64,000 bases of DNA from an uncultured Clostridia bacterium (GCA_947625125.1 CANQNF010000007.1:14667-78666), one strand, 5' to 3'; numbered from the stretch's first letter, positions 1 through 64,000 are shown. Notes: generated from the sequence alone by a model not told the origin. Made by a program: numbers and translations.

Positions 1-367
1 TCACGGTGACGGCGCCCGCCGGCAAAAGCTCCGAAATGTTCTCGCTCCACTCTATGGCGATGACCCGTTCGTCCGACAGATAGTCGTAAAACCCTATCGA
101 CTCAAGGTCCGCCTCTCCGCATATCCTATACATATCAAAGTGCGCAAGGCTCGGGCTTCCGGGGTATTCGTTGACGATGGCAAAAGTAGGGGAGCATACC
201 TCGTCCTTAAGTCCCATGCCGATGGCGATACCCCGGGTCATGGCGGTTTTTCCGGCTCCGAGACCTCCCCTGAACGCCAAAACGTCGCCGCCTTTAAGGA
301 CCTGCCCGATTTTTTTGCCGAGCATAAGAGTGCAGTCCGGCGAATCGGACCTGTATCTGAACGTCAT
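1..367 (-). CDS. tsaE: tRNA t6A biosynthesis ATPase TsaE (3' end runs off the window)
   Basis: My translation of the minus strand from ATG at 367 gives MTFRYRSDSPDCTLMLGKKIGQVLKGGDVLAFRGGLGAGKTAMTRGIAIGMGL..SPTFAIVNEY... It has the P-loop GxxGAGKT plus the SPTF motif typical of TsaE/YjeE. It is absent from the ORF track because there is no stop inside the window. Confidence 0.8.
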   Translation of the reverse strand, partial: MTFRYRSDSPDCTLMLGKKIGQVLKGGDVLAFRGGLGAGKTAMTRGIAIGMGLKDEVCSPTFAIVNEYPGSPSLAHFDMYRICGEADLESIGFYDYLSDERVIAIEWSENISELLPAGAVTV

Positions 368-369
368 TA

Positions 370-858
370 TCAGTAGCCCCTTGTCCCCGAGACCGATTCG
401 TCGTTCATTATCCACTCCATGACCTCGATAATTCTGTAATCGGTATCCGTGTCGCGGATGATAACGCGCTCGATGCCGCTGTTGATGATAACTCTTTTGC
501 AGAGCGAGCAGGATACGGAATTTTTGACATATTCGCCGGTCGTGACCTCTCTGCCCACGAGATAAAGCGTGCCTCCGATCATCTGGTCGCGTGAAGCGCT
601 GATGACGGCGTTCATCTCGGCATGCACCGACCGGCAGAGCTCGTATCTTTCGCCTCTCGGGATCTTGAGCTGCTCGCGCACGCATGTCCCGAGGTCGCAG
701 CAGTTCTGCCTGCCTCTTGGGGCGCCGACGTAGCCGGTGGAAACGATCTGGTCGTGGTTCACGATGACCGCTCCGTAACGCCTTCTTAAGCAGGTAGAGC
801 GTGCGGCGACGGTATCGGCGATGTCGAGATAGTAATTGATTTTGTCGCGTCTTTCCAT
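370..858 (-). CDS. comEB: dCMP deaminase (ComEB-like)
   Basis: ORF 370..912. The likely start is Met19 (MERRDKINYY). It has the HAEMNA zinc motif and a SCSLCKRVI (CxxC) motif of the CMP/dCMP deaminase fold. Confidence 0.8.
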   Translation of the reverse strand: MERRDKINYYLDIADTVAARSTCLRRRYGAVIVNHDQIVSTGYVGAPRGRQNCCDLGTCVREQLKIPRGERYELCRSVHAEMNAVISASRDQMIGGTLYLVGREVTTGEYVKNSVSCSLCKRVIINSGIERVIIRDTDTDYRIIEVMEWIMNDESVSGTRGY

Positions 859-1081
859 AGTATCAGCCTCCGAAAAAAGATTAAAAGGGACTTTTAAAAA
901 ATTATACCACAAACCTCCGAATTTTGCAATAGTATATATGCGAAGATGAAACTGGAGGAAAACAGTATTTCAATGCGGTGCATCCAAGAGGGGATAAGGT
1001 ATTCATTCCATTCATACAATTTAAGTCTATCTCCCGTCCGAGTTTGCAAAAGTCCCAGCATAGTACATCCCAAACTCCCCC

Positions 1082-1110
1082 TTGACAACTCTCTCACCCC
1101 GTGCTATAAT
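1082..1110 (+). promoter_or_regulatory. sigma-A type promoter upstream of the TetR gene
   Basis: TTGACA (1082-1087), a 17-nt spacer, then TATAAT (1105-1110). It lies about 80 nt upstream of the ATG at 1192. Confidence 0.5.
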
Positions 1111-1191
1111 AAGAAACACCAGTTGCGAAACGCACGTTGCCATACAACCCCATCCACATCCCCATCATTTCGACCCCCAAAGGAGGATCCC

Positions 1192-1764
1192 ATGCCGCCA
1201 AAATGCAAATTCACCCGCGAAGAAATCATTCATGCCGCCCTATCCATCGCCCGCACCGACGGCGCTTCTGCCGTCACCGCAAGGGCTTTGGGCGCGAAGC
1301 TCGGCTCGTCTTCCAAGCCGATTTTCAGCGTGTTCGAGAACATGGAAGAAGTCCGGTCGGAGGTGCTCAAAGCCGCAAAAGCCCTCTATGCCGGCTACAT
1401 TCACATTGGCTTACAGCAGGACCCCGCGTTCAAGGGCGTGGGCACGCAGTACGTCCTGTTCGCGATTCGCGAGCCGAAGTTGTTTCAGCTGCTCTTTATG
1501 TCGGAGCAGCCGCAAAAGCCGCCCGTTTCCGGAATTCTCCCTATCATCGACGAAAGTTATGACAAAATCCTGCAATCGGTGCGGGACGGATACGGGCTTT
1601 GCGAGGCTGACGCCGAAAACCTCTACCGCCATCTGTGGATATATTCCCACGGCATTGCGGTGCTCTGTGCGACGAATATGTGCTCATTCACTGCCGAGGA
1701 GATCGGCGGCATGATGACCGAGGTTTGCAGGAGCCTGCTGAAAGAAATCAAAAGCCGCAAATAA
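1192..1764 (+). CDS. TetR/AcrR family transcriptional regulator
   Basis: This is the inner start of ORF 946..1764 (Met83, preceded by AGGAGG at 1181-1186). The N-terminal HTH reads FTREEIIHAALSIARTDGASAVTARALGAKLGSSSKPIFSVF. Confidence 0.8.
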   Translation: MPPKCKFTREEIIHAALSIARTDGASAVTARALGAKLGSSSKPIFSVFENMEEVRSEVLKAAKALYAGYIHIGLQQDPAFKGVGTQYVLFAIREPKLFQLLFMSEQPQKPPVSGILPIIDESYDKILQSVRDGYGLCEADAENLYRHLWIYSHGIAVLCATNMCSFTAEEIGGMMTEVCRSLLKEIKSRK

Positions 1765-1779
1765 TTTTTCAAAAAGGTC

Positions 1780-1810
1780 TTGCTCGTTACGCGGCGTAAT
1801 GATTTATAAT
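1780..1810 (+). promoter_or_regulatory. MerR-type promoter with a 19-bp spacer and an operator palindrome
   Basis: TTGCTC (1780-1785), a 19-nt spacer, then TATAAT (1805-1810). The perfect inverted repeat TTACGC-G-GCGTAA (1787-1799) lies inside the spacer. Confidence 0.55.
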
Positions 1811-1828
1811 GTTGTCGGAGGTGATTTC

Positions 1829-2662
1829 ATGGAAAAGTACCGGGCAATCCCGGCGGGGTACATGACGGTCGGCGAGCTTGCGAAAAAAATGGGGACAACC
1901 GTCCGCGCGCTTCAGTATTACGACCGGGAAAACCTGCTGAAACCGTCCGCATTGAGCGAGGGCGGCCGCAGGCTTTATACGGACAAGGATATGATAAATC
2001 TGCATCAAATCCTGTCCCTAAAGTCCTTGGGGTTTTCTTTGGAGGATATAAGAGGGCGCCTGATTTCTCTTGATACTCCCGAGGATGTGGCAAATGCTCT
2101 TACAGGTCAGGCGGCAGATATTGAAAAGCAGATTCGGGTCCTTTCCGAGACTTTAGAGGACATCGGGGCGCTTCGGCAAGAGGTTTTGCAGATGCAGACG
2201 GTCGATTTCAAGAGATATGCCGCCATCATCACAAATCTTCGGATGAAAAACGAGCAGTATCATTTGATAAAGTATCTTGACGATAAAATGCTGGAGCATT
2301 GCAGCTCTGCCATCGGCCGGGAGAGCGCCGCCGAAATTATTGAAGCATACAAGCGTTTAAGCCGTCAGGCCGCTGAATACCGGGCTTCGGGCGTTAGGCC
2401 TGACAGTGAAAAAGGCATAAAGTTTGCCGAGGAATTTTGGAGCATGATAGAAAAATTCACCGGCGGGGACGAGTCTTTGCTGCCAAATCTTATAGAGGTC
2501 GAATCGCTTGCCGAGGCCAAACAGGCTAAAGGCGGAGGCGATTCTGACAGTCAAAACCGGGCGGCCGCAAACCTGTTTATAGGCTCGTCGTTGGACGCAT
2601 ATTTTAAAATGCGGGGTATCGACCCTTTCGGCATAAATTCGGAGAAAGGAGAGAAAAAATGA
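1829..2662 (+). CDS. MerR family transcriptional regulator
   Basis: This is Met11 of ORF 1799..2662. The N-terminus YMTVGELAKKMGTTVRALQYYDRENLLKPS...GGRRLYT is a MerR HTH signature. Confidence 0.85.
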   Translation: MEKYRAIPAGYMTVGELAKKMGTTVRALQYYDRENLLKPSALSEGGRRLYTDKDMINLHQILSLKSLGFSLEDIRGRLISLDTPEDVANALTGQAADIEKQIRVLSETLEDIGALRQEVLQMQTVDFKRYAAIITNLRMKNEQYHLIKYLDDKMLEHCSSAIGRESAAEIIEAYKRLSRQAAEYRASGVRPDSEKGIKFAEEFWSMIEKFTGGDESLLPNLIEVESLAEAKQAKGGGDSDSQNRAAANLFIGSSLDAYFKMRGIDPFGINSEKGEKK

Positions 2663-3573
2663 ACAAAATCATTCAAATCGACCGCCTGAACAAAAGCTTC
2701 GGCGATGTAAAAGCGGTGCAGGACTTAAGCTTTGGCGTTCGCGAGGGCGAGCTTTTCGCGTTCTTGGGCGTCAACGGCGCGGGCAAATCCACGACCATCA
2801 ACATCATGTGCGGTCAGCTTTCAAAGGACAGCGGCGGCGTTATAATCGACGGCCACGACCTCGACAAAGATTTGGACTCCATCAAGCGCAAGCTCGGAGT
2901 CGTCTTTCAGAATTCCGTCCTCGATTCGGCGCTTTCGGTCTATGACAACTTGGAGAGTAGGGCCGCGCTGTACGGCATTGTGGGAAAAGCATTTAGGGAC
3001 AGGCTTTCGGTGCTCTCGGAAATGCTTGATTTCGGGGATATTTTAAAGCGGACCGTGGGAAAGCTCTCGGGAGGTCAGCGAAGAAGAATAGACATCGCCC
3101 GCGCGCTGTTTCATGACCCCAAAATTCTTATCTTGGACGAACCCACCACGGGACTTGACCCGCAGACCCGTAAAACGCTCTGGAACGTCATCTCGGACCT
3201 GCGCAAAAACGAGAACATGACGGTATTTCTGACAACGCACTACATGGAAGAAGCCTCCGAGGCCGATTACGTCGTCATTTTGGACAGCGGGAAAATCGCC
3301 GCCGAGGGAACGCCCAATGAACTGAAAAACGCCTATACCGGGGACTATATCACGCTTTACGGCGCAGCCGAATCCGATGTCAGAAGCCTCGGGACGGAAT
3401 ATGAACAAATAAAAGACGCCTACCGCCTGTTTGTGCCGAACACAAGGGCGGCGACAGCGCTTATCATGAATAATCCCGGTGTTTTTGACGATTACGAGAT
3501 AACAAAGGGCAAAATGGACGACGTTTTTCTTGCGGTCACGGGAAAGAAGCTTACGGGAGGCGCTGAAAAATGA
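2659..3573 (+). CDS. ABC transporter ATP-binding protein (ABC-2/DrrA-like)
   Basis: It has Walker A GVNGAGKST, the signature LSGGQRRR and Walker B ILILDEP. Its start overlaps the MerR stop by 4 bp. Confidence 0.9.
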   Translation: MNKIIQIDRLNKSFGDVKAVQDLSFGVREGELFAFLGVNGAGKSTTINIMCGQLSKDSGGVIIDGHDLDKDLDSIKRKLGVVFQNSVLDSALSVYDNLESRAALYGIVGKAFRDRLSVLSEMLDFGDILKRTVGKLSGGQRRRIDIARALFHDPKILILDEPTTGLDPQTRKTLWNVISDLRKNENMTVFLTTHYMEEASEADYVVILDSGKIAAEGTPNELKNAYTGDYITLYGAAESDVRSLGTEYEQIKDAYRLFVPNTRAATALIMNNPGVFDDYEITKGKMDDVFLAVTGKKLTGGAEK

Positions 3574-4469
3574 GCACGGCAATGCTTATAAAAAGAAATA
3601 TAAAACTGTTTTTCAAGGACAAGGGCATGTTCTTAACCTCGTTAATTACTCCGGCTATCCTGCTTGTTCTTTATGTGACATTTTTAGGCAAAGTCTACCG
3701 CGACAGCTTCACCTCTAACCTGCCGGAATTCATCCACCTCTCCGAAAGCCTTATCGACGGGCTTGTCGGCGGGCAGCTGATTTCATCGATTCTTGCGGTG
3801 TCCTGTGTGACTGTCGCATTCTGCTCCAACTTTCTGACGGTTCAGGACAAGGCGAACGGCACGGTAAAAGACCTGAAAATTTCCCCCGTCAGCTCCTCCG
3901 CGCTTTCGATGAGCTACTATATCGCCTCTTTGGCCTCGACCCTCATTATCTGCTTTGCGGCGACGGGTATATGCCTTGCGTATGCGGCATTTGTGGGATG
4001 GTACATGTCCGCGGCCGACGTTATGCTGCTCATTTTGGACGTCATACTTCTCGCCCTGTTCGGGACTGCGCTGTCATCAATAATCAACCTGTTTTTATCG
4101 ACACAGGGCCAAATCTCCGCCGTCGGCACCATCATCAGCGCGGGCTACGGATTTATCTGCGGGGCATATATGCCGATTTCATCTTTCGGCTCGGGACTGC
4201 AAAAAGTCCTTTCATTTCTCCCCGGGACATACGGCACGGCGCTTGTCAGAAATCACGCGATGAGGGGCGCTCTTTCCGAGATGAATAAGCAGGGCGTTCC
4301 GCCGGAAGTGATAAATGGGATTAAGGATTCCATGGACTGCAACCTGTACTTTTTCGGCAATCGGGTCGAGATCCCGAAAATGTATCTGATTTTAGGCATA
4401 TCCGTCGCCGTACTGATAGGCGTTTATATACTGCTTAATATGTTTATGAACAGGAGAAAATCGGCATGA
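3570..4469 (+). CDS. ABC-2 type transporter permease
   Basis: A 299-aa polytopic hydrophobic protein, translationally coupled to the upstream ATPase. Confidence 0.75.
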   Translation: MSTAMLIKRNIKLFFKDKGMFLTSLITPAILLVLYVTFLGKVYRDSFTSNLPEFIHLSESLIDGLVGGQLISSILAVSCVTVAFCSNFLTVQDKANGTVKDLKISPVSSSALSMSYYIASLASTLIICFAATGICLAYAAFVGWYMSAADVMLLILDVILLALFGTALSSIINLFLSTQGQISAVGTIISAGYGFICGAYMPISSFGSGLQKVLSFLPGTYGTALVRNHAMRGALSEMNKQGVPPEVINGIKDSMDCNLYFFGNRVEIPKMYLILGISVAVLIGVYILLNMFMNRRKSA

Positions 4470-5158
4470 TTAAAGTATCGAACATCACAAAATCCTACGG
4501 CACCGGCGGGAGCAAAAATCAGGTGTTAAAAGGCATAAGCATGCAAATCAGCGACGGCGATTTTACCGTGATTTTGGGCGCCTCGGGCTCGGGAAAATCG
4601 ACATTATTAAACGTCGTTTCGGGTCTTGAGCGCCCCGACGGCGGGAGCGTTGTTTATGATGAATGCGACATCACAAAGCTTTCCGACAGCGAACTGACTA
4701 AGTTTCGCAAGGACAACATCGGATTTATTTTCCAGCAGTATTATCTTCTGCCGAACATGACCGTTGAAAAGAACGTGCGGATGGGCGCAGATTTGGCGGA
4801 AAATCGGGAGTATAGGGAAACCGTTGCCGCCGTCGGGCTTAGGGATAAATCAAAAAAATTCCCGGGCGAGCTTTCGGGCGGGGAACAGCAGAGGGTCGCG
4901 GTCGCGCGCGCACTTGCCAAAAAGCCGAAAGTTCTGTTTTTGGACGAGCCGACGGGCGCACTCGATGAGCAGACTGGACGGCAGGTTCTCGACTATATAA
5001 ATAAACTGCATAACGAATTCGGCTTCACCGTCGTGATGGTCACGCACAACCAAAACATCGCGGAAATGGCAAGCACGGTCGTGAAGATGAACAGCGGGAA
5101 AATCTCCGAAATTTACGCCAACGACAGGCAAAAAACCGCGTATGAGATCGGGTGGTGA
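4466..5158 (+). CDS. ABC transporter ATP-binding protein (MacB/FtsE-like)
   Basis: It has Walker [10 protein letters not shown], the signature [15 protein letters not shown] and Walker [13 protein letters not shown]. Confidence 0.9.
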
Positions 5159-6306
5159 CTATGATTATCGGTATAAAAGACGCGCTGAAACTCGCCGGAA
5201 TTTCGGTCATCGCCTGCTGTGCGGTTTTCGTCTGCACGATTTTTTTGAATTATAATATCGACATCGCGGCGATGAAAAATGAGATAACAACGGCAGGCGG
5301 CATGGCGATGTATAACGCCATCGTCTCGACGGGAAAGGTCACTGCGGCCGTTTCGGGCGGATGCTTAGCGATGACTTCCGCCGTCATGCTCCTATTTTAT
5401 GTCAAAAATTATATAGATACCCACGGCAAAGAGCTCGGAATTCTTAAAGCCCTCGGGTATTCAAATATTAACATAGCTAAACATTTTTGGGCATTCGGCA
5501 TGAGCGTTTTCGCAGGCTGTTTTTTGGGATATGTTCTTGCAACTCTCTATCTCCCGACTTTTTATGAACTGCAAAATGCCGACCGACTTTTCCCCGAAAT
5601 CAGGCCGCATTTTCACCCGATTTTGGCGTTTCTTTTGGTATGCCTGCCCGCGATAATTTTCGCGATTTTGGCGGTCATTTATGCATGTTTACGGCTGAAA
5701 AGCCCGGTGCTCGACCTGCTGAAAGAGCGGCGCGAGTATAAACAAAAAACCGCCAAACGGGAGCGGGAAAGCCCGGACTTGCCGTTTATAAAAGATTTAA
5801 AGAGAAGCACGGTCCGCGGCCGAAAATCGCTTGTTTTCTTCATCGCGTTTTCTGCGTTTTGCTTCTCGGCGATGCTCCAAATGTCGGTATCGATGATTGA
5901 CCTTTCGAGCAAAGAAATGGCAGTGATGGTGCTGGCAATCGGCCTGATCCTCGCATTTGTGACGCTGATTCTGTCGCTCTCAAGCGTGGTGAAAGGAAAC
6001 GCCAAAACCATCGCGATGATGCAGGTTTTCGGCTACAAGCACAGCGACTGCGCCAAGGCGACCTTAGGCGGCTACAGGCCGTTTGCGTATCTCGGCTTCG
6101 CGCTCGGCACGGTGTATCAGTACGCGCTGTTAAAAATTATGGTGTCGGCGGTGTTTGCGGATGTGGAGAACATGCCGGAATACGGATTCGATTTTTGGGC
6201 GTGCGTGGTCGCGCTGATTCTGTTTGAGCTCGCATATGAGGCGGCAATGTGCGGCTACTCGCTGAGGATAAAGAAACTGCCGGTTAAGGGGGTTATGATG
6301 GAATGA
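5152..6306 (+). CDS. FtsX-like ABC transporter permease
   Basis: A 384-aa membrane protein with two FtsX-like segments (GILKALGYSN...; IAMMQVFGYKH...). It overlaps the upstream ATPase gene. Confidence 0.75.
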   Translation: MVTMIIGIKDALKLAGISVIACCAVFVCTIFLNYNIDIAAMKNEITTAGGMAMYNAIVSTGKVTAAVSGGCLAMTSAVMLLFYVKNYIDTHGKELGILKALGYSNINIAKHFWAFGMSVFAGCFLGYVLATLYLPTFYELQNADRLFPEIRPHFHPILAFLLVCLPAIIFAILAVIYACLRLKSPVLDLLKERREYKQKTAKRERESPDLPFIKDLKRSTVRGRKSLVFFIAFSAFCFSAMLQMSVSMIDLSSKEMAVMVLAIGLILAFVTLILSLSSVVKGNAKTIAMMQVFGYKHSDCAKATLGGYRPFAYLGFALGTVYQYALLKIMVSAVFADVENMPEYGFDFWACVVALILFELAYEAAMCGYSLRIKKLPVKGVMME

Positions 6307-6357
6307 GGGGAATAGGGAAAAGGAAAGGTTAGATATTTAAATAAATTGGGAGAGGAA

Positions 6358-6389
6358 GATTCTACCGCGGGAGCAAATTTTGCGTATGC
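6358..6389. repeat. 32-nt direct repeat, copy 1 (the partner is at 10623-10654)
   Basis: GATTCTACCGCGGGAGCAAATTTTGCGTATGC matches copy 2 at 31/32 positions. Both copies are preceded by a similar TGGG-GAG-AAG purine-rich run. Confidence 0.8.
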
Positions 6390-6399
6390 ACGCGGGATT

Positions 6400-6960
6400 T
6401 TGTCTGCGAGCACGAGCGGTCGGTCGTTTATGACCACGAAGTGCGCGCAGCAACAAAACCAGCTTGCATTATGCTCATTTTGTCTTGTGCGAAATCTTGT
6501 TGGGGAGTAGCCTTCCCCAAACCCTGCACGTCGTCGCAAGCTTCATATCCCTCGCCCTGCCGAAATCGGCAGGGATCGCTCATTTTGCGCAAAGATGCGA
6601 TTACTTCTCCGCGAGACGACCGAGGCAATCGTTGCCGCCGAGGAAAGGCGAAAAGGAAGTTTTAACGCTTTGTTTGCCGAGGAAAGTCGAGCGGCAAGAA
6701 GTAACGATTCGTTTGCATCCTTTTCCCCAAAAAAGCGCACATTTTTGGAAAACCCTTCGCGGTGAATTACGTCCTGCCGGAAGCTCCTTGCAGGAAGCCG
6801 ACGATTTCCACAAAAGGGTTTGCTACAATCATCCAAGGGAATGGTCTCGCCTGTCGGCTCGGTCGGCGCTTCTGCCTACGGCAGAGGTGTCCACCGGACA
6901 CCCGCGCCCCTTGCGTTGACGTTCGTCAACTATCCCTTTTTAAAATAAATCCATATTTGC
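6400..6960. repeat. ORF-poor, hairpin-rich GC-rich intergenic block
   Basis: It holds many short perfect hairpins, for example CCCTGCC-gaaatc-GGCAGGG, TCTGCC-tac-GGCAGA (6871-6885), GTGTCC-acc-GGACAC (6887-6901) and GTTGAC-gttc-GTCAAC (6915-6930). The overlapping ORFs in several frames have no protein-like features. Confidence 0.6.
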
Positions 6961-7028
6961 AGTAGAGCAGATAGTCACCAGATTATTTGCTCTTTATTTT
7001 TACTCAGCACAGAAAGGAAGCTTGAAAA

Positions 7029-7190
7029 ATGCCGAATCCTCACTTTAATATTTCAATAACTCAGCGCAACCGCGGACAGTCTGCTGTTGCAGGTGCTGCT
7101 TACCAAAGCGGCGACAGACTGTTTTCAGAGCACGACCAGAAGTACAAAGACTACTCGCGAAAACAGAGCATAGTCTACACGGAAATAATG
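7029..7190 (+). pseudogene. MobA/MobL-type relaxase, N-terminal ~54-aa stub
   Basis: MPNPHFNISITQRNRGQSAVAGAAYQSGDRLFSEHDQKYKDYSRKQSIVYTEIM matches the conserved relaxase N-terminus (HFSxxxxxRxxGxSAVAxAAYRSGxxL...Y). The rest of ORF 7029..7490 is unrelated sequence. Confidence 0.65.
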
Positions 7191-7513
7191 ATGATGTTTA
7201 TTTCAGTTAAGGATATAACACAGGCAACTCACGCTTACAGACAATATTTAGAAGCCTCAGTCAATCCAGGTGCAGGACTGACCGAGGCTTTCTCTGATCA
7301 TATTACAACATTCACAATCATCCACGCCACCAGAGAAACCGCCATGACAAAGGCAAGATACAGCAAAAGCCGCTCATGCCCAACACGATTTTCAGCAAAT
7401 TCTTTCGCCCCCAACGCCGCTTTTTGTACCATTTTCCACTGTCAGAAACAACCGCGCGGTTATTGCGGCGATGCCCGTTTCGTGGTATAATGTTCGCGAA
7501 AGGAGGGCTCGGA

Positions 7514-8188
7514 ATGACCAATTTACAGGATTTTTGCAACATTATTTCGCGACTTTGACGTGAAAAAGGCTGGTCGCAGACGGCGCTCGCGGAAAAGCTG
7601 TGCATTTCTCCGCAGGCGATCTCAAAGTGGGAATGCGGCGTCGGGCTGCCCGATGTCACCTTGTTTCCTACGATTGCGAAAACGCTGTGTGTACCGGTTG
7701 GCGTTTTGTTCGGAGAAAAAATCGAGGAAAAGATGCAGATGTCTAAAATAACAAAAACAGAGCGAACAACTGAAAACGGGTCTGCGGGCAGTTGCGCGGC
7801 GACGGTGTTTCAACAGGAATGGGAGCCGTGCCGGCATATCGACGTTGCGGTAGGCAGCGAGTGCAGGCTTTTGTTTTATGACGGAGCGCGGGACAGGGCG
7901 CTGCTCCAAGCTGTGGGGGACCCCACATTTATCAGGTATTTTTCGGCAGAAAAAGAGGACGGCAGACTGCTCATCGAAGTAAAAAATCCGTCAGGTTCGG
8001 CGGAAAAATGGATCCCTTACGACCGCGACGGCATAAACTGTGAGAATCTCGTGCGGGTTTTCACGGGCATGGCGGAGACGGATATTTGCGTGACAAATTA
8101 TCTCGACCTTTGCTGCCGGTCCTCGACTGCGGACGGTCAAAATGTGTATGAAGTAAACGTCACGCCGCCGAAGACCGCCATCGCATGA
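7514..8188 (+). pseudogene. XRE-family HTH protein interrupted by an in-frame TGA at codon 15
   Basis: The reading frame gives MTNLQDFCNIISRL-TGA(7556-7558)-REKGWSQTALAEKLCISPQAISKWECGVGLPDV.... This continues in the same frame into ORF 7661..8188. An extended -10 (TGgTATAAT) lies at 7483-7491. Confidence 0.7.
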
Positions 8189-8234
8189 CCCTTGAAGTGC
8201 GAGAGGACGCCATTTGCGGATATTTGTAACCATC

Positions 8235-8794
8235 TCACCAACTTTTTCCATCAAAACAAAGCTCACATCTTTGCGCGATTTGAAACGCTTGAAAATACCG
8301 CTCCTCCAGCGGGATCCATTTCTGCCGAAAAACCTCCGCTTGCTCCGGCCCGTTTCGTGCCCGAATCCGGCGCATTTGCTCGTCCGGCGAAACGGATAGG
8401 AAGATATGCAGGTCGTAATCGCCCCATAATTTCGGGTGACAGCTGTAAGAACCCTCCACCACGGTGAGCCTATTTGGTATAATCGAAATCGGCTCGCGAA
8501 AGTTTTGCATATGGCAGTCGTAGGGGCGGTAGGAAAAGGAAACGCCATGTCTGAAAGGTGTCAGCACCTCTTCCCGAAAACGCTCCCAATCAATATTGCC
8601 GCCGGGCTGCCGTAACCTTACCTCGGTTCGCTGCTCCGGACGGAGGAAAAAGTCATAACATTACAACCAAAAACCTTTTGCATTTGCGCCGCAAGAGTGG
8701 TTTTTCCGGCAGCGCAGCGCCCGTCCACGGCAATCAGTAGAGCGGGATTTGTTTGTAAAATTCTCTGAATTTCTTTCAGAATGATGTCTCTCAT
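8235..8794 (-). pseudogene. Uridine-kinase-like P-loop NTPase, frameshifted
   Basis: The N-terminal frame from ATG 8794 reads MRDIILKEIQRILQTNPALLIAVDGRCAAGKTTLAAQM..CNVM. The C-terminal frame reads DFFLRPEQRTEVRLRQPGGNIDWERFREEVLTPFRHG... (ORF 8235..8567). The frames switch near 8650-8662. Confidence 0.65.
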
Positions 8795-9363
8795 CTTAAA
8801 TTCTCCGCAGCATCGGGCGGTTGCTGTGCGCGGTGAAAACGGACAAGCCCGGTGCGGTTCAGCGCGACCATAATTGCGGGAATGAGTATGAGCTGGATAA
8901 TTATTCCGGGTATCGCATTGAGGAACGCGCCCGCCATGAATGCTTCCCAGGTGAACGCCTCGCCGCCGATTCCGAGAATGATAATTTCGGTTATTCCCTA
9001 GACCGCGCGCCCCGCTATCATCGCGACTAAAAGCGATCTATAGAGCGATATAACGCACTGCCAGCGGGATTTTGAATACATTAGTCCGACGACGAGACCG
9101 TATGTCAGAAGCTCCGCAGCCATCGCGACCGCAGTTGGGTAGAGCGGGGGCATGCCGAATAAAAATGAGCGCAAAATAGGCGTTATAAGCCCGACCGCGG
9201 CGCCGTACTGCCAGCCGCAGATAAGCCCGCATAAGAACACGGGAATGTGCATCGGCAGGAGCATACTGCCTATTTGCGGGATTTGCCCGGTCAGGAACGG
9301 CAGCACCAGCCCGAGCGCTAAAAACATCGCCGCCAAAACCGTATTTTTGATATTTTGTTTCAT
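8791..9363 (-). pseudogene. ECF transporter S component with an in-frame TAG
   Basis: ORF 8998..9372 (MKQNIKNTVLAAMFLALGLVLPFLTG...) ends at TAG 8998-9000. The same frame continues as GITEIIILGIGGEAFTWEAFMAGAFLNAIPGIIIQLILIPAIMVAL.. to TGA 8791-8793. The stop falls where homologs usually have Trp (GRxxWG). Confidence 0.65.
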
Positions 9364-9406
9364 CGTGATCACCCCTATATGTAAATTTTTCCTTTGCCGA
9401 ATCGTT

Positions 9407-9816
9407 TTACATGCCTAATTTTTCTGCAAAATCAGCCATAGCTTCGGAAACCTTGATTTGCTGCGGACAGACGGCTTCGCAGCTCCTGCAGCCTAAACAG
9501 GCGCTTGGCAGCTTGTCATTCGGATACGAAGACAGGGCCATCGGCGCGATGAATCCGCCTTTGGTGAAGCAATGCTCATTGTAGAAAGCCAGCAAAGTCG
9601 GAATATCCAGTCCCTGCGGGCAGTGGCTCACGCAGTAATGGCAGGCGGTACAGGGCAAGACGATCTTCCGTACCATTTCATCCGCCATAGCCAACAGATT
9701 TTTCTTTTCTTCCTCGGAAAGGGGTTTTCCCTCCTGGAAAGTCCGGATATTTTCTTTCATCTGCTACATGGGGGAAGGCGCATCAGCCCAAATCCCAATT
9801 TCTTGATTTCACTCAT
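9407..9816 (-). pseudogene. Aldo/keto-reductase-ferredoxin fusion gene remnant (AKR barrel deleted)
   Basis: ATG 9816 with an RBS gives MSEIKKLGFGLMRLP, an AKR N-terminal motif, then a stop. ORF 9407..9760 encodes only the C-terminal 2x CxxCxxC-type Fe-S part (CTACHYCVSHCP, CLGCRSCEAVCP). Confidence 0.6.
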
Positions 9817-9831
9817 TGTCGGTTCCTCCTG

Positions 9832-10440
9832 TTATTTATTTTCATTGATATAGGGTCGTATCATGGTCGGTAAAAATAATCTGCAAAATTCTTTTGTGCG
9901 TTCCTCAAAACTATATGCACCGCCCGACATATCCCAACAGAGCATTTCACCATAGATTACATCAATCAGCGCGCCCGCAAGCGCATCTACGGGCGTACCG
10001 TCCGCCAGTTCGCCCCGCTCGATTCCCGTTTCAATCATGCCTTTCATAGAATCAATATCCATGCGGAGTTTGTCCGTGTTGTACGGCGCCTCCACAAGAT
10101 TGGGGTCAACGGTGTTCCGCACCCATTCCTGACAGAGCTTCAGCCCGTCCCGTTCAATATGCCCCGAAAAATTCACCATGTAAAATTCCAGTCGTTCCAT
10201 AAACAGGCCGTCATGGGCCTGCGCCTCGTCGTAAATTCCCTGAAACATCTCCCGGCTCAGCTCAAAAACTACGTCCTCCTTGCGTTTGAAATAGGTATAG
10301 AACGTGCCGTTTGAAACGCCGCAGGCCTTTGTGATTTCTTCGATTGATGTGTTGACCAAGCCTTTTTCACATATCAGCTTTTTCGCTGCTTCAAGCAGCT
10401 TGCGTCTGGTTTCCAACGCTGCAATCTGCCGGTTTGTCAT
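9832..10440 (-). CDS. TetR family transcriptional regulator
   Basis: This is Met23 of ORF 9832..10506; a GTG a few codons upstream is also possible. The HTH reads TSIEEITKACGVSNGTFYTYFKRKEDV. Confidence 0.8.
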   Translation of the reverse strand: MTNRQIAALETRRKLLEAAKKLICEKGLVNTSIEEITKACGVSNGTFYTYFKRKEDVVFELSREMFQGIYDEAQAHDGLFMERLEFYMVNFSGHIERDGLKLCQEWVRNTVDPNLVEAPYNTDKLRMDIDSMKGMIETGIERGELADGTPVDALAGALIDVIYGEMLCWDMSGGAYSFEERTKEFCRLFLPTMIRPYINENK

Positions 10441-10476
10441 TTTCTTTTCCACGACATCATCTCCTTTAACGATTTC

Positions 10477-10514
10477 ATTATAGCACATTCGCTGAATAAA
10501 AGTCAATGACTTTT
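10477..10514 (-). promoter_or_regulatory. Promoter plus palindromic operator of the TetR gene
   Basis: On the minus strand: TTGACT (10501-10506), an 18-nt spacer, then TATAAT (10477-10482). The perfect 17-bp palindrome AAAAGTCA-A-TGACTTTT (10498-10514) overlaps the -35. Confidence 0.55.
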
Positions 10515-10568
10515 AATCAATTTTTTTGCCGGGTATAAGAATTAGGAAAAATCGAGTGTATATAATAA

Positions 10569-10594
10569 CTCCCTCCAATCCCTCCCTCCAATCC
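10569..10594. repeat. Perfect 13-bp tandem duplication
   Basis: CTCCCTCCAATCC occurs twice, at 10569-10581 and 10582-10594. It is followed by a partly complementary GGAATGGGGGGA. Confidence 0.8.
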
Positions 10595-10622
10595 GAAAAC
10601 TCGGAATGGGGGGAGAAAGCAA

Positions 10623-10654
10623 GATTCTACCGCGGGAGCAAATTTCGCGTATGC
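10623..10654. repeat. 32-nt direct repeat, copy 2 (the partner is at 6358-6389)
   Basis: GATTCTACCGCGGGAGCAAATTTCGCGTATGC. Confidence 0.8.
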
Positions 10655-10708
10655 TCTTTTCCCGCTGAATCTGTTTACCATACCCCTCGCTCATATGCCT
10701 ACACTAAA

Positions 10709-10740
10709 CCCCGCCCAAGCTGATTTCAGCCCGGGCGGGG
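10709..10740 (-). terminator. GC-rich hairpin downstream of the XRE-TPR gene
   Basis: CCCCGCCC...GGGCGGGG forms the stem, flanked by short A and T runs. Confidence 0.45.
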
Positions 10741-10767
10741 TTGACTATTCAATTAACTCTGCTGCTG

Positions 10768-11898
10768 TTAAACAGGGTCTCCGGCCTGCCTGATTCCAGC
10801 CTTACCCTCCAACTCAGCTATAATCTTTTTGAACCACGCCTCTTCGCGGTACCTGTCAAACGTGCGGCTGCCATACTCTTCCTCCGTAATCCGCTTGAGA
10901 AAATGCTCGCTCCATTTTCTTGACGGCGCGGTCTCATTGTAGCGCTTCAAACCGTTTAAAATCGGCGATTTGAACGTAAATTCCTGCGGCAGCGTCTCAT
11001 ACTGCTTCGCAAACCGCGCCATGCCCTCAAGATGCTCCCTCGTTTTCTTTTCATCGCCGCGCTCTGCATATATTCTTGCGCAGTGATAATGGCTGTTCGC
11101 CACGCGTCGCGCCGCCGCGCCGTAAAAGCCGTCGCTGTACAAAAGCTTAAGCATGTTAAGTATAAATTCATGCCGAGTCAGCGGGTCGACGGTGTTTGTA
11201 TAATCGAGCACATGCGCCAAAATCTCGGCAAATTCCGAAATCGTCGACTTTCGCCACTGGTCGCCGGTGATTTTTTCGCCCGTGAAATAGTGCGTGTAAA
11301 TCACCTCGTCATCGTAGGCGGCTTCCGATACCAAAAAGTCTTTTGAATGGTACATCGACCCGCCCATGGCGGCAGCCTCCATCGATTTTTTGTGATCGCC
11401 AAGTGCCTTATAGAAAGCCGTGAGATAATTTATCGCGAAGCTTCTCATTTCCCGGTCCGTCGATTTTGCAAGGATCTTTTCGCAAAGACGAATCGCCTCG
11501 TTGAGACTTTCCGCCCGCTTTGTTACTGTGAATTCTTCATAGAGATACCGTGCAAGTTCGGACATGACTTCGTGATCTTCTGGAAATTCCGCAAGCGCTT
11601 CACGCCAGACCGAAACCGCCTCTGAAACCATGCCGCGCCCGTTAAGTTCGAGCGCACGGGTACGGTATTTTTTGATCAGGTCATGCTTGCGAAGCTCGCC
11701 TACGCCTAAAAGATCGTCCACCGAAACGCCGTAAAACGCCGCAATTTTGGGCAAAAGCGTGATATCGGGATACCCCTCCGCACGCTCCCACTTTGACACC
11801 GCCTGAATGCTGATAGACAGGTAATTCGCGAGTTCTTCCTGTGTGTTGCCCTTTTCGCGCCTTAAATCCTGCAAGCTTTTTGAAATGTTGATGTTCAT
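10768..11898 (-). CDS. XRE-family HTH regulator with a TPR-like C-terminal domain
   Basis: The N-terminus LRREKGNTQEELANYLSISIQAVSKWERAEGYPDITLLPKIAAFYGVSVDDLLG is followed by a long helical repeat region. Confidence 0.75.
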   Translation of the reverse strand: MNINISKSLQDLRREKGNTQEELANYLSISIQAVSKWERAEGYPDITLLPKIAAFYGVSVDDLLGVGELRKHDLIKKYRTRALELNGRGMVSEAVSVWREALAEFPEDHEVMSELARYLYEEFTVTKRAESLNEAIRLCEKILAKSTDREMRSFAINYLTAFYKALGDHKKSMEAAAMGGSMYHSKDFLVSEAAYDDEVIYTHYFTGEKITGDQWRKSTISEFAEILAHVLDYTNTVDPLTRHEFILNMLKLLYSDGFYGAAARRVANSHYHCARIYAERGDEKKTREHLEGMARFAKQYETLPQEFTFKSPILNGLKRYNETAPSRKWSEHFLKRITEEEYGSRTFDRYREEAWFKKIIAELEGKAGIRQAGDPV

Positions 11899-12195
11899 AA
11901 ATTTCTCCTTAAAATTTAGTAACGCCCGACGTTCAATTAAATTATAACATATTTTCCGGCGGATTCAATGAGCGCAAGGTGGATTTTTAGGGGAAAATTA
12001 AACGAGGAGGGGAAATATCGCATGGTTATCCACAGCCTCGACTGTTTAGAGATGTCGGGTTAATTTTAGAAACGGCAAGTTGTTAGAAGATTGAAGATAT
12101 TATAAATCATTGCTTTAAAGCTTGAAATCATACCACGCTTATGATATAATTAAACCGTATTGTAAGCGTGGGCTGTTTCCAAAAAGGAGGTATAT

Positions 12196-12306
12196 ATGAA
12201 ACAACCCAACAATGCAAAATATTCAACAGCGCTCTATATGCGTCTTTCCAGAGATGACGAAAACTTTGGCGACAGCGTGTCCATAGAAACGCAAGATGTT
12301 ATGTAA
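12196..12306 (+). pseudogene. Large serine recombinase, N-terminal 34-aa fragment carrying the catalytic-Ser motif
   Basis: After GGAGG, MKQPNNAKYSTALYMRLSRDDENFGDSVSIETQ is followed by DVM-stop. YxRLSRDD..S.SIxxQ is the resolvase-domain start. Confidence 0.7.
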
Positions 12307-12404
12307 AGGGGACATTCCCCCAAAAATATTACATCATAGCTGACGGCTCATTTGCGGAAATAGCGAGTTATGACGTGGAGCTGAAAAATGCGAAAGGAGG
12401 GGCT

Positions 12405-12755
12405 ATGGTTATATGTTATACCGCTGTCGGCGATTATCTTCTGCCAAATATCGCGTATTGTGATAATACCTTGCATTTAGGTCGCTACTCTCGGCTTCGT
12501 CAGAAGTTTCTGAAAGAAAATCACGGCGGCGTTTATAGTGAGATGCTGCTCAGCGGTTCTCTTTGGGAACATCTCTCGGAAATCGAATCTTCTTGTCAAG
12601 CGCGTTTGGAACGAATAGTTTCGGCACTTGCCAAAAGCGAGGGCGTGACAGAATCGCTAAAGGAATCAGACCAGCTTGAATGGGTCTGCAAGATGAACAG
12701 CGTTCGCGACAGAGCCGAAGAAATCGTCTTATCAGAGCTTATTTACACCTTATGA
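12405..12755 (+). CDS. tnpV: TnpV-like transposon-associated protein
   Basis: MVICYTAVGDYLLPNI...GRYSRLRQKFLKENH...EWVCKMNSVRDRAEEIVLSELIY matches the TnpV pattern (TYxxVGDYLLPNL ... AEEIVLxELIY). Confidence 0.7.
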   Translation: MVICYTAVGDYLLPNIAYCDNTLHLGRYSRLRQKFLKENHGGVYSEMLLSGSLWEHLSEIESSCQARLERIVSALAKSEGVTESLKESDQLEWVCKMNSVRDRAEEIVLSELIYTL

Positions 12756-12821
12756 AAACTGCCCTCAGGCAAACGCTTGAGGGCGGGTTTTTATTTATAC
12801 TTGTTCCTCGACTTATAAACA

Positions 12822-13706
12822 TTAAACCTGTTTTTGCACTCTGCAATACTTTTCCCCCGCCAGCGCGTAAAACGTTACCCACTTGCTTGGTTTACCGGGT
12901 TTTTCGGTTTTAATGTACGGCTTTGTCAGCGAACAGTCTATGACATATTTTCCGTCCTCGGTGCGCCTTTGCTCAAGAATGCTCCATGCCCGTTTACAGC
13001 GCGAATCGTCCGCTTTGCCCAAAACAGACAGCGAGTAAAGTATCATGTGCAGCCCGATTCTTGTCGCGACGGGCGGGTGAAACGTCCTGCCCATCTCCTC
13101 TTTTACGATCCAATCAGGATTGTCATGCCGAAAAAGAACTTCCCTGCCGAGAAAATACTCCGCAAGCGCGTTTTCTTCATCGCATTTATGCCCTATCTTG
13201 CGCAGCTCCGCCATCAGCAAAAGATAACTTGCCGACATCTGAAAACAGCTTTTATGCGGCACGTTCGGCTTTTTGATTTTAGGATTTTTTGATATACAGG
13301 GGTACCCGCCGTCGCTCTGCTGCGCCGTCAAAACCTGCGCAAGCTCCTTTCTTACCTCGGGCATGCCGTAATATCCCAACTTAACTAAATTTCGCAGCAA
13401 AAATCCCTCTCCGCAGCCGTCCGCAAAGCCGTATTCCGATATATAATTCTCAACATATCTGTCAATATCCAAATCCTTGCGGGTAAGTCCGCATTCCGCA
13501 AGCGCGCTGAAAGCATGAGCGTCCGCATATGCCTTTCCAATCTCAAAGAGGGATAGCGCGTGTTTCACATCTTCCGACGAAAGAAGATTATTTAAAGCCG
13601 CCGATTCATCGCCTAAACGTCTGTCATCAAGCAGCTCTGTCAAGGTGCGGTATCTCACGGCGAGGTTGCTGCCCTCCAAAAGCCAGTTTATAACAGAGTT
13701 TTCCAA
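12822..13706 (-). CDS. Prenyltransferase/terpene-cyclase-like alpha/alpha-toroid repeat protein (function unknown)
   Basis: A 294-aa protein with a QQSDGGY (QxxDGG) repeat motif and a helical-repeat character. There is no signal peptide. Confidence 0.45.
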   Translation of the reverse strand: MENSVINWLLEGSNLAVRYRTLTELLDDRRLGDESAALNNLLSSEDVKHALSLFEIGKAYADAHAFSALAECGLTRKDLDIDRYVENYISEYGFADGCGEGFLLRNLVKLGYYGMPEVRKELAQVLTAQQSDGGYPCISKNPKIKKPNVPHKSCFQMSASYLLLMAELRKIGHKCDEENALAEYFLGREVLFRHDNPDWIVKEEMGRTFHPPVATRIGLHMILYSLSVLGKADDSRCKRAWSILEQRRTEDGKYVIDCSLTKPYIKTEKPGKPSKWVTFYALAGEKYCRVQKQV

Positions 13707-13707
13707 T

Positions 13708-14163
13708 CTATCCCTCCCTCTTTTTCCAATGCCCGAGCTGCGGCAGCTGCACCTCGAAAAACGCCCTTGCCTGCTCGGGAGGGAAGTTTTCGTTTGACAT
13801 ATGCCCGACCAGAAAATCCGTCAGTTCCTCGATGTTTTTATAAACAAATTCGCCGTCGGTATAACACCACTTGCAGTAATCTTCGTTAAAATCTCCGCCC
13901 GGCTCGCGGCTTATATTTCCGTCGTCGTCAAGCGGCATTCCGCAGCATTGACAAATAAGTTTCCGGGGAGAGCCGAGCAGCGTGTTCACCGAAACATCAA
14001 AAATCTTTGATAGCAGTTTCAGCGTATCGGTATTCGGAACCGTGTCGCCGTTTTCCCACCTGCTGACCGCCTGACGAGTTACAAAAAGCCGTTCGGCAAG
14101 CTCTTCCTGCGACAAACCGGCTTTAGTTCGTAAGTCGCGTATTATGTCTTTTGTCTCATTCAT
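13708..14163 (-). CDS. XRE HTH protein with a C-terminal zinc-ribbon domain
   Basis: LRTKAGLSQEELAERLFVTRQAVSRWENGDTVPNTDTLKLLSKIF is followed by CQCCG...CKWC. The stop lies 1 nt before the start of the downstream gene. Confidence 0.75.
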   Translation of the reverse strand: MNETKDIIRDLRTKAGLSQEELAERLFVTRQAVSRWENGDTVPNTDTLKLLSKIFDVSVNTLLGSPRKLICQCCGMPLDDDGNISREPGGDFNEDYCKWCYTDGEFVYKNIEELTDFLVGHMSNENFPPEQARAFFEVQLPQLGHWKKREG

Positions 14164-14288
14164 GAAATCACCTCGGGGATATTATACCACGATTTAAAAA
14201 GAATGACAAGCAACGCGGTGTTGCTGCCATCGTATAAGTTTATGGCGTTCATGCCATAGTTAAAATTAGAATTGTAATATTTTCTTAT

Positions 14289-14441
14289 AGCTTTGCCCAT
14301 CAAGGCTACGAAAATGTCGTTCACTACACCGACGACGGCTATTCGGGCGGCAACCTCGAGCGACCCGCTTGGAAACAGCTTGTTTCGGACATCGAAGCGG
14401 CTAAAGCTTCCGCATGCAATCTCAAGCGAAGTGCGGTATAA
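14289..14441 (+). pseudogene. Large serine recombinase internal fragment (residues ~40-85)
   Basis: SFAHQGYENVVHYTDDGYSGGNLERPAWKQLVSDIEAAK aligns with YAREKRLPNPRFFVDDGYSGTNYDRPGFQEMLAEIEAGN of the 22594 gene. The similarity is lost after ~14410. Confidence 0.65.
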
Positions 14442-14524
14442 TCTTTTTAAAAAATTTTGTATTTAATGTAGTATTCGCCGCAAAAATCGTAGTATATAGG
14501 TGAAGCCGGAAAGGAGGCGGTGAG

Positions 14525-15085
14525 ATGACAGATGATGAAAAAATCATAGAGATGTTCTTTGAACGGTCAGAGCAAGGCATACGGGAGCTGGATATGAAAT
14601 ACGGAGCGATCTGCCGTAACCTTTCGTATAACATTGTGAACAACAGACAGGACGCGGAGGAATGCGTCAATGACGCTTACTTAGGCGCATGGAACGCCAT
14701 TCCCCCGACAAGACCAAACCCGCTGCTCAGTTACATCGTGAAAATTGTTCGGAACATTTCACTCAAAATCTATTGGAAAAAGGAAGCAGTCAAACGAAGC
14801 GGGCGCTATACGGTTGCATTAGAAGAAATCGAGGGCTGTATCGCAGACCCAAAAACCGTGGAAGATGAAATCGAAGCCGGAGAGTTAGCCCGTATCATTG
14901 AGGATTTTTTGGACACGCTGACACTTGAAAACCGCGTTATTTTCATGCGCCGCTATTGGTTTGCCGACAGCTATAAGGACATAGCCGAGTTTGTAGAGCT
15001 ATCGGAGAAAAACATCTCCGTCCGACTGACCCGCATCCGCATGAAAATGAAACAATATTTGATAGAAAGAGGGGTATTCATATGA
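14525..15085 (+). CDS. Sigma-70 family (ECF-like) RNA polymerase sigma factor
   Basis: A 186-aa protein with region 2 (DAEECVNDAYLGAW) and a region 4 HTH (SYKDIAEFVELSEKNISVRLTRIRMKMKQYL). It is a paralog of 49974..50528. Confidence 0.8.
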   Translation: MTDDEKIIEMFFERSEQGIRELDMKYGAICRNLSYNIVNNRQDAEECVNDAYLGAWNAIPPTRPNPLLSYIVKIVRNISLKIYWKKEAVKRSGRYTVALEEIEGCIADPKTVEDEIEAGELARIIEDFLDTLTLENRVIFMRRYWFADSYKDIAEFVELSEKNISVRLTRIRMKMKQYLIERGVFI

Positions 15086-15702
15086 ATGCAAAGAAGTTTT
15101 CAGACGCCATGAGCGAGCTTGACAGCAAGTACATTTACGAAGCTCTCAACTATACGAAGAAATCCAAAAGACCCGTTTGGGTGAAGTGGGGAGCTATAGC
15201 GGCTTGCCTTTGCCTTATTATCGGAATCGCTGTAACAGGCATACTCCGCCGGTCGCTTTTACCGGACGGCGATGTAGTCCATGAGCCTGAGCAGTATACG
15301 TCGGTTGCTTGGGAGGATGTCCCGTATACGGAGCCGTTCGGTGCGTTATTTCCCATCCAAATCATAGATGGATACGAACTTGAAGATGAAGCGGCTCTTT
15401 ATGGGGAGGGAGCAGACACGGTCATGGAGGCACGTTTCTACAATGAGCAGCTTAGTGATGAGCTTGTGATCACTGTTTATGCGAAAGGACATTACGGAAA
15501 CGAAACATTGAACGAGATTATTAGGGGCGACGGTCACAATTTTACCGGCAGCAGGCTAACGGTGGACGGCGGCGATTATGTGGTGCATTACGCCACCGGG
15601 CGAGATATTGCCGAGATTTCCGGCTTTGAGGACATGGTGAGGTCGGCGCAGGCATTTTCTTCACAGGACCTTGAGCCAAACTACAAAGACATTTTTGGAT
15701 GA
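15082..15702 (+). CDS. Putative anti-sigma factor (single-pass membrane protein)
   Basis: It overlaps the sigma gene stop. Its N-terminus FSDAMSELDSKYIYEALNY plus a TM helix shares a motif with 47827..49977. Confidence 0.55.
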   Translation: MNAKKFSDAMSELDSKYIYEALNYTKKSKRPVWVKWGAIAACLCLIIGIAVTGILRRSLLPDGDVVHEPEQYTSVAWEDVPYTEPFGALFPIQIIDGYELEDEAALYGEGADTVMEARFYNEQLSDELVITVYAKGHYGNETLNEIIRGDGHNFTGSRLTVDGGDYVVHYATGRDIAEISGFEDMVRSAQAFSSQDLEPNYKDIFG

Positions 15703-15921
15703 CGGTTATACAAAACAGTATTTTTACCTGGCCCAAGATACAGAATCCGGTGAATAGACGATTTCTGATAATACATCTCCAAACATAACGACAGATAGGA
15801 TTACAGTTTGTAGGGCGAATAGGCAATTATTGAACAACTAAATGTGTAACAAGCAGCTATTTTCGCATGGAAAACGGCTGCTCATTTCTTTTGCCCATGG
15901 GCAGAAAGTAACGACAAAATT

Positions 15922-15990
15922 ATGAACTATACTAACAATCAAATCATCATCGGCATAGACCACGGGTACGGGAATATCAAAGCTTTTGCA
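15922..15990 (+). pseudogene. ParM/StbA actin-like segregation protein, N-terminal stub
   Basis: MNYTNNQIIIGIDHGYGNIKA matches the phosphate-1 motif of ParM/StbA. The frame ends after 48 codons. Confidence 0.5.
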
Positions 15991-16100
15991 AATGGCTTTA
16001 CTTTTCCGGATAAATATGATACAATATTAAAAATAAATATGTATTTATTAAGGAGAGCAAAACAGTGAACAACGAATGAAAAAGGCTATATGAAGAAGCA

Positions 16101-16457
16101 ATGAGCGTTTTGAATCCCCATGATATTTCAAATAAAATGTGGGTAGGGAGTGTGGCGTCTGCCGTGCTCACGAAAAAAGGTAATATTTATAAGGGCATAT
16201 GTATTGATACGGACGGCTCTATAGGAATGTGCGCGGAAAGAAACGCTATATCGACAATGCTTACATATGGCGAAAGAGAGATAGTAAAAGTGGTTTCAGT
16301 GTATAAAGACGGAAATATTATCCCCTCTTGTGGTATTTGCAGAGAATTTATGATGCATTTAGGCAGAAATGTGGAAAATATTGAAATTCTGTTGGATAAG
16401 GAGGGACATACAGCAAGATTGATTGATTTGATGCCCGAGTATCCGCTGCATAAATAA
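16101..16457 (+). CDS. Cytidine-deaminase-fold protein (blasticidin-S-deaminase-like, small homotetramer type)
   Basis: A 118-aa protein with CAERNAI (CAE zinc motif) and SCGICREF (CxxC). It sits in a locally AT-rich stretch. Confidence 0.65.
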   Translation: MSVLNPHDISNKMWVGSVASAVLTKKGNIYKGICIDTDGSIGMCAERNAISTMLTYGEREIVKVVSVYKDGNIIPSCGICREFMMHLGRNVENIEILLDKEGHTARLIDLMPEYPLHK

Positions 16458-16673
16458 ATTTAAGTTTAACTACTTATCAAAAGCATAGAATGCCTTTTAC
16501 TTTTGGATTTGTCGGCAGCTTTTGATACCGCTTTTGCTCACTCCGATTGGTATTTTCAAACCGGTCGGGGCGGGTTAATGTCAAATAATTTTTCGCATAA
16601 CTGGATATAATATTCTGCAAAAGTGACAGCATTTTAGTATCAAAAACCGTCCATAAACATCACCCGCCGAAAA

Positions 16674-16705
16674 AATCCGCTCTGTCTACCGCGACAGGGC
16701 GGATT
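16674..16705 (-). terminator. Rho-independent terminator of the amidohydrolase gene
   Basis: AATCCGCtCTGTC-tacc..GACAGgGCGGATT forms a 13-bp stem. The A-run on the plus strand is a U-tract on the minus strand. Confidence 0.65.
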
Positions 16706-16796
16706 ATTCATTGATTGAACAGTGTAGGAATGAAGTGTACAGTGCATGAATCTGTCATTGACCGGCTCGCTGAAAAATATGCCACTAAAATTTTGC

Positions 16797-17762
16797 TCAT
16801 GACGATTCTCCTTTCAGAAGCTTTGCTGCGTTCTCTTGATAAATCATTTTAATTAAATCCGTATACTTCCCGTTCCCCTCAAAATGCCTTTTCTTCGCGA
16901 TAATTGCCCTCGCCGGCGAGTGCGGAAAGTCGCTCCCAAAGATGATTTTATCATCGTCTGCGACCATTCTCAGCATATCCAGCGCGACAGGTTCGGGGTC
17001 GCCCGCTATGTCAAAATAAAGGCGCTTAAATTCTTCGCTTACTTCCACCGTTTCCATCATGCCGAGCTGCGAGAGGATTCCCGAAACTCCGACGAACCGC
17101 TGAAGCATATACGGCAGGAAAGAGCCCGTATGCGGCACGACGAATCTGATGTTCGGAAACCTCGTCATTACGCGGTTTGCGATCATATTCAGCACAGCCC
17201 GCGTCGTGTCGGCGGGGTATTCATAGAGCGCGGCCACTTTGCCGGTGATGACGTTTTCGGGGCGAAGCCTTGCGCGGAAGGGGTGAATGATGACGAGCGC
17301 GCCCCTGCGGTCAAGCTCCTCCATAAGCGGGTCGAAGCTCGGGTCGCCGAGGTAAACGCCGTTTGAGTTGGTCACGACCTTGACCCCGGCCGCGCCCAAA
17401 TTGTCCATCGCGTAGGCGGTTTCCTTGATTGCACCGCCGACGCATGGCAGAGGCAGAACCGCCGCAAAAGCGAATTTATCGGGGCTTTCCTCGCATATTT
17501 TCGCGGTCGATTCGTTGATTTTTCGTGCGGCTTCGCATGCCTTTTCGTCGTCGCCGTTGTGGATATGCGGCGTGGGGACGGTGAGCACTGCGAAGTCGAT
17601 TCCAGCCTCCGACATAAAATCAAACTGCGATTTTACGCTCCACTCGGGCAGAGGAAAGCCGTCCTCCGCAAGTACGTCTATGCCCAAATTTTCGATTTCA
17701 CGCCGAAAAACCTCGTCGATGGGGTGCGCGTGAAAATCGACGGTTTTGTTAATTAGGTTCAT
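16797..17762 (-). CDS. Amidohydrolase-2 (ACMSD-like) family metal-dependent hydrolase
   Basis: A 321-aa protein with the N-terminal VDFHAHP metal motif and a TIM-barrel-like pattern. Confidence 0.65.
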   Translation of the reverse strand: MNLINKTVDFHAHPIDEVFRREIENLGIDVLAEDGFPLPEWSVKSQFDFMSEAGIDFAVLTVPTPHIHNGDDEKACEAARKINESTAKICEESPDKFAFAAVLPLPCVGGAIKETAYAMDNLGAAGVKVVTNSNGVYLGDPSFDPLMEELDRRGALVIIHPFRARLRPENVITGKVAALYEYPADTTRAVLNMIANRVMTRFPNIRFVVPHTGSFLPYMLQRFVGVSGILSQLGMMETVEVSEEFKRLYFDIAGDPEPVALDMLRMVADDDKIIFGSDFPHSPARAIIAKKRHFEGNGKYTDLIKMIYQENAAKLLKGESS

Positions 17763-17889
17763 GATTTACTCCTTTGGTTCGATGAAATTAAGTTTAAGCC
17801 ATGGTGAAAAACTGGTGTGAGGATTGACTTATATTCATAAGTTTGATATAATTTAAGTAATACTGAATTAAACATGGAAGCGTGATTCT

Positions 17890-18627
17890 ATGACAGCCCG
17901 GGAATTTGGCATAAATAACAGCGATGTCGTCGTTTTTTTGCATGGCGGCGGGCTTGGTTGGTGGAATTTTGCGGACGAAATCGGGCTTCTCAAAGGCCGT
18001 TTTCACGTTGTTATTCCCGCTTTGGACGGCCATGCCGGAAGCGACTCTGATTTTTCATCTATTGAGGATAACGCTGCCAGAATCATAAATTATATTGACA
18101 AAAATTTCGGCGGACATGTGCTCATGATCGGAGGCTTATCGCTTGGCGGACAGATACTTTTGGAGATTCTCTCGCGCCGCAAAAACATATGCAAATTCGC
18201 GATTATCGAGAGCGCGCTTGCCCTGCCCATGCCGATAACTTGCCGCCTAATTAAGCCGACTATCATGCTAAGCTACGGGCTGATTCGCAAAAAATGGTTT
18301 TCAAGGCTGCAGATGAAAAGCCTGAATATTCGGGGCAGCCTGTTTGACGATTATTACCGCGACACCTGTGCCATCACACGCGAGAATTACATCAGGATTC
18401 TGCAAAGTAACTCCTCGTATCGCGCAAGGTCGGATTTAGCGCAGTGCCAAGCGAAAGCGATGATATTTGTCGGCGGCAAGGAGCGCCCTATTATGAAAAA
18501 ATCCGCAAAGATGATTAACGGTTTGAAGCCGAACAGTGAGATGATAACTATGAATTATAATCATGGCGAACTGAGTCTGAATCATGCGGAGGAGTATGTG
18601 GAGTATATGATGAAGTTGATTGATTAA
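17890..18627 (+). CDS. Alpha/beta hydrolase
   Basis: It has VVFLHGGG and GLSLGG (a GxSxG nucleophile elbow). Confidence 0.75.
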   Translation: MTAREFGINNSDVVVFLHGGGLGWWNFADEIGLLKGRFHVVIPALDGHAGSDSDFSSIEDNAARIINYIDKNFGGHVLMIGGLSLGGQILLEILSRRKNICKFAIIESALALPMPITCRLIKPTIMLSYGLIRKKWFSRLQMKSLNIRGSLFDDYYRDTCAITRENYIRILQSNSSYRARSDLAQCQAKAMIFVGGKERPIMKKSAKMINGLKPNSEMITMNYNHGELSLNHAEEYVEYMMKLID

Positions 18628-18656
18628 AATAAATTTATGCTGATTTTTCGCTCCCC

Positions 18657-18687
18657 GCGCCCCGTCATCATGGCAGGGCGCTTTTTT
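18657..18687 (+). terminator. Rho-independent terminator
   Basis: A GCGCCC...GGGCGC stem is followed by TTTTTT. Confidence 0.65.
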
Positions 18688-18842
18688 CATTCAACCATAA
18701 TTATTTATCTTCAACCCTCTTCTTGTACTTTAACAGTTTACCCAAATAGTAACTCACTGCCGCCCAAGTGCCGAGCATCGCCAGATTATCCGCAAAAACA
18801 AGCAGGGCGGGGCGTTCGTAATCCAAAAAAGCAAAGTGGGTC

Positions 18843-19238
18843 CTAAACGTCATAATCCAAATCTCCGTCGGTGTAGGGCTCGGCGGGGATAATTTCGTAG
18901 ACGTCCGCGCCCAGTTTTTCGGCGATTTTCTCAGCGAGACCCTGCGTGTTTCCCGTGCAGGAGAAGTACGCAACAAGGATTTTGCTGCCCTGTTCTTCGG
19001 GCTCTTCGGGAGTAGCTTCAGCTTCGGTTTCAGATGATTCTGTGACGTCTGCGGGAGCTTCCTCCGGTTCGGTTTCCTCGGTATTTTCAACATCAGCGGC
19101 AGCTTCGGAAGTCGTTTGAATGGGCTGATTTTCGGTTTGTTCAGCATTCTGCGCGGGGTTTTCCTGCGGCTCCGCACCGCAAGCTGCGAGCATAAGTGCA
19201 AGGCACAAAGCCGCAATTATTACAAAAAATTTCCTCAT
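18843..19238 (-). pseudogene. Lipoprotein flavodoxin, C-terminally truncated
   Basis: A signal peptide with lipobox (LMLAAC) and an acidic linker precede [45 protein letters not shown], then a stop. About 100 aa of the flavodoxin fold are missing. Confidence 0.55.
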
Positions 19239-19250
19239 TTTAAGTCCTCC

Positions 19251-20261
19251 TCAAACCACATTTCCCGCCTTTTGCTTGCCGTTTTGCGCCATCACGCCGA
19301 CCAGCGCGTGGGGCACATAAAGTTCTTCAAGATAGTTAATTTCTTCGTCGCTCAGCGCGAGGTCTACCGCCCTTGCCGCACCCTCGACGTGTGAGATTTT
19401 TGTCGCACCGACGACGGGCGCAGTCACCTTTGTAAGCAGCCAAGCAAGCGCGACCTCGGTCATCGAAACGCCGCGTTTATCGGCGATTTCCGCCACCCGC
19501 GCGATGATTTTTCCATCGGCTTCGGCGGTGGAATCGTACTTGAATTTCGCGTAAGAATCCTCCTCGAGCCGCTTCGACGTCTCGCCCGGGCACTTCGAGA
19601 GCCGCCCGCCCGCAAGCGCACTGTACGGGGTCATCGCGATGTTCTGATCGCGGCAGAACGGCGCCATTTCGCGCTCCTCCTCGCGGGCAATGAGGTTGTA
19701 GTGCCCCTGAATTGATACAAATTCGGTCAGATGATGCGCTCGCGCGTAGAAATTCGCTTTAGCAAGCTGCCACGCGAAGCAGTTTGAGATACCGATGTAG
19801 CGAGCCTTGCCGGCTTTGACGACGTTATGCAAGCCTTCCATTATCTCCTCCATCGGCGTGTGGTAGTCCCACATGTGGTAGATATAGAGGTCTACGTACT
19901 CCATATTTAGATTTTTAAGGCTTTGGTTGAGATAGTTCTCAATGTGCTGCTGCCCCGAGATTCCGCCGTCTATTTCCTCCTGCGTGCGCGGGGTAAATTT
20001 CGTCGCGACGACGACCTCATCGCGCTTGGCGAAGTCGCGAAGCGCCCGCCCCAAAAACTGCTCGCTCGTGCCGTTTTGGTAGACGATTGCGGTGTCAAAA
20101 AAGTTGATTCCGAGCTCAAGTCCGCGCTTGATGATTTCGCGTGAAGTTGCTTCGTCCACCGTCCAGCTATGCTGACCCGTCGAAGCGTTTCCGAAGCCCA
20201 TGCAACCCATGCAAATCCGCGAAACATTGAGCTCGGAATTGCCCAATTTTGTGTATTTCAT
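19251..20261 (-). CDS. Aldo/keto reductase
   Basis: A 336-aa protein with LGNSELNVSRICMGCMGFG, DTAIVYQNG and the other AKR signatures. Confidence 0.85.
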   Translation of the reverse strand: MKYTKLGNSELNVSRICMGCMGFGNASTGQHSWTVDEATSREIIKRGLELGINFFDTAIVYQNGTSEQFLGRALRDFAKRDEVVVATKFTPRTQEEIDGGISGQQHIENYLNQSLKNLNMEYVDLYIYHMWDYHTPMEEIMEGLHNVVKAGKARYIGISNCFAWQLAKANFYARAHHLTEFVSIQGHYNLIAREEEREMAPFCRDQNIAMTPYSALAGGRLSKCPGETSKRLEEDSYAKFKYDSTAEADGKIIARVAEIADKRGVSMTEVALAWLLTKVTAPVVGATKISHVEGAARAVDLALSDEEINYLEELYVPHALVGVMAQNGKQKAGNVV

Positions 20262-20270
20262 ATAGCCTCC

Positions 20271-20891
20271 TTAACTTTTTAGCAGACCGATAACGCAGTT
20301 ATACGTTATCTCATAAATCGTCAAAAATACATAATTCACGCCGGCTTCTTCCATCGCCGCGCGCTGCTTTTCGGTGACGAACGTGTAGGGGTAAATTCCG
20401 AACATGAACGGGAAGAAGTTGTAGATAAAATCGTCAACCTGTTTAGCAGTCATCTCGGAGAAGAATTTTTCAAGGCAGTCCCGAACCGCGCCCATAGCCC
20501 GTCCATAGGCGACTTTCATCTCGACCAAATTCTCCGGGCGGCTGTTTTCCTCCATATCGTAATGATTCATCGACATGATTTTGAGAAGCTGCGCGCGGTT
20601 CTCCAAAGAATGAGCAAGTGCCTCCGCAAACTCCTCGCGGGTCATTTTTTCATGCTCTAAAATAGATGACAATTCATCAATCCAGCAATTGTATTCTCGG
20701 GTCAGGAGCGCTAAGAAAATCTCCTCTTTAGTTTGGAAATAGTTGTAAATCGACGTGCGGGTGAAGCTCGTCGCGCCCGCGATGTCGCGAAGCGTTATCT
20801 CCTTAAAACTTTTAACCTGATAAAGCTTTTCGCAGGCGTTTATGATCTCCTCGCGCCTCGCTTCGGTAAGCTCGGGTGAACCTTTCGGCAT
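20271..20891 (-). CDS. TetR family transcriptional regulator
   Basis: This is Met119 of ORF 20271..21245, preceded by GGAGG. The HTH reads ITLRDIAGATSFTRTSIYNYFQTKEEIF. Confidence 0.8.
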   Translation of the reverse strand: MPKGSPELTEARREEIINACEKLYQVKSFKEITLRDIAGATSFTRTSIYNYFQTKEEIFLALLTREYNCWIDELSSILEHEKMTREEFAEALAHSLENRAQLLKIMSMNHYDMEENSRPENLVEMKVAYGRAMGAVRDCLEKFFSEMTAKQVDDFIYNFFPFMFGIYPYTFVTEKQRAAMEEAGVNYVFLTIYEITYNCVIGLLKS

Positions 20892-20905
20892 ATTGCCGCC
20901 TCCTT

Positions 20906-21283
20906 TTAAATAATTATGTTTACAATTATCCCCGCCGCGAATGAAAATGCCATCACGAACAGAAGATAAATTATAAAATTCTTGATTCCCAGCACGATTT
21001 TCAGCGCACCGAGGTTTGTTATTTTGGTCGCGGGGCTTGTCAGCATAAACGAAGCCGCGCTTCCGAGGGTCATTCCCTCCGAGAGCCACATCTGCAAAAG
21101 CGGTATCGTGCCGCCGCACATATAAAGCGGTACGCCTATCGTCGCGGCCATGAACACACCGAACACCGATACTGCCGAGCCGATGACCATGCCCAAGACC
21201 CAGTACCAAAAAATCTGCCCTAACTGCACGCTGAAATAGTACCAAAGATAGACCGCTTCGCGGTGCAAAACGTCAATCATCAA
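20906..21283 (-). CDS. ArsP/DUF318-type permease, unusually short (possibly internally deleted)
   Basis: At 125 aa it keeps only the N-terminal TM and the C-terminal GVPLYMCGGTIPLLQ...SPATKITNLGAL segment. The family is normally ~300 aa. Confidence 0.45.
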   Translation of the reverse strand: MMIDVLHREAVYLWYYFSVQLGQIFWYWVLGMVIGSAVSVFGVFMAATIGVPLYMCGGTIPLLQMWLSEGMTLGSAASFMLTSPATKITNLGALKIVLGIKNFIIYLLFVMAFSFAAGIIVNIII

Positions 21284-22370
21284 TATTCTCCAATCGGTAT
21301 TCGCGGCTGCCGAGACCGATCTCTTCGGCGTGTTCGAGAGTGTGCAGACCGTTTCGCGACTCTATTCTTTTGATGAGCGACTGACCGTCCTCGGCGGCAT
21401 AAACCAAGTCAATGCAGGCCTGATCGAGCGCGACCGGGTCGAACGACGCCAAAATCCCGATGTCGTGCATATCGGGTTCGGCAGGGTTACTGTCGCAATC
21501 GCAATCGACCGACAGACGGTTCATCACGTTAATATACAAAATATTTCCGTCAAGTGCGTCAACGACCGACTTTCCCGCCTCCGCCATTGATTCCAAAAAC
21601 GGATCCTGTTCCGCGCTCCACATGCTGCCGCCCTTGCCCGCGGTGTGGATATGCGACTTGCCGTCAGACGAAGCGATTCCTATCGAAATATTCTTGATCG
21701 CACCGCCGAAGCCCGCCATCGCGTGACCCTTAAAATGCGAAAGAACGACGAAATAATCGTAGTTTGCGAAGTGCGAGCCGACGTAGTTTTCGGTGAGATT
21801 GCTGCCGCCCTCGACCGTAAGCGTCATCGAGCCGTCCTCGTCCATAATGTCAACATCGGCGATGTCGGTGTAGCCGTGGTCCTTAGCGACCTGATAGTGC
21901 ATCGCTGTATTAGCGCGCTGCCCTCCGTAAGCGGTGTTGCACTCGATTATGGTGCCGTCAAGCGACTGCACAAGCTCGCCGATCAGGTCGGTGCGAAGAT
22001 AGTTGCTCCCCGGCTCGCCCGTAGAAATCTTGACCGCGATTTTCCCCTCGGGATCAGCGCCCAAAGCCTCATAAGCCGCCATAAGACCGTCGGAGCTGAT
22101 GTCGGAGGTCATGTAGACGACGGGCAATGTTCTTTCCGCATGTTTCTCGCCGTCGGGCAGTGCTTCGGTAGTGTCAGTTGAATCAGTGGCTATTTCTAAT
22201 TCATCAGTCTGTGCAGATTCGGCCATTTCTGTTAAAGCCTGCGTTCGCACTTCGGCAGGTTCTGTCGCGTTTTCGTCATTCGGTTTAGTTTCGGGATCAT
22301 TTTCGACTCCCGCAACCCCGCAGCCGACGAGCATCAAAGCCGCTAAAAATGCGAGTAATAGGCGTTTCAT
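21273..22370 (-). CDS. DUF362-domain lipoprotein
   Basis: This is Met72 of ORF 21273..22583. It has a signal peptide with lipobox (LMLVGC) and the DUF362-like core SHFKGHAMAGFGGAIKNISIG. Confidence 0.6.
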   Translation of the reverse strand: MKRLLLAFLAALMLVGCGVAGVENDPETKPNDENATEPAEVRTQALTEMAESAQTDELEIATDSTDTTEALPDGEKHAERTLPVVYMTSDISSDGLMAAYEALGADPEGKIAVKISTGEPGSNYLRTDLIGELVQSLDGTIIECNTAYGGQRANTAMHYQVAKDHGYTDIADVDIMDEDGSMTLTVEGGSNLTENYVGSHFANYDYFVVLSHFKGHAMAGFGGAIKNISIGIASSDGKSHIHTAGKGGSMWSAEQDPFLESMAEAGKSVVDALDGNILYINVMNRLSVDCDCDSNPAEPDMHDIGILASFDPVALDQACIDLVYAAEDGQSLIKRIESRNGLHTLEHAEEIGLGSREYRLENIDD

Positions 22371-22593
22371 GGGCGTTCTCCTTTCAGATTTGTAAGGTGT
22401 AAAATTATTCTGACATCTTGTCAGCGTAATCAGTAGAGCACCATTCTGACACAATGTCAATAGTTTTTGAAAAAAATTTTGCTTTCGGGGCATTGGGGAG
22501 GGGGGGAATGACCTAAAAGCATGATATACATGAATTGAAACATAAAAATTCTTTTTTGGCAGAAAATACCCTTGACAAATCACGTCTCAAAAA

Positions 22594-24147
22594 ATGGTCC
22601 TTGAGGCATATGCACGAGAAAAAAGATTACCTAACCCGCGGTTTTTCGTCGATGACGGATACAGCGGCACTAACTACGATCGCCCCGGTTTTCAAGAGAT
22701 GCTCGCAGAAATTGAGGCGGGAAATGTAGCGGTATGTATCACAAAAGACCTCTCAAGGTTGGGGAGAAACTCGGCATTGACAGGGCTTTACATCAACTTC
22801 ACTTTCCCGAAATACGGCGTGCGATACATCGCCATTAACGACCGCTTCGACACCATCGACCCGAATAGTACTGACAACGACATGGCGGGTATAAAAAACT
22901 GGTTTAACGAATTTTTCGCTAAAGATACCAGCCGTAAAATTCGAGCCGTTAATAAAGCTAAGGGCGCGCGAGGTGTACCGTTGACGGTGAATGTACCGTA
23001 CGGCTATATCAAAGACCCAAACGACCGTACAAAATGGCTTATTGACGATGAGGCGGCAAGCGTAGTCAAGGACATTTTTAATATGTGTATTGAGGGTCGC
23101 GGACCTTTGCAAATCGCAAAAGCTTTGCGAGAGAATCACGTTCTCACGCCGACAGCGTATAAAAATCGCAAGGGCATAAAATCGCCGAGTACTGAAAATG
23201 CTGACCCATATCGTTGGAATGCAAACACGGTCGTCCATATTTTGGAACGCTTGGAGTACACAGGCTGCACCGTCAATTTTAAAACTTATACCAACTCGAT
23301 TTGGGATAAAAAACAGCGGGATAATCCCGAAGAAAACTGGGCAATTTTCGAGAATACCCATCCCGAAATAATTAAACCTGATGTATTCAAAAAGGTGCAG
23401 GAAATCCGAAAACAGCGCCATCGCAGAACGCGAACAGGCAAAAGCAGTATGTTCTCAGGACTCGTTTACTGTTATGACTGCGGTGCGAAAATGCGTTATT
23501 GTACGACCAAGGACTTTGAAAAGCGGCAGGACCACTTTGTTTGCGGGAATTACAAAAGCAATACCGGGAGTTGCACAATTCACTTTATCCGAGCGGTCGT
23601 CCTTGAACAGCTTGTGCTGACGAATATGCAGATCGTAATTTCATACGTTACGGCTCACGAGAATTATTTTCGACGAGTTATGACCGAGAAAATGTCGCTT
23701 AAGAGTGCTGAAATAATCAAATCAGCTAAAAGAAAACTCGCACAAAAGGAAAAGCGGCTTGCCGAGCTTGATAGGCTCTTTATCAAGATTTATGAGGACA
23801 ATGTGGCAGCAAAGCTAAGCGACGAGAGGTTCGCAATGATGAGCGAGCAATACGAAGATGAGCAGGCGCAACTTCGCAAGGATATTTCCGAGTTGCAAGC
23901 CGAAATTGCAGAACAGGAGCGGCAGAATGAAAATCTGGAATTGTTCATTAAGAGGGCTCGGAAATATGAGGGACTTAACGAGCTAACACCATACGCCTTG
24001 CGGGAGCTTGTAAAGGCGATTTATGTTGAAAAACCTGACAAGTCAAGCGGCAAGAGGAAACAGAAAATCAGGATTCAGTATGATCTCATAGGTTTTATAC
24101 CTATAAACGAGCTTTTGCAAGCGGAGAAGCAAAGAGAAACGGCATAA
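22594..24147 (+). CDS. Large serine recombinase lacking the N-terminal catalytic-Ser segment (probably inactive)
   Basis: A 517-aa protein with the resolvase core DDGYSGTNYDRPGF..ITKDLSRLGRN, a recombinase domain, a zinc ribbon (CYDCGAKM...CGNY) and a coiled coil. Upstream in-frame homology (ITSQK) stops at TGA 22573-22575, so the YxRLSRDD motif is absent. Confidence 0.8.
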   Translation: MVLEAYAREKRLPNPRFFVDDGYSGTNYDRPGFQEMLAEIEAGNVAVCITKDLSRLGRNSALTGLYINFTFPKYGVRYIAINDRFDTIDPNSTDNDMAGIKNWFNEFFAKDTSRKIRAVNKAKGARGVPLTVNVPYGYIKDPNDRTKWLIDDEAASVVKDIFNMCIEGRGPLQIAKALRENHVLTPTAYKNRKGIKSPSTENADPYRWNANTVVHILERLEYTGCTVNFKTYTNSIWDKKQRDNPEENWAIFENTHPEIIKPDVFKKVQEIRKQRHRRTRTGKSSMFSGLVYCYDCGAKMRYCTTKDFEKRQDHFVCGNYKSNTGSCTIHFIRAVVLEQLVLTNMQIVISYVTAHENYFRRVMTEKMSLKSAEIIKSAKRKLAQKEKRLAELDRLFIKIYEDNVAAKLSDERFAMMSEQYEDEQAQLRKDISELQAEIAEQERQNENLELFIKRARKYEGLNELTPYALRELVKAIYVEKPDKSSGKRKQKIRIQYDLIGFIPINELLQAEKQRETA

Positions 24148-24200
24148 CCGAAATTATGCCGTTTCAAGAAAATTAGTTTTGACTTCCTTATGACGCCCCG

Positions 24201-24623
24201 TCATAAGGAAGCTTTTCCATTCACAATATCCTCAAGCGTTTTTCGGTCGAAGAAGTCGTTTATCATCCCGTAAAACTCCGACCACATCGGATAGGTCCTG
24301 CACTCGGCCATCCTCTCGCACGGTTTCGCGCCATGCTCAAGGCATGCCACCGGCGCCAAATCACCCTCGGTGAGCCGCAAAACGTCCCCTATCCGGCAGG
24401 CCGCCGGCTCGACCTTGAGCCGATACCCGCCGGATTTCCCTTGGAGGCCCTCGATTATCCCGTTTTTCGTCAGCACCGGCAGTATCCTCTCAAGATATTT
24501 GAGAGAAATTCCCTGCCGCACGGCTATTTCTTTCATCGGCACATACCCGTCGCCGGCGTGCTCTGCAAGGTCGATAAGCACTCTGAGCGCGTACCGTCCT
24601 CTTGTCGAGATAAGCATACTCAC
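24201..24623 (-). CDS. Rrf2 family transcriptional regulator (CymR-like)
   Basis: STRGRYALRVLIDLAEH...MKEIAVRQGISLKYLERILPVLTKNGII. It is the last gene of the metY-cysK cluster. Confidence 0.8.
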   Translation of the reverse strand: MSMLISTRGRYALRVLIDLAEHAGDGYVPMKEIAVRQGISLKYLERILPVLTKNGIIEGLQGKSGGYRLKVEPAACRIGDVLRLTEGDLAPVACLEHGAKPCERMAECRTYPMWSEFYGMINDFFDRKTLEDIVNGKASL

Positions 24624-24666
24624 ACCTCTTTTTTATTTTCGGGGACATTTCATGCCCGGTTCTTTT

Positions 24667-25599
24667 TCAGTCTGCAAACATCGGCGTCGAAAGGTATCTG
24701 TCGCCCGTGTCTGGAAGCAGAACGACTATGTTTTTGCCCTCGTTTTCGGGTCTTTTTGCAAGCTCGATTGCGGCATATGCTGCTGCTCCCGAGGAAATTC
24801 CGACAAGAACTCCCTCGCTCCTGCCGATGAGTTTTCCCGTGGCGAATGCGTCCTCGTCGGAAACGGGAATGATTTCATCGTAGATTTTTGTGTTTAAAAT
24901 CTCCGGGACAAATCCCGCCCCGATACCCTGGATTTTGTGAGAGCCTGCGACTCCCGTGGATAAGACCGCAGAGGACTTCGGCTCGACTGCGACGATTTTA
25001 ACGTTCGGATTTTTTGATTTCAGGTATTCTCCCACGCCGGTGACGGTGCCGCCGGTGCCCACGCCCGCGACGAAGATATCGACATTGCCGTCGGTGTCCT
25101 CATAGATCTCAGGGCCGGTGGTCTCAAAGTGGGCCTTGGGGTTGACGGGGTTCACGAACTGCCCCGGAATAAAGCTGTTCGGCAGCTCCTTTGCAAGCTC
25201 ATCCGCCTTTGCGATAGCGCCTTTCATGCCCTTGGAGCCCTCCGAAAGAACGAGCTCCGCACCGTAGGCTTTCATCAGCTGTCTTCGCTCAACGCTCATC
25301 GTTTCGGGCATGACGATGATAATTCTGTAGCCTTTTGCCGCAGCGACTGCCGCAAGACCTATGCCGGTGTTGCCGCTGGTAGGCTCGATTATGACGGAGT
25401 CGGGCTTTAAAATACCCCTTTCCTCGGCGTCGTCAATCATCTTCTTTGCCACTCTGTCCTTGACGGAGCCCGCGGGATTGAAGTACTCAAGCTTAGCTAT
25501 GAGCTTTGACCTGAGATTTAAGGATTTTTCAATATTGGAGAGCTCCAAAAGGGGAGTCCTGCCGATGAGCTGATCGGCCGATTTAAAGATATTTGCCAT
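24667..25599 (-). CDS. cysK: Cysteine synthase A (O-acetylserine sulfhydrylase)
   Basis: A 310-aa protein with the PLP-lysine region NPAGSVKDR and TSGNTGIGLA. Confidence 0.9.
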   Translation of the reverse strand: MANIFKSADQLIGRTPLLELSNIEKSLNLRSKLIAKLEYFNPAGSVKDRVAKKMIDDAEERGILKPDSVIIEPTSGNTGIGLAAVAAAKGYRIIIVMPETMSVERRQLMKAYGAELVLSEGSKGMKGAIAKADELAKELPNSFIPGQFVNPVNPKAHFETTGPEIYEDTDGNVDIFVAGVGTGGTVTGVGEYLKSKNPNVKIVAVEPKSSAVLSTGVAGSHKIQGIGAGFVPEILNTKIYDEIIPVSDEDAFATGKLIGRSEGVLVGISSGAAAYAAIELAKRPENEGKNIVVLLPDTGDRYLSTPMFAD

Positions 25600-25612
25600 G
25601 ATTATCCTCCTG

Positions 25613-26902
25613 TTAAATATTTTTGACCGCGTCGAAGCCGCGTTTAAGGTCGCCGATTATATCGTCGATGTGCTCGGTGCCGATAGAGAGGCGGATGGTG
25701 TTGGGCTTGATGCCCTGATCCTCAAGCTCCTCGGGACTGAGCTGGCTGTGAGTGGTGGTCGCCGGGTGAATGACGAGGCTCTTTACGTCGGCAACGTTTG
25801 CAAGAAGCGAGAAAATTTCGAGGCTGTCGATGAATTTATGGGCTTCCTTTACGCCGCCCTTAATCTCGAACGTGAAGATGGAGCCTCCGCCGTTCGGGAA
25901 GTATTTTTTGTAAAGCTCATGGTCGGGATGCTCCGGAAGCGACGGGTGGTTGACCTTTTCGACCAGTGGGTGATTTTTAAGGAACTCCACGACTTTTTTC
26001 GTATTTTCGGCATGGCGCTCAATGCGCAGCGAAAGCGTCTCTATGCCTTGTAAAAGCAGGAAAGCCGCAAACGGGGAGATGGTAGCGCCGGTGTCTCTTA
26101 AAAGCACGGCGCGGATATATGTCACAAACGCCGCAGGCCTGGCAGCTTTTACAAACGATACTCCGTGATAGCTCGGGTTAGGCTCGGCTATTGCGGGGTA
26201 TTTTCCGCTTTTTGCCCAGTCGAATTTGCCGGAATCAACGATAATACCGCCGAGGGTGGTGCCGTGTCCGCCTAAGAATTTAGTTGCGGAATGGACCACG
26301 ATATCCGCACCGTGCTCTATAGGACGGATAAGGAAAGGCGTGCCGAAAGTGTTGTCAACGACAAGGGGAACGCCGTATTTGTGGGCCAAATCGGCAAGCG
26401 CGTCAATATCTGGAATATCGCTGTTCGGGTTTCCGAGGGTCTCGATGTAGATTGCGCGGGTGTTGTCCCGAATTGCGGACTCGACCTCTTTAAGGTCGTG
26501 GATGTTTACAAAGGTCGCGGTTATTCCGAGCCCGGGGAGAGTGTGCGCCAAGAGGTTGTAGCTTCCGCCGTAGATGGTTTTTTGCGCTACGAAGTGGCCG
26601 CCGTTCTGCCCAAGAGCTTCAAGAACGTAGGTTATCGCGGCAGCGCCCGACGCGAGCGCCAATGCTCCGACGCCGCCCTCAAGAGCGGCCACTCTCTTTT
26701 CCAAGACGTCCTGGGTGGAGTTGGTGAGCCTGCCGTAGATGTTTCCCGCGTCGGCAAGACCGAAGCGTGCGGCGGCGTGCTCGCAGTTTCTGAAGACATA
26801 GGAGGTGGTCGCGTAGATGGGGACCGCCCTTGAATCGGTTGCGGGGTCGGGATTTTCCTGACCGACGTGGAGCTGTAAAGTTTCAAATTTATATTCGGAC
26901 AT
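25613..26902 (-). CDS. metY: O-acetylhomoserine sulfhydrylase (aminocarboxypropyltransferase)
   Basis: This is Met14 of ORF 25613..26941 (an RBS GAAAGGAAG lies upstream). It reads FETLQLHVGQ...HSATKFLGGHG and belongs to the Cys/Met-metabolism PLP family. Confidence 0.85.
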   Translation of the reverse strand: MSEYKFETLQLHVGQENPDPATDSRAVPIYATTSYVFRNCEHAAARFGLADAGNIYGRLTNSTQDVLEKRVAALEGGVGALALASGAAAITYVLEALGQNGGHFVAQKTIYGGSYNLLAHTLPGLGITATFVNIHDLKEVESAIRDNTRAIYIETLGNPNSDIPDIDALADLAHKYGVPLVVDNTFGTPFLIRPIEHGADIVVHSATKFLGGHGTTLGGIIVDSGKFDWAKSGKYPAIAEPNPSYHGVSFVKAARPAAFVTYIRAVLLRDTGATISPFAAFLLLQGIETLSLRIERHAENTKKVVEFLKNHPLVEKVNHPSLPEHPDHELYKKYFPNGGGSIFTFEIKGGVKEAHKFIDSLEIFSLLANVADVKSLVIHPATTTHSQLSPEELEDQGIKPNTIRLSIGTEHIDDIIGDLKRGFDAVKNI

Positions 26903-27069
26903 GATATTTCTTCCTTTCAGATAAATGTTTCGGTGTTTCAAGGCTTACGGAAACATCGCGGCATTCGTCCGAACCGGAAGTTCGCCCTCACGAGGGTCTC
27001 GAAATAATTTTTCATAGGAATCAGTCCCTTGCGGCTTGAAATATTCACCTACCTTGTAGGTTGGTTTTG

Positions 27070-27098
27070 ATTATAACATATAATTCCTACCTTGTCAA
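27070..27098 (-). promoter_or_regulatory. Consensus sigma-A promoter of metY-cysK-rrf2 with an overlapping CymR-like half box
   Basis: On the minus strand: TTGACA (27093-27098), a 17-nt spacer, then TATAAT (27070-27075). The spacer contains GTAGGAATTA (27081-27090). Confidence 0.6.
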
Positions 27099-27153
27099 TA
27101 GGAAAATGAAAAAATTTTTTCGGAGTTAATTTTGCGGTTCCCGAGAGGGGGTA

Positions 27154-27240
27154 GGGCGGAGCCCGTCCCGCTTCGCGGGACCTCGCCCCGGCTTCGCCGG
27201 GTCGAGCCCGGCCGCCTTTGGCGGCCGGGGGGCTCCGCCC
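27154..27240. repeat. GC-rich four-way-junction module, copy 1
   Basis: The closing stem GGGCGGAGCCC/GGGCTCCGCCC encloses three abutting hairpins at 27165-27181, 27182-27206 and 27207-27229. Confidence 0.75.
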
Positions 27241-27242
27241 CC

Positions 27243-27292
27243 GGATGCTGACGCATCCAGAATACAGAATTCAGAAGTCAGAATTCAGATTT
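27243..27292. repeat. Hairpin plus 5x7-bp iteron array (partial copy of the composite repeat)
   Basis: GGATGC-tgac-GCATCC (27243-27258) is followed by CAGAATA CAGAATT CAGAAGT CAGAATT CAGATTT (27258-27292). Confidence 0.75.
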
Positions 27293-27305
27293 TCAATGTG
27301 ACCCG

Positions 27306-28223
27306 TCACCCTTTCGTCTTTGTCAGCATCACGACTATGCAGCAGATTATCCCGCCTATCGGAAATACAACGTAAGTCGGCTCCCAAATATCAAAAACCA
27401 TTCCTATAAACAGGAACACCGCCGTCGCTGTCAGCATGACCGTGCCGCAGATTATCCCGCGAAGCCTTGCAAGCTTCTTTTCCCTCACGACTTCCGGCGG
27501 GTCTGATTCCTTGATACCCTGCTCAAAGTCGCGTTCGCGGTTATAATCCTTGACGTCGTACTTTGAGCGCATTATCCCGGCGTATATAAACATCCACACC
27601 GCAGCGGCTATGAGCGCCAGCATAATTGAAGTCGCTATCTCGCTCGGCAGCCACGAAATATATGACATCCCGCTGACAGTCGTAAGTAATATGCCTAAAA
27701 ATATGAGAGCTATGCCGCCGGCTATAAAATAGGGGAATACTCTTGTGTTGTATCTTTCGCACTCTTCGGGCGTATAAATTTCGGGCAGAACGGGGTTTGC
27801 GCGGGTATAGCTCTCGTTTCTCATGCCGAAGACCACAAACAGCGCGATCGCCGCGGCGATGAAAATAAACATTATCGCAGTGCCCACTTCATCAAGCCCG
27901 AAATACGCAAATAGGGTCGTCATCGCCACGCCGAATATTATAAGGAAAACTCCCGTCGCGATGCCCTTGGCCAATCCGTTGAAGTTTTTTTCATGTTTTA
28001 AGCGCACGTCCGTCTTGTCGATCTCGATCTGTCCCTTTATAAGCTCGTCCATCGTCACGCCGAATATGTCGCAGAGCTGAATAAGCTTATCCATTTCGGG
28101 ATAACCGCCGTCAGTCTCCCACTTGCTCACAGCCTGCCGCGAAACGTCGAGGCGTTCGGCGAGCTGCTCCTGAGAGATGCCTCTTGACTTTCTCAGGGTC
28201 TGCAAATTTTCGCTGAAGTTCAT
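27306..28223 (-). CDS. XRE HTH protein with a multi-pass membrane C-terminal domain
   Basis: This is Met17 of ORF 27306..28271. LRKSRGISQEQLAERLDVSRQAVSKWETDGGYPEMDKLIQLCDIFGVTMDEL is followed by about 6 TM helices. Confidence 0.75.
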   Translation of the reverse strand: MNFSENLQTLRKSRGISQEQLAERLDVSRQAVSKWETDGGYPEMDKLIQLCDIFGVTMDELIKGQIEIDKTDVRLKHEKNFNGLAKGIATGVFLIIFGVAMTTLFAYFGLDEVGTAIMFIFIAAAIALFVVFGMRNESYTRANPVLPEIYTPEECERYNTRVFPYFIAGGIALIFLGILLTTVSGMSYISWLPSEIATSIMLALIAAAVWMFIYAGIMRSKYDVKDYNRERDFEQGIKESDPPEVVREKKLARLRGIICGTVMLTATAVFLFIGMVFDIWEPTYVVFPIGGIICCIVVMLTKTKG

Positions 28224-28381
28224 AAATTCTTCTCCTTTAAAATGTTTTTGCCCTTTAGGGTATGCCGTCATTTTATCCCGAGCACCATTATATCACAACC
28301 AATTTTGGGTTGCAACTTAAATTTTCTTTGCCACATTTGGTTGCATGCCCCTAAAAACCGCCGAAAATCGGGTCTTACCGC

Positions 28382-28410
28382 TTGACTTCGGGTAATGCAT
28401 ATGTTATAAT
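28382..28410 (+). promoter_or_regulatory. Sigma-A promoter with an extended -10
   Basis: TTGACT (28382-28387), a 17-nt spacer, then TGtTATAAT (-10 at 28405-28410). Confidence 0.5.
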
Positions 28411-28657
28411 TATCCTGCCGGACGGAGAAGACACTCATAAAAATAAACGCAGCCGGCCGTCAATAAATTCATTGCGGAAGTAAGCTTTCGCATATGCCGG
28501 GGGGTCGGAACCCATCGAAAAAAACATTTCCGTTATCGACGAAAAAGGCAACGAATATGAAGCGACCTACCCGAAAAGGGCAAAAGGTCTTGTTAAAAAA
28601 GGCAGGGCGCGCTTTGTAGACGAAACCACCATCTGCCTTGCACGTCCGCCGAAATTT

Positions 28658-29350
28658 TTGGAGGATGTTAAAATGTCTGATAACAATATAAAAACCAAAG
28701 AAGCAATAAACGCAAACGTCACCGAAAAGGCAGGCAAACCCGAAACCGTTTCCGATTCAAACGCCGAGCTTAAGCTGGCAACTGCCGAATACATAATGCA
28801 GGCGGCGGCAGATAAAAACCAGTCAAATTCCGAGCCTATGCTCACCGTCGGGTACATACTCAGGCAGATCGAAAAGATCCAGCAAGACAATGAGCACATA
28901 TACAAGGCTCTTGAGACCTTGTCGGGAATAGAGTCGGGCCAAGTCCCCGGAGATGTTGCCGGCGAGGGGAAAGCAAACGGGATCGCAGACACTGTAAAGT
29001 GCCGTGAGACGACGAATCAGAAGCTTATCGCTTTTTATGAGAAGCTCTACGACGACATCAAGCAGACCCCCGCCGACCCGAACCGGCTACCGCTGATAGA
29101 TCTTATCAACGCGATAGAGCGCTGCGACGCGGGAGTAATGAACCCCGAGACCTCGAAAGAGATGAAAGGTCTGCTCATCGACAGGTTAAAATCCGACGTC
29201 GGCCAGAAAAAGACGACTAAGGAAATGGCGCTGGACCTGGTGTCGCAGGCTTTCACCCGCGACTTCAGCGACATGGACCCCGAGCAGATAGAAGCTTTCT
29301 CGGAATCCATATCTTCGGTGCTCGACGGCGTCCGCCACATCGATAACTAA
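28658..29350 (+). CDS. Hypothetical protein (the coding-like frame extends upstream to ~28499; see findings)
   Basis: A 230-aa ORF with a TTG start in the track. It is acidic and helical, and I recognise no family. Confidence 0.5.
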   Translation: MEDVKMSDNNIKTKEAINANVTEKAGKPETVSDSNAELKLATAEYIMQAAADKNQSNSEPMLTVGYILRQIEKIQQDNEHIYKALETLSGIESGQVPGDVAGEGKANGIADTVKCRETTNQKLIAFYEKLYDDIKQTPADPNRLPLIDLINAIERCDAGVMNPETSKEMKGLLIDRLKSDVGQKKTTKEMALDLVSQAFTRDFSDMDPEQIEAFSESISSVLDGVRHIDN

Positions 29351-29400
29351 AGCAACACCCCCGAGGGCAACCTCGGGGGATATTTTATGGAAATGTGAAA

Positions 29401-30462
29401 TCAGCTTTCCTCCCCCAAATCCGCTATCATCATCGCGTCGCCGAACGAGAAGAACCGATACCTTTCCTCTACCGCGACCCGATAGGCGTTCATCGTGTTC
29501 TCATAGCCCGCAAACGCCGAAACGAGCATGATAAGCGTGCTCTCGGGCAGGTGGAAATTCGTTATAAGCCCGTCAATTGCGCCGAATTTGTAGCCCGGGT
29601 AGATGAAAATATCCGTCGAACCTTCGTCGGCGACGATTTTCCCGTGCTTTTTGTAAACGCTTTCGAGCGTGCGGCAGGACGTCGTTCCGACCGCGATGAC
29701 CCTGCCCCCGTTCTCCTTTGTTTTGTTTATTATATCGGCAGTTTCCTGCGGCAGAACGTAAAATTCGCTGTGCATTTTATGCTCCGAAACCTTATCTTCT
29801 TTTACGGGACGAAACGTCCCGAGGCCCACATGCAGAGTCACCCGGGCTATATTTACCCCCATTTTTTTCAGCTCGTCCAGCTGTTCCAGAGTAAAATGCA
29901 GGCCCGCCGTAGGCGCGGCAGCCGAGCCCGTCTCACGCGAATAAACGGTCTGGTATCGCTCTTTATTTTCAAGCTTTTTCGTGATATAGGGCGGCAGGGG
30001 AGTCTGACCTATCTCGTCAAGTATCTGATAGAGGCTCCCGTCGCAGAAAAATCTCGCCACTCTGTTGCCGTCCTCCAAAACCTCCAGAATTTCGGCTGTC
30101 AGTTTACCGCCCCCGAAGATGAACCGGCTGCCTACCTTGGCCTTTTTACCCGGGCGGCAGAGTATCTCCCAGACGTTCTGCTCGCGCTGCTCAAGCAGCA
30201 AAAACTCGATAAAGCTGCCGTTTGACTCTCTCCCGCCGTAAATCCTCGCCGGCAGGACCCGCGAATCGTTCACGACGAGGGTATCGCCTTTTTTGAGGTA
30301 TTTGCATAAATTATAGAAGCGGTCGTGAGAAATTTCGCCGGTTTTTCTGTCTATTACCATCAGCCGCGAATGATTTCTCGGCTCTATCGGGGTCTGAGCG
30401 ATAAGCTCCTCCGGCAGCTCATAATAAAAATCCGATTTTTTAAGATCCGAAAGGTCTAACAT
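29401..30462 (-). CDS. queA: S-adenosylmethionine:tRNA ribosyltransferase-isomerase
   Basis: This is Met43 of ORF 29401..30588. It reads [25 protein letters not shown]...VLPARI...[10 protein letters not shown]. Confidence 0.9.
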
Positions 30463-30654
30463 TTCTTTCTCCTTTTTATTTTTATATATATATTCCGCCG
30501 CAGGCGGCGTTCCGAAAAACGTTTTCCGCTCTCTGTTTTTTGCCATCAAATATTGACATTGCGCCGCGATTGTGCTATTATATTTCAATACATTATACTC
30601 TATTGCAAGGCAAATTTCAAGCCCTGAAAAATTATTTTGAGAGGATCATGCTTT

Positions 30655-31734
30655 ATGAAAAATTACAATGTCGGAGTAATAGGCGCAACCGGAATGGTCG
30701 GACAGCGCTTCGTTACCCTTTTGGCCGAGCACCCCTGGTTTCACATCAAGGTTTTGGCCGCGTCTGAGCGCTCTGCCGGAAAGACCTACCGCGAAGCAGT
30801 GGGCGCCAAGTGGGCGATGAAGACCCCGATACCCGAAAAAGTCGGCGATATGGTCGTCAAGGACGCCCTCAAGGACAAGGAGGAGATAGCGTCTTCGGTC
30901 GATTTTGTTTTCTGCGCAGTCGATATGCCGTCAGACGAGATAATCGCCCTCGAGGAGGCGTACGTCAAGCTTGAATGCCCCGTCGTTTCAAACAACAAGG
31001 AGCACCGCCACACCCCCGACGTTCCTATGATAATACCCGAGTGCAACGCCGAACACCTGGCCGCGATAGAGACCCAGCGCAAGCGCTTCGGCACCAAGAG
31101 GGGATTCATCGCCGTAAAGCCCAACTGCTCTATTCAGAGCTACGTCCCGGCTCTCCATCCCCTGAGAAAATACGGCATAAAGACCGTTCTGGCATGCAAC
31201 TACCAGGCCATTTCCGGCGCGGGCAAGACCTTTGAGACCTGGCCCGAGATGGTCGACAACCTCATCCCGTTCATAAAGGGCGAGGAGCAGAAGTCCGAAA
31301 TCGAGCCCCTTAAGATTTGGGGCGAAATGAAGGACGGCGTAATCGTTCCCGCCGAGAGCCCGCTCATCACGACCCAGTGCTTAAGGGTCCCGGTCTCTGA
31401 CGGCCACACCTCCGCCGTATTTGTAAAATTTGACAAAAAGCCCTCGAAAGAGGAGATTATAAAGGCATGGGCCGAATACAAGGGCGAGCCCCAGCTTTTG
31501 GAGCTTCCGTCGGCGCCTAAGCAGTTCCTCAACTATTTTGAGGAGGATAATCGGCCGCAGGCCAAGCTCGACCGCGACCTTGAGGGCGGAATGGCGGTTT
31601 CCATCGGCCGCTTAAGAGAGGATACTCTCTTTGATTACAAGTTCGTCTGCCTCTCCCACAACACCTTAAGAGGAGCGGCCGGCGGGGGAGTCTTAGTCGC
31701 CGAGCTTTTGGCGGCAAAGGGCTATTTTGACTGA
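30655..31734 (+). CDS. asd: Aspartate-semialdehyde dehydrogenase
   Basis: This is Met7 of ORF 30637..31734. It has VGVIGATGMVGQRF (an NAD-binding motif) and an active-site PNCSIQ. Confidence 0.9.
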   Translation: MKNYNVGVIGATGMVGQRFVTLLAEHPWFHIKVLAASERSAGKTYREAVGAKWAMKTPIPEKVGDMVVKDALKDKEEIASSVDFVFCAVDMPSDEIIALEEAYVKLECPVVSNNKEHRHTPDVPMIIPECNAEHLAAIETQRKRFGTKRGFIAVKPNCSIQSYVPALHPLRKYGIKTVLACNYQAISGAGKTFETWPEMVDNLIPFIKGEEQKSEIEPLKIWGEMKDGVIVPAESPLITTQCLRVPVSDGHTSAVFVKFDKKPSKEEIIKAWAEYKGEPQLLELPSAPKQFLNYFEEDNRPQAKLDRDLEGGMAVSIGRLREDTLFDYKFVCLSHNTLRGAAGGGVLVAELLAAKGYFD

Positions 31735-31781
31735 GCATGTAAAGCCGTACAGCTTTACAAATATTTCCGCAGGGTGATAGA

Positions 31782-32672
31782 ATGAAAGCACCGATATTTA
31801 CCGGCTCGGCAGTCGCTTTGGTGACTCCGTTCAAGTCGGACGGAAGTATAAATACAGAAAAATACCGCGAGCTTATCGATTGGCAGATTTCCGAGGGCAC
31901 CGACGCGATAGTCGCCGTCGGCACCACCGGCGAGAATGCCTCTTTGTCGGGCGAAGAGCACCGTTTGCTCATGAAAACCGCCGTAGAAGCCGCAAACAAG
32001 CGGGTTCCGGTGATATGCTCGACAGGCTCGAACGACACGGCGTACTGTATCGAGACTTCGCTTGCGGCAAAGGAATACGGTGCCGACGCGCTGCTTTTGG
32101 TCACGCCGTACTATAACAAGACCTCCCAGAGCGGCCTTATTAAGCACTACGAGACGATACTCGACAGCGTCGGCCTGCCCGCGATACTTTACCACATCCC
32201 GGGCCGCACAGGGCTATCTGTAAAGGCTGAGACCTTTGCAGAGCTTTCAAAGCATCCTCTGGTTGTCGGCCTTAAAGAGGCGAGCGGGGACGTGTCGTAT
32301 GCCGCAAAAATCATCGAAATGTGCGGCGACGACCTGCCTGTCTACAGCGGCTGCGACGACCTGACCGTGCCGCTGATGTCGATGGGCGCAAAGGGCGTGA
32401 TTTCGGTATTTGCGAACATCCTCCCAAGGCAGTCCTGCGAGATGACGCGGCTGTGCCTGAGCAACGACTTCATGTCTGCCCAAAAAATTGCACTGAAGTA
32501 TCTCGGGCTCATGAACGCGCTCTTTAAGGACGTGAACCCGGTGCCGGTCAAGGCTGCGATGAACATGATGGGGATGGATGTCGGCGACCCGAGACCCCCT
32601 TTGTTTGAAATCGAGAAGCCCGCGCTGAACGCCCTGAAAGAGGAACTTTTAAAACATTCGCTTGTAAAGTAG
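31782..32672 (+). CDS. dapA: 4-hydroxy-tetrahydrodipicolinate synthase
   Basis: GSAVALVTPF...GTTGE...YNKT...GLKEASGD, a typical DapA pattern. Confidence 0.9.
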   Translation: MKAPIFTGSAVALVTPFKSDGSINTEKYRELIDWQISEGTDAIVAVGTTGENASLSGEEHRLLMKTAVEAANKRVPVICSTGSNDTAYCIETSLAAKEYGADALLLVTPYYNKTSQSGLIKHYETILDSVGLPAILYHIPGRTGLSVKAETFAELSKHPLVVGLKEASGDVSYAAKIIEMCGDDLPVYSGCDDLTVPLMSMGAKGVISVFANILPRQSCEMTRLCLSNDFMSAQKIALKYLGLMNALFKDVNPVPVKAAMNMMGMDVGDPRPPLFEIEKPALNALKEELLKHSLVK

Positions 32673-32731
32673 CATTGCTTTACAGCACTGTCTAAGACTA
32701 AATTTTCCGACAAGAAAAGGAAGTGTCAAAA

Positions 32732-33490
32732 ATGGTCAAAATATGCTTAATAGGCTCATCCGGCAAGCTCGGGCACATGATAACTTCTGCTGTTTCGGCA
32801 AGAACGGACTGCGAAATAATAGCCGGCGTAGACCTGAATCCCGTAAAGTATTCAGACTTTACAGTATACAAAGCGCTTGCGGAAATGCCCGAAGTGCCGG
32901 ACGTCGTCATTGATTTTTCCAGCCCCCGGTCTCTCGACGAAATGCTCGCCTACTGCCAGACTAACGGCGTGCCGCTTGTGGCCGCCACGACCGGCTACAC
33001 TCCCGAGCAGGTCGAAAAAATCAAGGCCGCCTCGACGAGGATCCCCATTTTCTTCACGGCGAATATGTCCTTAGGTATTAACCTATTGTCAGAACTCGCC
33101 AAGAAAGCGGCGGCGTTTTTGGGGGACGGCTTCGATGTTGAGATTGTCGAGCGCCACCATAACCAAAAGGTCGACGCCCCAAGCGGTACGGCGCTCATGC
33201 TCGCGGATTCTATCAACGAGGCAAGAGGCGAAAGGTACAATTACGTCTACGACCGCCACAGCGTCAGAAAGAAGCGCGACCCCGATGAAATCGGCATTCA
33301 CAGCGTTAGGGGCGGCACCATAGTCGGCGACCATGAGATAATTTTTGCAGGCAGAGACGAGGTCATAACCCTAAGCCACTCTGCATATTCTAAAGAAGTT
33401 TTCGCCGTCGGAGCAGTCAACGCCGGAATTTTCCTGAAAGAAAAAGCCCCCGGACTTTACACTATGAAAGATCTTCTTGAGTCAAAATGA
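32732..33490 (+). CDS. dapB: 4-hydroxy-tetrahydrodipicolinate reductase
   Basis: It reads MVKICLIGSSGKLGHM..., ERHHNQKVDAPSGTA, IHSVRGGTIVGDHEIIF. Confidence 0.9.
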   Translation: MVKICLIGSSGKLGHMITSAVSARTDCEIIAGVDLNPVKYSDFTVYKALAEMPEVPDVVIDFSSPRSLDEMLAYCQTNGVPLVAATTGYTPEQVEKIKAASTRIPIFFTANMSLGINLLSELAKKAAAFLGDGFDVEIVERHHNQKVDAPSGTALMLADSINEARGERYNYVYDRHSVRKKRDPDEIGIHSVRGGTIVGDHEIIFAGRDEVITLSHSAYSKEVFAVGAVNAGIFLKEKAPGLYTMKDLLESK

Positions 33491-33706
33491 GCGCAAATTT
33501 TTGACGTATTATCATATTTCGGGCTTCCGGTATGATGAAAATTCAAATTAGCAGCAAAACCCCGGACGGTAAACAGCCCCGGGGATTTTTGCAAAAGCGT
33601 GGCCGAGCGGTATGATGAAAAAATTAAAAAAATTTTTTGAAAACCCCTTGCAATTTTAATTAAGATGTGATATAATATCGACTGTTGCAGTAAGCGCTAT
33701 GAACAC

Positions 33707-33798
33707 GGAGCAGTATCGAAGTGGTCATAACGAGCACGACTGGAAATCGTGTGACGGTGATGAACCGTCCGAGAGTTCGAATCTCTCCTGCTCCGCCA
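33707..33798 (+). tRNA. tRNA-Ser (anticodon GGA), CCA encoded
   Basis: Hand-folded. Acceptor GGAGCAG/CTGCTCC; anticodon stem CACGA/TCGTG with loop CTGGAAA; long variable arm TGACGGTGATGAACCGTCC; T arm GAGAG-TTCGAAT-CTCTC; discriminator G then CCA. A TTGCAA/TATAAT promoter lies just upstream. Confidence 0.9.
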
Positions 33799-33807
33799 AA
33801 AGCAAAG

Positions 33808-33830
33808 AATCCGCGCAAGCGGATTTTTTG
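33808..33830 (+). terminator. Rho-independent terminator after the tRNA-Ser gene
   Basis: AATCCGC-gcaa-GCGGATT is followed by TTTT. Confidence 0.7.
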
Positions 33831-33951
33831 CTTTTGGCGAACTACTCCGTAAGCGGATTTCAAGAAATAAATCTATATCATCGTCTCACCATGGCAATTA
33901 TTTTTTACTGCCTTTTCTTCCTATTCCCCACAAATTTTACGAGGTGACATC

Positions 33952-34722
33952 ATGAGAAAACGACTTTACGAAATTATTTCCGCCTCAAACGGCCGCGACC
34001 GGCTAAGCTCGGCTTACGACCTGTTTATGATGGCAATTATCGCCGTCAGCCTTTTGCCGCTAATTTTCAAGCAGACCAACCCCGCTTTTGAAGTTATCGA
34101 CAAGGCATGCGCGGCGATTTTTATTCTCGATTATCTTTGCAGGTGGGCGACGGCCGACTATAAATTTTCCGACAGTTATTTCCTGTCTTTCCTGAAATAC
34201 CCTTTTTCGGCGATGGCGATTATCGACATTATTTCGATTTTGCCGTCCCTTACATTTTTAAATCGGGGATTCAAGATTCTTCGCGTTTTCAGGATGTTCC
34301 GAGCGCTTAGGGTCTTTCGGTCGTTTAAATTTTTCAGATATTCAAAGAACGCGCAGATCATCTCGAATATTTTTAAGAAGCAGAAAGAGCCTTTAAGCTA
34401 TGTGCTTTTGCTTGCGATAGGTTATATTTTGGTGTCGGCGCTGATCGTTTTTAATGTTGAGCCGGAATCGTTCGGGACATTTTTTGACGCGGTGTACTGG
34501 GCGACGGTGTCTTTGACGACCATGGGATACGGCGACATCTATCCCGTGACCGAAATTGGCAGGGTAGTGACTATGGTTTCATCCGTATTCGGCATTGCAA
34601 TAGTAGCCCTTCCGGCAGGCATTATCACCGCAGGCTACATGGACGAGCTCAACAAAATCTCAGGGGAGGAGAACGGCTCGGATGATATAAAAGATGAAAA
34701 TGATACATCCGACCTAAAATAG
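33952..34722 (+). CDS. Potassium channel (voltage-gated-like ion transport family)
   Basis: It has an S4-like RVFRMFRALRVFRSFKFFR segment and the selectivity filter TTMGYGD. Confidence 0.85.
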   Translation: MRKRLYEIISASNGRDRLSSAYDLFMMAIIAVSLLPLIFKQTNPAFEVIDKACAAIFILDYLCRWATADYKFSDSYFLSFLKYPFSAMAIIDIISILPSLTFLNRGFKILRVFRMFRALRVFRSFKFFRYSKNAQIISNIFKKQKEPLSYVLLLAIGYILVSALIVFNVEPESFGTFFDAVYWATVSLTTMGYGDIYPVTEIGRVVTMVSSVFGIAIVALPAGIITAGYMDELNKISGEENGSDDIKDENDTSDLK

Positions 34723-34847
34723 TTCAAATCTGCCCCTCCCGTCAACGATCGCGATTGACATTTTAAGAGTTTTATTGTATAATATTCTCACGGCGATATG
34801 TCAATTTTTAAGGCAAATTTTGTTAATTTATGGTCAGGAGGTATAAC

Positions 34848-36830
34848 ATGAGATTTGAAAACATAAACGGCGCGCTCACCTGCCGAACCGGAGGGGAAAC
34901 CCTCAGAATCGAGCCCTGGGGCAGGGATTCTTTAAGAGTCAGAGCAACTATGCTCAACGGCTTCACCGGCAACGACTGGGCGCTCACCGAGACCCCCGAG
35001 AAAACGTCTGCGGAGATAAAAATTTCCAACGGCTCCGCGTCTGTTTCCAACGGCAGGATAACCGCCACCGTCAACTTTGCGGGAGTTATCTCTTTCTACC
35101 GCGACGAAAAGCTTATACTCAGAGAATATTTCCGCTCATACGGCGGAACGCTCTCCCGGAAGAGCAGATGCTTAAAAATAGTAAACCGCGAATGGAAAGG
35201 CGTTATCGGCGGGTCCGAGTATTCTTTGAACATGAAATTCGAGTCTAATCCCGGCGAGAAGATTTTCGGCATGGGTCAGTACCAGGACGGTTGCTTCGAT
35301 CTTAAGGGCTGCGTTTTGGAGCTTGCACAGCGCAACTCCCAGATCTCTGTGCCTTTTGCAGTGTCGTCCTTGGGATATGGATTTTTGTGGAACAATCCTG
35401 CGGTCGGGCGTGTGACATTCGGCAACAACTATACCGAGTGGATAGCCCGCGCCACCAAGGAAATGGACTATTATATCACCGTCGCAGATACCCCTAAAGC
35501 CATTCTTGATAATTATACTTCGGCAACGGGCCGCGCCGCCATGTTCCCCGAAGATCTTATGGGTCTTTGGCAGTGCAAGCTTCGCTACCGCACGCAGGAC
35601 GAGGTCCTTACCGTTGCAAGGCAGTACCAAAAAGAGGGCATAAAAATCGACCAGATCGTCATCGATTTCTTCCACTGGACCGTCCAGGGGGACTGGAAAT
35701 TTGACAAGACATACTGGCCCGACCCGAAAGCGATGGTCGACGAGCTGCACAGCATGGGAATCAAGGTCATCGTTTCGGTATGGCCGTCGGTCGACAGAAA
35801 GAGCGAGAATTTCTACCCGATGATGGAGCGGGGACTGCTCATCAAAACCGAGAGGGGAGCCGCACAGACTTACGACTACCAGGGCGACTGCGTAGAGATC
35901 GACCCGTTCAATCCCGAGACGAGAAAGTACGTCTGGGAGGTCTGCAAGAAAAATTATTACGATTTCGGCATCGACGCGTTCTGGCTTGACAACTCCGAGC
36001 CTGACTACGGCGTATATGATTTTGAGAATTACAGATACAGCGCCGGCCCGGCACTTGAGGTCAGCAATATGTATCCCCAGATGTATAGCAGGGTATTCTA
36101 TGACGAAATGAAAGACCTCGGCAAGCCCGTCGTGAATCTTCTGAGATGCGCATGGGCGGGTTCCCAGAAGTACGGCAATGTAGTCTGGTCGGGCGACGTT
36201 CCCTCGACGTTTGAGGCATTCCGCGATCAGCTGAAATGCGGTCTGAACATGGGCCTTGCGGGCATCCCCTGGTGGACTACCGATATCGGCGGATTTATGA
36301 CAGACGACGTAAACGACCCCGATTTCAGGCAGCTTCTCATCAGGTGGTATCAGTTTGCGGTCTATTCGGCGGTTCTTCGCATGCACGGCGACCGCGGACC
36401 GTACGACATCCCGCCTCTTGACGACAGGGATTGGGGCGGAGGATATCTCCACACCGGCCAGCCCAACGAGCTCTGGAGCTACGGCGAGGAAAATTACAAG
36501 ATCATGCGCCATTATTACGACATCCGCATAGAAATGCACGACTACATCAAGAAGCTTTACGAGGAAGCCCACGAAAACGGCTCTCCGCTCATCCGCACGA
36601 TGTTCTACGAATTCCCAAGCGACCCGAAGTGCTGGGATTTGAGCGACCAGTACATGTTCGGCGAGAAATATCTCGTCGCGCCGATATTTGAACTTAACAG
36701 CTTCGAGAGAGAGGTCTATCTCCCCGAGGGCTGCTGGAAGCTCACCTCCACCGGCGAAAAATTCAGCGGCGGACAGACCGTCAAAGTCGCTGCGCCCATC
36801 GAATACATGCCGGTATTCGAGAGAATCTAA
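34848..36830 (+). CDS. Glycoside hydrolase family 31 (alpha-xylosidase/alpha-glucosidase-like)
   Basis: This is Met7 of ORF 34830..36830. It has the GH31-type KIDQIVIDFFHW, IDAFWLDNSEPD and WSGDV motifs. Confidence 0.8.
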   Translation: MRFENINGALTCRTGGETLRIEPWGRDSLRVRATMLNGFTGNDWALTETPEKTSAEIKISNGSASVSNGRITATVNFAGVISFYRDEKLILREYFRSYGGTLSRKSRCLKIVNREWKGVIGGSEYSLNMKFESNPGEKIFGMGQYQDGCFDLKGCVLELAQRNSQISVPFAVSSLGYGFLWNNPAVGRVTFGNNYTEWIARATKEMDYYITVADTPKAILDNYTSATGRAAMFPEDLMGLWQCKLRYRTQDEVLTVARQYQKEGIKIDQIVIDFFHWTVQGDWKFDKTYWPDPKAMVDELHSMGIKVIVSVWPSVDRKSENFYPMMERGLLIKTERGAAQTYDYQGDCVEIDPFNPETRKYVWEVCKKNYYDFGIDAFWLDNSEPDYGVYDFENYRYSAGPALEVSNMYPQMYSRVFYDEMKDLGKPVVNLLRCAWAGSQKYGNVVWSGDVPSTFEAFRDQLKCGLNMGLAGIPWWTTDIGGFMTDDVNDPDFRQLLIRWYQFAVYSAVLRMHGDRGPYDIPPLDDRDWGGGYLHTGQPNELWSYGEENYKIMRHYYDIRIEMHDYIKKLYEEAHENGSPLIRTMFYEFPSDPKCWDLSDQYMFGEKYLVAPIFELNSFEREVYLPEGCWKLTSTGEKFSGGQTVKVAAPIEYMPVFERI

Positions 36831-36842
36831 AATTTTGCAAAG

Positions 36843-36876
36843 CCGGTCCGGGGTACGCTCCTCGGGCCGGTTTTTT
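36843..36876 (+). terminator. Rho-independent terminator of the GH31 gene
   Basis: CCGGTCCGGGG-tacgct-CCTCGGGCCGG is followed by TTTTTT. Confidence 0.75.
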
Positions 36877-36922
36877 GCGGGTCATTGCAGCCTCTGTCAG
36901 ACCTCCTGCGCGCACCGGGCTT

Positions 36923-37005
36923 GGCGGAGCCCCACCCCTGGCTGCGCCGGGGGCCCGTCGGCTTCGCCGACGGCGTCCGTCCTGCGGACGGACGGGGGCT
37001 CCGCC
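36923..37005. repeat. GC-rich four-way-junction module, copy 2
   Basis: The closing stem GGCGGAGCCCC/GGGGCTCCGCC encloses hairpins at 36935-36952, 36955-36973 and 36975-36993. Confidence 0.75.
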
Positions 37006-37042
37006 CCGGTTGCCGCACACCCCTCATTATACCCCGACCCGC

Positions 37043-37087
37043 AAAAAAACGGCCGGGACGCCCCAAGTCGGGAGCGCTCTCGGCCGT
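37043..37087 (-). terminator. Rho-independent terminator of the GNAT gene
   Basis: On the minus strand, an ACGGCCG...CGGCCGT stem is followed by TTTTTTT. Confidence 0.6.
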
Positions 37088-37107
37088 TATTTATATGTGA
37101 CGATACG

Positions 37108-37527
37108 TCAAAATTCCTTTACCATCGATACATGTGGATAGTCCTGCTCAAGGTATCTTTCCCCGGTGGGCTTAAAGCCGCAGCTCGAATAGAACCCGGC
37201 CTTGTCCTCCTGCGCCCCGACGGTCATTTTTTTGTATCCCTCCGCCTGAGCTATCTCAAACGCCTCATTCATAAGGATCTTCCCGTATCCGCTTCCGCGG
37301 TTTTCCTTTCTCACGGCGACCCGTCCGACATGGACGCTTTCGCCTCCCTCGTCATAGAACCTCAGCGTTGCGACCGCCTTTCCGCCGTCGTCGTAGAGAA
37401 CCATGTGAGTGGATTTTTCGTCAAAGTCGTCGAACTCGTCAGAAAAGCCCTGTTCGTCAACAAAAACCGTTTTGCGTATCTCGGCGGATTCCTTTGGGAC
37501 CCTGCCGTTAAAAATCTTTATTTCCAT
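37108..37527 (-). CDS. GNAT family N-acetyltransferase
   Basis: This is Met31 of ORF 37108..37617. It has VAVRKENRGSGYGKILM, an acetyl-CoA-binding R/Q-x-x-G-x-G/A motif. Confidence 0.8.
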   Translation of the reverse strand: MEIKIFNGRVPKESAEIRKTVFVDEQGFSDEFDDFDEKSTHMVLYDDGGKAVATLRFYDEGGESVHVGRVAVRKENRGSGYGKILMNEAFEIAQAEGYKKMTVGAQEDKAGFYSSCGFKPTGERYLEQDYPHVSMVKEF

Positions 37528-37528
37528 A

Positions 37529-38275
37529 CTATTTCTTCCTGTTCTGGTAGGGATAGGGACTTTTGTTGGCTTCTTCGCGCTTTTCTTCGAGCCTGAGCCC
37601 GTAGAGGAACAGCACAAAACTTACGACCATCGCTACCCCAAACGGCACGAGCAGGAACCAATAGCCCACGGTGTCGGAGGCTTTCGGCAGCTCCATTATC
37701 TTCATCGTGTAGTTGATTTTTTTCTCATTCGTCAGGCCGAGCGCACGGACTCCCTGCTCGAAAAGCTCAGCCTCCTGCGAGGTCATGTTCTTGAATCTTG
37801 CGGTCACGTCCTGCAAAGCGGCTCCCTGGTATGAGGCTGAGGGGTCGCTTGTGTAGTCGTCGACAAAATCGAGAAAGCCGGTTATGACTTCCTGGACCTG
37901 CGGGTCTGCGCTCTTAGGGCATTCGACAAGCGTGACGTATTGCTCTCCGTCGGCGGCGTCGGTATACATGAGATAATAGTAGTGAGTGGCAGCGGCGTCG
38001 GACTGTGCAATATAGCCGAGCTTGGCGAGGAATTTATATGCGTTGCCGCTGACATACTGCCCGTTAAGATCTCCCGAAACATCGAGCCTTGTTAAGTTCT
38101 TGATGTTTTTTGATTCGTTTAAATTGTGATAAATGCCGATAATTCCCGCAAGAGTGAGGACGAATACAATGCCCGTGATTATCGCCACGGCAAGCTGCGA
38201 ATATACTCTGCCGCCGGTGAGAAATTGCTTGAGCTTTGTGTCCTCGGTCTCGGAAAATGCAGCGTCGTTGTTCAT
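37529..38275 (-). CDS. Hypothetical membrane protein (two TM helices flanking an extracytoplasmic domain)
   Basis: A 248-aa protein with TM segments near residues 27-48 and 205-228. I recognise no family. Confidence 0.5.
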   Translation of the reverse strand: MNNDAAFSETEDTKLKQFLTGGRVYSQLAVAIITGIVFVLTLAGIIGIYHNLNESKNIKNLTRLDVSGDLNGQYVSGNAYKFLAKLGYIAQSDAAATHYYYLMYTDAADGEQYVTLVECPKSADPQVQEVITGFLDFVDDYTSDPSASYQGAALQDVTARFKNMTSQEAELFEQGVRALGLTNEKKINYTMKIMELPKASDTVGYWFLLVPFGVAMVVSFVLFLYGLRLEEKREEANKSPYPYQNRKK

Positions 38276-38442
38276 TTTTGATACTCCTTATATAACAAAA
38301 TTTAGCAGCCGCTTACGGCCTGCGATATCTGAAAAAAATTATACCATACTTTCGCAAATTAGTCAACAACTCTGCGCGCCGAAATTTGTAACCGCACCCT
38401 TTCACGCCTCCACCGCCGGCAGACGGCCCCCTACCTCCTGCT

Positions 38443-38526
38443 GCGAAGCCCTCGCCGGACTTCGTCCGGCGAAACGGCGCAAGCGCCGTTTTGCGGGCCC
38501 CGCTCCGCGGGGCCCGGGGGCTTCGC
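38443..38526. repeat. GC-rich four-way-junction module, copy 3
   Basis: The closing stem GCGAAGCCC/GGGCTTCGC encloses hairpins at 38452-38472, 38473-38490 and 38495-38515. Confidence 0.7.
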
Positions 38527-38603
38527 CCCCACCCTTGCTTCCTGCCGCCTGCCTGCCTTTTACGCAAAAAAATCCCGCAGCAGCTAACCGCGGGAAATTT
38601 ATG

Positions 38604-41006
38604 TTATCCTAAAACTACCTTGACCTCGTTTACGTCCTTGAGCTTAGCCTCGGGGATGAGATTCCCGCTCAGCTTCTCGCCGTTGAGGATGAGCTCCTTG
38701 ACGCCGGACTGGACGTGAGCCGAATTGTCAACAGCGATATTGAGCGTCTTGCCCCTGAACGCCTTTTTCATTTTCATCTCGGGCCAGCTTGCGGGGATGG
38801 CCGGGTCGACGATAAGTCCCTCGGAATTCGGCCTCATGCCGCAGATGCCCTCGACGCAGCCGACCATAACGGTGGAGGCGGTGCCGGTGAGCCAGTGAAC
38901 GTGCGCCCTGCCCTCATAGGGAGAACGGGTCGACTCTACGAACTGCCCGTGGACGTAGGGCTCGATGACCCTTATCTCGGCCTTGTCGTTCATCGAAGCC
39001 GGCGTGGATTCCATGAAGTATTCAAACGCCCTGTCGCCATGCCCCAAAAGAGATTCGGCTAAAATCGCCCAGCCCTGAGACTGCGAGAAGATACCGCCGT
39101 TTTCCTTGGTGTCGGGGTTGAAGATGTGCATGAGCGCGCCGTCGAAGAAGTGGTCGACATACGGAGGCTCCAAAAGCTTTACGCCGTATTTTGTGTTGAG
39201 GATTCTGTGAACGCTCTCCATCGCCTTGTCGCCCTGTTCCTTGGTGGCAAAGCCGGAGATGACCGACCAACTCTGCGGGTTGAGCCACATGTTGGCCTCG
39301 GGGTCATTCTTCGCGCCGACGACCACGCCGTCCTCGCGAATGCCTCTTATGAATCTGTCGTCGTCCCAGCAATCCGAGAGGGATTTTCCGAGCTTCGGCT
39401 GCACCTTATCGAGATAGGCGATGTATTCCTTGTCGCCCCTTTCGGCAGCCCAGTATTTCATCAGGCTCATCGCGTAATAGAGCTGGAACGCGACGAACGT
39501 GGATTCGCCCTTTGCGCCCATTCTTAAGCAGTCGTTCCAGTCGGCATGCAGTCCCGCCGGCATGTCATGCGCGCCCAGACGCTCCATCGAGAAGTTGATA
39601 GCTCTCTTCAGGTGGTCATAAACCGTATCCTCGCCGCCGTTTGCGTAAACGATGACCTCGTCCAAAAACGCCGTATTTCCGCTTTCGCCGATGTACTTGT
39701 AAACGGTCGGGAAGAGCCAGAGCGCGTCGTCGGCACGGTAAGAGGGATGCCCGGTCGCCTGAACATAGGACGGCTGGTCGGGAGTGTCCTCGTGACCGGC
39801 GTTGTGGTTGAATTTAACGAGCGGGAGGCCGCCGCCGTTGTCGACCTGAGCGGAAATCATGAAGCGAATTTTTTCAAGCGCCATCTCGGGGTCGAGGTGG
39901 ATGATGCCCTGAATATCCTGGACGGTGTCGCGGTAGCCGTAGCCGTTTCTTAATCCGCAGTAGATTAGGGAAGCGGCGCGGGACCATGTGAACGTGATAA
40001 AGCACTGATAAGCGTTCCAGACGTTTATCATGTTGTTGAATTCCTCGGAGGGAGTCTCGACCTCGAAGCGCTCAAGCTTTTCATGCCAGAAGCTTCTGAT
40101 TTCGTCGACCTCTTTGTCCACCAAGGACGGGTCGCCGTCGTATTTTGCGATTATCTCTCCGGCAGCCTTAGAGTCGCGCTGCCCCAAGATATAGATGAAC
40201 GTTTTCTCCTCGCCCGGCTCCAATGTCACATTCGACTGAAGCGCTCCGCAGGCGTTCGAGTTATAGTTCATCGAACCGTCGAGCAGGCCCTTTTCAACGG
40301 CTATCGGGTTTGAGTAGGTCCTGTAGGAGCCGATGAAGCTGTCAAGGTTTCCGCAGGCCGCGTCAGCCTTTGCGCATGCAAGTCCCAAGAATCTCTCACG
40401 GTGGTTAGAGCCCGAAGCGTCGCGTCCGGAGTTTTCGTTTATATGCTGGATGACCCTGTTGCCGCCCTCAAAGGATGTGCGGGTTATAAAGAGTGTATAC
40501 TGCAAATTGACCTGGTCCTGTTCATAGTTGTTGTCATTTGTGAATTCCAAAAATCCGAAGACTGAAAGATTTCTCGGCTTTGACGATAAATTCTTTACTT
40601 TAGCGCGCCAGACCTCGTATGTAGCGCCGTTCGGGACATAGTATGTGACCTCGGAGCGGATCTCGGAATATTCGGCGCTCATGACCGAATAGCCGGTGCC
40701 GTGTCTTACCTCGGAGATATACTGCTCAAGGGGCTTGCCGACGGGCTGCCAGGTCGCGGACCAGTAGTCTTTTTTGTCGTTGTCGCGGATATAGACGTAC
40801 CTGCCCGGGAGCGCCATCATCGAGTTGAAGCGGTAGCGGGAAATTCTTCCGTTAGCGCCGCTCTGGACGAAGCTGTAGCCGCCGGCGTTGTTGGAGATTA
40901 TAGCGCCGTAGGCAGGGGAGCCGAGGTAGTTGCACCAGGGCGCCGGAGTGTCGGGGCGGGTGATGACGTATTCCTTCCTTTTTAGGTCGAAGTGACCGTA
41001 TTTCAT
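38604..41006 (-). CDS. GH94 family glycoside phosphorylase (cellobiose/chitobiose phosphorylase-like)
   Basis: An 800-aa protein. The N-terminus MKYGHFDLKRKEYVITRPDTPAPWCNYLG and the overall length are typical of GH94. Confidence 0.75.
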   Translation of the reverse strand: MKYGHFDLKRKEYVITRPDTPAPWCNYLGSPAYGAIISNNAGGYSFVQSGANGRISRYRFNSMMALPGRYVYIRDNDKKDYWSATWQPVGKPLEQYISEVRHGTGYSVMSAEYSEIRSEVTYYVPNGATYEVWRAKVKNLSSKPRNLSVFGFLEFTNDNNYEQDQVNLQYTLFITRTSFEGGNRVIQHINENSGRDASGSNHRERFLGLACAKADAACGNLDSFIGSYRTYSNPIAVEKGLLDGSMNYNSNACGALQSNVTLEPGEEKTFIYILGQRDSKAAGEIIAKYDGDPSLVDKEVDEIRSFWHEKLERFEVETPSEEFNNMINVWNAYQCFITFTWSRAASLIYCGLRNGYGYRDTVQDIQGIIHLDPEMALEKIRFMISAQVDNGGGLPLVKFNHNAGHEDTPDQPSYVQATGHPSYRADDALWLFPTVYKYIGESGNTAFLDEVIVYANGGEDTVYDHLKRAINFSMERLGAHDMPAGLHADWNDCLRMGAKGESTFVAFQLYYAMSLMKYWAAERGDKEYIAYLDKVQPKLGKSLSDCWDDDRFIRGIREDGVVVGAKNDPEANMWLNPQSWSVISGFATKEQGDKAMESVHRILNTKYGVKLLEPPYVDHFFDGALMHIFNPDTKENGGIFSQSQGWAILAESLLGHGDRAFEYFMESTPASMNDKAEIRVIEPYVHGQFVESTRSPYEGRAHVHWLTGTASTVMVGCVEGICGMRPNSEGLIVDPAIPASWPEMKMKKAFRGKTLNIAVDNSAHVQSGVKELILNGEKLSGNLIPEAKLKDVNEVKVVLG

Positions 41007-41149
41007 AAAATTTCCTCCTTTTTTGGCATTTCGCCTTACTCACATTCTATATTAACATTTTTTCATGCAGATTTCAAGAGGAAAAGCAAAAAAAGATACG
41101 CCTGTTAAAGACGTATCCTTTCAGAAATCATATTATCGTCATAAGGCGT

Positions 41150-43102
41150 TCAATTTTCATTCTCTTCCCCGAGCTCCATCCATCTCTCCGTAACGGTATC
41201 AAGCTCAGCTTTAGCCTCGTCAAGCCTTGTCCCAAGTTCGGAGCATTTGACATAATCCGCCGCAATTTCCGGGTCGCAGAGCGCCTCCTCGATTTCGGAG
41301 ATCTCCTGCTCAAGCTCCGAAATCTTCGCCTCGCAGTCCCGTATATCCTGCTTACGCTTCGCGTCCTTAGCCCTTTGCTCGCGGGTACGGTACTGCTTTC
41401 TCTGCTGCTCCCGCTTCAAAGCGGCCGAGTCCTCGGCTTCCCTTTGGGCTTTTTTCTCGGCCTCAGCCTCCGCCTCAAGCTTCTTTGCCTCGGCATAGCT
41501 GTCGTAATTTCCGGGATATTCCTTAGCCCCGTCGGGGGTTATCTCGATAATTCTTGTGACGATTTTATTGAGCAGGTACCTGTCGTGCGACACCAGGACT
41601 ATAGTCCCGGTGTAGGCTTCAAGCGCGCTCTCAAGGGCTTCGCAGGTGTAGGAATCGAGGTGGTTTGTCGGCTCGTCGAGTATTAAAACGTTCCCTCTTT
41701 TCAGGGTCATGAGCGCAAAGCTCAGCTTTGTCTTTTCGCCGCCGCTGATGACCCCGACCGGCTTATAGACGTCCTCCCCGGTGATGAGGACTCCCCCAAG
41801 GAGCGTTCTCACCTGCTGATCGGTCATTCTCGGATAGCGCTTGTGGACCTCCTCTATAACGGTGTTCAGGGGGTCGAGCTGTTCGTTTTTCTGGTCGAAA
41901 TAGGCAATTTTTACGTTCATCGCCCAGTTTATCCTCCCATGCTCATGTGGGTTTATCCCCTGCATCGTCTTAAGTATGGAGGATTTTCCGGCGCCGTTCG
42001 GGCCGATTATCCCGACCCGGTCGCCCCTGCGAATCTCAAAACTGAGTGACGGGATTATCGTCTTTCCGTCGCCGACGGTGATATCGACGTTTTCCATCGA
42101 AAACACCTCTTTCGGCGGCTCGATGTCATATTCAAGCCGTATCTTCGGGGGCCGCTTCGGTTTTTTCGGTTTCTCGACGCCGTTTTCGACTATCCTGTCG
42201 AGCATATGCTGTTTATTTTTCGCGGCGGCAGCCGACGTCGCCGATACCCTGTTTTTGTCGATAAAGAATTGCAGGCGGGCGATTTTTTCCTGCTCCTGCT
42301 CCCAAATTTTCTCCTGCCGTTCAAGGTCCGCCTTTTTCTGGACGGTGAACGCGGTGTAATTGCCGCGGTAGATTTTCAGGTGCTTGTCCTCAAGCTCCAT
42401 GATTTTCGTGCATACGGCGTCAAGGAAATATCTGTTGTGCGACACCGTCAGCACGGCGCCCTTGTAGTCCTTTAAATATCCCTCGAGCCACGCCATCGAA
42501 TCGAGGTCGAGGTGGTTTGTCGGTTCATCGAGTATCAAGAGGTCGGGCTGCTCCAAAAGCAGCTTACAGAGCGCCAGCCTCGTCCTTTCTCCTCCGGAAA
42601 GGGAGCTTACCTCTCTTGAGCGGTCGAGGTCTTTAAAGCCCATGCCGGAGAGCACGGTGTTTATTTTGACGTCTATAAGATACCCGTCCCTGTGCTCATA
42701 TTCCATGCTCAAAGAAGCGTATTCCTGGGTCGCTTTCTCAAGCTCGTCCCCAGAAAGATCGGCCATCTTTTCCGACAGCTTCATCATCTTCCCGTATATC
42801 TCGTCGAGTCGGGAAAACGGTTTTCTCATTTCCGATTCGATCACGGCGGAGGACTTCATGCCCGAGTTTTGCTCCAAAAATCCCACCCGGCAGTTTTTGG
42901 ACACGGATATGCTGCCGTCGCCGCCGGGAGTCGGGTCGAAGCCGATTTTGCCGGTGATGATATTTAAAAGCGTGGTCTTTCCGCATCCGTTCACGCCGAT
43001 AAGCCCTATCCGGTCCCCGGGTTCCACGGTAAAGCTCACGTCCTCGATGATAGGGTTGTCTGCCTCAAAATATTTATAAATATGTTCAGCGCTTAAAAGC
43101 AT
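41150..43102 (-). CDS. ABC-F family ATPase (two NBDs, C-terminal coiled coil, no TMD)
   Basis: It has two Walker A sites (GVNGCGKTT, GPNGAGKSS), two signatures (LSGGERTR, ISGGEKTK) and a Lys/Glu-rich tail. Confidence 0.85.
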   Translation of the reverse strand: MLLSAEHIYKYFEADNPIIEDVSFTVEPGDRIGLIGVNGCGKTTLLNIITGKIGFDPTPGGDGSISVSKNCRVGFLEQNSGMKSSAVIESEMRKPFSRLDEIYGKMMKLSEKMADLSGDELEKATQEYASLSMEYEHRDGYLIDVKINTVLSGMGFKDLDRSREVSSLSGGERTRLALCKLLLEQPDLLILDEPTNHLDLDSMAWLEGYLKDYKGAVLTVSHNRYFLDAVCTKIMELEDKHLKIYRGNYTAFTVQKKADLERQEKIWEQEQEKIARLQFFIDKNRVSATSAAAAKNKQHMLDRIVENGVEKPKKPKRPPKIRLEYDIEPPKEVFSMENVDITVGDGKTIIPSLSFEIRRGDRVGIIGPNGAGKSSILKTMQGINPHEHGRINWAMNVKIAYFDQKNEQLDPLNTVIEEVHKRYPRMTDQQVRTLLGGVLITGEDVYKPVGVISGGEKTKLSFALMTLKRGNVLILDEPTNHLDSYTCEALESALEAYTGTIVLVSHDRYLLNKIVTRIIEITPDGAKEYPGNYDSYAEAKKLEAEAEAEKKAQREAEDSAALKREQQRKQYRTREQRAKDAKRKQDIRDCEAKISELEQEISEIEEALCDPEIAADYVKCSELGTRLDEAKAELDTVTERWMELGEENEN

Positions 43103-43182
43103 CGCTTCTACCTCACAGAAAAATACTTCCTCTATTATATCACGCGCCTAAAAGGCTGTCAACGGCATGATCATTCCCGAGA

Positions 43183-43296
43183 GCGGCCGAAGCGGCCGCG
43201 TCAAGAATACAGAAGTCAGATGTCAGAAGTCAGAATTTCAAGGAGCCGCCTATGGCGGCAATTTTAAAAATAGTGAACAATGCGTGCGGAACGGGC
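43183..43296. repeat. Composite repeat (hairpin / heptad iterons / hairpin / conserved tail), inverted relative to the copies at 47666 and 52595
   Basis: GCGGCCG-aag-CGGCCGC (43183-43199); CAGAAGT CAGATGT CAGAAGT CAGAATT (43210-43237); GCCGCC-tat-GGCGGC (43245-43259); tail AATTTTAAAAATAGTGAACAATGCGTGCGG. Confidence 0.8.
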
Positions 43297-43303
43297 GCCC
43301 CTA

Positions 43304-44575
43304 TCATTCCCCCTCAAAGAGTTCATCGGGCGAAAGCTTGCGGAATTCACGTGTAAACTGACCGAAGACAATATAACTTCCGGCGTAATATGCCGTTATC
43401 GCTTCATTTTCGTTTATCGCGCCCGCTTTGAGCCTGTATATATCTCCCGTCGCCAGTTCTGTCGCAAGAAGCGTTTCGGCATTAAACATCATCCCGTTGA
43501 CGGGATAGTCGGCGGCGCGCTCGGTCAGGCGGTGATTTTCGATTTTCCTGACGCTTCCGTCAGGCGAAGCGATTACAGCGGTATCTCCCTGCTGACATAC
43601 ATAAAACCCCTCCGCCGCCGAAACAATATCCGGCGCAGGCCAGTTCATTCCCTCGCGATTGCCCGGAACAGGCAGCTCGGATCCCGTTATGGTTTCGGTC
43701 TCGGAGTCAAGGGCAAAAATTCTTGTCACGGTAAGAGCGTGAAGACTGTCAAAATAGTCGGGCGAGGACGTGCTTAAGCCCTCGGGGCATTCCTCTGCTC
43801 CCACCGAGATATAGTAGATTTTCCCGCCGTATTCGCCGATTATTCCGACGGTGTCGCTCGTATAAAGATGCGAGATCTGTCCCAGATTTTTAAGCTCATT
43901 TGTTTTAAAATCAAAGCTTTCGGCGTAGTAAATATATTCCATCGTGGGAAGTCCGTTTTCGTCGGTGATTTCCTCTGCTGCAACGGTATAGCCCCTGTCC
44001 CCCGAAACATATAAGCTTGAGAGAGTGCGTCCCTCCAACGTCGCGACTTTTCGGCGGCCCGAGCCGTCCGGGTCGGCTTTGTATATATTTGCGCAGGAGC
44101 TTACTCCGCTTTTAGCGGACATCTCGCGAGTGTTTTCAACGAAATAAAGACTGCCGTCATAGGAGCAGAGCATAACGTCCGAACCGTTTGACAAACCGAA
44201 CGCCGAACACGTTTCGGGGTCGTTATGCGGGCAATTCGGCTTTGAGCAGACCGGGAACGAATTCAAAGACGAAAAATCCACAAAACTCATTCTTCCCGCC
44301 GTAGAATTGCCGTCGACATAATACGCTCCGTCGGATATCAGATAGAATCCCGACCCCTTGGATGCCTTTAACTCTTCTATCGCTTGCCCGCCGGGAAATT
44401 TTCCGTCCGTCACCGTTTTAGGCTCGGCCTTTACTGCTTCCGCAACGCTTTCATCAATCGAAACAACGGCCTCGGTTTCTACCGGACGGGAGGCTCCCGG
44501 CTCTTTTTTCGCTGTTTTGCCGCATGCTGTCAGAAGCGTCAGCACGGCCAAAACCTCTGCAAATACTTTTTTCAT
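43304..44575 (-). CDS. Putative lipoprotein (unknown function, beta-rich)
   Basis: This is Met17 of ORF 43304..44623. It has a signal peptide with lipobox (LLTAC). Confidence 0.55.
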   Translation of the reverse strand: MKKVFAEVLAVLTLLTACGKTAKKEPGASRPVETEAVVSIDESVAEAVKAEPKTVTDGKFPGGQAIEELKASKGSGFYLISDGAYYVDGNSTAGRMSFVDFSSLNSFPVCSKPNCPHNDPETCSAFGLSNGSDVMLCSYDGSLYFVENTREMSAKSGVSSCANIYKADPDGSGRRKVATLEGRTLSSLYVSGDRGYTVAAEEITDENGLPTMEYIYYAESFDFKTNELKNLGQISHLYTSDTVGIIGEYGGKIYYISVGAEECPEGLSTSSPDYFDSLHALTVTRIFALDSETETITGSELPVPGNREGMNWPAPDIVSAAEGFYVCQQGDTAVIASPDGSVRKIENHRLTERAADYPVNGMMFNAETLLATELATGDIYRLKAGAINENEAITAYYAGSYIVFGQFTREFRKLSPDELFEGE

Positions 44576-44734
44576 ATAAACCACCTCTTTAAATATCATA
44601 TCATAAAATTTCCGATAAAGCAACCGGATTTTTTATTTTTGACATTCATCCCCCGGCAGGCCTTGCTTTTCTTTTTGATTCATGGTATAATAGCCCCGAT
44701 ACGTTAAAAACTATCAAAGAAAGGATGAACCCCC

Positions 44735-47647
44735 ATGAAAACACTGAGACAAAACGACGTTCTGCACGGCTTCAAGGTGCGCTATGCACAGCCCCTTGAG
44801 GAAATAAACGCCGTGCTTTACCGCATGGAGCACATAAGAAACGGCGCCGACCTCGTCTGGCTCGCAAGGCCCGACGAGAATAAGACGTTCTGCATCGGCT
44901 TCAAGACCATCCCCGAGGACGACACCGGCGTATTCCATATTTTAGAGCATTCTGTGCTCAACGGCTCGGAAAAATACCCGTTGCGCGAGCCGTTTGTCGA
45001 GCTTATAAAGAGCTCTATGGCGACGTTTCTGAACGCGATGACATATCCCGACAAGACCGTTTACCCCGTCAGTTCCCGAAACCCCAAGGATTTTCTGAAC
45101 CTGATGGACGTCTATCTCGACGCGGCTGTAAACCCTCTGTCGGTCAAGGACCCCCACGCATTCCGGCAGGAGGGCTGGCACTATGAGCTCGACTCTCCCG
45201 ACGGCGAACTCAGGCGCAACGGAGTCGTCTACAACGAAATGAAAGGCGCGTTCGCTTCAAACGACGAGGTCATGTCGAGAGAACTCGGCCTCGGGCTTTT
45301 CCCGGACAACTGCTATAAATACGTTTCCGGCGGCCATCCCGAGCACATTACCGACCTGACCTATGAGAATTATCTTGCATCCCACGCGAGATTCTATCAC
45401 CCGTCAAATTCGAGGATAGTCCTTGACGGCGACCTCGACATAGACGCGGCCCTTGAAAAAATCGACTCGTTCATCGGCAAATTCGACAGGATAGAGCCGA
45501 GAGCCGATATTCCCATGCAGGCTCCCGTCGACGGCGGCGAGAGAACGGCAGAGTATGAGATAGGCGCCGACGAGGACGACAAAAACAAGGCCATAATCGC
45601 GGGCGGATGGGTCTACGGCGACTTCAACGACACCGAAAAGATATGGGCGTTCTCGGTCCTTGCCGACGCCCTCTGTGAGACAAACGACTCTCCTCTGACA
45701 AAGGCCATTCTCGATTCCGGGCTTGCCGAAGACGTCATCCTCTATAATTACGACGGCGTACAGCAGCCCTTTGCGAATCTCGTTATCAAAAACTGCGACC
45801 CCGAAAAGAGGGGAGAGATATGGAAAATCGTTTATTCCACTCTTGAGGGCCTCGCCGAGAACGGTCTCGACCACAAGCTTCTCTCCGGCATTTTGGCAAG
45901 GCGGGAATTCTCAAGCCGTGAAAAGGACTTCGGCTCCATGCCGAAAGGCCTCGTCTATGCTCTTACGACATATGAAACATGGCTCTATGGCGGAGACCCC
46001 GCCCGTAACCTTTGCTTAAACGAGCGCTTTGCTTCTCTAAGAAAGAAGATAGACGAGGGCTGGTTTGAAAAATTCATCCGCGAGGTATTTTTGGATAATA
46101 AACATAAGGCCGCGGTCTGCCTGTTCCCGTCAAAGACCCTGAGCCGTGAAAAGCTTGAGCGCGAGGCGGAGATATGCAAAAAAATAAAGGCCGGCTGGAG
46201 CAGCGAAGATATCTACGCCTGCATCGAGCAGTTCAAGGCCCTCAGACTCCGGCAGGAGACCCCCGATTCCCGCGAGCAGATTGAAAAGCTTCCGAAGCTG
46301 CGGCTTTCCGACGTCGAAAAGACCGCTAAGCTCCCGGCTCAGGAGATACGCGAGGTATCCGGCGTTACGCTCATGCAGCACGGCTACGAGACCGACGGCA
46401 TAGTCTATCTGAATCTTTATTTCTCGCTCAGCGACCTGACAAAGGATGAACTTAAGGAGGCTTCGCTTCTTTCAAAGCTTCTTACGAATATCCCGACCGA
46501 AAATTATTCTGCGGTCGGCCTTTCGGCAGAACTTCAGGCCAACCTCGGCCGCTTCGTCACGGACATGGAGGTCTATTCAAAGCCCGGTGATACGAAAAAC
46601 TGCGAGCCGTGGTTTATAGTCCGCACCGCCGCCCTCGAATCCAAAAAGCCCGAGATCTCAAGGCTTGCCGACGAGATTTTAAACAGGTCGGATTTCAGCG
46701 ACTCCGGCTTCATCTATAACCTCATCAGGCAGTATAAATTGGGCATGGAGCAATCCGTCGCCATGCGCGGAAACGCCTTTGCTTCAAGGCGCGCGCTCGC
46801 CTCGTTCACGGCGCGCGACTCGGTAGGGGAGACGGTCTCGGGTCTTACGTTCTTAAGATTTTTACAGAGCGCAGATTCCGGCTTCAAGACTTCCGGCGAA
46901 CAGCTCTGCCAAAGCTTAAAGGCCCTCTGCCGCAAAATATTCTCTAAAAACCGGGTCAGGGTCTCCCTCACCGGCCGCGAGGACGATAAGCTCGTTTCGG
47001 AAATTTTGGGCATTCTCAACGACGAAAAGCCGGGAACTCCCGTTAAATACGAGCTCTTCGACAGCGCCTCCGAGGGCTTCTCGATTCCTGCTCAGATAGG
47101 CTTTGCAGCCATCGCCGGTAACGGCTATGAAAAATATTCCGGCGTTTCCAAGGTCGCGTCTCAGATTCTGACCTATGATTATCTCTGGAACGACGTCAGA
47201 GTCAAGGGCGGAGCATACGGCGTGCACATGTCGAGTTTCCCTGACGGAGACGTGATGTTCTCGAGCTACCGCGACCCGAGCCCGTCAAGAAGCCTCGGCA
47301 GCTTCCGGGCATGCGGAGATGTTCTGAGAAAATTTGTCGACAGCGGTGAATCGGCCGAAAAATATATTATTTCGACGATTGCGAACAACGAGCCGCTCAT
47401 GACCCCGAGGTCCGAGGGAGAACTCGCCGCAAGAAGATATCTCTCGGGCACCACCGCCGAGGACGTCATCAGGGAGCGCGACGAGATTTTAAGCGCCACC
47501 CCCGAACAGCTCAAGGATTACGCGGCCGCCATCGACAGGCTCGTAGGCTCCGCAAAGGTCTGCGTCATCGGCGGCGAGCAGCTGGTAGAAGCCTGCAAAG
47601 TTGAAAAAATCGAACCCGTCCAGACCAAAGCCGAAGAAAACGAATAA
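44735..47647 (+). CDS. M16 family insulinase-like metallopeptidase (PreP-like, ~970 aa)
   Basis: It has the inverted zinc motif HILEHSVLNGS (HxxEH) and the length of the M16C class. Confidence 0.85.
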   Translation: MKTLRQNDVLHGFKVRYAQPLEEINAVLYRMEHIRNGADLVWLARPDENKTFCIGFKTIPEDDTGVFHILEHSVLNGSEKYPLREPFVELIKSSMATFLNAMTYPDKTVYPVSSRNPKDFLNLMDVYLDAAVNPLSVKDPHAFRQEGWHYELDSPDGELRRNGVVYNEMKGAFASNDEVMSRELGLGLFPDNCYKYVSGGHPEHITDLTYENYLASHARFYHPSNSRIVLDGDLDIDAALEKIDSFIGKFDRIEPRADIPMQAPVDGGERTAEYEIGADEDDKNKAIIAGGWVYGDFNDTEKIWAFSVLADALCETNDSPLTKAILDSGLAEDVILYNYDGVQQPFANLVIKNCDPEKRGEIWKIVYSTLEGLAENGLDHKLLSGILARREFSSREKDFGSMPKGLVYALTTYETWLYGGDPARNLCLNERFASLRKKIDEGWFEKFIREVFLDNKHKAAVCLFPSKTLSREKLEREAEICKKIKAGWSSEDIYACIEQFKALRLRQETPDSREQIEKLPKLRLSDVEKTAKLPAQEIREVSGVTLMQHGYETDGIVYLNLYFSLSDLTKDELKEASLLSKLLTNIPTENYSAVGLSAELQANLGRFVTDMEVYSKPGDTKNCEPWFIVRTAALESKKPEISRLADEILNRSDFSDSGFIYNLIRQYKLGMEQSVAMRGNAFASRRALASFTARDSVGETVSGLTFLRFLQSADSGFKTSGEQLCQSLKALCRKIFSKNRVRVSLTGREDDKLVSEILGILNDEKPGTPVKYELFDSASEGFSIPAQIGFAAIAGNGYEKYSGVSKVASQILTYDYLWNDVRVKGGAYGVHMSSFPDGDVMFSSYRDPSPSRSLGSFRACGDVLRKFVDSGESAEKYIISTIANNEPLMTPRSEGELAARRYLSGTTAEDVIRERDEILSATPEQLKDYAAAIDRLVGSAKVCVIGGEQLVEACKVEKIEPVQTKAEENE

Positions 47648-47665
47648 AAGGAAAATCTCCAAAAT

Positions 47666-47790
47666 CCGGGAGTGTCTTAATCGCCCGCATTATTCACAAC
47701 TTTTTAAATCGTTGCCATAGGCGACACCTTGAAATTCTGACATCTGACTTCTGACGTCTGTTTTCTGGATGTGGCCGCCTTGGCCACATC
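47666..47790. repeat. Composite repeat (tail / hairpin / heptad iterons / hairpin)
   Basis: It aligns by eye at roughly 85 percent identity over about 125 nt with 52595-52719. Heptads are at 47735-47769 and the hairpin GATGTGGCCGccttGGCCACATC is at 47768-47790. Confidence 0.8.
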
Positions 47791-47795
47791 TCAAA

Positions 47796-47826
47796 ATCCC
47801 CCGAGGCGCACCCAAGGGGGATTTTT
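47796..47826. terminator. Bidirectional terminator between the convergent M16 and anti-sigma genes
   Basis: An ATCCCCC...GGGGGAT stem is flanked by AAAA and TTTT. Confidence 0.6.
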
Positions 47827-49977
47827 CTATTCTCGTTTGCAAAACACATACCCGTACAGCACCACCTTTTCCGTCCCGCCGTCCTCGGAAAACTCCTCTC
47901 CCACGGTCTTCGGCTCCTTTAAAGCCGCGAGGATGAAGTCCCCGTACCCGTAAAGCGGCGTGCCCGGCTCTAAAATATTCGACGAAAGCTCATCTTCATC
48001 GTTCTCCTCATATTTTTCGCTCTCGCCAAGATACTCGCCTGCCTTGACAAAGTCCTCGCAGTTCTGCTTTGTAAGAATTATCCTGTTATACCGATATTTT
48101 TTGCCGTCACAGATTACAAATTCCCCGTCGTAATACTCCGAAAGCCGGTTTAAAAATTCAAGCTTTTCGGGCAGCTCCCGCCTGTCAAAGTCGGGCTCAA
48201 CGCCGGTTTTTCCGTCTGCCTTTCTGAACAGCCAGCCGTGCAGAACGCTACCGTCGGGCAGGACCATGTCCTCGTCGAGCCTTGCAAAGATAAACTCCCC
48301 GCCGATAAGCTCCCACAGCCTCGCGCTTACAAAGCAGTTCGACCTGAGCTTTTCATTTATCGGCTCGTCCGTCAGCTTAAAATTGCCGGTCTTAAATTCC
48401 GGAGTGCCGAAAATTTCCGAAAAATCGGCCTTTGTTTCGTCGGGGAGCGTGCACCGAAACGCCGTCGGCTGGGGCACGGCGCAGTACATAAACTCCGCAA
48501 ATTCCTCTTCGCTGAGCGTATAGCCGGTCTGCATGTAAAGTTCTCCGCCGCTGTTTCTTAACACGCTTTCGGGATATTTTATCGGCGCGTTTTTCTCAAG
48601 TTTTCGGGCAAATTCCTCCAAATAATTGTTATTTTTTGTCATTACATACGGCTCGGTCCCGGGCGCTTCTACGGTATTCGGATCATCCGGCTCGCGGTAT
48701 CCCGTCCACATTTCCTCAACAAGCTCCACCGGGTCGAGCTTTTTACTGTCAAGAGAATTTTTCATATTGATAATTTCATCCATAGAGTAGGGCGAATCGC
48801 TGTCAGAAAACTGTATTCTTGAGAGCATAGGCAGTCTTAAGATCTCATATTCCGTATCTGCAAGCCCGTCCCACGCTATCCTCACGACCGCACCGATCGG
48901 CGCGGGCTGCGCGGTCGTATAATAATCGGTAAAGCGGAAAACCGCCTCGTAATAGGGGAACGATCTCGGGCTGTCGCAGCCCGACGCGATAAGCTGGTCA
49001 TACATATAAAAGCAGGCGTAGATATTTTTATCGGCCGTATCGTTTGCCGCAAGATAGAAAATAAAGCCGTCCGCTTCTTCGTCGTAATACTCGTCTAAAA
49101 CCGTGAATTCCTTTTGCATAAGCGGCCTTTTGGAGTTATAGACTACGGTCCCGTCGTTATAGACAAGCGCGCCGCCCGTGTACGTCATCGTCTCCGAAAG
49201 CTTTTTCTCAAAGGCTTCTCTCGCCTCATCCGTAAGGCCGAAGCCGTCTATCTCGGAAAGCACCTTTTCTATATCGTCGTCGGTTATGCCCGCCTTTTCA
49301 TAGTCCGAGGCTGTATGCACATAAAGCCACTTCGGGGAGTAGAGATTCTTGCCCTTTACTATGGCGGAGTCTGCGGCGAAGTGCTCGGCGACGGCCTCTG
49401 CGTCGTCCGAAAGAATAAGCTCGATTTCTTCATCCGAAAAATCGTCCCTTTCGGAACCCGTTCTTGCCCCGACAAGTATTTCACGAACGGTCTCGTCGGG
49501 AATGTCAAATCGCCGGATGAACGAATAAAGGTTTGCCAGCTCGTCGACGGCGGTGTAATCGCTCATCTTTGACGAGCAGGCGCTGAGCCACCTCTCGGTC
49601 TCCTCACGCCCCGCAATTTCGCAGAGCTCCCCGTCAAGATTCTCAAGTTTAAAATCAACTGTGGCATAGAATCCGGAGCCTTGGCCGTTTTCGGGTTCAT
49701 CTGAAGAGAACGGCTCGGGCATGTCCCCGTACAGGTCCTCCGTCGGCAGGGGAGTCTCATATGGTAAAACGCTCTCGGACGTCACGTCGGGCCTGCGGCT
49801 GATTTTAAGGTCTTTTGAGGTGATGAAAAAAACGCATATCCCGAAAGCCGCGGCTATACAAGCGGCAGCCGGCAGATATTTGACAAACCCCGTTTTTTTC
49901 GGCATATAATCGACAGCGGCGTCTATGTGGCGCTCGTCGATAAGACCCATGGCGTCGGCGATTTTCGGTATGTTCAT
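47827..49977 (-). CDS. Large putative anti-sigma factor / membrane-anchored protein (716 aa)
   Basis: The N-terminus IADAMGLIDERHIDAAVDY plus one TM helix resembles 15082..15702. It overlaps the stop of the upstream sigma gene by 4 bp. Confidence 0.5.
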   Translation of the reverse strand: MNIPKIADAMGLIDERHIDAAVDYMPKKTGFVKYLPAAACIAAAFGICVFFITSKDLKISRRPDVTSESVLPYETPLPTEDLYGDMPEPFSSDEPENGQGSGFYATVDFKLENLDGELCEIAGREETERWLSACSSKMSDYTAVDELANLYSFIRRFDIPDETVREILVGARTGSERDDFSDEEIELILSDDAEAVAEHFAADSAIVKGKNLYSPKWLYVHTASDYEKAGITDDDIEKVLSEIDGFGLTDEAREAFEKKLSETMTYTGGALVYNDGTVVYNSKRPLMQKEFTVLDEYYDEEADGFIFYLAANDTADKNIYACFYMYDQLIASGCDSPRSFPYYEAVFRFTDYYTTAQPAPIGAVVRIAWDGLADTEYEILRLPMLSRIQFSDSDSPYSMDEIINMKNSLDSKKLDPVELVEEMWTGYREPDDPNTVEAPGTEPYVMTKNNNYLEEFARKLEKNAPIKYPESVLRNSGGELYMQTGYTLSEEEFAEFMYCAVPQPTAFRCTLPDETKADFSEIFGTPEFKTGNFKLTDEPINEKLRSNCFVSARLWELIGGEFIFARLDEDMVLPDGSVLHGWLFRKADGKTGVEPDFDRRELPEKLEFLNRLSEYYDGEFVICDGKKYRYNRIILTKQNCEDFVKAGEYLGESEKYEENDEDELSSNILEPGTPLYGYGDFILAALKEPKTVGEEFSEDGGTEKVVLYGYVFCKRE

Positions 49978-50528
49978 ACCCTCACCCCTTTCTCGGCAAG
50001 CATTTTTCTGAGCCTTGAGCGGCTTCTGAAAAGGCTGGTTTTGACCTTTGATTCGGAAAACCCGAAGCGGCGGGCTATCTCGGAAACGCTGTCAAAGAAC
50101 CAATACCGCCTTATAAAGATATTTTTCGAGCATCCGTCCGCGCTGTCCAAAAATTCGTTGATTATCTCCGCTATTTCGTTTTCGGTGCAGCCCGGGCGCA
50201 TGGATTCGTCCGGCAGTACCTCCTTAAGCTCCTCAAGAGATACCTCGAGGTCACGGGAGCGCTTTTTTGCGAGATTTTTTCTCAGCCTGCCGAGGGAGAT
50301 GTTCCTGACTATTTTAAGCAAAAATCCCCGAAAGCTTTTAGGCCGGGTCGGCGGTATGGCGTTCCAGACCCCGAGATACGAGTCGGCCACGCATTCCTCC
50401 GAATCGAGCCGTGATTCAAGAATGTTATTTGCGACCTGAAAGCACAGCCCGCCGTATTTCAGCTCGGTCTCGGAAATGGCGCTCTCGTCGCGCTCAAAGT
50501 ACAGTTCGATAATTTTTTCGTCTTCCAT
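49974..50528 (-). CDS. Sigma-70 family (ECF-like) sigma factor
   Basis: This is Met20 of ORF 49974..50585. MEDEKIIELYFERDESAI...YLGVWNAIPPTRP...IVRNISL parallels 14525..15085. Confidence 0.8.
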   Translation of the reverse strand: MEDEKIIELYFERDESAISETELKYGGLCFQVANNILESRLDSEECVADSYLGVWNAIPPTRPKSFRGFLLKIVRNISLGRLRKNLAKKRSRDLEVSLEELKEVLPDESMRPGCTENEIAEIINEFLDSADGCSKNIFIRRYWFFDSVSEIARRFGFSESKVKTSLFRSRSRLRKMLAEKGVRV

Positions 50529-50709
50529 GCGGCACTTCCTTTCTGTATATAAAGTCGCAAAACGCCGGGGAAAGGTTACATTCATTATATCATTTAATCA
50601 TTTTGGGGGCAAGATTTTTTAGGCGTTTTGACATAAAAACCGTCCACCCTCTCCCGCGTTTTGCAAGAAGAGGGTGGAATATGTTATGTTGGGCCGAAAC
50701 TGTCATAAA

Positions 50710-51375
50710 TTATTTTTTGTTCACCGCGCTGAACCAGACCGCGAAGCCGAGTATCACGAGGAAAACTGCCGCAATAATTACATAAAAATACCATTTTTCA
50801 TTCGGCTTGCTGCGCTCGGCGACGAGCTCGCGGAAATATGTAGCCTTGAGCGGCTTTTGAAGCGCGAAGTACAGCGGCACCGCCACGACCACCGAAATAA
50901 CGGCGTTTATAGACGACGTGAGCAGGTTTGTAGCAGCTGCCGTGAACGCCGTGCCGACCTCATATCCCAAAATTCGCTGGGAAATATAGGTCTTTCCGAC
51001 GTAGAGAACGATGTAGGCAAGCTGTCCGACTATGGCGCAGAGCAGGATATGCGCACGCTCGTTTTTCAGCCGTTTCTCGCTTTTCGAGAGGTATCCCGCG
51101 AGAAATCCCATCGCAAATTTTGTGAGGAACGTGACGGGGCTCGAAACGATGTAGACCGGGTCCAAAAGGTCGTAGAGACTGGCGCCGATGCCCGAAGCAA
51201 GCCCGCCGGTAAGCCCTCCGAACAGAAGTCCCGCAAGTATGCAGACGGCGTTGCCGAAGTGTATTCGGGTTACGAGTACGCCGTTCGGAATTTTTATCTG
51301 TAAATAATTTCCTACGAAGCAGAGCGCCGCCATAAGTCCGACGGCGACAACTGTCGCAAGCTTTTTGTTTTTCAT
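50710..51375 (-). CDS. ECF transporter S component (substrate unknown)
   Basis: A 221-aa protein with ~6 TM helices. It reads IHFGNAVCILAGLLFGGLTGGLASGIGASLYDLL. Confidence 0.6.
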   Translation of the reverse strand: MKNKKLATVVAVGLMAALCFVGNYLQIKIPNGVLVTRIHFGNAVCILAGLLFGGLTGGLASGIGASLYDLLDPVYIVSSPVTFLTKFAMGFLAGYLSKSEKRLKNERAHILLCAIVGQLAYIVLYVGKTYISQRILGYEVGTAFTAAATNLLTSSINAVISVVVAVPLYFALQKPLKATYFRELVAERSKPNEKWYFYVIIAAVFLVILGFAVWFSAVNKK

Positions 51376-51740
51376 AAAAATGCCTTCTTTATCAGAAATT
51401 GTAAGTATGCGCGCTTCTTAACTGTCTATAATTATACCCGCAAAATCAAAAAATGCAAATTTCAGAAATGCCGATGTAAATATTTTACTTTTAGATATTT
51501 TGCATATAAATTCAAATGCCTAAAATCTTAAAATAATAAATTTTTAATAATATTTTTCAGCAGTTCGCCTACGCTGCAAAATCTGCGCCGTCATTTTTAA
51601 TATTTATATAGTATATCATAAGCGCTAAACTGTGCAAATAGTAGAAAGATGAGCAGGGGGGAGCATGTCAAAAAAACTACCCCGGAGCGCCTGACCGCAC
51701 CCGGGGAGCATTAAGTATCTTAAATTGTATGTTTTCAGGC

Positions 51741-52484
51741 TCAGTCTTCCTCCGGTTCCTCCGGCATATCCCAGTTGTGATAGACCTCCTGGACGTCGTC
51801 GTTGTCGTCGAGAGTGTCCAAAAGAAGATTCATAAGGCGAATCTGCTCGGGGTCGTTGAGCGCCGTATAGGTCGAGGGAACCATCGCGTCCTCGGCGGAG
51901 TTTATCTCATAGCCCATACCCTTGAGCGCCTCTGCGACCTTGTAGACGTCGTTCGGCTCTGCGGTTATCTCAACGCCGTCGTCCTCGATGTTAAAGTCAG
52001 TGGCGCCCGCCTCGAAGCAGTCCTCCATGAGCTTGTCCTCGTCGCAGCCGTTGTTTTCCATCGTGATAACGCCCTTGCGCGTGAACATGAACGACACACA
52101 GCCGGTGGTGCCCATGTTGCCGCCGAATTTGTCGAAATAATGCCTGACGTCGCCGGCTGTGCGGTTTTTGTTGTCTGTGAGGCATTCTACTATGACAGCC
52201 ACTCCGCCGGGCCCGTAGCCCTCGTAGACCATGGTCTCATAGCTGTTTTTGTCGTTGTCTCCGGCAGCCTTTTTGATAACTCGGTCGATGTTGTCGTTCG
52301 GAACGTTGTTTGCCTTTGCCTTGGCAATGAGGTCGCGAAGCTTAGAGTTGGAGGCGGGGTCGGGGCCGCCCTCTTTGACGCAGACGGTTATTTCGCGGCC
52401 TATTCTTGTGAAAATTTTGGCCTTAGCGCCGTCGGCGGCTTCCTTTTTGCGTTTGATATTATTCCATTTTGAGTGTCCGGACAT
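51741..52484 (-). CDS. yebC: YebC/PmpR family DNA-binding regulator
   Basis: MSGHSKWNNIKRKKEAADGAKAKIFTRIGREI... is the hallmark N-terminus. Confidence 0.9.
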   Translation of the reverse strand: MSGHSKWNNIKRKKEAADGAKAKIFTRIGREITVCVKEGGPDPASNSKLRDLIAKAKANNVPNDNIDRVIKKAAGDNDKNSYETMVYEGYGPGGVAVIVECLTDNKNRTAGDVRHYFDKFGGNMGTTGCVSFMFTRKGVITMENNGCDEDKLMEDCFEAGATDFNIEDDGVEITAEPNDVYKVAEALKGMGYEINSAEDAMVPSTYTALNDPEQIRLMNLLLDTLDDNDDVQEVYHNWDMPEEPEED

Positions 52485-52594
52485 AAAAAATCTCCTTTTT
52501 ATAGTTTCAGCGAAGCTGATAATAATTTAGTATATTATATCACACACCCGCCAAAAGGTCAAGAGGCTCACCGAGAAAGATGCGTCCTAATCGA

Positions 52595-52719
52595 CCGGGA
52601 GTGTCTGAACTGCCCGCATTATTCACTATTTTTAAAATCGTCGCCGCAGGCGACGCCTTGAAATTCTGTCATCTGATTTCTGACCTCTGTCTTCTTGATG
52701 TGGCCGCTTCGGCCACATC
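52595..52719. repeat. Composite repeat (tail / hairpin / heptad iterons / hairpin)
   Basis: GTCGCC-gca-GGCGAC (52640-52654); heptads TTCTGTC ATCTGAT TTCTGAC CTCTGTC TTCTTGA (52664-52698); GATGTGGCCGcttcGGCCACATC (52697-52719). Confidence 0.8.
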
Positions 52720-52914
52720 TTCATCTCCGACACCCCTTTACATTTCCCTTTTTTTATGCTATAATAACCGTAAACGGTTATTATACTTTATTTAAGTCGC
52801 CCTTTTGCTCCCCGACTTCGTCGGGAACCGCAAAATATGGCTGATTATAGCACAAATCCTGCGGATTTATGCTATAATACCCTTAACCATACTCAAAAAG
52901 AACAGGAGGACACT

Positions 52915-54651
52915 ATGGCTAAGACATTACTTTTGGGGAACGAGGCGGTGGCCCGCGGGCTTTACGAGGCCGGAGTCAGGTTTGTCTCCGCATACCCCGG
53001 CACGCCGTCGACAGAAATCACCGAGACGGCAGTCAAATTTGACGAGATCTACTGCGAATGGGCGCCGAATGAAAAAGTCGCCTTTGAGGCGGCTTTCGGG
53101 GCTTCTTTGGCGGGAGCGAGGAGCTTCTGCGCCATGAAGCACGTCGGCCTCAACGTTGCGTCAGACCCCCTCTACACCGCTTCCTATATCGGCTCGAACG
53201 CCGGTCTTGTCTGCGCGGTCGCCGACGACCCCGGCATGCATTCGTCCCAGAACGAACAGGACTCACGCCGCCATGCGATGGCCTCAAAGGTCCCCATGCT
53301 CGAGCCGTGCGACTCGACCGAGTGCCGCGACTATGCAGCTTTGGCCTACGAGATCTCCGAGATGTTCGACACGCCGGTGCTCTTGCGGCTTTCGACGAGG
53401 ATATCTCACTCTCGCTCCCCGGTAGAGCTTCATGAAAGAAAAGAGCTCGCCCTTAAGGATTATGAGAAAAACGTGACCAAAAACGTCATGATGCCCGCGA
53501 TGGCGAGGATAGCTCATAAAAAAGTCGAGGAAAGGCTTATAAAGCTTAAGGAGTATGCCGAAACATCCGGCATAAACCGCGTCGAGTGGGGAGACAGAAA
53601 GTTAGGCATTATAGCCGCAGGTTCATCCTACGCATACGCAAAAGAAGCCTTGGGAGAGAACGCCTCGTATCTTAAGCTCGGCATGGTAAACCCGCTTCCC
53701 GTCGAGCTTATAAAGGACTTCGCCTCAAAGGTCGAGCGCCTTATAGTCGTCGAGGAGCTTGACGACATAATCGAGAGCCACTGCTTAAAGCACGGCATAA
53801 AGGTCGAGGGCAAATCCCTCTTCCCGTTCGAGGGCGAGTTCTCCCAGTCTGTCATCAAAAAAGCCGTTCTCGGCATTTCTCCGAGCTATAACGAGCTTCC
53901 TCATCCCGTTGTCGGCAGGCCTCCGATGCTCTGCTCCGGCTGCCCTCACAGGGGCCTCTTCTATGCTCTCAGAGGTTTAAACCTTTACGTCAGCGGTGAC
54001 ATCGGCTGCTACTCTTTGGGAGCGCAAGCGCCTCTTTCAATGCTCGATTCGGTTTTGTGCATGGGCGCGTCTATAAGCGGGCTTCACGGCTTCAACACCG
54101 TAAGAGGAAGCGAGCAGGCCAAAAAGTCGGTAGCCGTCATAGGCGATTCGACGTTCATCCACTCGGGTATAACCGGCCTTATAGATATTTCCTATAATCA
54201 GGGACTCTCGACGGTCATAGTCCTCGACAACTCCATCACCGGCATGACCGGCCACCAGAACAATCCCGCCAACGGCCTTACCATAAAGGGCGACCCGACG
54301 GCGGCGGTTGACCTTGAAGCGCTTGCTAAGGCCATCGGCTTCCGAAGAATAAGGGTAGTCGACCCGTACGACGTCGCCGAGACCAAAAAGACCGTCATGG
54401 AGGAGCTTGAAGCCCCCGAGCCGTCTCTTATCATAGCAAGACGGCCCTGTGCGCTGTTAAAAAATGTCAAGCACTCCGCGCCCCTTAAGGTCGACCGGGA
54501 CAAATGCGTGGGCTGTCGTCAGTGCCTTAACGTCGGCTGTCCGGCGCTTTCCCGGAAAGACAAAAAGGCTCTTATCGACCCGAACCAGTGCCTTGGCTGC
54601 GGCATATGCGCATACGCCTGCAAGCCCGGGGCAATCGTCAAGGAGGGATGA
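52915..54651 (+). CDS. iorA: Indolepyruvate:ferredoxin oxidoreductase alpha subunit
   Basis: This is Met27 of ORF 52837..54651 (RBS CAGGAGG). It has a TPP-binding core and the C-terminal 2x4Fe-4S motifs CVGCRQCLNVGCP and CLGCGICAYACKP. Confidence 0.85.
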   Translation: MAKTLLLGNEAVARGLYEAGVRFVSAYPGTPSTEITETAVKFDEIYCEWAPNEKVAFEAAFGASLAGARSFCAMKHVGLNVASDPLYTASYIGSNAGLVCAVADDPGMHSSQNEQDSRRHAMASKVPMLEPCDSTECRDYAALAYEISEMFDTPVLLRLSTRISHSRSPVELHERKELALKDYEKNVTKNVMMPAMARIAHKKVEERLIKLKEYAETSGINRVEWGDRKLGIIAAGSSYAYAKEALGENASYLKLGMVNPLPVELIKDFASKVERLIVVEELDDIIESHCLKHGIKVEGKSLFPFEGEFSQSVIKKAVLGISPSYNELPHPVVGRPPMLCSGCPHRGLFYALRGLNLYVSGDIGCYSLGAQAPLSMLDSVLCMGASISGLHGFNTVRGSEQAKKSVAVIGDSTFIHSGITGLIDISYNQGLSTVIVLDNSITGMTGHQNNPANGLTIKGDPTAAVDLEALAKAIGFRRIRVVDPYDVAETKKTVMEELEAPEPSLIIARRPCALLKNVKHSAPLKVDRDKCVGCRQCLNVGCPALSRKDKKALIDPNQCLGCGICAYACKPGAIVKEG

Positions 54652-54653
54652 AC

Positions 54654-55226
54654 ATGGCTGTAAAAAATATACTTATTGTCGGAGTTGGCGGCCAAGGCAC
54701 GCTTTTGGCCTCGAAAATAATGGGCAGGGTCTACCTCGAACAGGGCTTCGACGTCAAGGTCAGCGAGGTACACGGCATGTCTCAGCGCGGCGGCTCGGTC
54801 GTCACATATGTCAGATACGGCGACAAGGTCTGGTCCCCGGTCATAGATAAAGGCGAGGCCGATATAATCATTTCCTTTGAGCAGCTCGAGTCTGCAAGAT
54901 GGCTTTCCTATCTCAAGCCCGGAGGAGTTCTTATTTCGAGCACCCAGAAGCTCGACCCGGCTCCGGTGATAATGGGGCAGGCCGAATACCCGAAAGATAT
55001 TTTAGATGAAATATTGTCGCTCGGCATTAAAGTCGTTTCGCTTCCTGCGGACGAGCTTGCCGAGAAAGCGGGAAGCACGAGGTCTGCAAACATAGTCCTT
55101 TTGGGAGCGTCCGCCAAGTCTCAGGACATCCCGAAAGAGGTCTGGCTTGAAGCTATAAAGGCTTCCGTGCCGCCAAAGACCTTAGAAGCGAATCTCAGGG
55201 CGTTCGAGCTCGGTTTCGGCGCATAA
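54654..55226 (+). CDS. iorB: Indolepyruvate:ferredoxin oxidoreductase beta subunit
   Basis: This is Met23 of ORF 54588..55226, 2 nt after the iorA stop. It reads ILIVGVGGQGTLLASK. Confidence 0.85.
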   Translation: MAVKNILIVGVGGQGTLLASKIMGRVYLEQGFDVKVSEVHGMSQRGGSVVTYVRYGDKVWSPVIDKGEADIIISFEQLESARWLSYLKPGGVLISSTQKLDPAPVIMGQAEYPKDILDEILSLGIKVVSLPADELAEKAGSTRSANIVLLGASAKSQDIPKEVWLEAIKASVPPKTLEANLRAFELGFGA

Positions 55227-55251
55227 AAATACATAGGATAGAGGGTTTTCT

Positions 55252-56642
55252 TTGTCGGAAAATAACACCCGTTCCCTCGGAAAATATTTCGTGACCGACG
55301 GGAGCTTTTACAGGCGCGCCATGACGCTGATAATACCTGTCCTGCTTCAGAACCTCATCAACCAGGGCGTGAACATGATGGACACGGTGATGGTCGGAAG
55401 ATTGGGCGAGGTCTCTATATCGGCCTCGTCGCTTGCGAACCAGTACTACGCCATCTACAACATAATGTGCATGGGAATAAGCGCGGCCGGATTGGTCCTT
55501 GCCTCCCAGTATTGGGGCATGAACGAGCCAAGACCGTCCGCAGGACCTTTGACCTGTCGATGCAGATAGTCATCGTCATGGGCTCGGTTTTTGCCGTCGT
55601 CACGGCGCTTTTCCCGGACAAGATCATGTCCTTATATATCCGCGACCCCGACGTTATCGCCGAGGGCGCGAAGTATTTAAAGATTACGGCGCTGATATTC
55701 CTGCCGCACGGTATAAGCCTCGTCATGTCAAACGTCATCCGCGCCGTCGGAAACGCGAGGCTCGGTCTTGTCATATCCTGCCTGTCGTTTGTCGTGAACA
55801 TAGGCTGCAACTACATCTTCATCTTCGGCGTGCCGTTTTTGGGTATTCCGGCGATGGGGGTCACGGGCGCTGCCTTGGGAACGCTTTGCGCAAGGATCGT
55901 GGAGCTTTTGGTCTGCGTAGTTTATATGCTCAGATTTGAAAAGCAGCTCAGATACCGTCTCGGCGGGCTTATAAAGCTTCCTAAGAAAGCTCTTTTCGGG
56001 GAGTTTATCCGCCTCGGGCTGCCCGCTATAATATCCGACACGCTTTTGGGAGTGGCGGCTACCGTCATCTCGATGATACTCGGAAGAATGGGCAAGGAGG
56101 CCGCAAGCGCCTACGCTATAGTCGTGGTCTTAGAGCGGCTCTGCACAGTCGCGACCGGCGGAATTGCGAGCGCGGCGGGAGTTATGATAGGTCAGACCGT
56201 CGGCAGGGGAGAGTACGAGCGCGCCCACAAAGAGGGCAGGTCTTTTCTTGCCATCAGCGTTTTCATAGGAATAGCGGCGTCTGTTCTTGTAAGATTTGCG
56301 GGAGTGTGGTCCATCGGACTCTATGAGATAACCGAGGACACAAGGCTCATCGCGGTCTCGATGATGGACGCGAGCGCTGTAATAGTATTTTTCCAGGCAG
56401 TTCAGAGCGCGCTTTCAAAGGGCATTCTCCGAGGGGGAGGCGACACGAAATTCTTAATGGTCGCGGATGTTATTTTCCAGTGGATAGCGTCCATCCCGTT
56501 GGGAGCGATTCTCGGGCTCGTGCTGAATTGGTCCCCGTTCTGGGTCCTGATAGCGCTGAGGATTGATTATATCATCAAATCCGTCTGGCTCACCATCCGC
56601 CTCGGCGGCACCAAATGGATACACAAGGCAAAGACGGTGTAA
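55252..56642 (+). pseudogene. MATE family efflux transporter, frameshifted (or a sequencing error)
   Basis: ORF 55252..55569 (..VMVGRLGEVSISASSLANQYY..ASQYWG) and ORF 55467..56642 (..ERAKTVRRTFDLSMQIV..) are consecutive parts of one MATE protein. The -1 frame change lies at the GGGG run near 55514-55525. Confidence 0.7.
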
Positions 56643-56761
56643 AAAGTTAAGCGGCAGAAATGCCGTTTTTCATTGCTTAAAAATTAACTTTTTCTTTTTC
56701 CTTGCAATCCTCCCGAAAGTGTGCTACAATACATTTAGCACCTAAAAAGGAGGTCTTTTCC

Positions 56762-57724
56762 TTGCGCGCCCTTAACGATCTTCGCTCTTTAAAGCTCAAA
56801 AACTTCGCCGCCATCACCCTTGCGGGCATAATAAACGCGTTCGGCGTGGTGGTCTTTCTCTCGCCGGTCAGGCTTTACGACAGCGGCGTCTCGGGGACAG
56901 CCATGCTCCTTGACGGCCTTACTCCGCCCGCTTTCGGGCTGCCGCTTTTTCTGATAATACTTAACATCCCGCTGTTTTTGTACGGCTTTAAGCGCCAAGG
57001 CCCTGCTTTTACGATATATTCGGTCTATGCCGTTTTGGTTTATTCCGCTGCAGCGGCCGTCCTCCGAATGACTTATATGCAGGGCTCTCCCGACTTCTCC
57101 CCTATAGCCGGCGGCGATCTTTTGCTGTGCGCGGTCTTCGGGGGCATCATTTCCGGCGCAGGCTCCGGTCTTACCATCCGTTTCGGCGGCGCGATCGACG
57201 GCATAGAAGTCTGCGCAGTCATATTTGCAAAACGCCTCGGCATTTCCGTCGGCTCCTTTGTCATGATCTATAACGTCATTCTTTATATCTTAGGCGGCAT
57301 ATTCACTCAAAGCTGGATACTCCCGCTTTATTCCGTCTTGGCATACATGGCCGCCCTCAAGACCGTCGACTTCATCGTCGAGGGACTCGACCGCTCTAAA
57401 TCCGCAATGATAATAACCGAAATGCCGGACGAACTCTCGGCGGCATTGATGGAGGCGTTCGAGTGCGGTTCCACAAGAATAGCCGCCAGAGGGGGATACA
57501 TGAACACCGACCGCACGGTGATATATTTTGTCGTCAACCGTTTCCAGATAGCAAGGATGAAAAACATCATCCACGCCGTCGACCCCAAGGCATATTTCAC
57601 CATCAGCGAGGTCGCCGAGGTCTTTAAAAGCTCAGGCGCAGGCTCTGCCACGGCCGCGCCCGACCCCTTGGAGATAGAATATAAAGAATCCGCGGAGGAA
57701 AACGATGAAGAAAAAGAATCTTAA
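56762..57724 (+). CDS. YitT family membrane protein (DUF2179 C-terminal domain)
   Basis: A TTG start follows AAAAAGGAGG. LKNFAAITLAGIINAFGVVVFLSPVRLYDSGVSG is typical of YitT. Confidence 0.7.
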   Translation: MRALNDLRSLKLKNFAAITLAGIINAFGVVVFLSPVRLYDSGVSGTAMLLDGLTPPAFGLPLFLIILNIPLFLYGFKRQGPAFTIYSVYAVLVYSAAAAVLRMTYMQGSPDFSPIAGGDLLLCAVFGGIISGAGSGLTIRFGGAIDGIEVCAVIFAKRLGISVGSFVMIYNVILYILGGIFTQSWILPLYSVLAYMAALKTVDFIVEGLDRSKSAMIITEMPDELSAALMEAFECGSTRIAARGGYMNTDRTVIYFVVNRFQIARMKNIIHAVDPKAYFTISEVAEVFKSSGAGSATAAPDPLEIEYKESAEENDEEKES

Positions 57725-58244
57725 GAAAATTTCCCTGATAGGATTTTTGGCATCCTTGGTGCTGTGGATAGCGCTTTCCTACTTTTTAAGAAACGTCTCG
57801 CTGTTCGGATTTTACATCGGCGAAATGCTGTTTATAGTCCTTAGCGGCTTGCCGTTTGCTTTTTTGCAGCTGAGATTATGCCTCACCGACAAAGAAAAAT
57901 GGGTGCGCTGGGTACCTCTTGCGGTCGATATCGCGACATATATTCTGGCAGCCGTTTTGTATCTCACCGGCGGTTTTGAAGCGGAGCTGATGGCGCTTAT
58001 CTTAGTCGTATGGGGCATAGCTCCGTCGACAGGAATCTGCTTAGGCTGGCTTGCCCACGGCAAAAAAATCGCGCTTCTGCCCTTAAATATCATGCTCATA
58101 ATTTATCTTGCTCTTGAAAACATCCCGATAATAGCCCGCCCTATAGAGCTGACGGACATTGCGGCGGCGCTCTATGTTCTTTTGGGAGTGTATCTCTTTA
58201 TAAGGCCGATAGAAAGGGGAAGGGAGAATGAACCCGAAAATTAA
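57705..58244 (+). CDS. Hypothetical polytopic membrane protein
   Basis: A 179-aa protein that overlaps both neighbours. Its N-terminal half is paralogous to 58228..58587. Confidence 0.5.
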   Translation: MKKKNLKKISLIGFLASLVLWIALSYFLRNVSLFGFYIGEMLFIVLSGLPFAFLQLRLCLTDKEKWVRWVPLAVDIATYILAAVLYLTGGFEAELMALILVVWGIAPSTGICLGWLAHGKKIALLPLNIMLIIYLALENIPIIARPIELTDIAAALYVLLGVYLFIRPIERGRENEPEN

Positions 58245-58587
58245 GCCTGTCGTATATTTTTGCATAAGCGCGGCCCTCTGGGCGATACCGTCCTACTATC
58301 TCAGAGGTACGCTTTTCGGCAGTTTCTGCTTTTACATCATAGGCATTATCCCGTCGTTCTTTTTGCAGGCATGCATGTTCCTGCCTCCGATAGAAAAATG
58401 GGTCAGATACGTCCCGATGCCGGGGATATTGCTCTTCGGGGCGGGTGAGATAATATATCTTTTATTCTCGGACAGCCTCTACCCCGAGACTCTAATGGCG
58501 GCGCTTTTGTTTGTAGCGGCGCCCCTCTGCGGCTTTATCTTGGGATGGTTCGCATATTTTTTCAGGACCCGCCCACGCAAAAAATAA
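58228..58587 (+). CDS. Hypothetical membrane protein (tandem paralog)
   Basis: A 119-aa protein. YYLRGTLFGSF...EKWVRYVPMP parallels YFLRNVSLFGF...EKWVRWVPLA. Confidence 0.5.
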   Translation: MNPKIKPVVYFCISAALWAIPSYYLRGTLFGSFCFYIIGIIPSFFLQACMFLPPIEKWVRYVPMPGILLFGAGEIIYLLFSDSLYPETLMAALLFVAAPLCGFILGWFAYFFRTRPRKK

Positions 58588-58605
58588 CTGTAAAACGAGG
58601 AAAAA

Positions 58606-60780
58606 ATGACCGAAAAATTCGTAAGACAAAATTTAAAATACCTAAAGGGCTTCATGACCGAGTCGAGCCTTAGCGCCGCCAGAAAGACCCACGTCTTGCT
58701 CGGCGATTTCATGTCCGCCTCACGCGGCTACGGCATAAGATTCGAGCGCAGAAGCTTTGACGACTTTGAGTGCGAGTGGATAACCCCCGAGGAACAGTCA
58801 AGGCCGGGCGTGATACTCTATCTCCACGGCGGAGGCTACACCTGCGGCAATATCGACTACGCCAAGGGCTTCGGCAGCGCGCTTGCGGCCGAGTTCGGTA
58901 TAAACGTGTTCTGCGCAGCATACCGTTTGGCGCCTGAATTTCCCTTTCCCGCGGCCGTCGACGACGCAGAGCGCGCCTACGATTATCTTTTGGAAAGCGG
59001 CTACATGCCCGAGAAGATAATCCTTTGCGGAGAAAGCGCCGGCGGCGGGCTGTGCTACGCCCTCAGCCTGAGACTTTTTGAGAAAAATAAGCCCCAGCCC
59101 GCGGGCATCGTCGCCATCTCCCCCTGGACCGACCTCACGCTCTCTCTTAAGTCCCACCGTGAAAACAACGAAATAGACCCGTCTATGACGACCGAGCGGG
59201 TAAAATTCTTCGCCGACTGCTACGCTGCACCCGATGAAAGGGAAAACCCGCAGGTCTCTCCTATATTTTTTGACGGTAAAAAAGCTGCCTTTCCTCCGTC
59301 TTTGATATTTGCAGGCGGAGACGAAGTCTTACTTGACGACTCCAAGGTCATGCACAAGCGCCTCACCGAGTCGGGCTTTAAGTCCGAGCTGATAATACGT
59401 CCGACCCTCTGGCACGCCTACGTCCTTTACAATTTAAAGGAATATCGCGCCGACTATGAAAAAATCGGCAGATTTTTGGACAAGCGCCTTGACGACGAGG
59501 CCAAGGTCTGGTCGAGGCTTGACAACGCCGGGCTGATTTTTCCTGCCGCAAAGCGCCGAGGCTGGTATAACGTTTTCAGGCTCTCTGCGGACCTGACCGA
59601 GCCCATTGACCGCGACGTCATGCAGTCCGCCTTGGACGTGACTGTAAAGCGCTTCCCGCTCATAGGTTCAAGACTTCGGGCCGGGTTTTTCTGGTATTAT
59701 CTTGAGCAGACCGAGGCCCCCGAGATCGTCCGCGACGGCTGCTGTCCGATAATGAAGCGTCGTTTCGGCGAAGTCAGAAAGTGCGCCATACGCGTTCTGT
59801 ATTACAAAAACAGGATAGCCGTCGAGTTTTTCCATGCAGTTACCGACGGCAACGGCGGGCTTATCTTTTTAAAGACCCTCATCGCCGAATATCTGAGTGA
59901 AAAGTACGGCGAGACCGTCCCGAACACCTGCGGAATAGCCGACCGTCTCGCAAGCCCCACTCCCGAAGAGCTCGAGGACAGCTTTTCGGAGTATGCGGGA
60001 CGCGTCGCCGCAAAGAGGGAGTCCGGCAAGGCATATCGCTTGACAGGCGTAAAAGAAAAGGACGGATTTTTAAATCTGACATGCGGAATAATCCCCGCAA
60101 ACGCCTTTGCAGAGCACTGCCGCAGCCTTGGCGTTACCGTCACGGCGTACTTAAGTTCGGTCATGATCTACACCCTCATAGGCTTGCAGAAGCGTAAAGT
60201 CCGTGACCTTGACAAGCGCAGGCCCGTAAAGGTGCAGGTCCCCGTGAATCTGAGGAAGCTTTTCCCGAGCAGGACTATGCGAAACTTCGTCATGGTGGTG
60301 AACGTAGGCGTCGACCCGAGGATGGGGGACTACAGCTTCGAGGAAATCCTCGATACCGTCTCCCGCCAGCTGAAGCTTTATGTCACTCCGAAAAATATGC
60401 AGGCTATATTTACCGCCAACGTCAATTCCGAGAGGATTTTCCTTATTAAACTCGTGCCGCTGTTTATAAAAAATTTCGTCATGAAGACTGTTTTTGACAG
60501 AGTAGGGGAGGCCCAGGGCTGCATAACCATATCCAACCTCGGCCGAATAGAGCTTCCCGAGGAGGCCGCAAGGCACGTAGAAGCCTTTGATTTCATTCTC
60601 GGCCCGCAGGCCAGGTCTCCGCACAACTGCGCCGTCTGCACCTACAATGACGAGCTCAGGATAAACTTCATACGCCGTTCCGAGAGCCCCGAGCTTGAGC
60701 GGGAATTTTTCCGAAATCTTGTACGCCTCGGGCATCATGTTTCAATAGAATCCAACTTAAGAGAGCATCAAGAAAGGTAG
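58606..60780 (+). CDS. Fusion protein: HSL-type esterase/lipase domain plus a condensation/alcohol-acyltransferase-like (HxxxD) domain
   Basis: The N-terminal domain has LHGGGY (oxyanion hole), GESAGG (GxSxG) and a C-terminal WHAY. The C-terminal ~420 aa has FFHAVTDGNGG (HxxxDG). Confidence 0.7.
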   Translation: MTEKFVRQNLKYLKGFMTESSLSAARKTHVLLGDFMSASRGYGIRFERRSFDDFECEWITPEEQSRPGVILYLHGGGYTCGNIDYAKGFGSALAAEFGINVFCAAYRLAPEFPFPAAVDDAERAYDYLLESGYMPEKIILCGESAGGGLCYALSLRLFEKNKPQPAGIVAISPWTDLTLSLKSHRENNEIDPSMTTERVKFFADCYAAPDERENPQVSPIFFDGKKAAFPPSLIFAGGDEVLLDDSKVMHKRLTESGFKSELIIRPTLWHAYVLYNLKEYRADYEKIGRFLDKRLDDEAKVWSRLDNAGLIFPAAKRRGWYNVFRLSADLTEPIDRDVMQSALDVTVKRFPLIGSRLRAGFFWYYLEQTEAPEIVRDGCCPIMKRRFGEVRKCAIRVLYYKNRIAVEFFHAVTDGNGGLIFLKTLIAEYLSEKYGETVPNTCGIADRLASPTPEELEDSFSEYAGRVAAKRESGKAYRLTGVKEKDGFLNLTCGIIPANAFAEHCRSLGVTVTAYLSSVMIYTLIGLQKRKVRDLDKRRPVKVQVPVNLRKLFPSRTMRNFVMVVNVGVDPRMGDYSFEEILDTVSRQLKLYVTPKNMQAIFTANVNSERIFLIKLVPLFIKNFVMKTVFDRVGEAQGCITISNLGRIELPEEAARHVEAFDFILGPQARSPHNCAVCTYNDELRINFIRRSESPELEREFFRNLVRLGHHVSIESNLREHQER

Positions 60781-60787
60781 TGAGCAA

Positions 60788-61480
60788 GTGTACTGTGTAA
60801 ACTGCGGAGTCGAGCTTAAGGACTCCGAAAAGGTCTGCCCCCTTTGCGGGACAAGGGTCTTTCACCCGGACATCCCGTCGCCGGCAGGGGAGCCGAAATA
60901 CCCCGATTCGCCCATCCCGGTCCGCCGCTTCAACCGTTTCGGAGCGCTGTTTATAGTGACGTTCATCTTCCTGATACCGCTTTTCATATGTCTGCTTATA
61001 GACCTGCGGATAAACGGCAGGATACTTTGGTCAGGCTATGTGACAGGCGGTCTGATGCTCGGCTACGCGTTCTTTGTGCTGCCGTTTTGGTTCAGGCGTC
61101 CCAACCCGGTCATATTCGTGCCGATAGACTTCGCGCTGACGATTTTATTCCTTTTATACATTTGTCTTGCGACAGGCGGCCGCTGGTTCCTGCCTTTGGC
61201 ATTCCCGATAACCGGCATTGCGGGACTTCTGGTCACGGCCGTGACAGCCCTCTGCCGATACCTCAAAAAGGGCAGGCTCTTTATTTTCGGCGGAGCGTTC
61301 ATAGCCCTCGGCGGCTACAGCATGCTCCTTGAGATGTTCATAACCATCACCGCGCACACAAGATTCGTCTTTTGGTCGGTCTACCCACTGACGGCCTGCG
61401 TGCTGGTCGGATTGCTACTTATAGCCATCGGTATCTGCAAGCCGGTGCGAAAATCACTCGACAAGCGCTTCTTCATCTGA
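60788..61480 (+). CDS. Zinc-ribbon membrane protein (DUF6320-like)
   Basis: A GTG start. The N-terminus CVNCGVELKDSEKVCPLCG is followed by 5-6 TM helices. Confidence 0.6.
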   Translation: MYCVNCGVELKDSEKVCPLCGTRVFHPDIPSPAGEPKYPDSPIPVRRFNRFGALFIVTFIFLIPLFICLLIDLRINGRILWSGYVTGGLMLGYAFFVLPFWFRRPNPVIFVPIDFALTILFLLYICLATGGRWFLPLAFPITGIAGLLVTAVTALCRYLKKGRLFIFGGAFIALGGYSMLLEMFITITAHTRFVFWSVYPLTACVLVGLLLIAIGICKPVRKSLDKRFFI

Positions 61481-62139
61481 AATGTCAAATTGCACAAAAA
61501 TCAGCCTGTAAAGTTATACTGCTTTACAGGCATTTTCTTTTTTCATCGCCCTCTCGCAAACGCCTGTTTTACGGCATATCATGATACAAAGCCCCATATT
61601 TTTTAATGTAATTTTCTTGTATTTTTGTCATCATCCACGCCCACAAACGCCTTAGATAAGGGCTTTTGCAGAGATGAACGTCCCGTAATGGCGCATGCCT
61701 TTACACTAAATTCCGAACGGCCACGCCTCTCTCGCAAATTTTGCATTTTCTGTCCCCAATTTCCCGGGAAATTTACTGCCATAAAATTACAAATTCACAT
61801 TATTTAATACGATTTCGCAGTTTAAATCACGACTGTAAAGTATTTTCACCTTACGAATTTCAGTAAAATTCATCCAATTTATGCGTTTTCAGACGTTCAA
61901 ATTGTCAAATCCATCGGTTGAAAAATTCTTAATTTTCTTAAGATTTTCCGATAAAATTCTCCCGCCTAAATTTTTCAATCTATATATTGTATCAAATTAG
62001 AAATTCATGTCTATATATAGTACCGTTTATGCAAATTGCATATGGAAGAAAACAACATTAAAATTGCACAAAAGATTCAATCAAATTTATTTATTTTAAC
62101 GAATTTTGACATTTTTGCCTTTTAGGCCGCGAAAGTCTA

Positions 62140-62167
62140 TTGACATTCCGGGCTGAAATGTTATAAT
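62140..62167 (+). promoter_or_regulatory. Strong sigma-A promoter (extended -10) upstream of the adhesin-like gene
   Basis: TTGACA (62140-62145), a 16-nt spacer, then TGtTATAAT (-10 at 62162-62167). It lies about 90 nt upstream of ATG 62257. Confidence 0.55.
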
Positions 62168-62256
62168 ATGTATGTCTAAATTTATACGAATATGTATAAA
62201 TTGCTTAATCTAATTAACTAATTTTCTCGCAATTCATGTGCTAAGGAGGAAAACTT

Positions 62257-64000
62257 ATGAAACGATTCAGAAGAGTTTTATCGGTTGCGGTAACGCTTAT
62301 ACTTATCGTAACGCTCTTCAGCGACAGCCTGTCCGCTGCCTTTATCAGCGCGGGCCCGGGCGCCGCAGACCCCGTAAACGACGGTATAGTCGGCACTGTT
62401 GAGGGTGATGACCTCGACTCTGCGGACCCTGCCGGGGACAACTCTGCGCAAACGCCCCCTGAACAGACAGGGGATCCGTCCGCAGACCCGTCGGTCGATC
62501 CCACCGTCGACCCGAATGTAGTCCCGTCGGCTGATTCGAATGTGGACCCGAACTCCGGTCTTCCCAACGAGATCTTGGGAGACCCTGTAGACGAGTCCCT
62601 CGGCGGAGAGTATGGGATCAATCTGATGTCCTCCAATGGGGAAAGCTATAATGGCGAGCAAACCACTTTACCTCAGCCGTCTGTTTCGCTTAATTTAAAC
62701 CGTTCTCCTTTCCCGTCACAGTCTGATAGGCCGGACTTATATGATAGTAACGGTAATATTAAGCTCGATCAACTTAATTCTTCCGATTTGTTATCATATT
62801 TGTTCAGTTGGTCTTTTGACCCTGCTGAGCAACTTGCCAATAAGTATGCCACCTTTGATTTTAATGCTAATTTTTTAGATGATGTTGATCTTTCAAAGCT
62901 TAGCGGTGATCTTGTTGATGGTGGTGTAACGAAGGGCAAATTCCGTATTGAGTCTTTGGGCGGCAATAATTATCGTCTCGTTATGGAGTTTGACTCTAAT
63001 GCTAATAACGTTACCGGGCTCTCCGTTGAGTTAAACTCTACCCTCAAGGGCGACCCGACCAACGTCAACGACGGTGATACTTTTGATGAGAATTTTTTCA
63101 ACAAGCACTTCGGCTTCTCCTACAGCAACGACACCAGCGAGTTGACTGTCACCAAGAGTAGGACTGGCTATTCCGGCGTTTCTGTTACTAAGGACTCCTC
63201 CGGTGGCTATATTTTCCATCAGCCCTACACTATCACTGCTACCGTCAAGGGCAAGGCATATGACTTTACATTTACCGATATCTTGTCCGGACTTGAAAAT
63301 CTTCCTGAAGGCGCATCTACTGATATTCATAATTTTTCCGTTTCATATTCTAATCCTACCGGCCAAAAAGATCCAACCGTTGAATCTAAAGTTGAAGAAT
63401 TAAATTCTAAAGGAACCGGTACTCTTTCTCCTAATGATCTTAATAACGTCACTTTCAACGGCCGTCTCTACAACGGCGACGTCCTTACATTTACGTATTG
63501 CGTAGATTTCCATATGACTGACGAGCAAGCTCTTGAGTACTTCAACGGCACCAAGAAGTTTGATGAAATAACCAACTCTGTAAACTGGTCTTATAAGGCC
63601 GACGCTTCGGCGGAACCCATCCCCGGCACTTCCGGCGGCGACGACAGCACTAAGCCGAATTTCTCCGGCTTCAGCGTGTCTAAGAGCGGCGCAAACCCCG
63701 TTGAAGTTGGCGATTCTTGGATCATCGACTGGACCGTTACAATAAATCTCGGTTCTATCACTAACGACTGGAGTAATCTTGCGACTCTTCTTGGCGTCTC
63801 ATCTTTTGATGAAGCCCTTGCCAAGCTTGGTTTAAATAACTTTACCGATGTCTATGGAGAAGCCGTTACGCTTTATCCCGAGGGTACTACTTTAGAGAAT
63901 ATTTTTGACCTTAATGGTAGTTTTGTCTCTAAAAACGGCAATCAGATCACATTTAAGTATCAGACCAAAATCAAAGACGACCATCTTTCCGACTCTGAAT
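62257..64000 (+). CDS. Large secreted surface/adhesin-like protein, 5' part (open to the window end)
   Basis: My translation starts at ATG 62257, after AAGGAGG. MKRFRRVLSVAVTLILIVTLFSDSLSAAF is a signal peptide. An Asp/Pro-rich linker (DPSADPSVDPTVDPNVVPSADSNVDPN) follows, then beta-rich Asn/Thr/Ser-rich domains. I saw no stop through 64000. It is absent from the ORF track because there is no stop. Confidence 0.7.
   Translation, partial: MKRFRRVLSVAVTLILIVTLFSDSLSAAFISAGPGAADPVNDGIVGTVEGDDLDSADPAGDNSAQTPPEQTGDPSADPSVDPTVDPNVVPSADSNVDPNSGLPNEILGDPVDESLGGEYGINLMSSNGESYNGEQTTLPQPSVSLNLNRSPFPSQSDRPDLYDSNGNIKLDQLNSSDLLSYLFSWSFDPAEQLANKYATFDFNANFLDDVDLSKLSGDLVDGGVTKGKFRIESLGGNNYRLVMEFDSNANNVTGLSVELNSTLKGDPTNVNDGDTFDENFFNKHFGFSYSNDTSELTVTKSRTGYSGVSVTKDSSGGYIFHQPYTITATVKGKAYDFTFTDILSGLENLPEGASTDIHNFSVSYSNPTGQKDPTVESKVEELNSKGTGTLSPNDLNNVTFNGRLYNGDVLTFTYCVDFHMTDEQALEYFNGTKKFDEITNSVNWSYKADASAEPIPGTSGGDDSTKPNFSGFSVSKSGANPVEVGDSWIIDWTVTINLGSITNDWSNLATLLGVSSFDEALAKLGLNNFTDVYGEAVTLYPEGTTLENIFDLNGSFVSKNGNQITFKYQTKIKDDHLSDSE

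Follow-up and report, generated by a model that had tools for sequence, protein, structure and literature searches.

The described elements closest to the repeat considered here fall into several groups. The REP sequences of Escherichia coli protect upstream mRNA from 3'-5' exonucleases, and BIMEs serve as binding or cleavage sites for gyrase and IHF. The MITEs, such as Correia/NEMIS, ERIC, RUP, BOX and Nezha, are conserved in sequence throughout, usually show target-site duplications and are derived from insertion sequences (IS). The inverted terminal repeat (ITR) of AAV is a GC-rich nested palindrome of the form A-B-B'-C-C'-A', with small inner arms bearing 3-nt loops, which folds into a branched single-stranded DNA hairpin and occurs in flipped versions; it constitutes a three-way (T-shaped) telomere that ends the linear viral genome and primes its replication. 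A further group, comprising the integron attC sites, the attP site of the CTX phage, and the G4-type and ssi/sso origins, works only as folded single-stranded DNA and is read by structure more than by sequence. Each such site is one imperfect hairpin marked by particular extrahelical bases or by conserved boxes, and is linked to a mobile replicon and to an integrase, Xer recombinase or primase. REP and BIME elements, along with the RAYT (TnpA-REP) transposases, have been described in E. coli and, as REPINs, in Pseudomonas (PMC2817692, PMC3733652). GC clusters, double-hairpin elements and repetitive hairpin-forming elements are on record from the mitochondria of yeast (PMC4478555), sponges (PMC2800124) and Lobosphaera (PMC4524435).

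Here we describe a high-copy, apparently undescribed family of nested palindromes from uncultured gut Clostridia, three copies of which lie in a 64-kb stretch of DNA from one such bacterium (the whole stretch analysed, henceforth the window). The reading that we favor, with a probability of roughly 55%, is that these modules are a REP/MITE-like, selfish, interspersed non-coding DNA repeat which acts as folded single-stranded DNA.

Structure and genomic context of the window modules

The window contains exactly three nested-palindrome modules (Table 1), at the sites and with the sequences that an earlier, sequence-only reading had given for them. Each consists of a 9-11 bp inverted repeat, GCGRAGCCC/GGGCTYCGC, around three abutting, near-perfect GC hairpins with stems of 7-11 bp and loops mostly of 3 nt. 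Both the sequence and the folds bear out the description of copy 1 as outer arms and three hairpins with zero unpaired linkers, and the same architecture recurs in copies 2 and 3, both of which have short linkers. The four-way junction formed by the outer stem and the three hairpins is the minimum-energy fold of all three copies, on both strands and with RNA as well as DNA parameters, in agreement with the sequence-only reading. Slightly longer stretches folded with RNA parameters yield -68.9 to -88.1 kcal/mol (z -4.4 to -6.2) and the DNA-parameter folds -43 to -52 kcal/mol (z -6.5 to -8.2), ViennaRNA giving no special bonus for cGNAg loops. No other stretch of the window reaches 78% GC over 60 nt, and a covariance model built from related modules and run with filters off recovers only these three sites (E<=0.04; next-best E ~1). 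The GNA loops of all three copies lie on one and the same strand.

Table 1. Positions of the modules and their parts, counted from the first nucleotide of the window
Feature	Position	Sequence or loop	Remarks	Basis
Copy 1, whole four-way-junction unit	27154..27240		GNA-type loops on minus strand	sequence; folds; covariance-model match 27156-27238 on both strands
Copy 1, 5' arm of terminal inverted repeat	27154..27164	GGGCGGAGCCC	GGGC-GGA-GCCC mini-palindrome in itself	sequence; folds
Copy 1, hairpin 1	27165..27181	GTCCCGC-TTC-GCGGGAC	also in modules of two other species (L089, L107)	
Copy 1, hairpin 2	27182..27206	CTCGCCCCGGC-TTC-GCCGGGTCGAG	one C/T mismatch	folds
Copy 1, hairpin 3	27207..27229	CCCGGCCGCC-TTT-GGCGGCCGGG		folds
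Copy 1, 3' arm of inverted repeat	27230..27240	GGGCTCCGCCC		sequence; folds
Copy 2, whole module	36923..37005			
Copy 2, first arm	36923-36933	GGCGGAGCCCC		
Copy 2, hairpin 1	36935-36953	loop TGC	one G.T pair	
Copy 2, hairpin 2	36955-36973	loop TTC		
Copy 2, hairpin 3	36974-36994	loop TGC		
Copy 2, second arm	36995-37005	GGGGCTCCGCC		
Copy 2, single-base linkers	36934, 36954			
Copy 2 with possible short outer stalk	36910..37015		formed beyond the inverted repeat by ACCGGG on the upstream and CCCGGT on the downstream side	fold
Copy 3, whole module	38443..38526		TT(G) linker in this copy	
Copy 3, first arm	38443-38451	GCGAAGCCC		
Copy 3, hairpin 1	38452-38472	loop TTC		
Copy 3, hairpin 2	38473-38490		fully self-complementary 18-mer; folds draw a 7-8 bp stem and a 4-nt loop	folds
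Copy 3, hairpin 3	38494-38516	loop TCC		
Copy 3, second arm	38518-38526	GGGCTTCGC		

The first description had also raised the worry that palindromes of this kind might be artefacts of assembly. Palindromic repeats are generally hard to assemble, and contigs often end inside modules; but none of 200 shuffles folds as well as the window modules, and independent assemblies carry identical copies, which shows that the modules are real. Three contigs (L001-L003), one of them from an ENA assembly and the other two from Logan assemblies of separate runs, agree in every base of copies 2 and 3; for copy 1 the same holds of another ENA contig and a further pair from Logan (L270-L272). In a second strain, represented by two further assemblies, copy 1 differs by one substitution and one 1-nt deletion. 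With about 100 related modules recovered across many samples, a chance GC-rich palindrome or an assembly artefact can for practical purposes be dismissed.

All three copies are intergenic and adjoin gene 3' ends, as had been observed, with the nearest stop codons at distances of 66 nt (copy 1), 93/103 nt (copy 2) and 78 nt (copy 3). The gene behind whose stop codon copy 1 lies is a minus-strand HTH-membrane gene (27306-28271), and the module precedes a perfect -35/-10 promoter-like site (27098-27070) of an O-acetylhomoserine sulfhydrylase gene. Copy 2 occupies the gap between the own terminators of the convergent GH31 and GNAT genes, and copy 3, on the minus strand, lies past the canonical terminator of the GH94 gene (38595-38573) and before a promoter-like site at 38366-38338. 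No T tract directly follows any hairpin of the window modules, and the terminator scan called none of these hairpins.

Neither tRNAs nor intrinsic terminators account for the modules, as the sequence-only reading had maintained. ARAGORN identifies a single tRNA in the window, tRNA-Ser at 33707-33798, the Rfam tRNA model misses the modules even at E<=10, and their loops are of 3 nt; T-runs are likewise scarce across the family (see below). A search of the window and seven module-rich loci against Rfam 15 at the gathering threshold returned tRNAs only, and what appears around the window modules at E<=10 is noise, the best scores being at most about 20 bits against thresholds of about 40-90. Together with the lack of any description in literature searches aimed at repeat families, this agrees with the earlier failure to assign the element to a named family.

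Loop signature of the hairpins

A census of 84 unique modules with 252 hairpins revealed a strongly restricted set of loops. Loops of 3 nt are found in 235 hairpins and a 5'C-G3' closing pair in 246, and GNA loops (104) and TNC loops (96) together account for 200 of the 252 (~79%). The individual loops and their complements are GGA (42) and TCC (28), GAA (33) and TTC (42), GCA (25) and TGC (22), and GTA (4) and TAC (4). When each loop is pooled with its complement, the middle base is A in 75, G in 70, C in 47 and T in 8 cases; the scan pattern fixed one terminal loop as K-N-M, leaving N free. Among tetraloops, the entire set includes one GNRA and no UUCG loop.

A 3-nt GNA loop closed by a 5'C-G3' pair is the d(cGNAg) mini-hairpin, a motif of outstanding stability in DNA, and the core of the outer repeat is the same GCGNAGC heptamer. 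The published melting temperatures of d(GCGNAGC) are 76, 73, 71 and 70 C for N = A, G, C and T, respectively, the RNA counterparts being much less stable (PMC13037366), and the C-G closing pair is required for this structure (PMC3201870). The order of middle bases in the modules, A > G > C > T, follows this order of stability. We take the loop signature as the best indication that it is in the form of DNA that the hairpins are important, on the basis of published thermodynamics rather than of the folds computed here.

The same signature would also suit a DNA site used by the host, such as a site for a nucleoid or topology protein, a cruciform element, or an SSB-excluding priming or restart signal on the lagging-strand template. 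According to a review, mini-hairpins bind SSB poorly and occur at primase-dependent single-strand origins such as G4 and ssiA (PMC13037366). The linker-free junction, with its C-GNA-G core at a fixed distance, and the common strand of the GNA loops in the three window copies are additional features consistent with such a role, which is weighed below against the distribution of the modules.

Family size, architecture and phyletic distribution

The existence of further copies, on which the sequence-only reading had made its proposal depend, is amply documented: about 100 distinct modules were gathered from rabbit-gut and human-gut metagenomic Clostridia, the collection comprising 102 distinct three-hairpin modules. 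A scan of 185,579 species genomes with the pattern GGCGGAGCCC-N50-80-GGGCTCCGCC detected, among the matches listed, the same architecture in at least five rabbit-gut "uncultured Clostridia" MAGs. About 100 of the 112 matches were rejected as unrelated, namely chance matches in Streptomyces, a long-inverted-repeat element of Kiritimatiellia and a REP-like element of Marinimicrobium/Massilia. Further copies with GCGAAGC or GCGCAGC in the outer stem are present in the rabbit-gut loci. A metagenome scan with a more specific pattern added at least about 80 modules, mostly from a single human-gut lineage with ~60% GC, an outer stem of the form GCGCAGCCC/GGGCTGCGC and a unit of 75 nt; the nearest named homologue of this uncultured carrier lineage is Ca. 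Soleaferrea, at 38% identity. All carriers are metagenomic, module counts are partly redundant across strains and de-duplicated where stated, and gene calls in the fetched loci are heuristic. Of the 24 pattern matches listed in a scan of viral contigs for the outer repeat none has the module architecture, and a plasmid collection contains no match for the two modules used as queries.

The architecture is highly uniform. Exactly three hairpins are present in 34 of the 37 modules that do not match the scan patterns and are thus free of selection bias. Loci that were fetched via a protein, rather than via the repeat, contain 5, 2 and 3 modules in 20, 20 and 7 kb, respectively, and the overall density is about one module per 5-20 kb, with three per 64 kb in the window. 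Units are ~75-95 bp long with an inverted repeat of 9-12 bp, and the variants of the outer stem include CCGCAGGGC, CCGCAGGCC, TCGCAGACC and CCGCAGAAC. A C-GNA-G core is always kept in the outer stem, three bases from the junction, and the earlier claim of a conserved closing stem is correct. Most outer arms are themselves mini-palindromes (e.g. GGGC-GCA-GCCC), the 3' arm being the same palindrome with its loop flipped. Conserved unpaired nucleotides are absent from the modules. The earlier generalization that structure is conserved and inner sequence is not is upheld in part: the inner stems differ and yet stay paired, but the loops and closing pairs are strongly conserved and the hairpins are drawn from a shared, recombining pool. 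Most modules are continued outward by an imperfect stalk that differs from locus to locus, rich in G on the upstream and in C on the downstream side, so that the module tends to occupy the apex of a longer imperfect palindrome.

Covariation and palindrome dynamics

In an alignment of 32 modules 92.9% of the cells are paired, as against 72.4% in shuffles, and 199 cells have changed on both sides, as against 61 in shuffles, with none of 500 shuffles reaching 199; registers that are shifted give 34-46% pairing. RNAalifold reports compensatory changes in 20 of 27 pairs, and non-Watson-Crick pairs make up ~1.3% of the 2711 pairs predicted in 81 modules. Compensatory substitutions, the second observation on which the initial proposal had been made to hinge, are accordingly abundant.

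Close relatives, with flanks that are 96-100% identical, display several kinds of change. There are single substitutions that break a pair as well as compensated changes, exact loop flips (e.g. TTTCGGC-GGA versus TTTCGGC-TCC) and replacements of a whole hairpin (e.g. CGGCGGC-TTC versus CGCCGCC-TGC). Slippage deletions also occur, as in the loss of 15 nt between two CGCAG repeats. One set of hairpins is found in both orders, a-b-c and c-b-a, with the GNA loops on the same strand, and at one orthologous site (L173-B versus L267-B) the order of hairpins is the same with all loops complementary. Taken together, the two hairpin orders of like polarity and the flip at the latter site imply that loop polarity is decoupled from hairpin order.

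The perfect arms reflect palindrome-specific DNA processes as well as selection, and given these processes the covariation of the modules is not readable as evidence for RNA. Selection on RNA structure is not demonstrated by perfect pairing alone when the paired sequence is a DNA palindrome.

Dispersal, filled and empty sites

Several observations indicate that the modules occur as dispersed paralogues. Two modules of L144 have hairpins 1 and 2 in common, and their flanks are unrelated directly outside the inverted repeat. One set of hairpins is found at 10 loci, with similarity stopping at GGGG-repeat...repeat-CCC. Hairpin 1 of copy 1 is identical in L089 and L107, which belong to other species and are non-syntenic with the window; these two sites are orthologous to each other, and orthology of copy 1 to them was rejected because the flanking genes differ.

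Gene junctions with and without modules can be recognized in related genomes. The distance from the mreC stop codon to the mreD ribosome-binding site is ~150 nt in L173, L146 and L269 versus 22 nt in L266-L268. In L140 and L141, which have no modules in 19 kb, the gene junctions that correspond to two module sites of L144 are without a module, and two adjacent genes lie ~155 nt apart in L144 versus 7 nt in L140. At the gpsA-plsY junction a module is present in L173, L218 and L256, L267 has another one in its place, L266 has none, and in L231 a stalk and one arm remain. This last site, the sole close case at 97% identity, was rejected as a clean empty site, being apparently an internal deletion that left the stalk and one repeat arm. 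Among the sites compared there is no clean-ended filled/empty pair above 97% identity, and all P0080 contigs checked for an empty site are filled. The boundaries of 63 aligned sites show no direct repeat indicative of a target-site duplication, the filled/empty pairs being too diverged for a short one to be seen.

In the sampled loci, which represent a small part of each genome, a phmmer search with E. coli RayT against 14,499 ORF segments gave no match, and a Pfam scan of the genes between module pairs uncovered housekeeping genes only and no transposase. That neither a dedicated enzyme nor a target-site duplication was found in these loci speaks against a selfish mobile element, and the hairpins could spread by recombination or gene conversion instead of transposition.

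The host-used DNA site introduced above is at odds with several of these patterns, given that close relatives differ in the modules they carry, that related species lack them (none in 19 kb of L140 and L141), and that the modules decay by slippage and occupy arbitrary gene junctions. As to a replication-strand rule, the count relative to local GC skew, 42:33, is uninformative. A host function in protein binding or priming is possible, fits the strain-level polymorphism poorly and appears to us quite improbable.

Genic position, strand bias and transcription

All copies examined are intergenic, at a median of 66 nt after a stop codon, and 40 independent sites comprise 27 between co-directional, 6 between convergent and 7 between divergent genes. 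Some copies lie inside operons, namely between mreC and mreD and at the junction of a short-chain dehydrogenase gene with a pseudouridine synthase gene in L144, and these must be transcribed. For the count of orientations 96 sites were collapsed to 44 orthologous groups. Relative to the upstream gene, the GNA strand is sense at 16, antisense at 10 and mixed at 4 independent sites; a sense-strand rule for GNA loops, which the raw ratio of 42:14 had suggested, shrank to 16:10 once shadow ORFs were set aside in favor of true genes, in which GC3 > GC1 > GC2, and orthologous loci collapsed, and was rejected as a strong rule. Counted as unique events, G.T pairs number 16 on the GNA strand and 7 on the other, a roughly twofold excess, and loop polarity is concordant within modules (18 versus 7); both point to some strand-specific force, which may stem from transcription or replication.

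These data bear on the possibility that the modules are structured RNAs of mRNA 3' untranslated or inter-cistronic regions, which would block 3'-5' exonucleases or bind an RNA-binding protein. The position shortly after stop codons, the predominance of co-directional sites, the copies in operons, the strong compensatory pairing, the wobble bias and the concordant loop polarity are all in its favor, and the strand-specific selection that exists could act on RNA. The loops, however, are of the DNA type, in a form that is far less stable as RNA (PMC13037366); the sense strand carries the GNA loops at only 16 of 26 unmixed sites; an orthologous site occurs with opposite loop polarity (L173-B versus L267-B); copy 2 lies between two convergent terminators and copy 3 past a canonical one; and the modules have neither conserved unpaired nucleotides nor an Rfam match. 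An RNA role is thus harder to reconcile with the chemistry of the loops, with orientations that are mixed and with positions past terminators, and we regard it as unlikely, with the certain transcription of some copies inside operons leaving room for it. Of the options offered by the sequence-only reading, i.e. a structured RNA, a cruciform-forming REP-like DNA element, or a recognition site for a REP-associated transposase or nuclease, the loops, the mixed orientation and the placement of copies 2 and 3 favor the REP-like reading at the DNA level over the structured RNA.

Hairpin clusters just after stop codons have been proposed to act as terminators (PMC8355165), and the modules, lying close behind stop codons, might similarly stop RNA polymerase with no U-tract. 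Such a role is very improbable, as there are copies within operons that precede genes essential to the cell (mreD and the PBP2 gene), copies 2 and 3 of the window are additional to canonical terminators, and both orientations occur. Moreover, a T-run lies within 70 nt of only 23 of 86 module ends, and an A-run follows 42 of the 86.

Proposed mode of action and implications

In the preferred reading of the modules as a selfish repeat, the element would matter when it is transiently single-stranded, for example at replication forks or during repair. Each strand would then fold back on itself as a four-way junction with no linkers, its arms ending in d(cGNAg) mini-hairpins, and it would be this fold, rather than the inner sequence, that is recognized and propagated. 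New copies would be added in the spaces between genes, usually no more than ~100 nt past a stop codon and in many cases at the tip of a G-run/C-run palindrome that was there already, and might spread by means of a putative trans-acting, structure-recognizing enzyme or by recombination among copies. Pairing would be kept since the copies that fold are those that spread, and palindrome-specific mutation would add loop flips, the exchange of hairpins between copies and, we infer, hairpin-templated correction. Effects on the host, such as stabilization of mRNA 3' ends, would be by-products.

A bolder version, which we consider a long shot, is that the module is the substrate of a novel, structure-defined type of DNA mobility or transaction, in which a linker-free single-stranded DNA junction with SSB-excluding cGNAg caps is read via the junction and the C-GNA-G core. 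Candidates for the reader would be a resolvase-like enzyme, a new HUH enzyme or a primase. The element might move as a folded junction, or the cell might use the junctions as landmarks for lagging-strand priming or restart, with loop polarity being reset locally by loop flipping.

If a role as folded single-stranded DNA is correct, a prevalent uncultured lineage of human-gut and rabbit-gut Clostridia would carry hundreds of copies (extrapolated from the sampled loci) of a repeat defined not by its sequence but by its shape, a four-way junction with mini-hairpin caps. For ~40 years the d(GCGNAGC) mini-hairpin has figured chiefly as an oddity of biophysics; the family would be its first genome-wide natural use in the literature searched, and would point to a putative enzyme that reads folded single-stranded DNA. 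The family would also be a clean natural record of the ways in which palindromes keep their perfect pairing during sequence turnover, through compensation, loop flips and hairpin exchange. Given that the modules break metagenome assemblies and mimic covarying structured RNAs, pipelines for RNA discovery and for MAGs should recognize them.

Comparison with known systems

The modules resemble REP and BIME elements in being short, GC-rich, extragenic palindromes of high copy number, found mostly just after genes and variable between strains; REPs are likewise thought to act as hairpins in single-stranded DNA and can also stabilize mRNA. A REP is, however, a single imperfect hairpin of 20-40 bp and a BIME a linear array of alternating REPs, whereas the module comprises three perfect hairpins inside an inverted repeat. 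The REP head GTAG or CGTC is lacking, the flank profile of 63 sites showing a G-run upstream and a C-run downstream, with only copy 1 happening to have GTAG; the hairpin caps are cGNAg triloops, and no RAYT was found in the sampled loci. With MITEs the modules share terminal inverted repeats (9-12 bp with a C-GNA-G core in this case), a non-autonomous nature, a dispersed intergenic location and stable folding; unlike MITEs, they conserve only the repeat core and the architecture and show no duplication, and the sampled loci contain no transposase that would mark a parent IS. As the defining features of REPs and of MITEs are in neither case all present, we do not file the modules as members of either class.

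The ITRs of AAV and other parvoviruses are alike in the nested GC palindrome, the 3-nt loops, the branched single-stranded DNA fold and the flips, but the modules are internal and chromosomal, lie between housekeeping genes, possess three inner arms and did not turn up in the scan of viral contigs for the outer repeat. The mitochondrial elements, too, are GC-rich hairpin mini-elements that have invaded less GC-rich intergenic DNA, are polymorphic and have no known dedicated enzyme; they differ in being organellar, with other sequences and one or two hairpins, and follow neither the four-way-junction rule nor the cGNAg loop rule. As for sites of the attC, attP and ssi type, the module differs from their single-hairpin plan, and nothing of the kind to which they are tied was seen adjoining modules.

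The closest match at the level of the individual hairpin is the d(cGNAg)/d(GCGNAGC) motif itself (PMC13037366, PMC3201870). Earlier accounts treat it as a curiosity of physical chemistry, found in nature at scattered single-strand origins of phages and plasmids, and not as the building block of a genome-wide repeat; in the modules described here the loop, the closing pair and the core of the outer repeat all correspond to this one motif.

Sequences adjoining the modules

The four-way-junction modules are accompanied by several other sequence features (see table). In a single intergenic region of one compared contig, two different modules form a tandem pair separated by 97 nt. At another locus, additional single hairpins with GNA-type three-nucleotide loops, such as CCGCCGCCC-GTA-GGGGGGCGG, lie immediately outside the module, and therefore cGNAg-capped hairpins, namely those with such a loop closed by a C-G pair, also occur singly at module insertion sites. 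When compared with L201 and L259, which are 98%-identical loci, L212 contains about 620 extra bases adjoining the module site, which may represent another insertion. In three rabbit-gut metagenome-assembled genomes (MAGs), a conserved promoter-like block is found a short way 3' of the modules and includes a palindromic operator-like sequence (GCTGTAACTATTGACATTACA ... TATAAT ... TGTAAC). Metagenome contigs often end or start inside a module, as would be expected if the module repeat breaks short-read assemblies.

Other repeats and RNA genes

A second repeat motif combines a short GGATG...CATCC-type hairpin, such as GGATGC-TGAC-GCATCC or GATGTGGCC-GCCTT-GGCCACATC, with 4-5 adjoining tandem heptads of the form TTCTGAC/TCTGAAT (AGAATTC on the opposite strand). 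This motif is positioned directly 3' of stop codons; it adjoins module copy 1 and is found elsewhere without any module, and the site at 43180 is flanked on either side by short GC hairpins. The long intergenic stretches surrounding an HSP20 gene contain a further G-rich repeat, in which the block ...GCCGAGCGAAGCGAGGC... recurs, as well as a duplicated segment of about 130 nt. The sole RNA gene detected within the window encodes tRNA-Ser (anticodon GGA).

Locations of module-associated and other elements (L-numbers, compared loci)
Feature	Source	Positions
Tandem module pair	L223	522-596; 693-767
Single GNA-loop hairpins	L144	18590-18640
Extra bases	L212	~343-1133
Promoter-like block	L015; L089; L107	~2760-2800; ~5830-5850; ~4570-4620
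Modules at contig edges	L151; L193; L265; L046; L218 and L256	7-80; 2-78; 36-111; 5-82; starts
Second motif	window	27241-27295; 43180-43260; 47716-47790
Second motif	L006; L142	957-1018; 3645-3671 and 4572-4596
G-rich repeat, duplication	L142	3400-3470; 4775-5120
tRNA-Ser	window	33707-33798
Kiritimatiellia element	L014, L020, L021, L027, L033, L037, L044, L062, L066, L077, L097, L102, L111, L114	
REP-like palindromes	Marinimicrobium sp. C2-29: L032, L055, L074; Massilia sp.: L004, L011	

Unrelated elements with similarity to the outer stem

The Kiritimatiellia MAG JBLHHU01 contains at least 14 copies of a MITE-like element unrelated to the modules. Its terminal inverted repeat is long (GGCGGAGCCCGCCGGGCTCCA), its interior is unstructured and AT-richer, and it has its first 10 bases in common with the module outer stem. 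REP-like palindromes of the form GGCGGAGCCCACCCTACG...CGTAGGGTGGGCTCCGCC were found in Gammaproteobacteria and Betaproteobacteria, where the same 10-mer recurs in a different repeat family.
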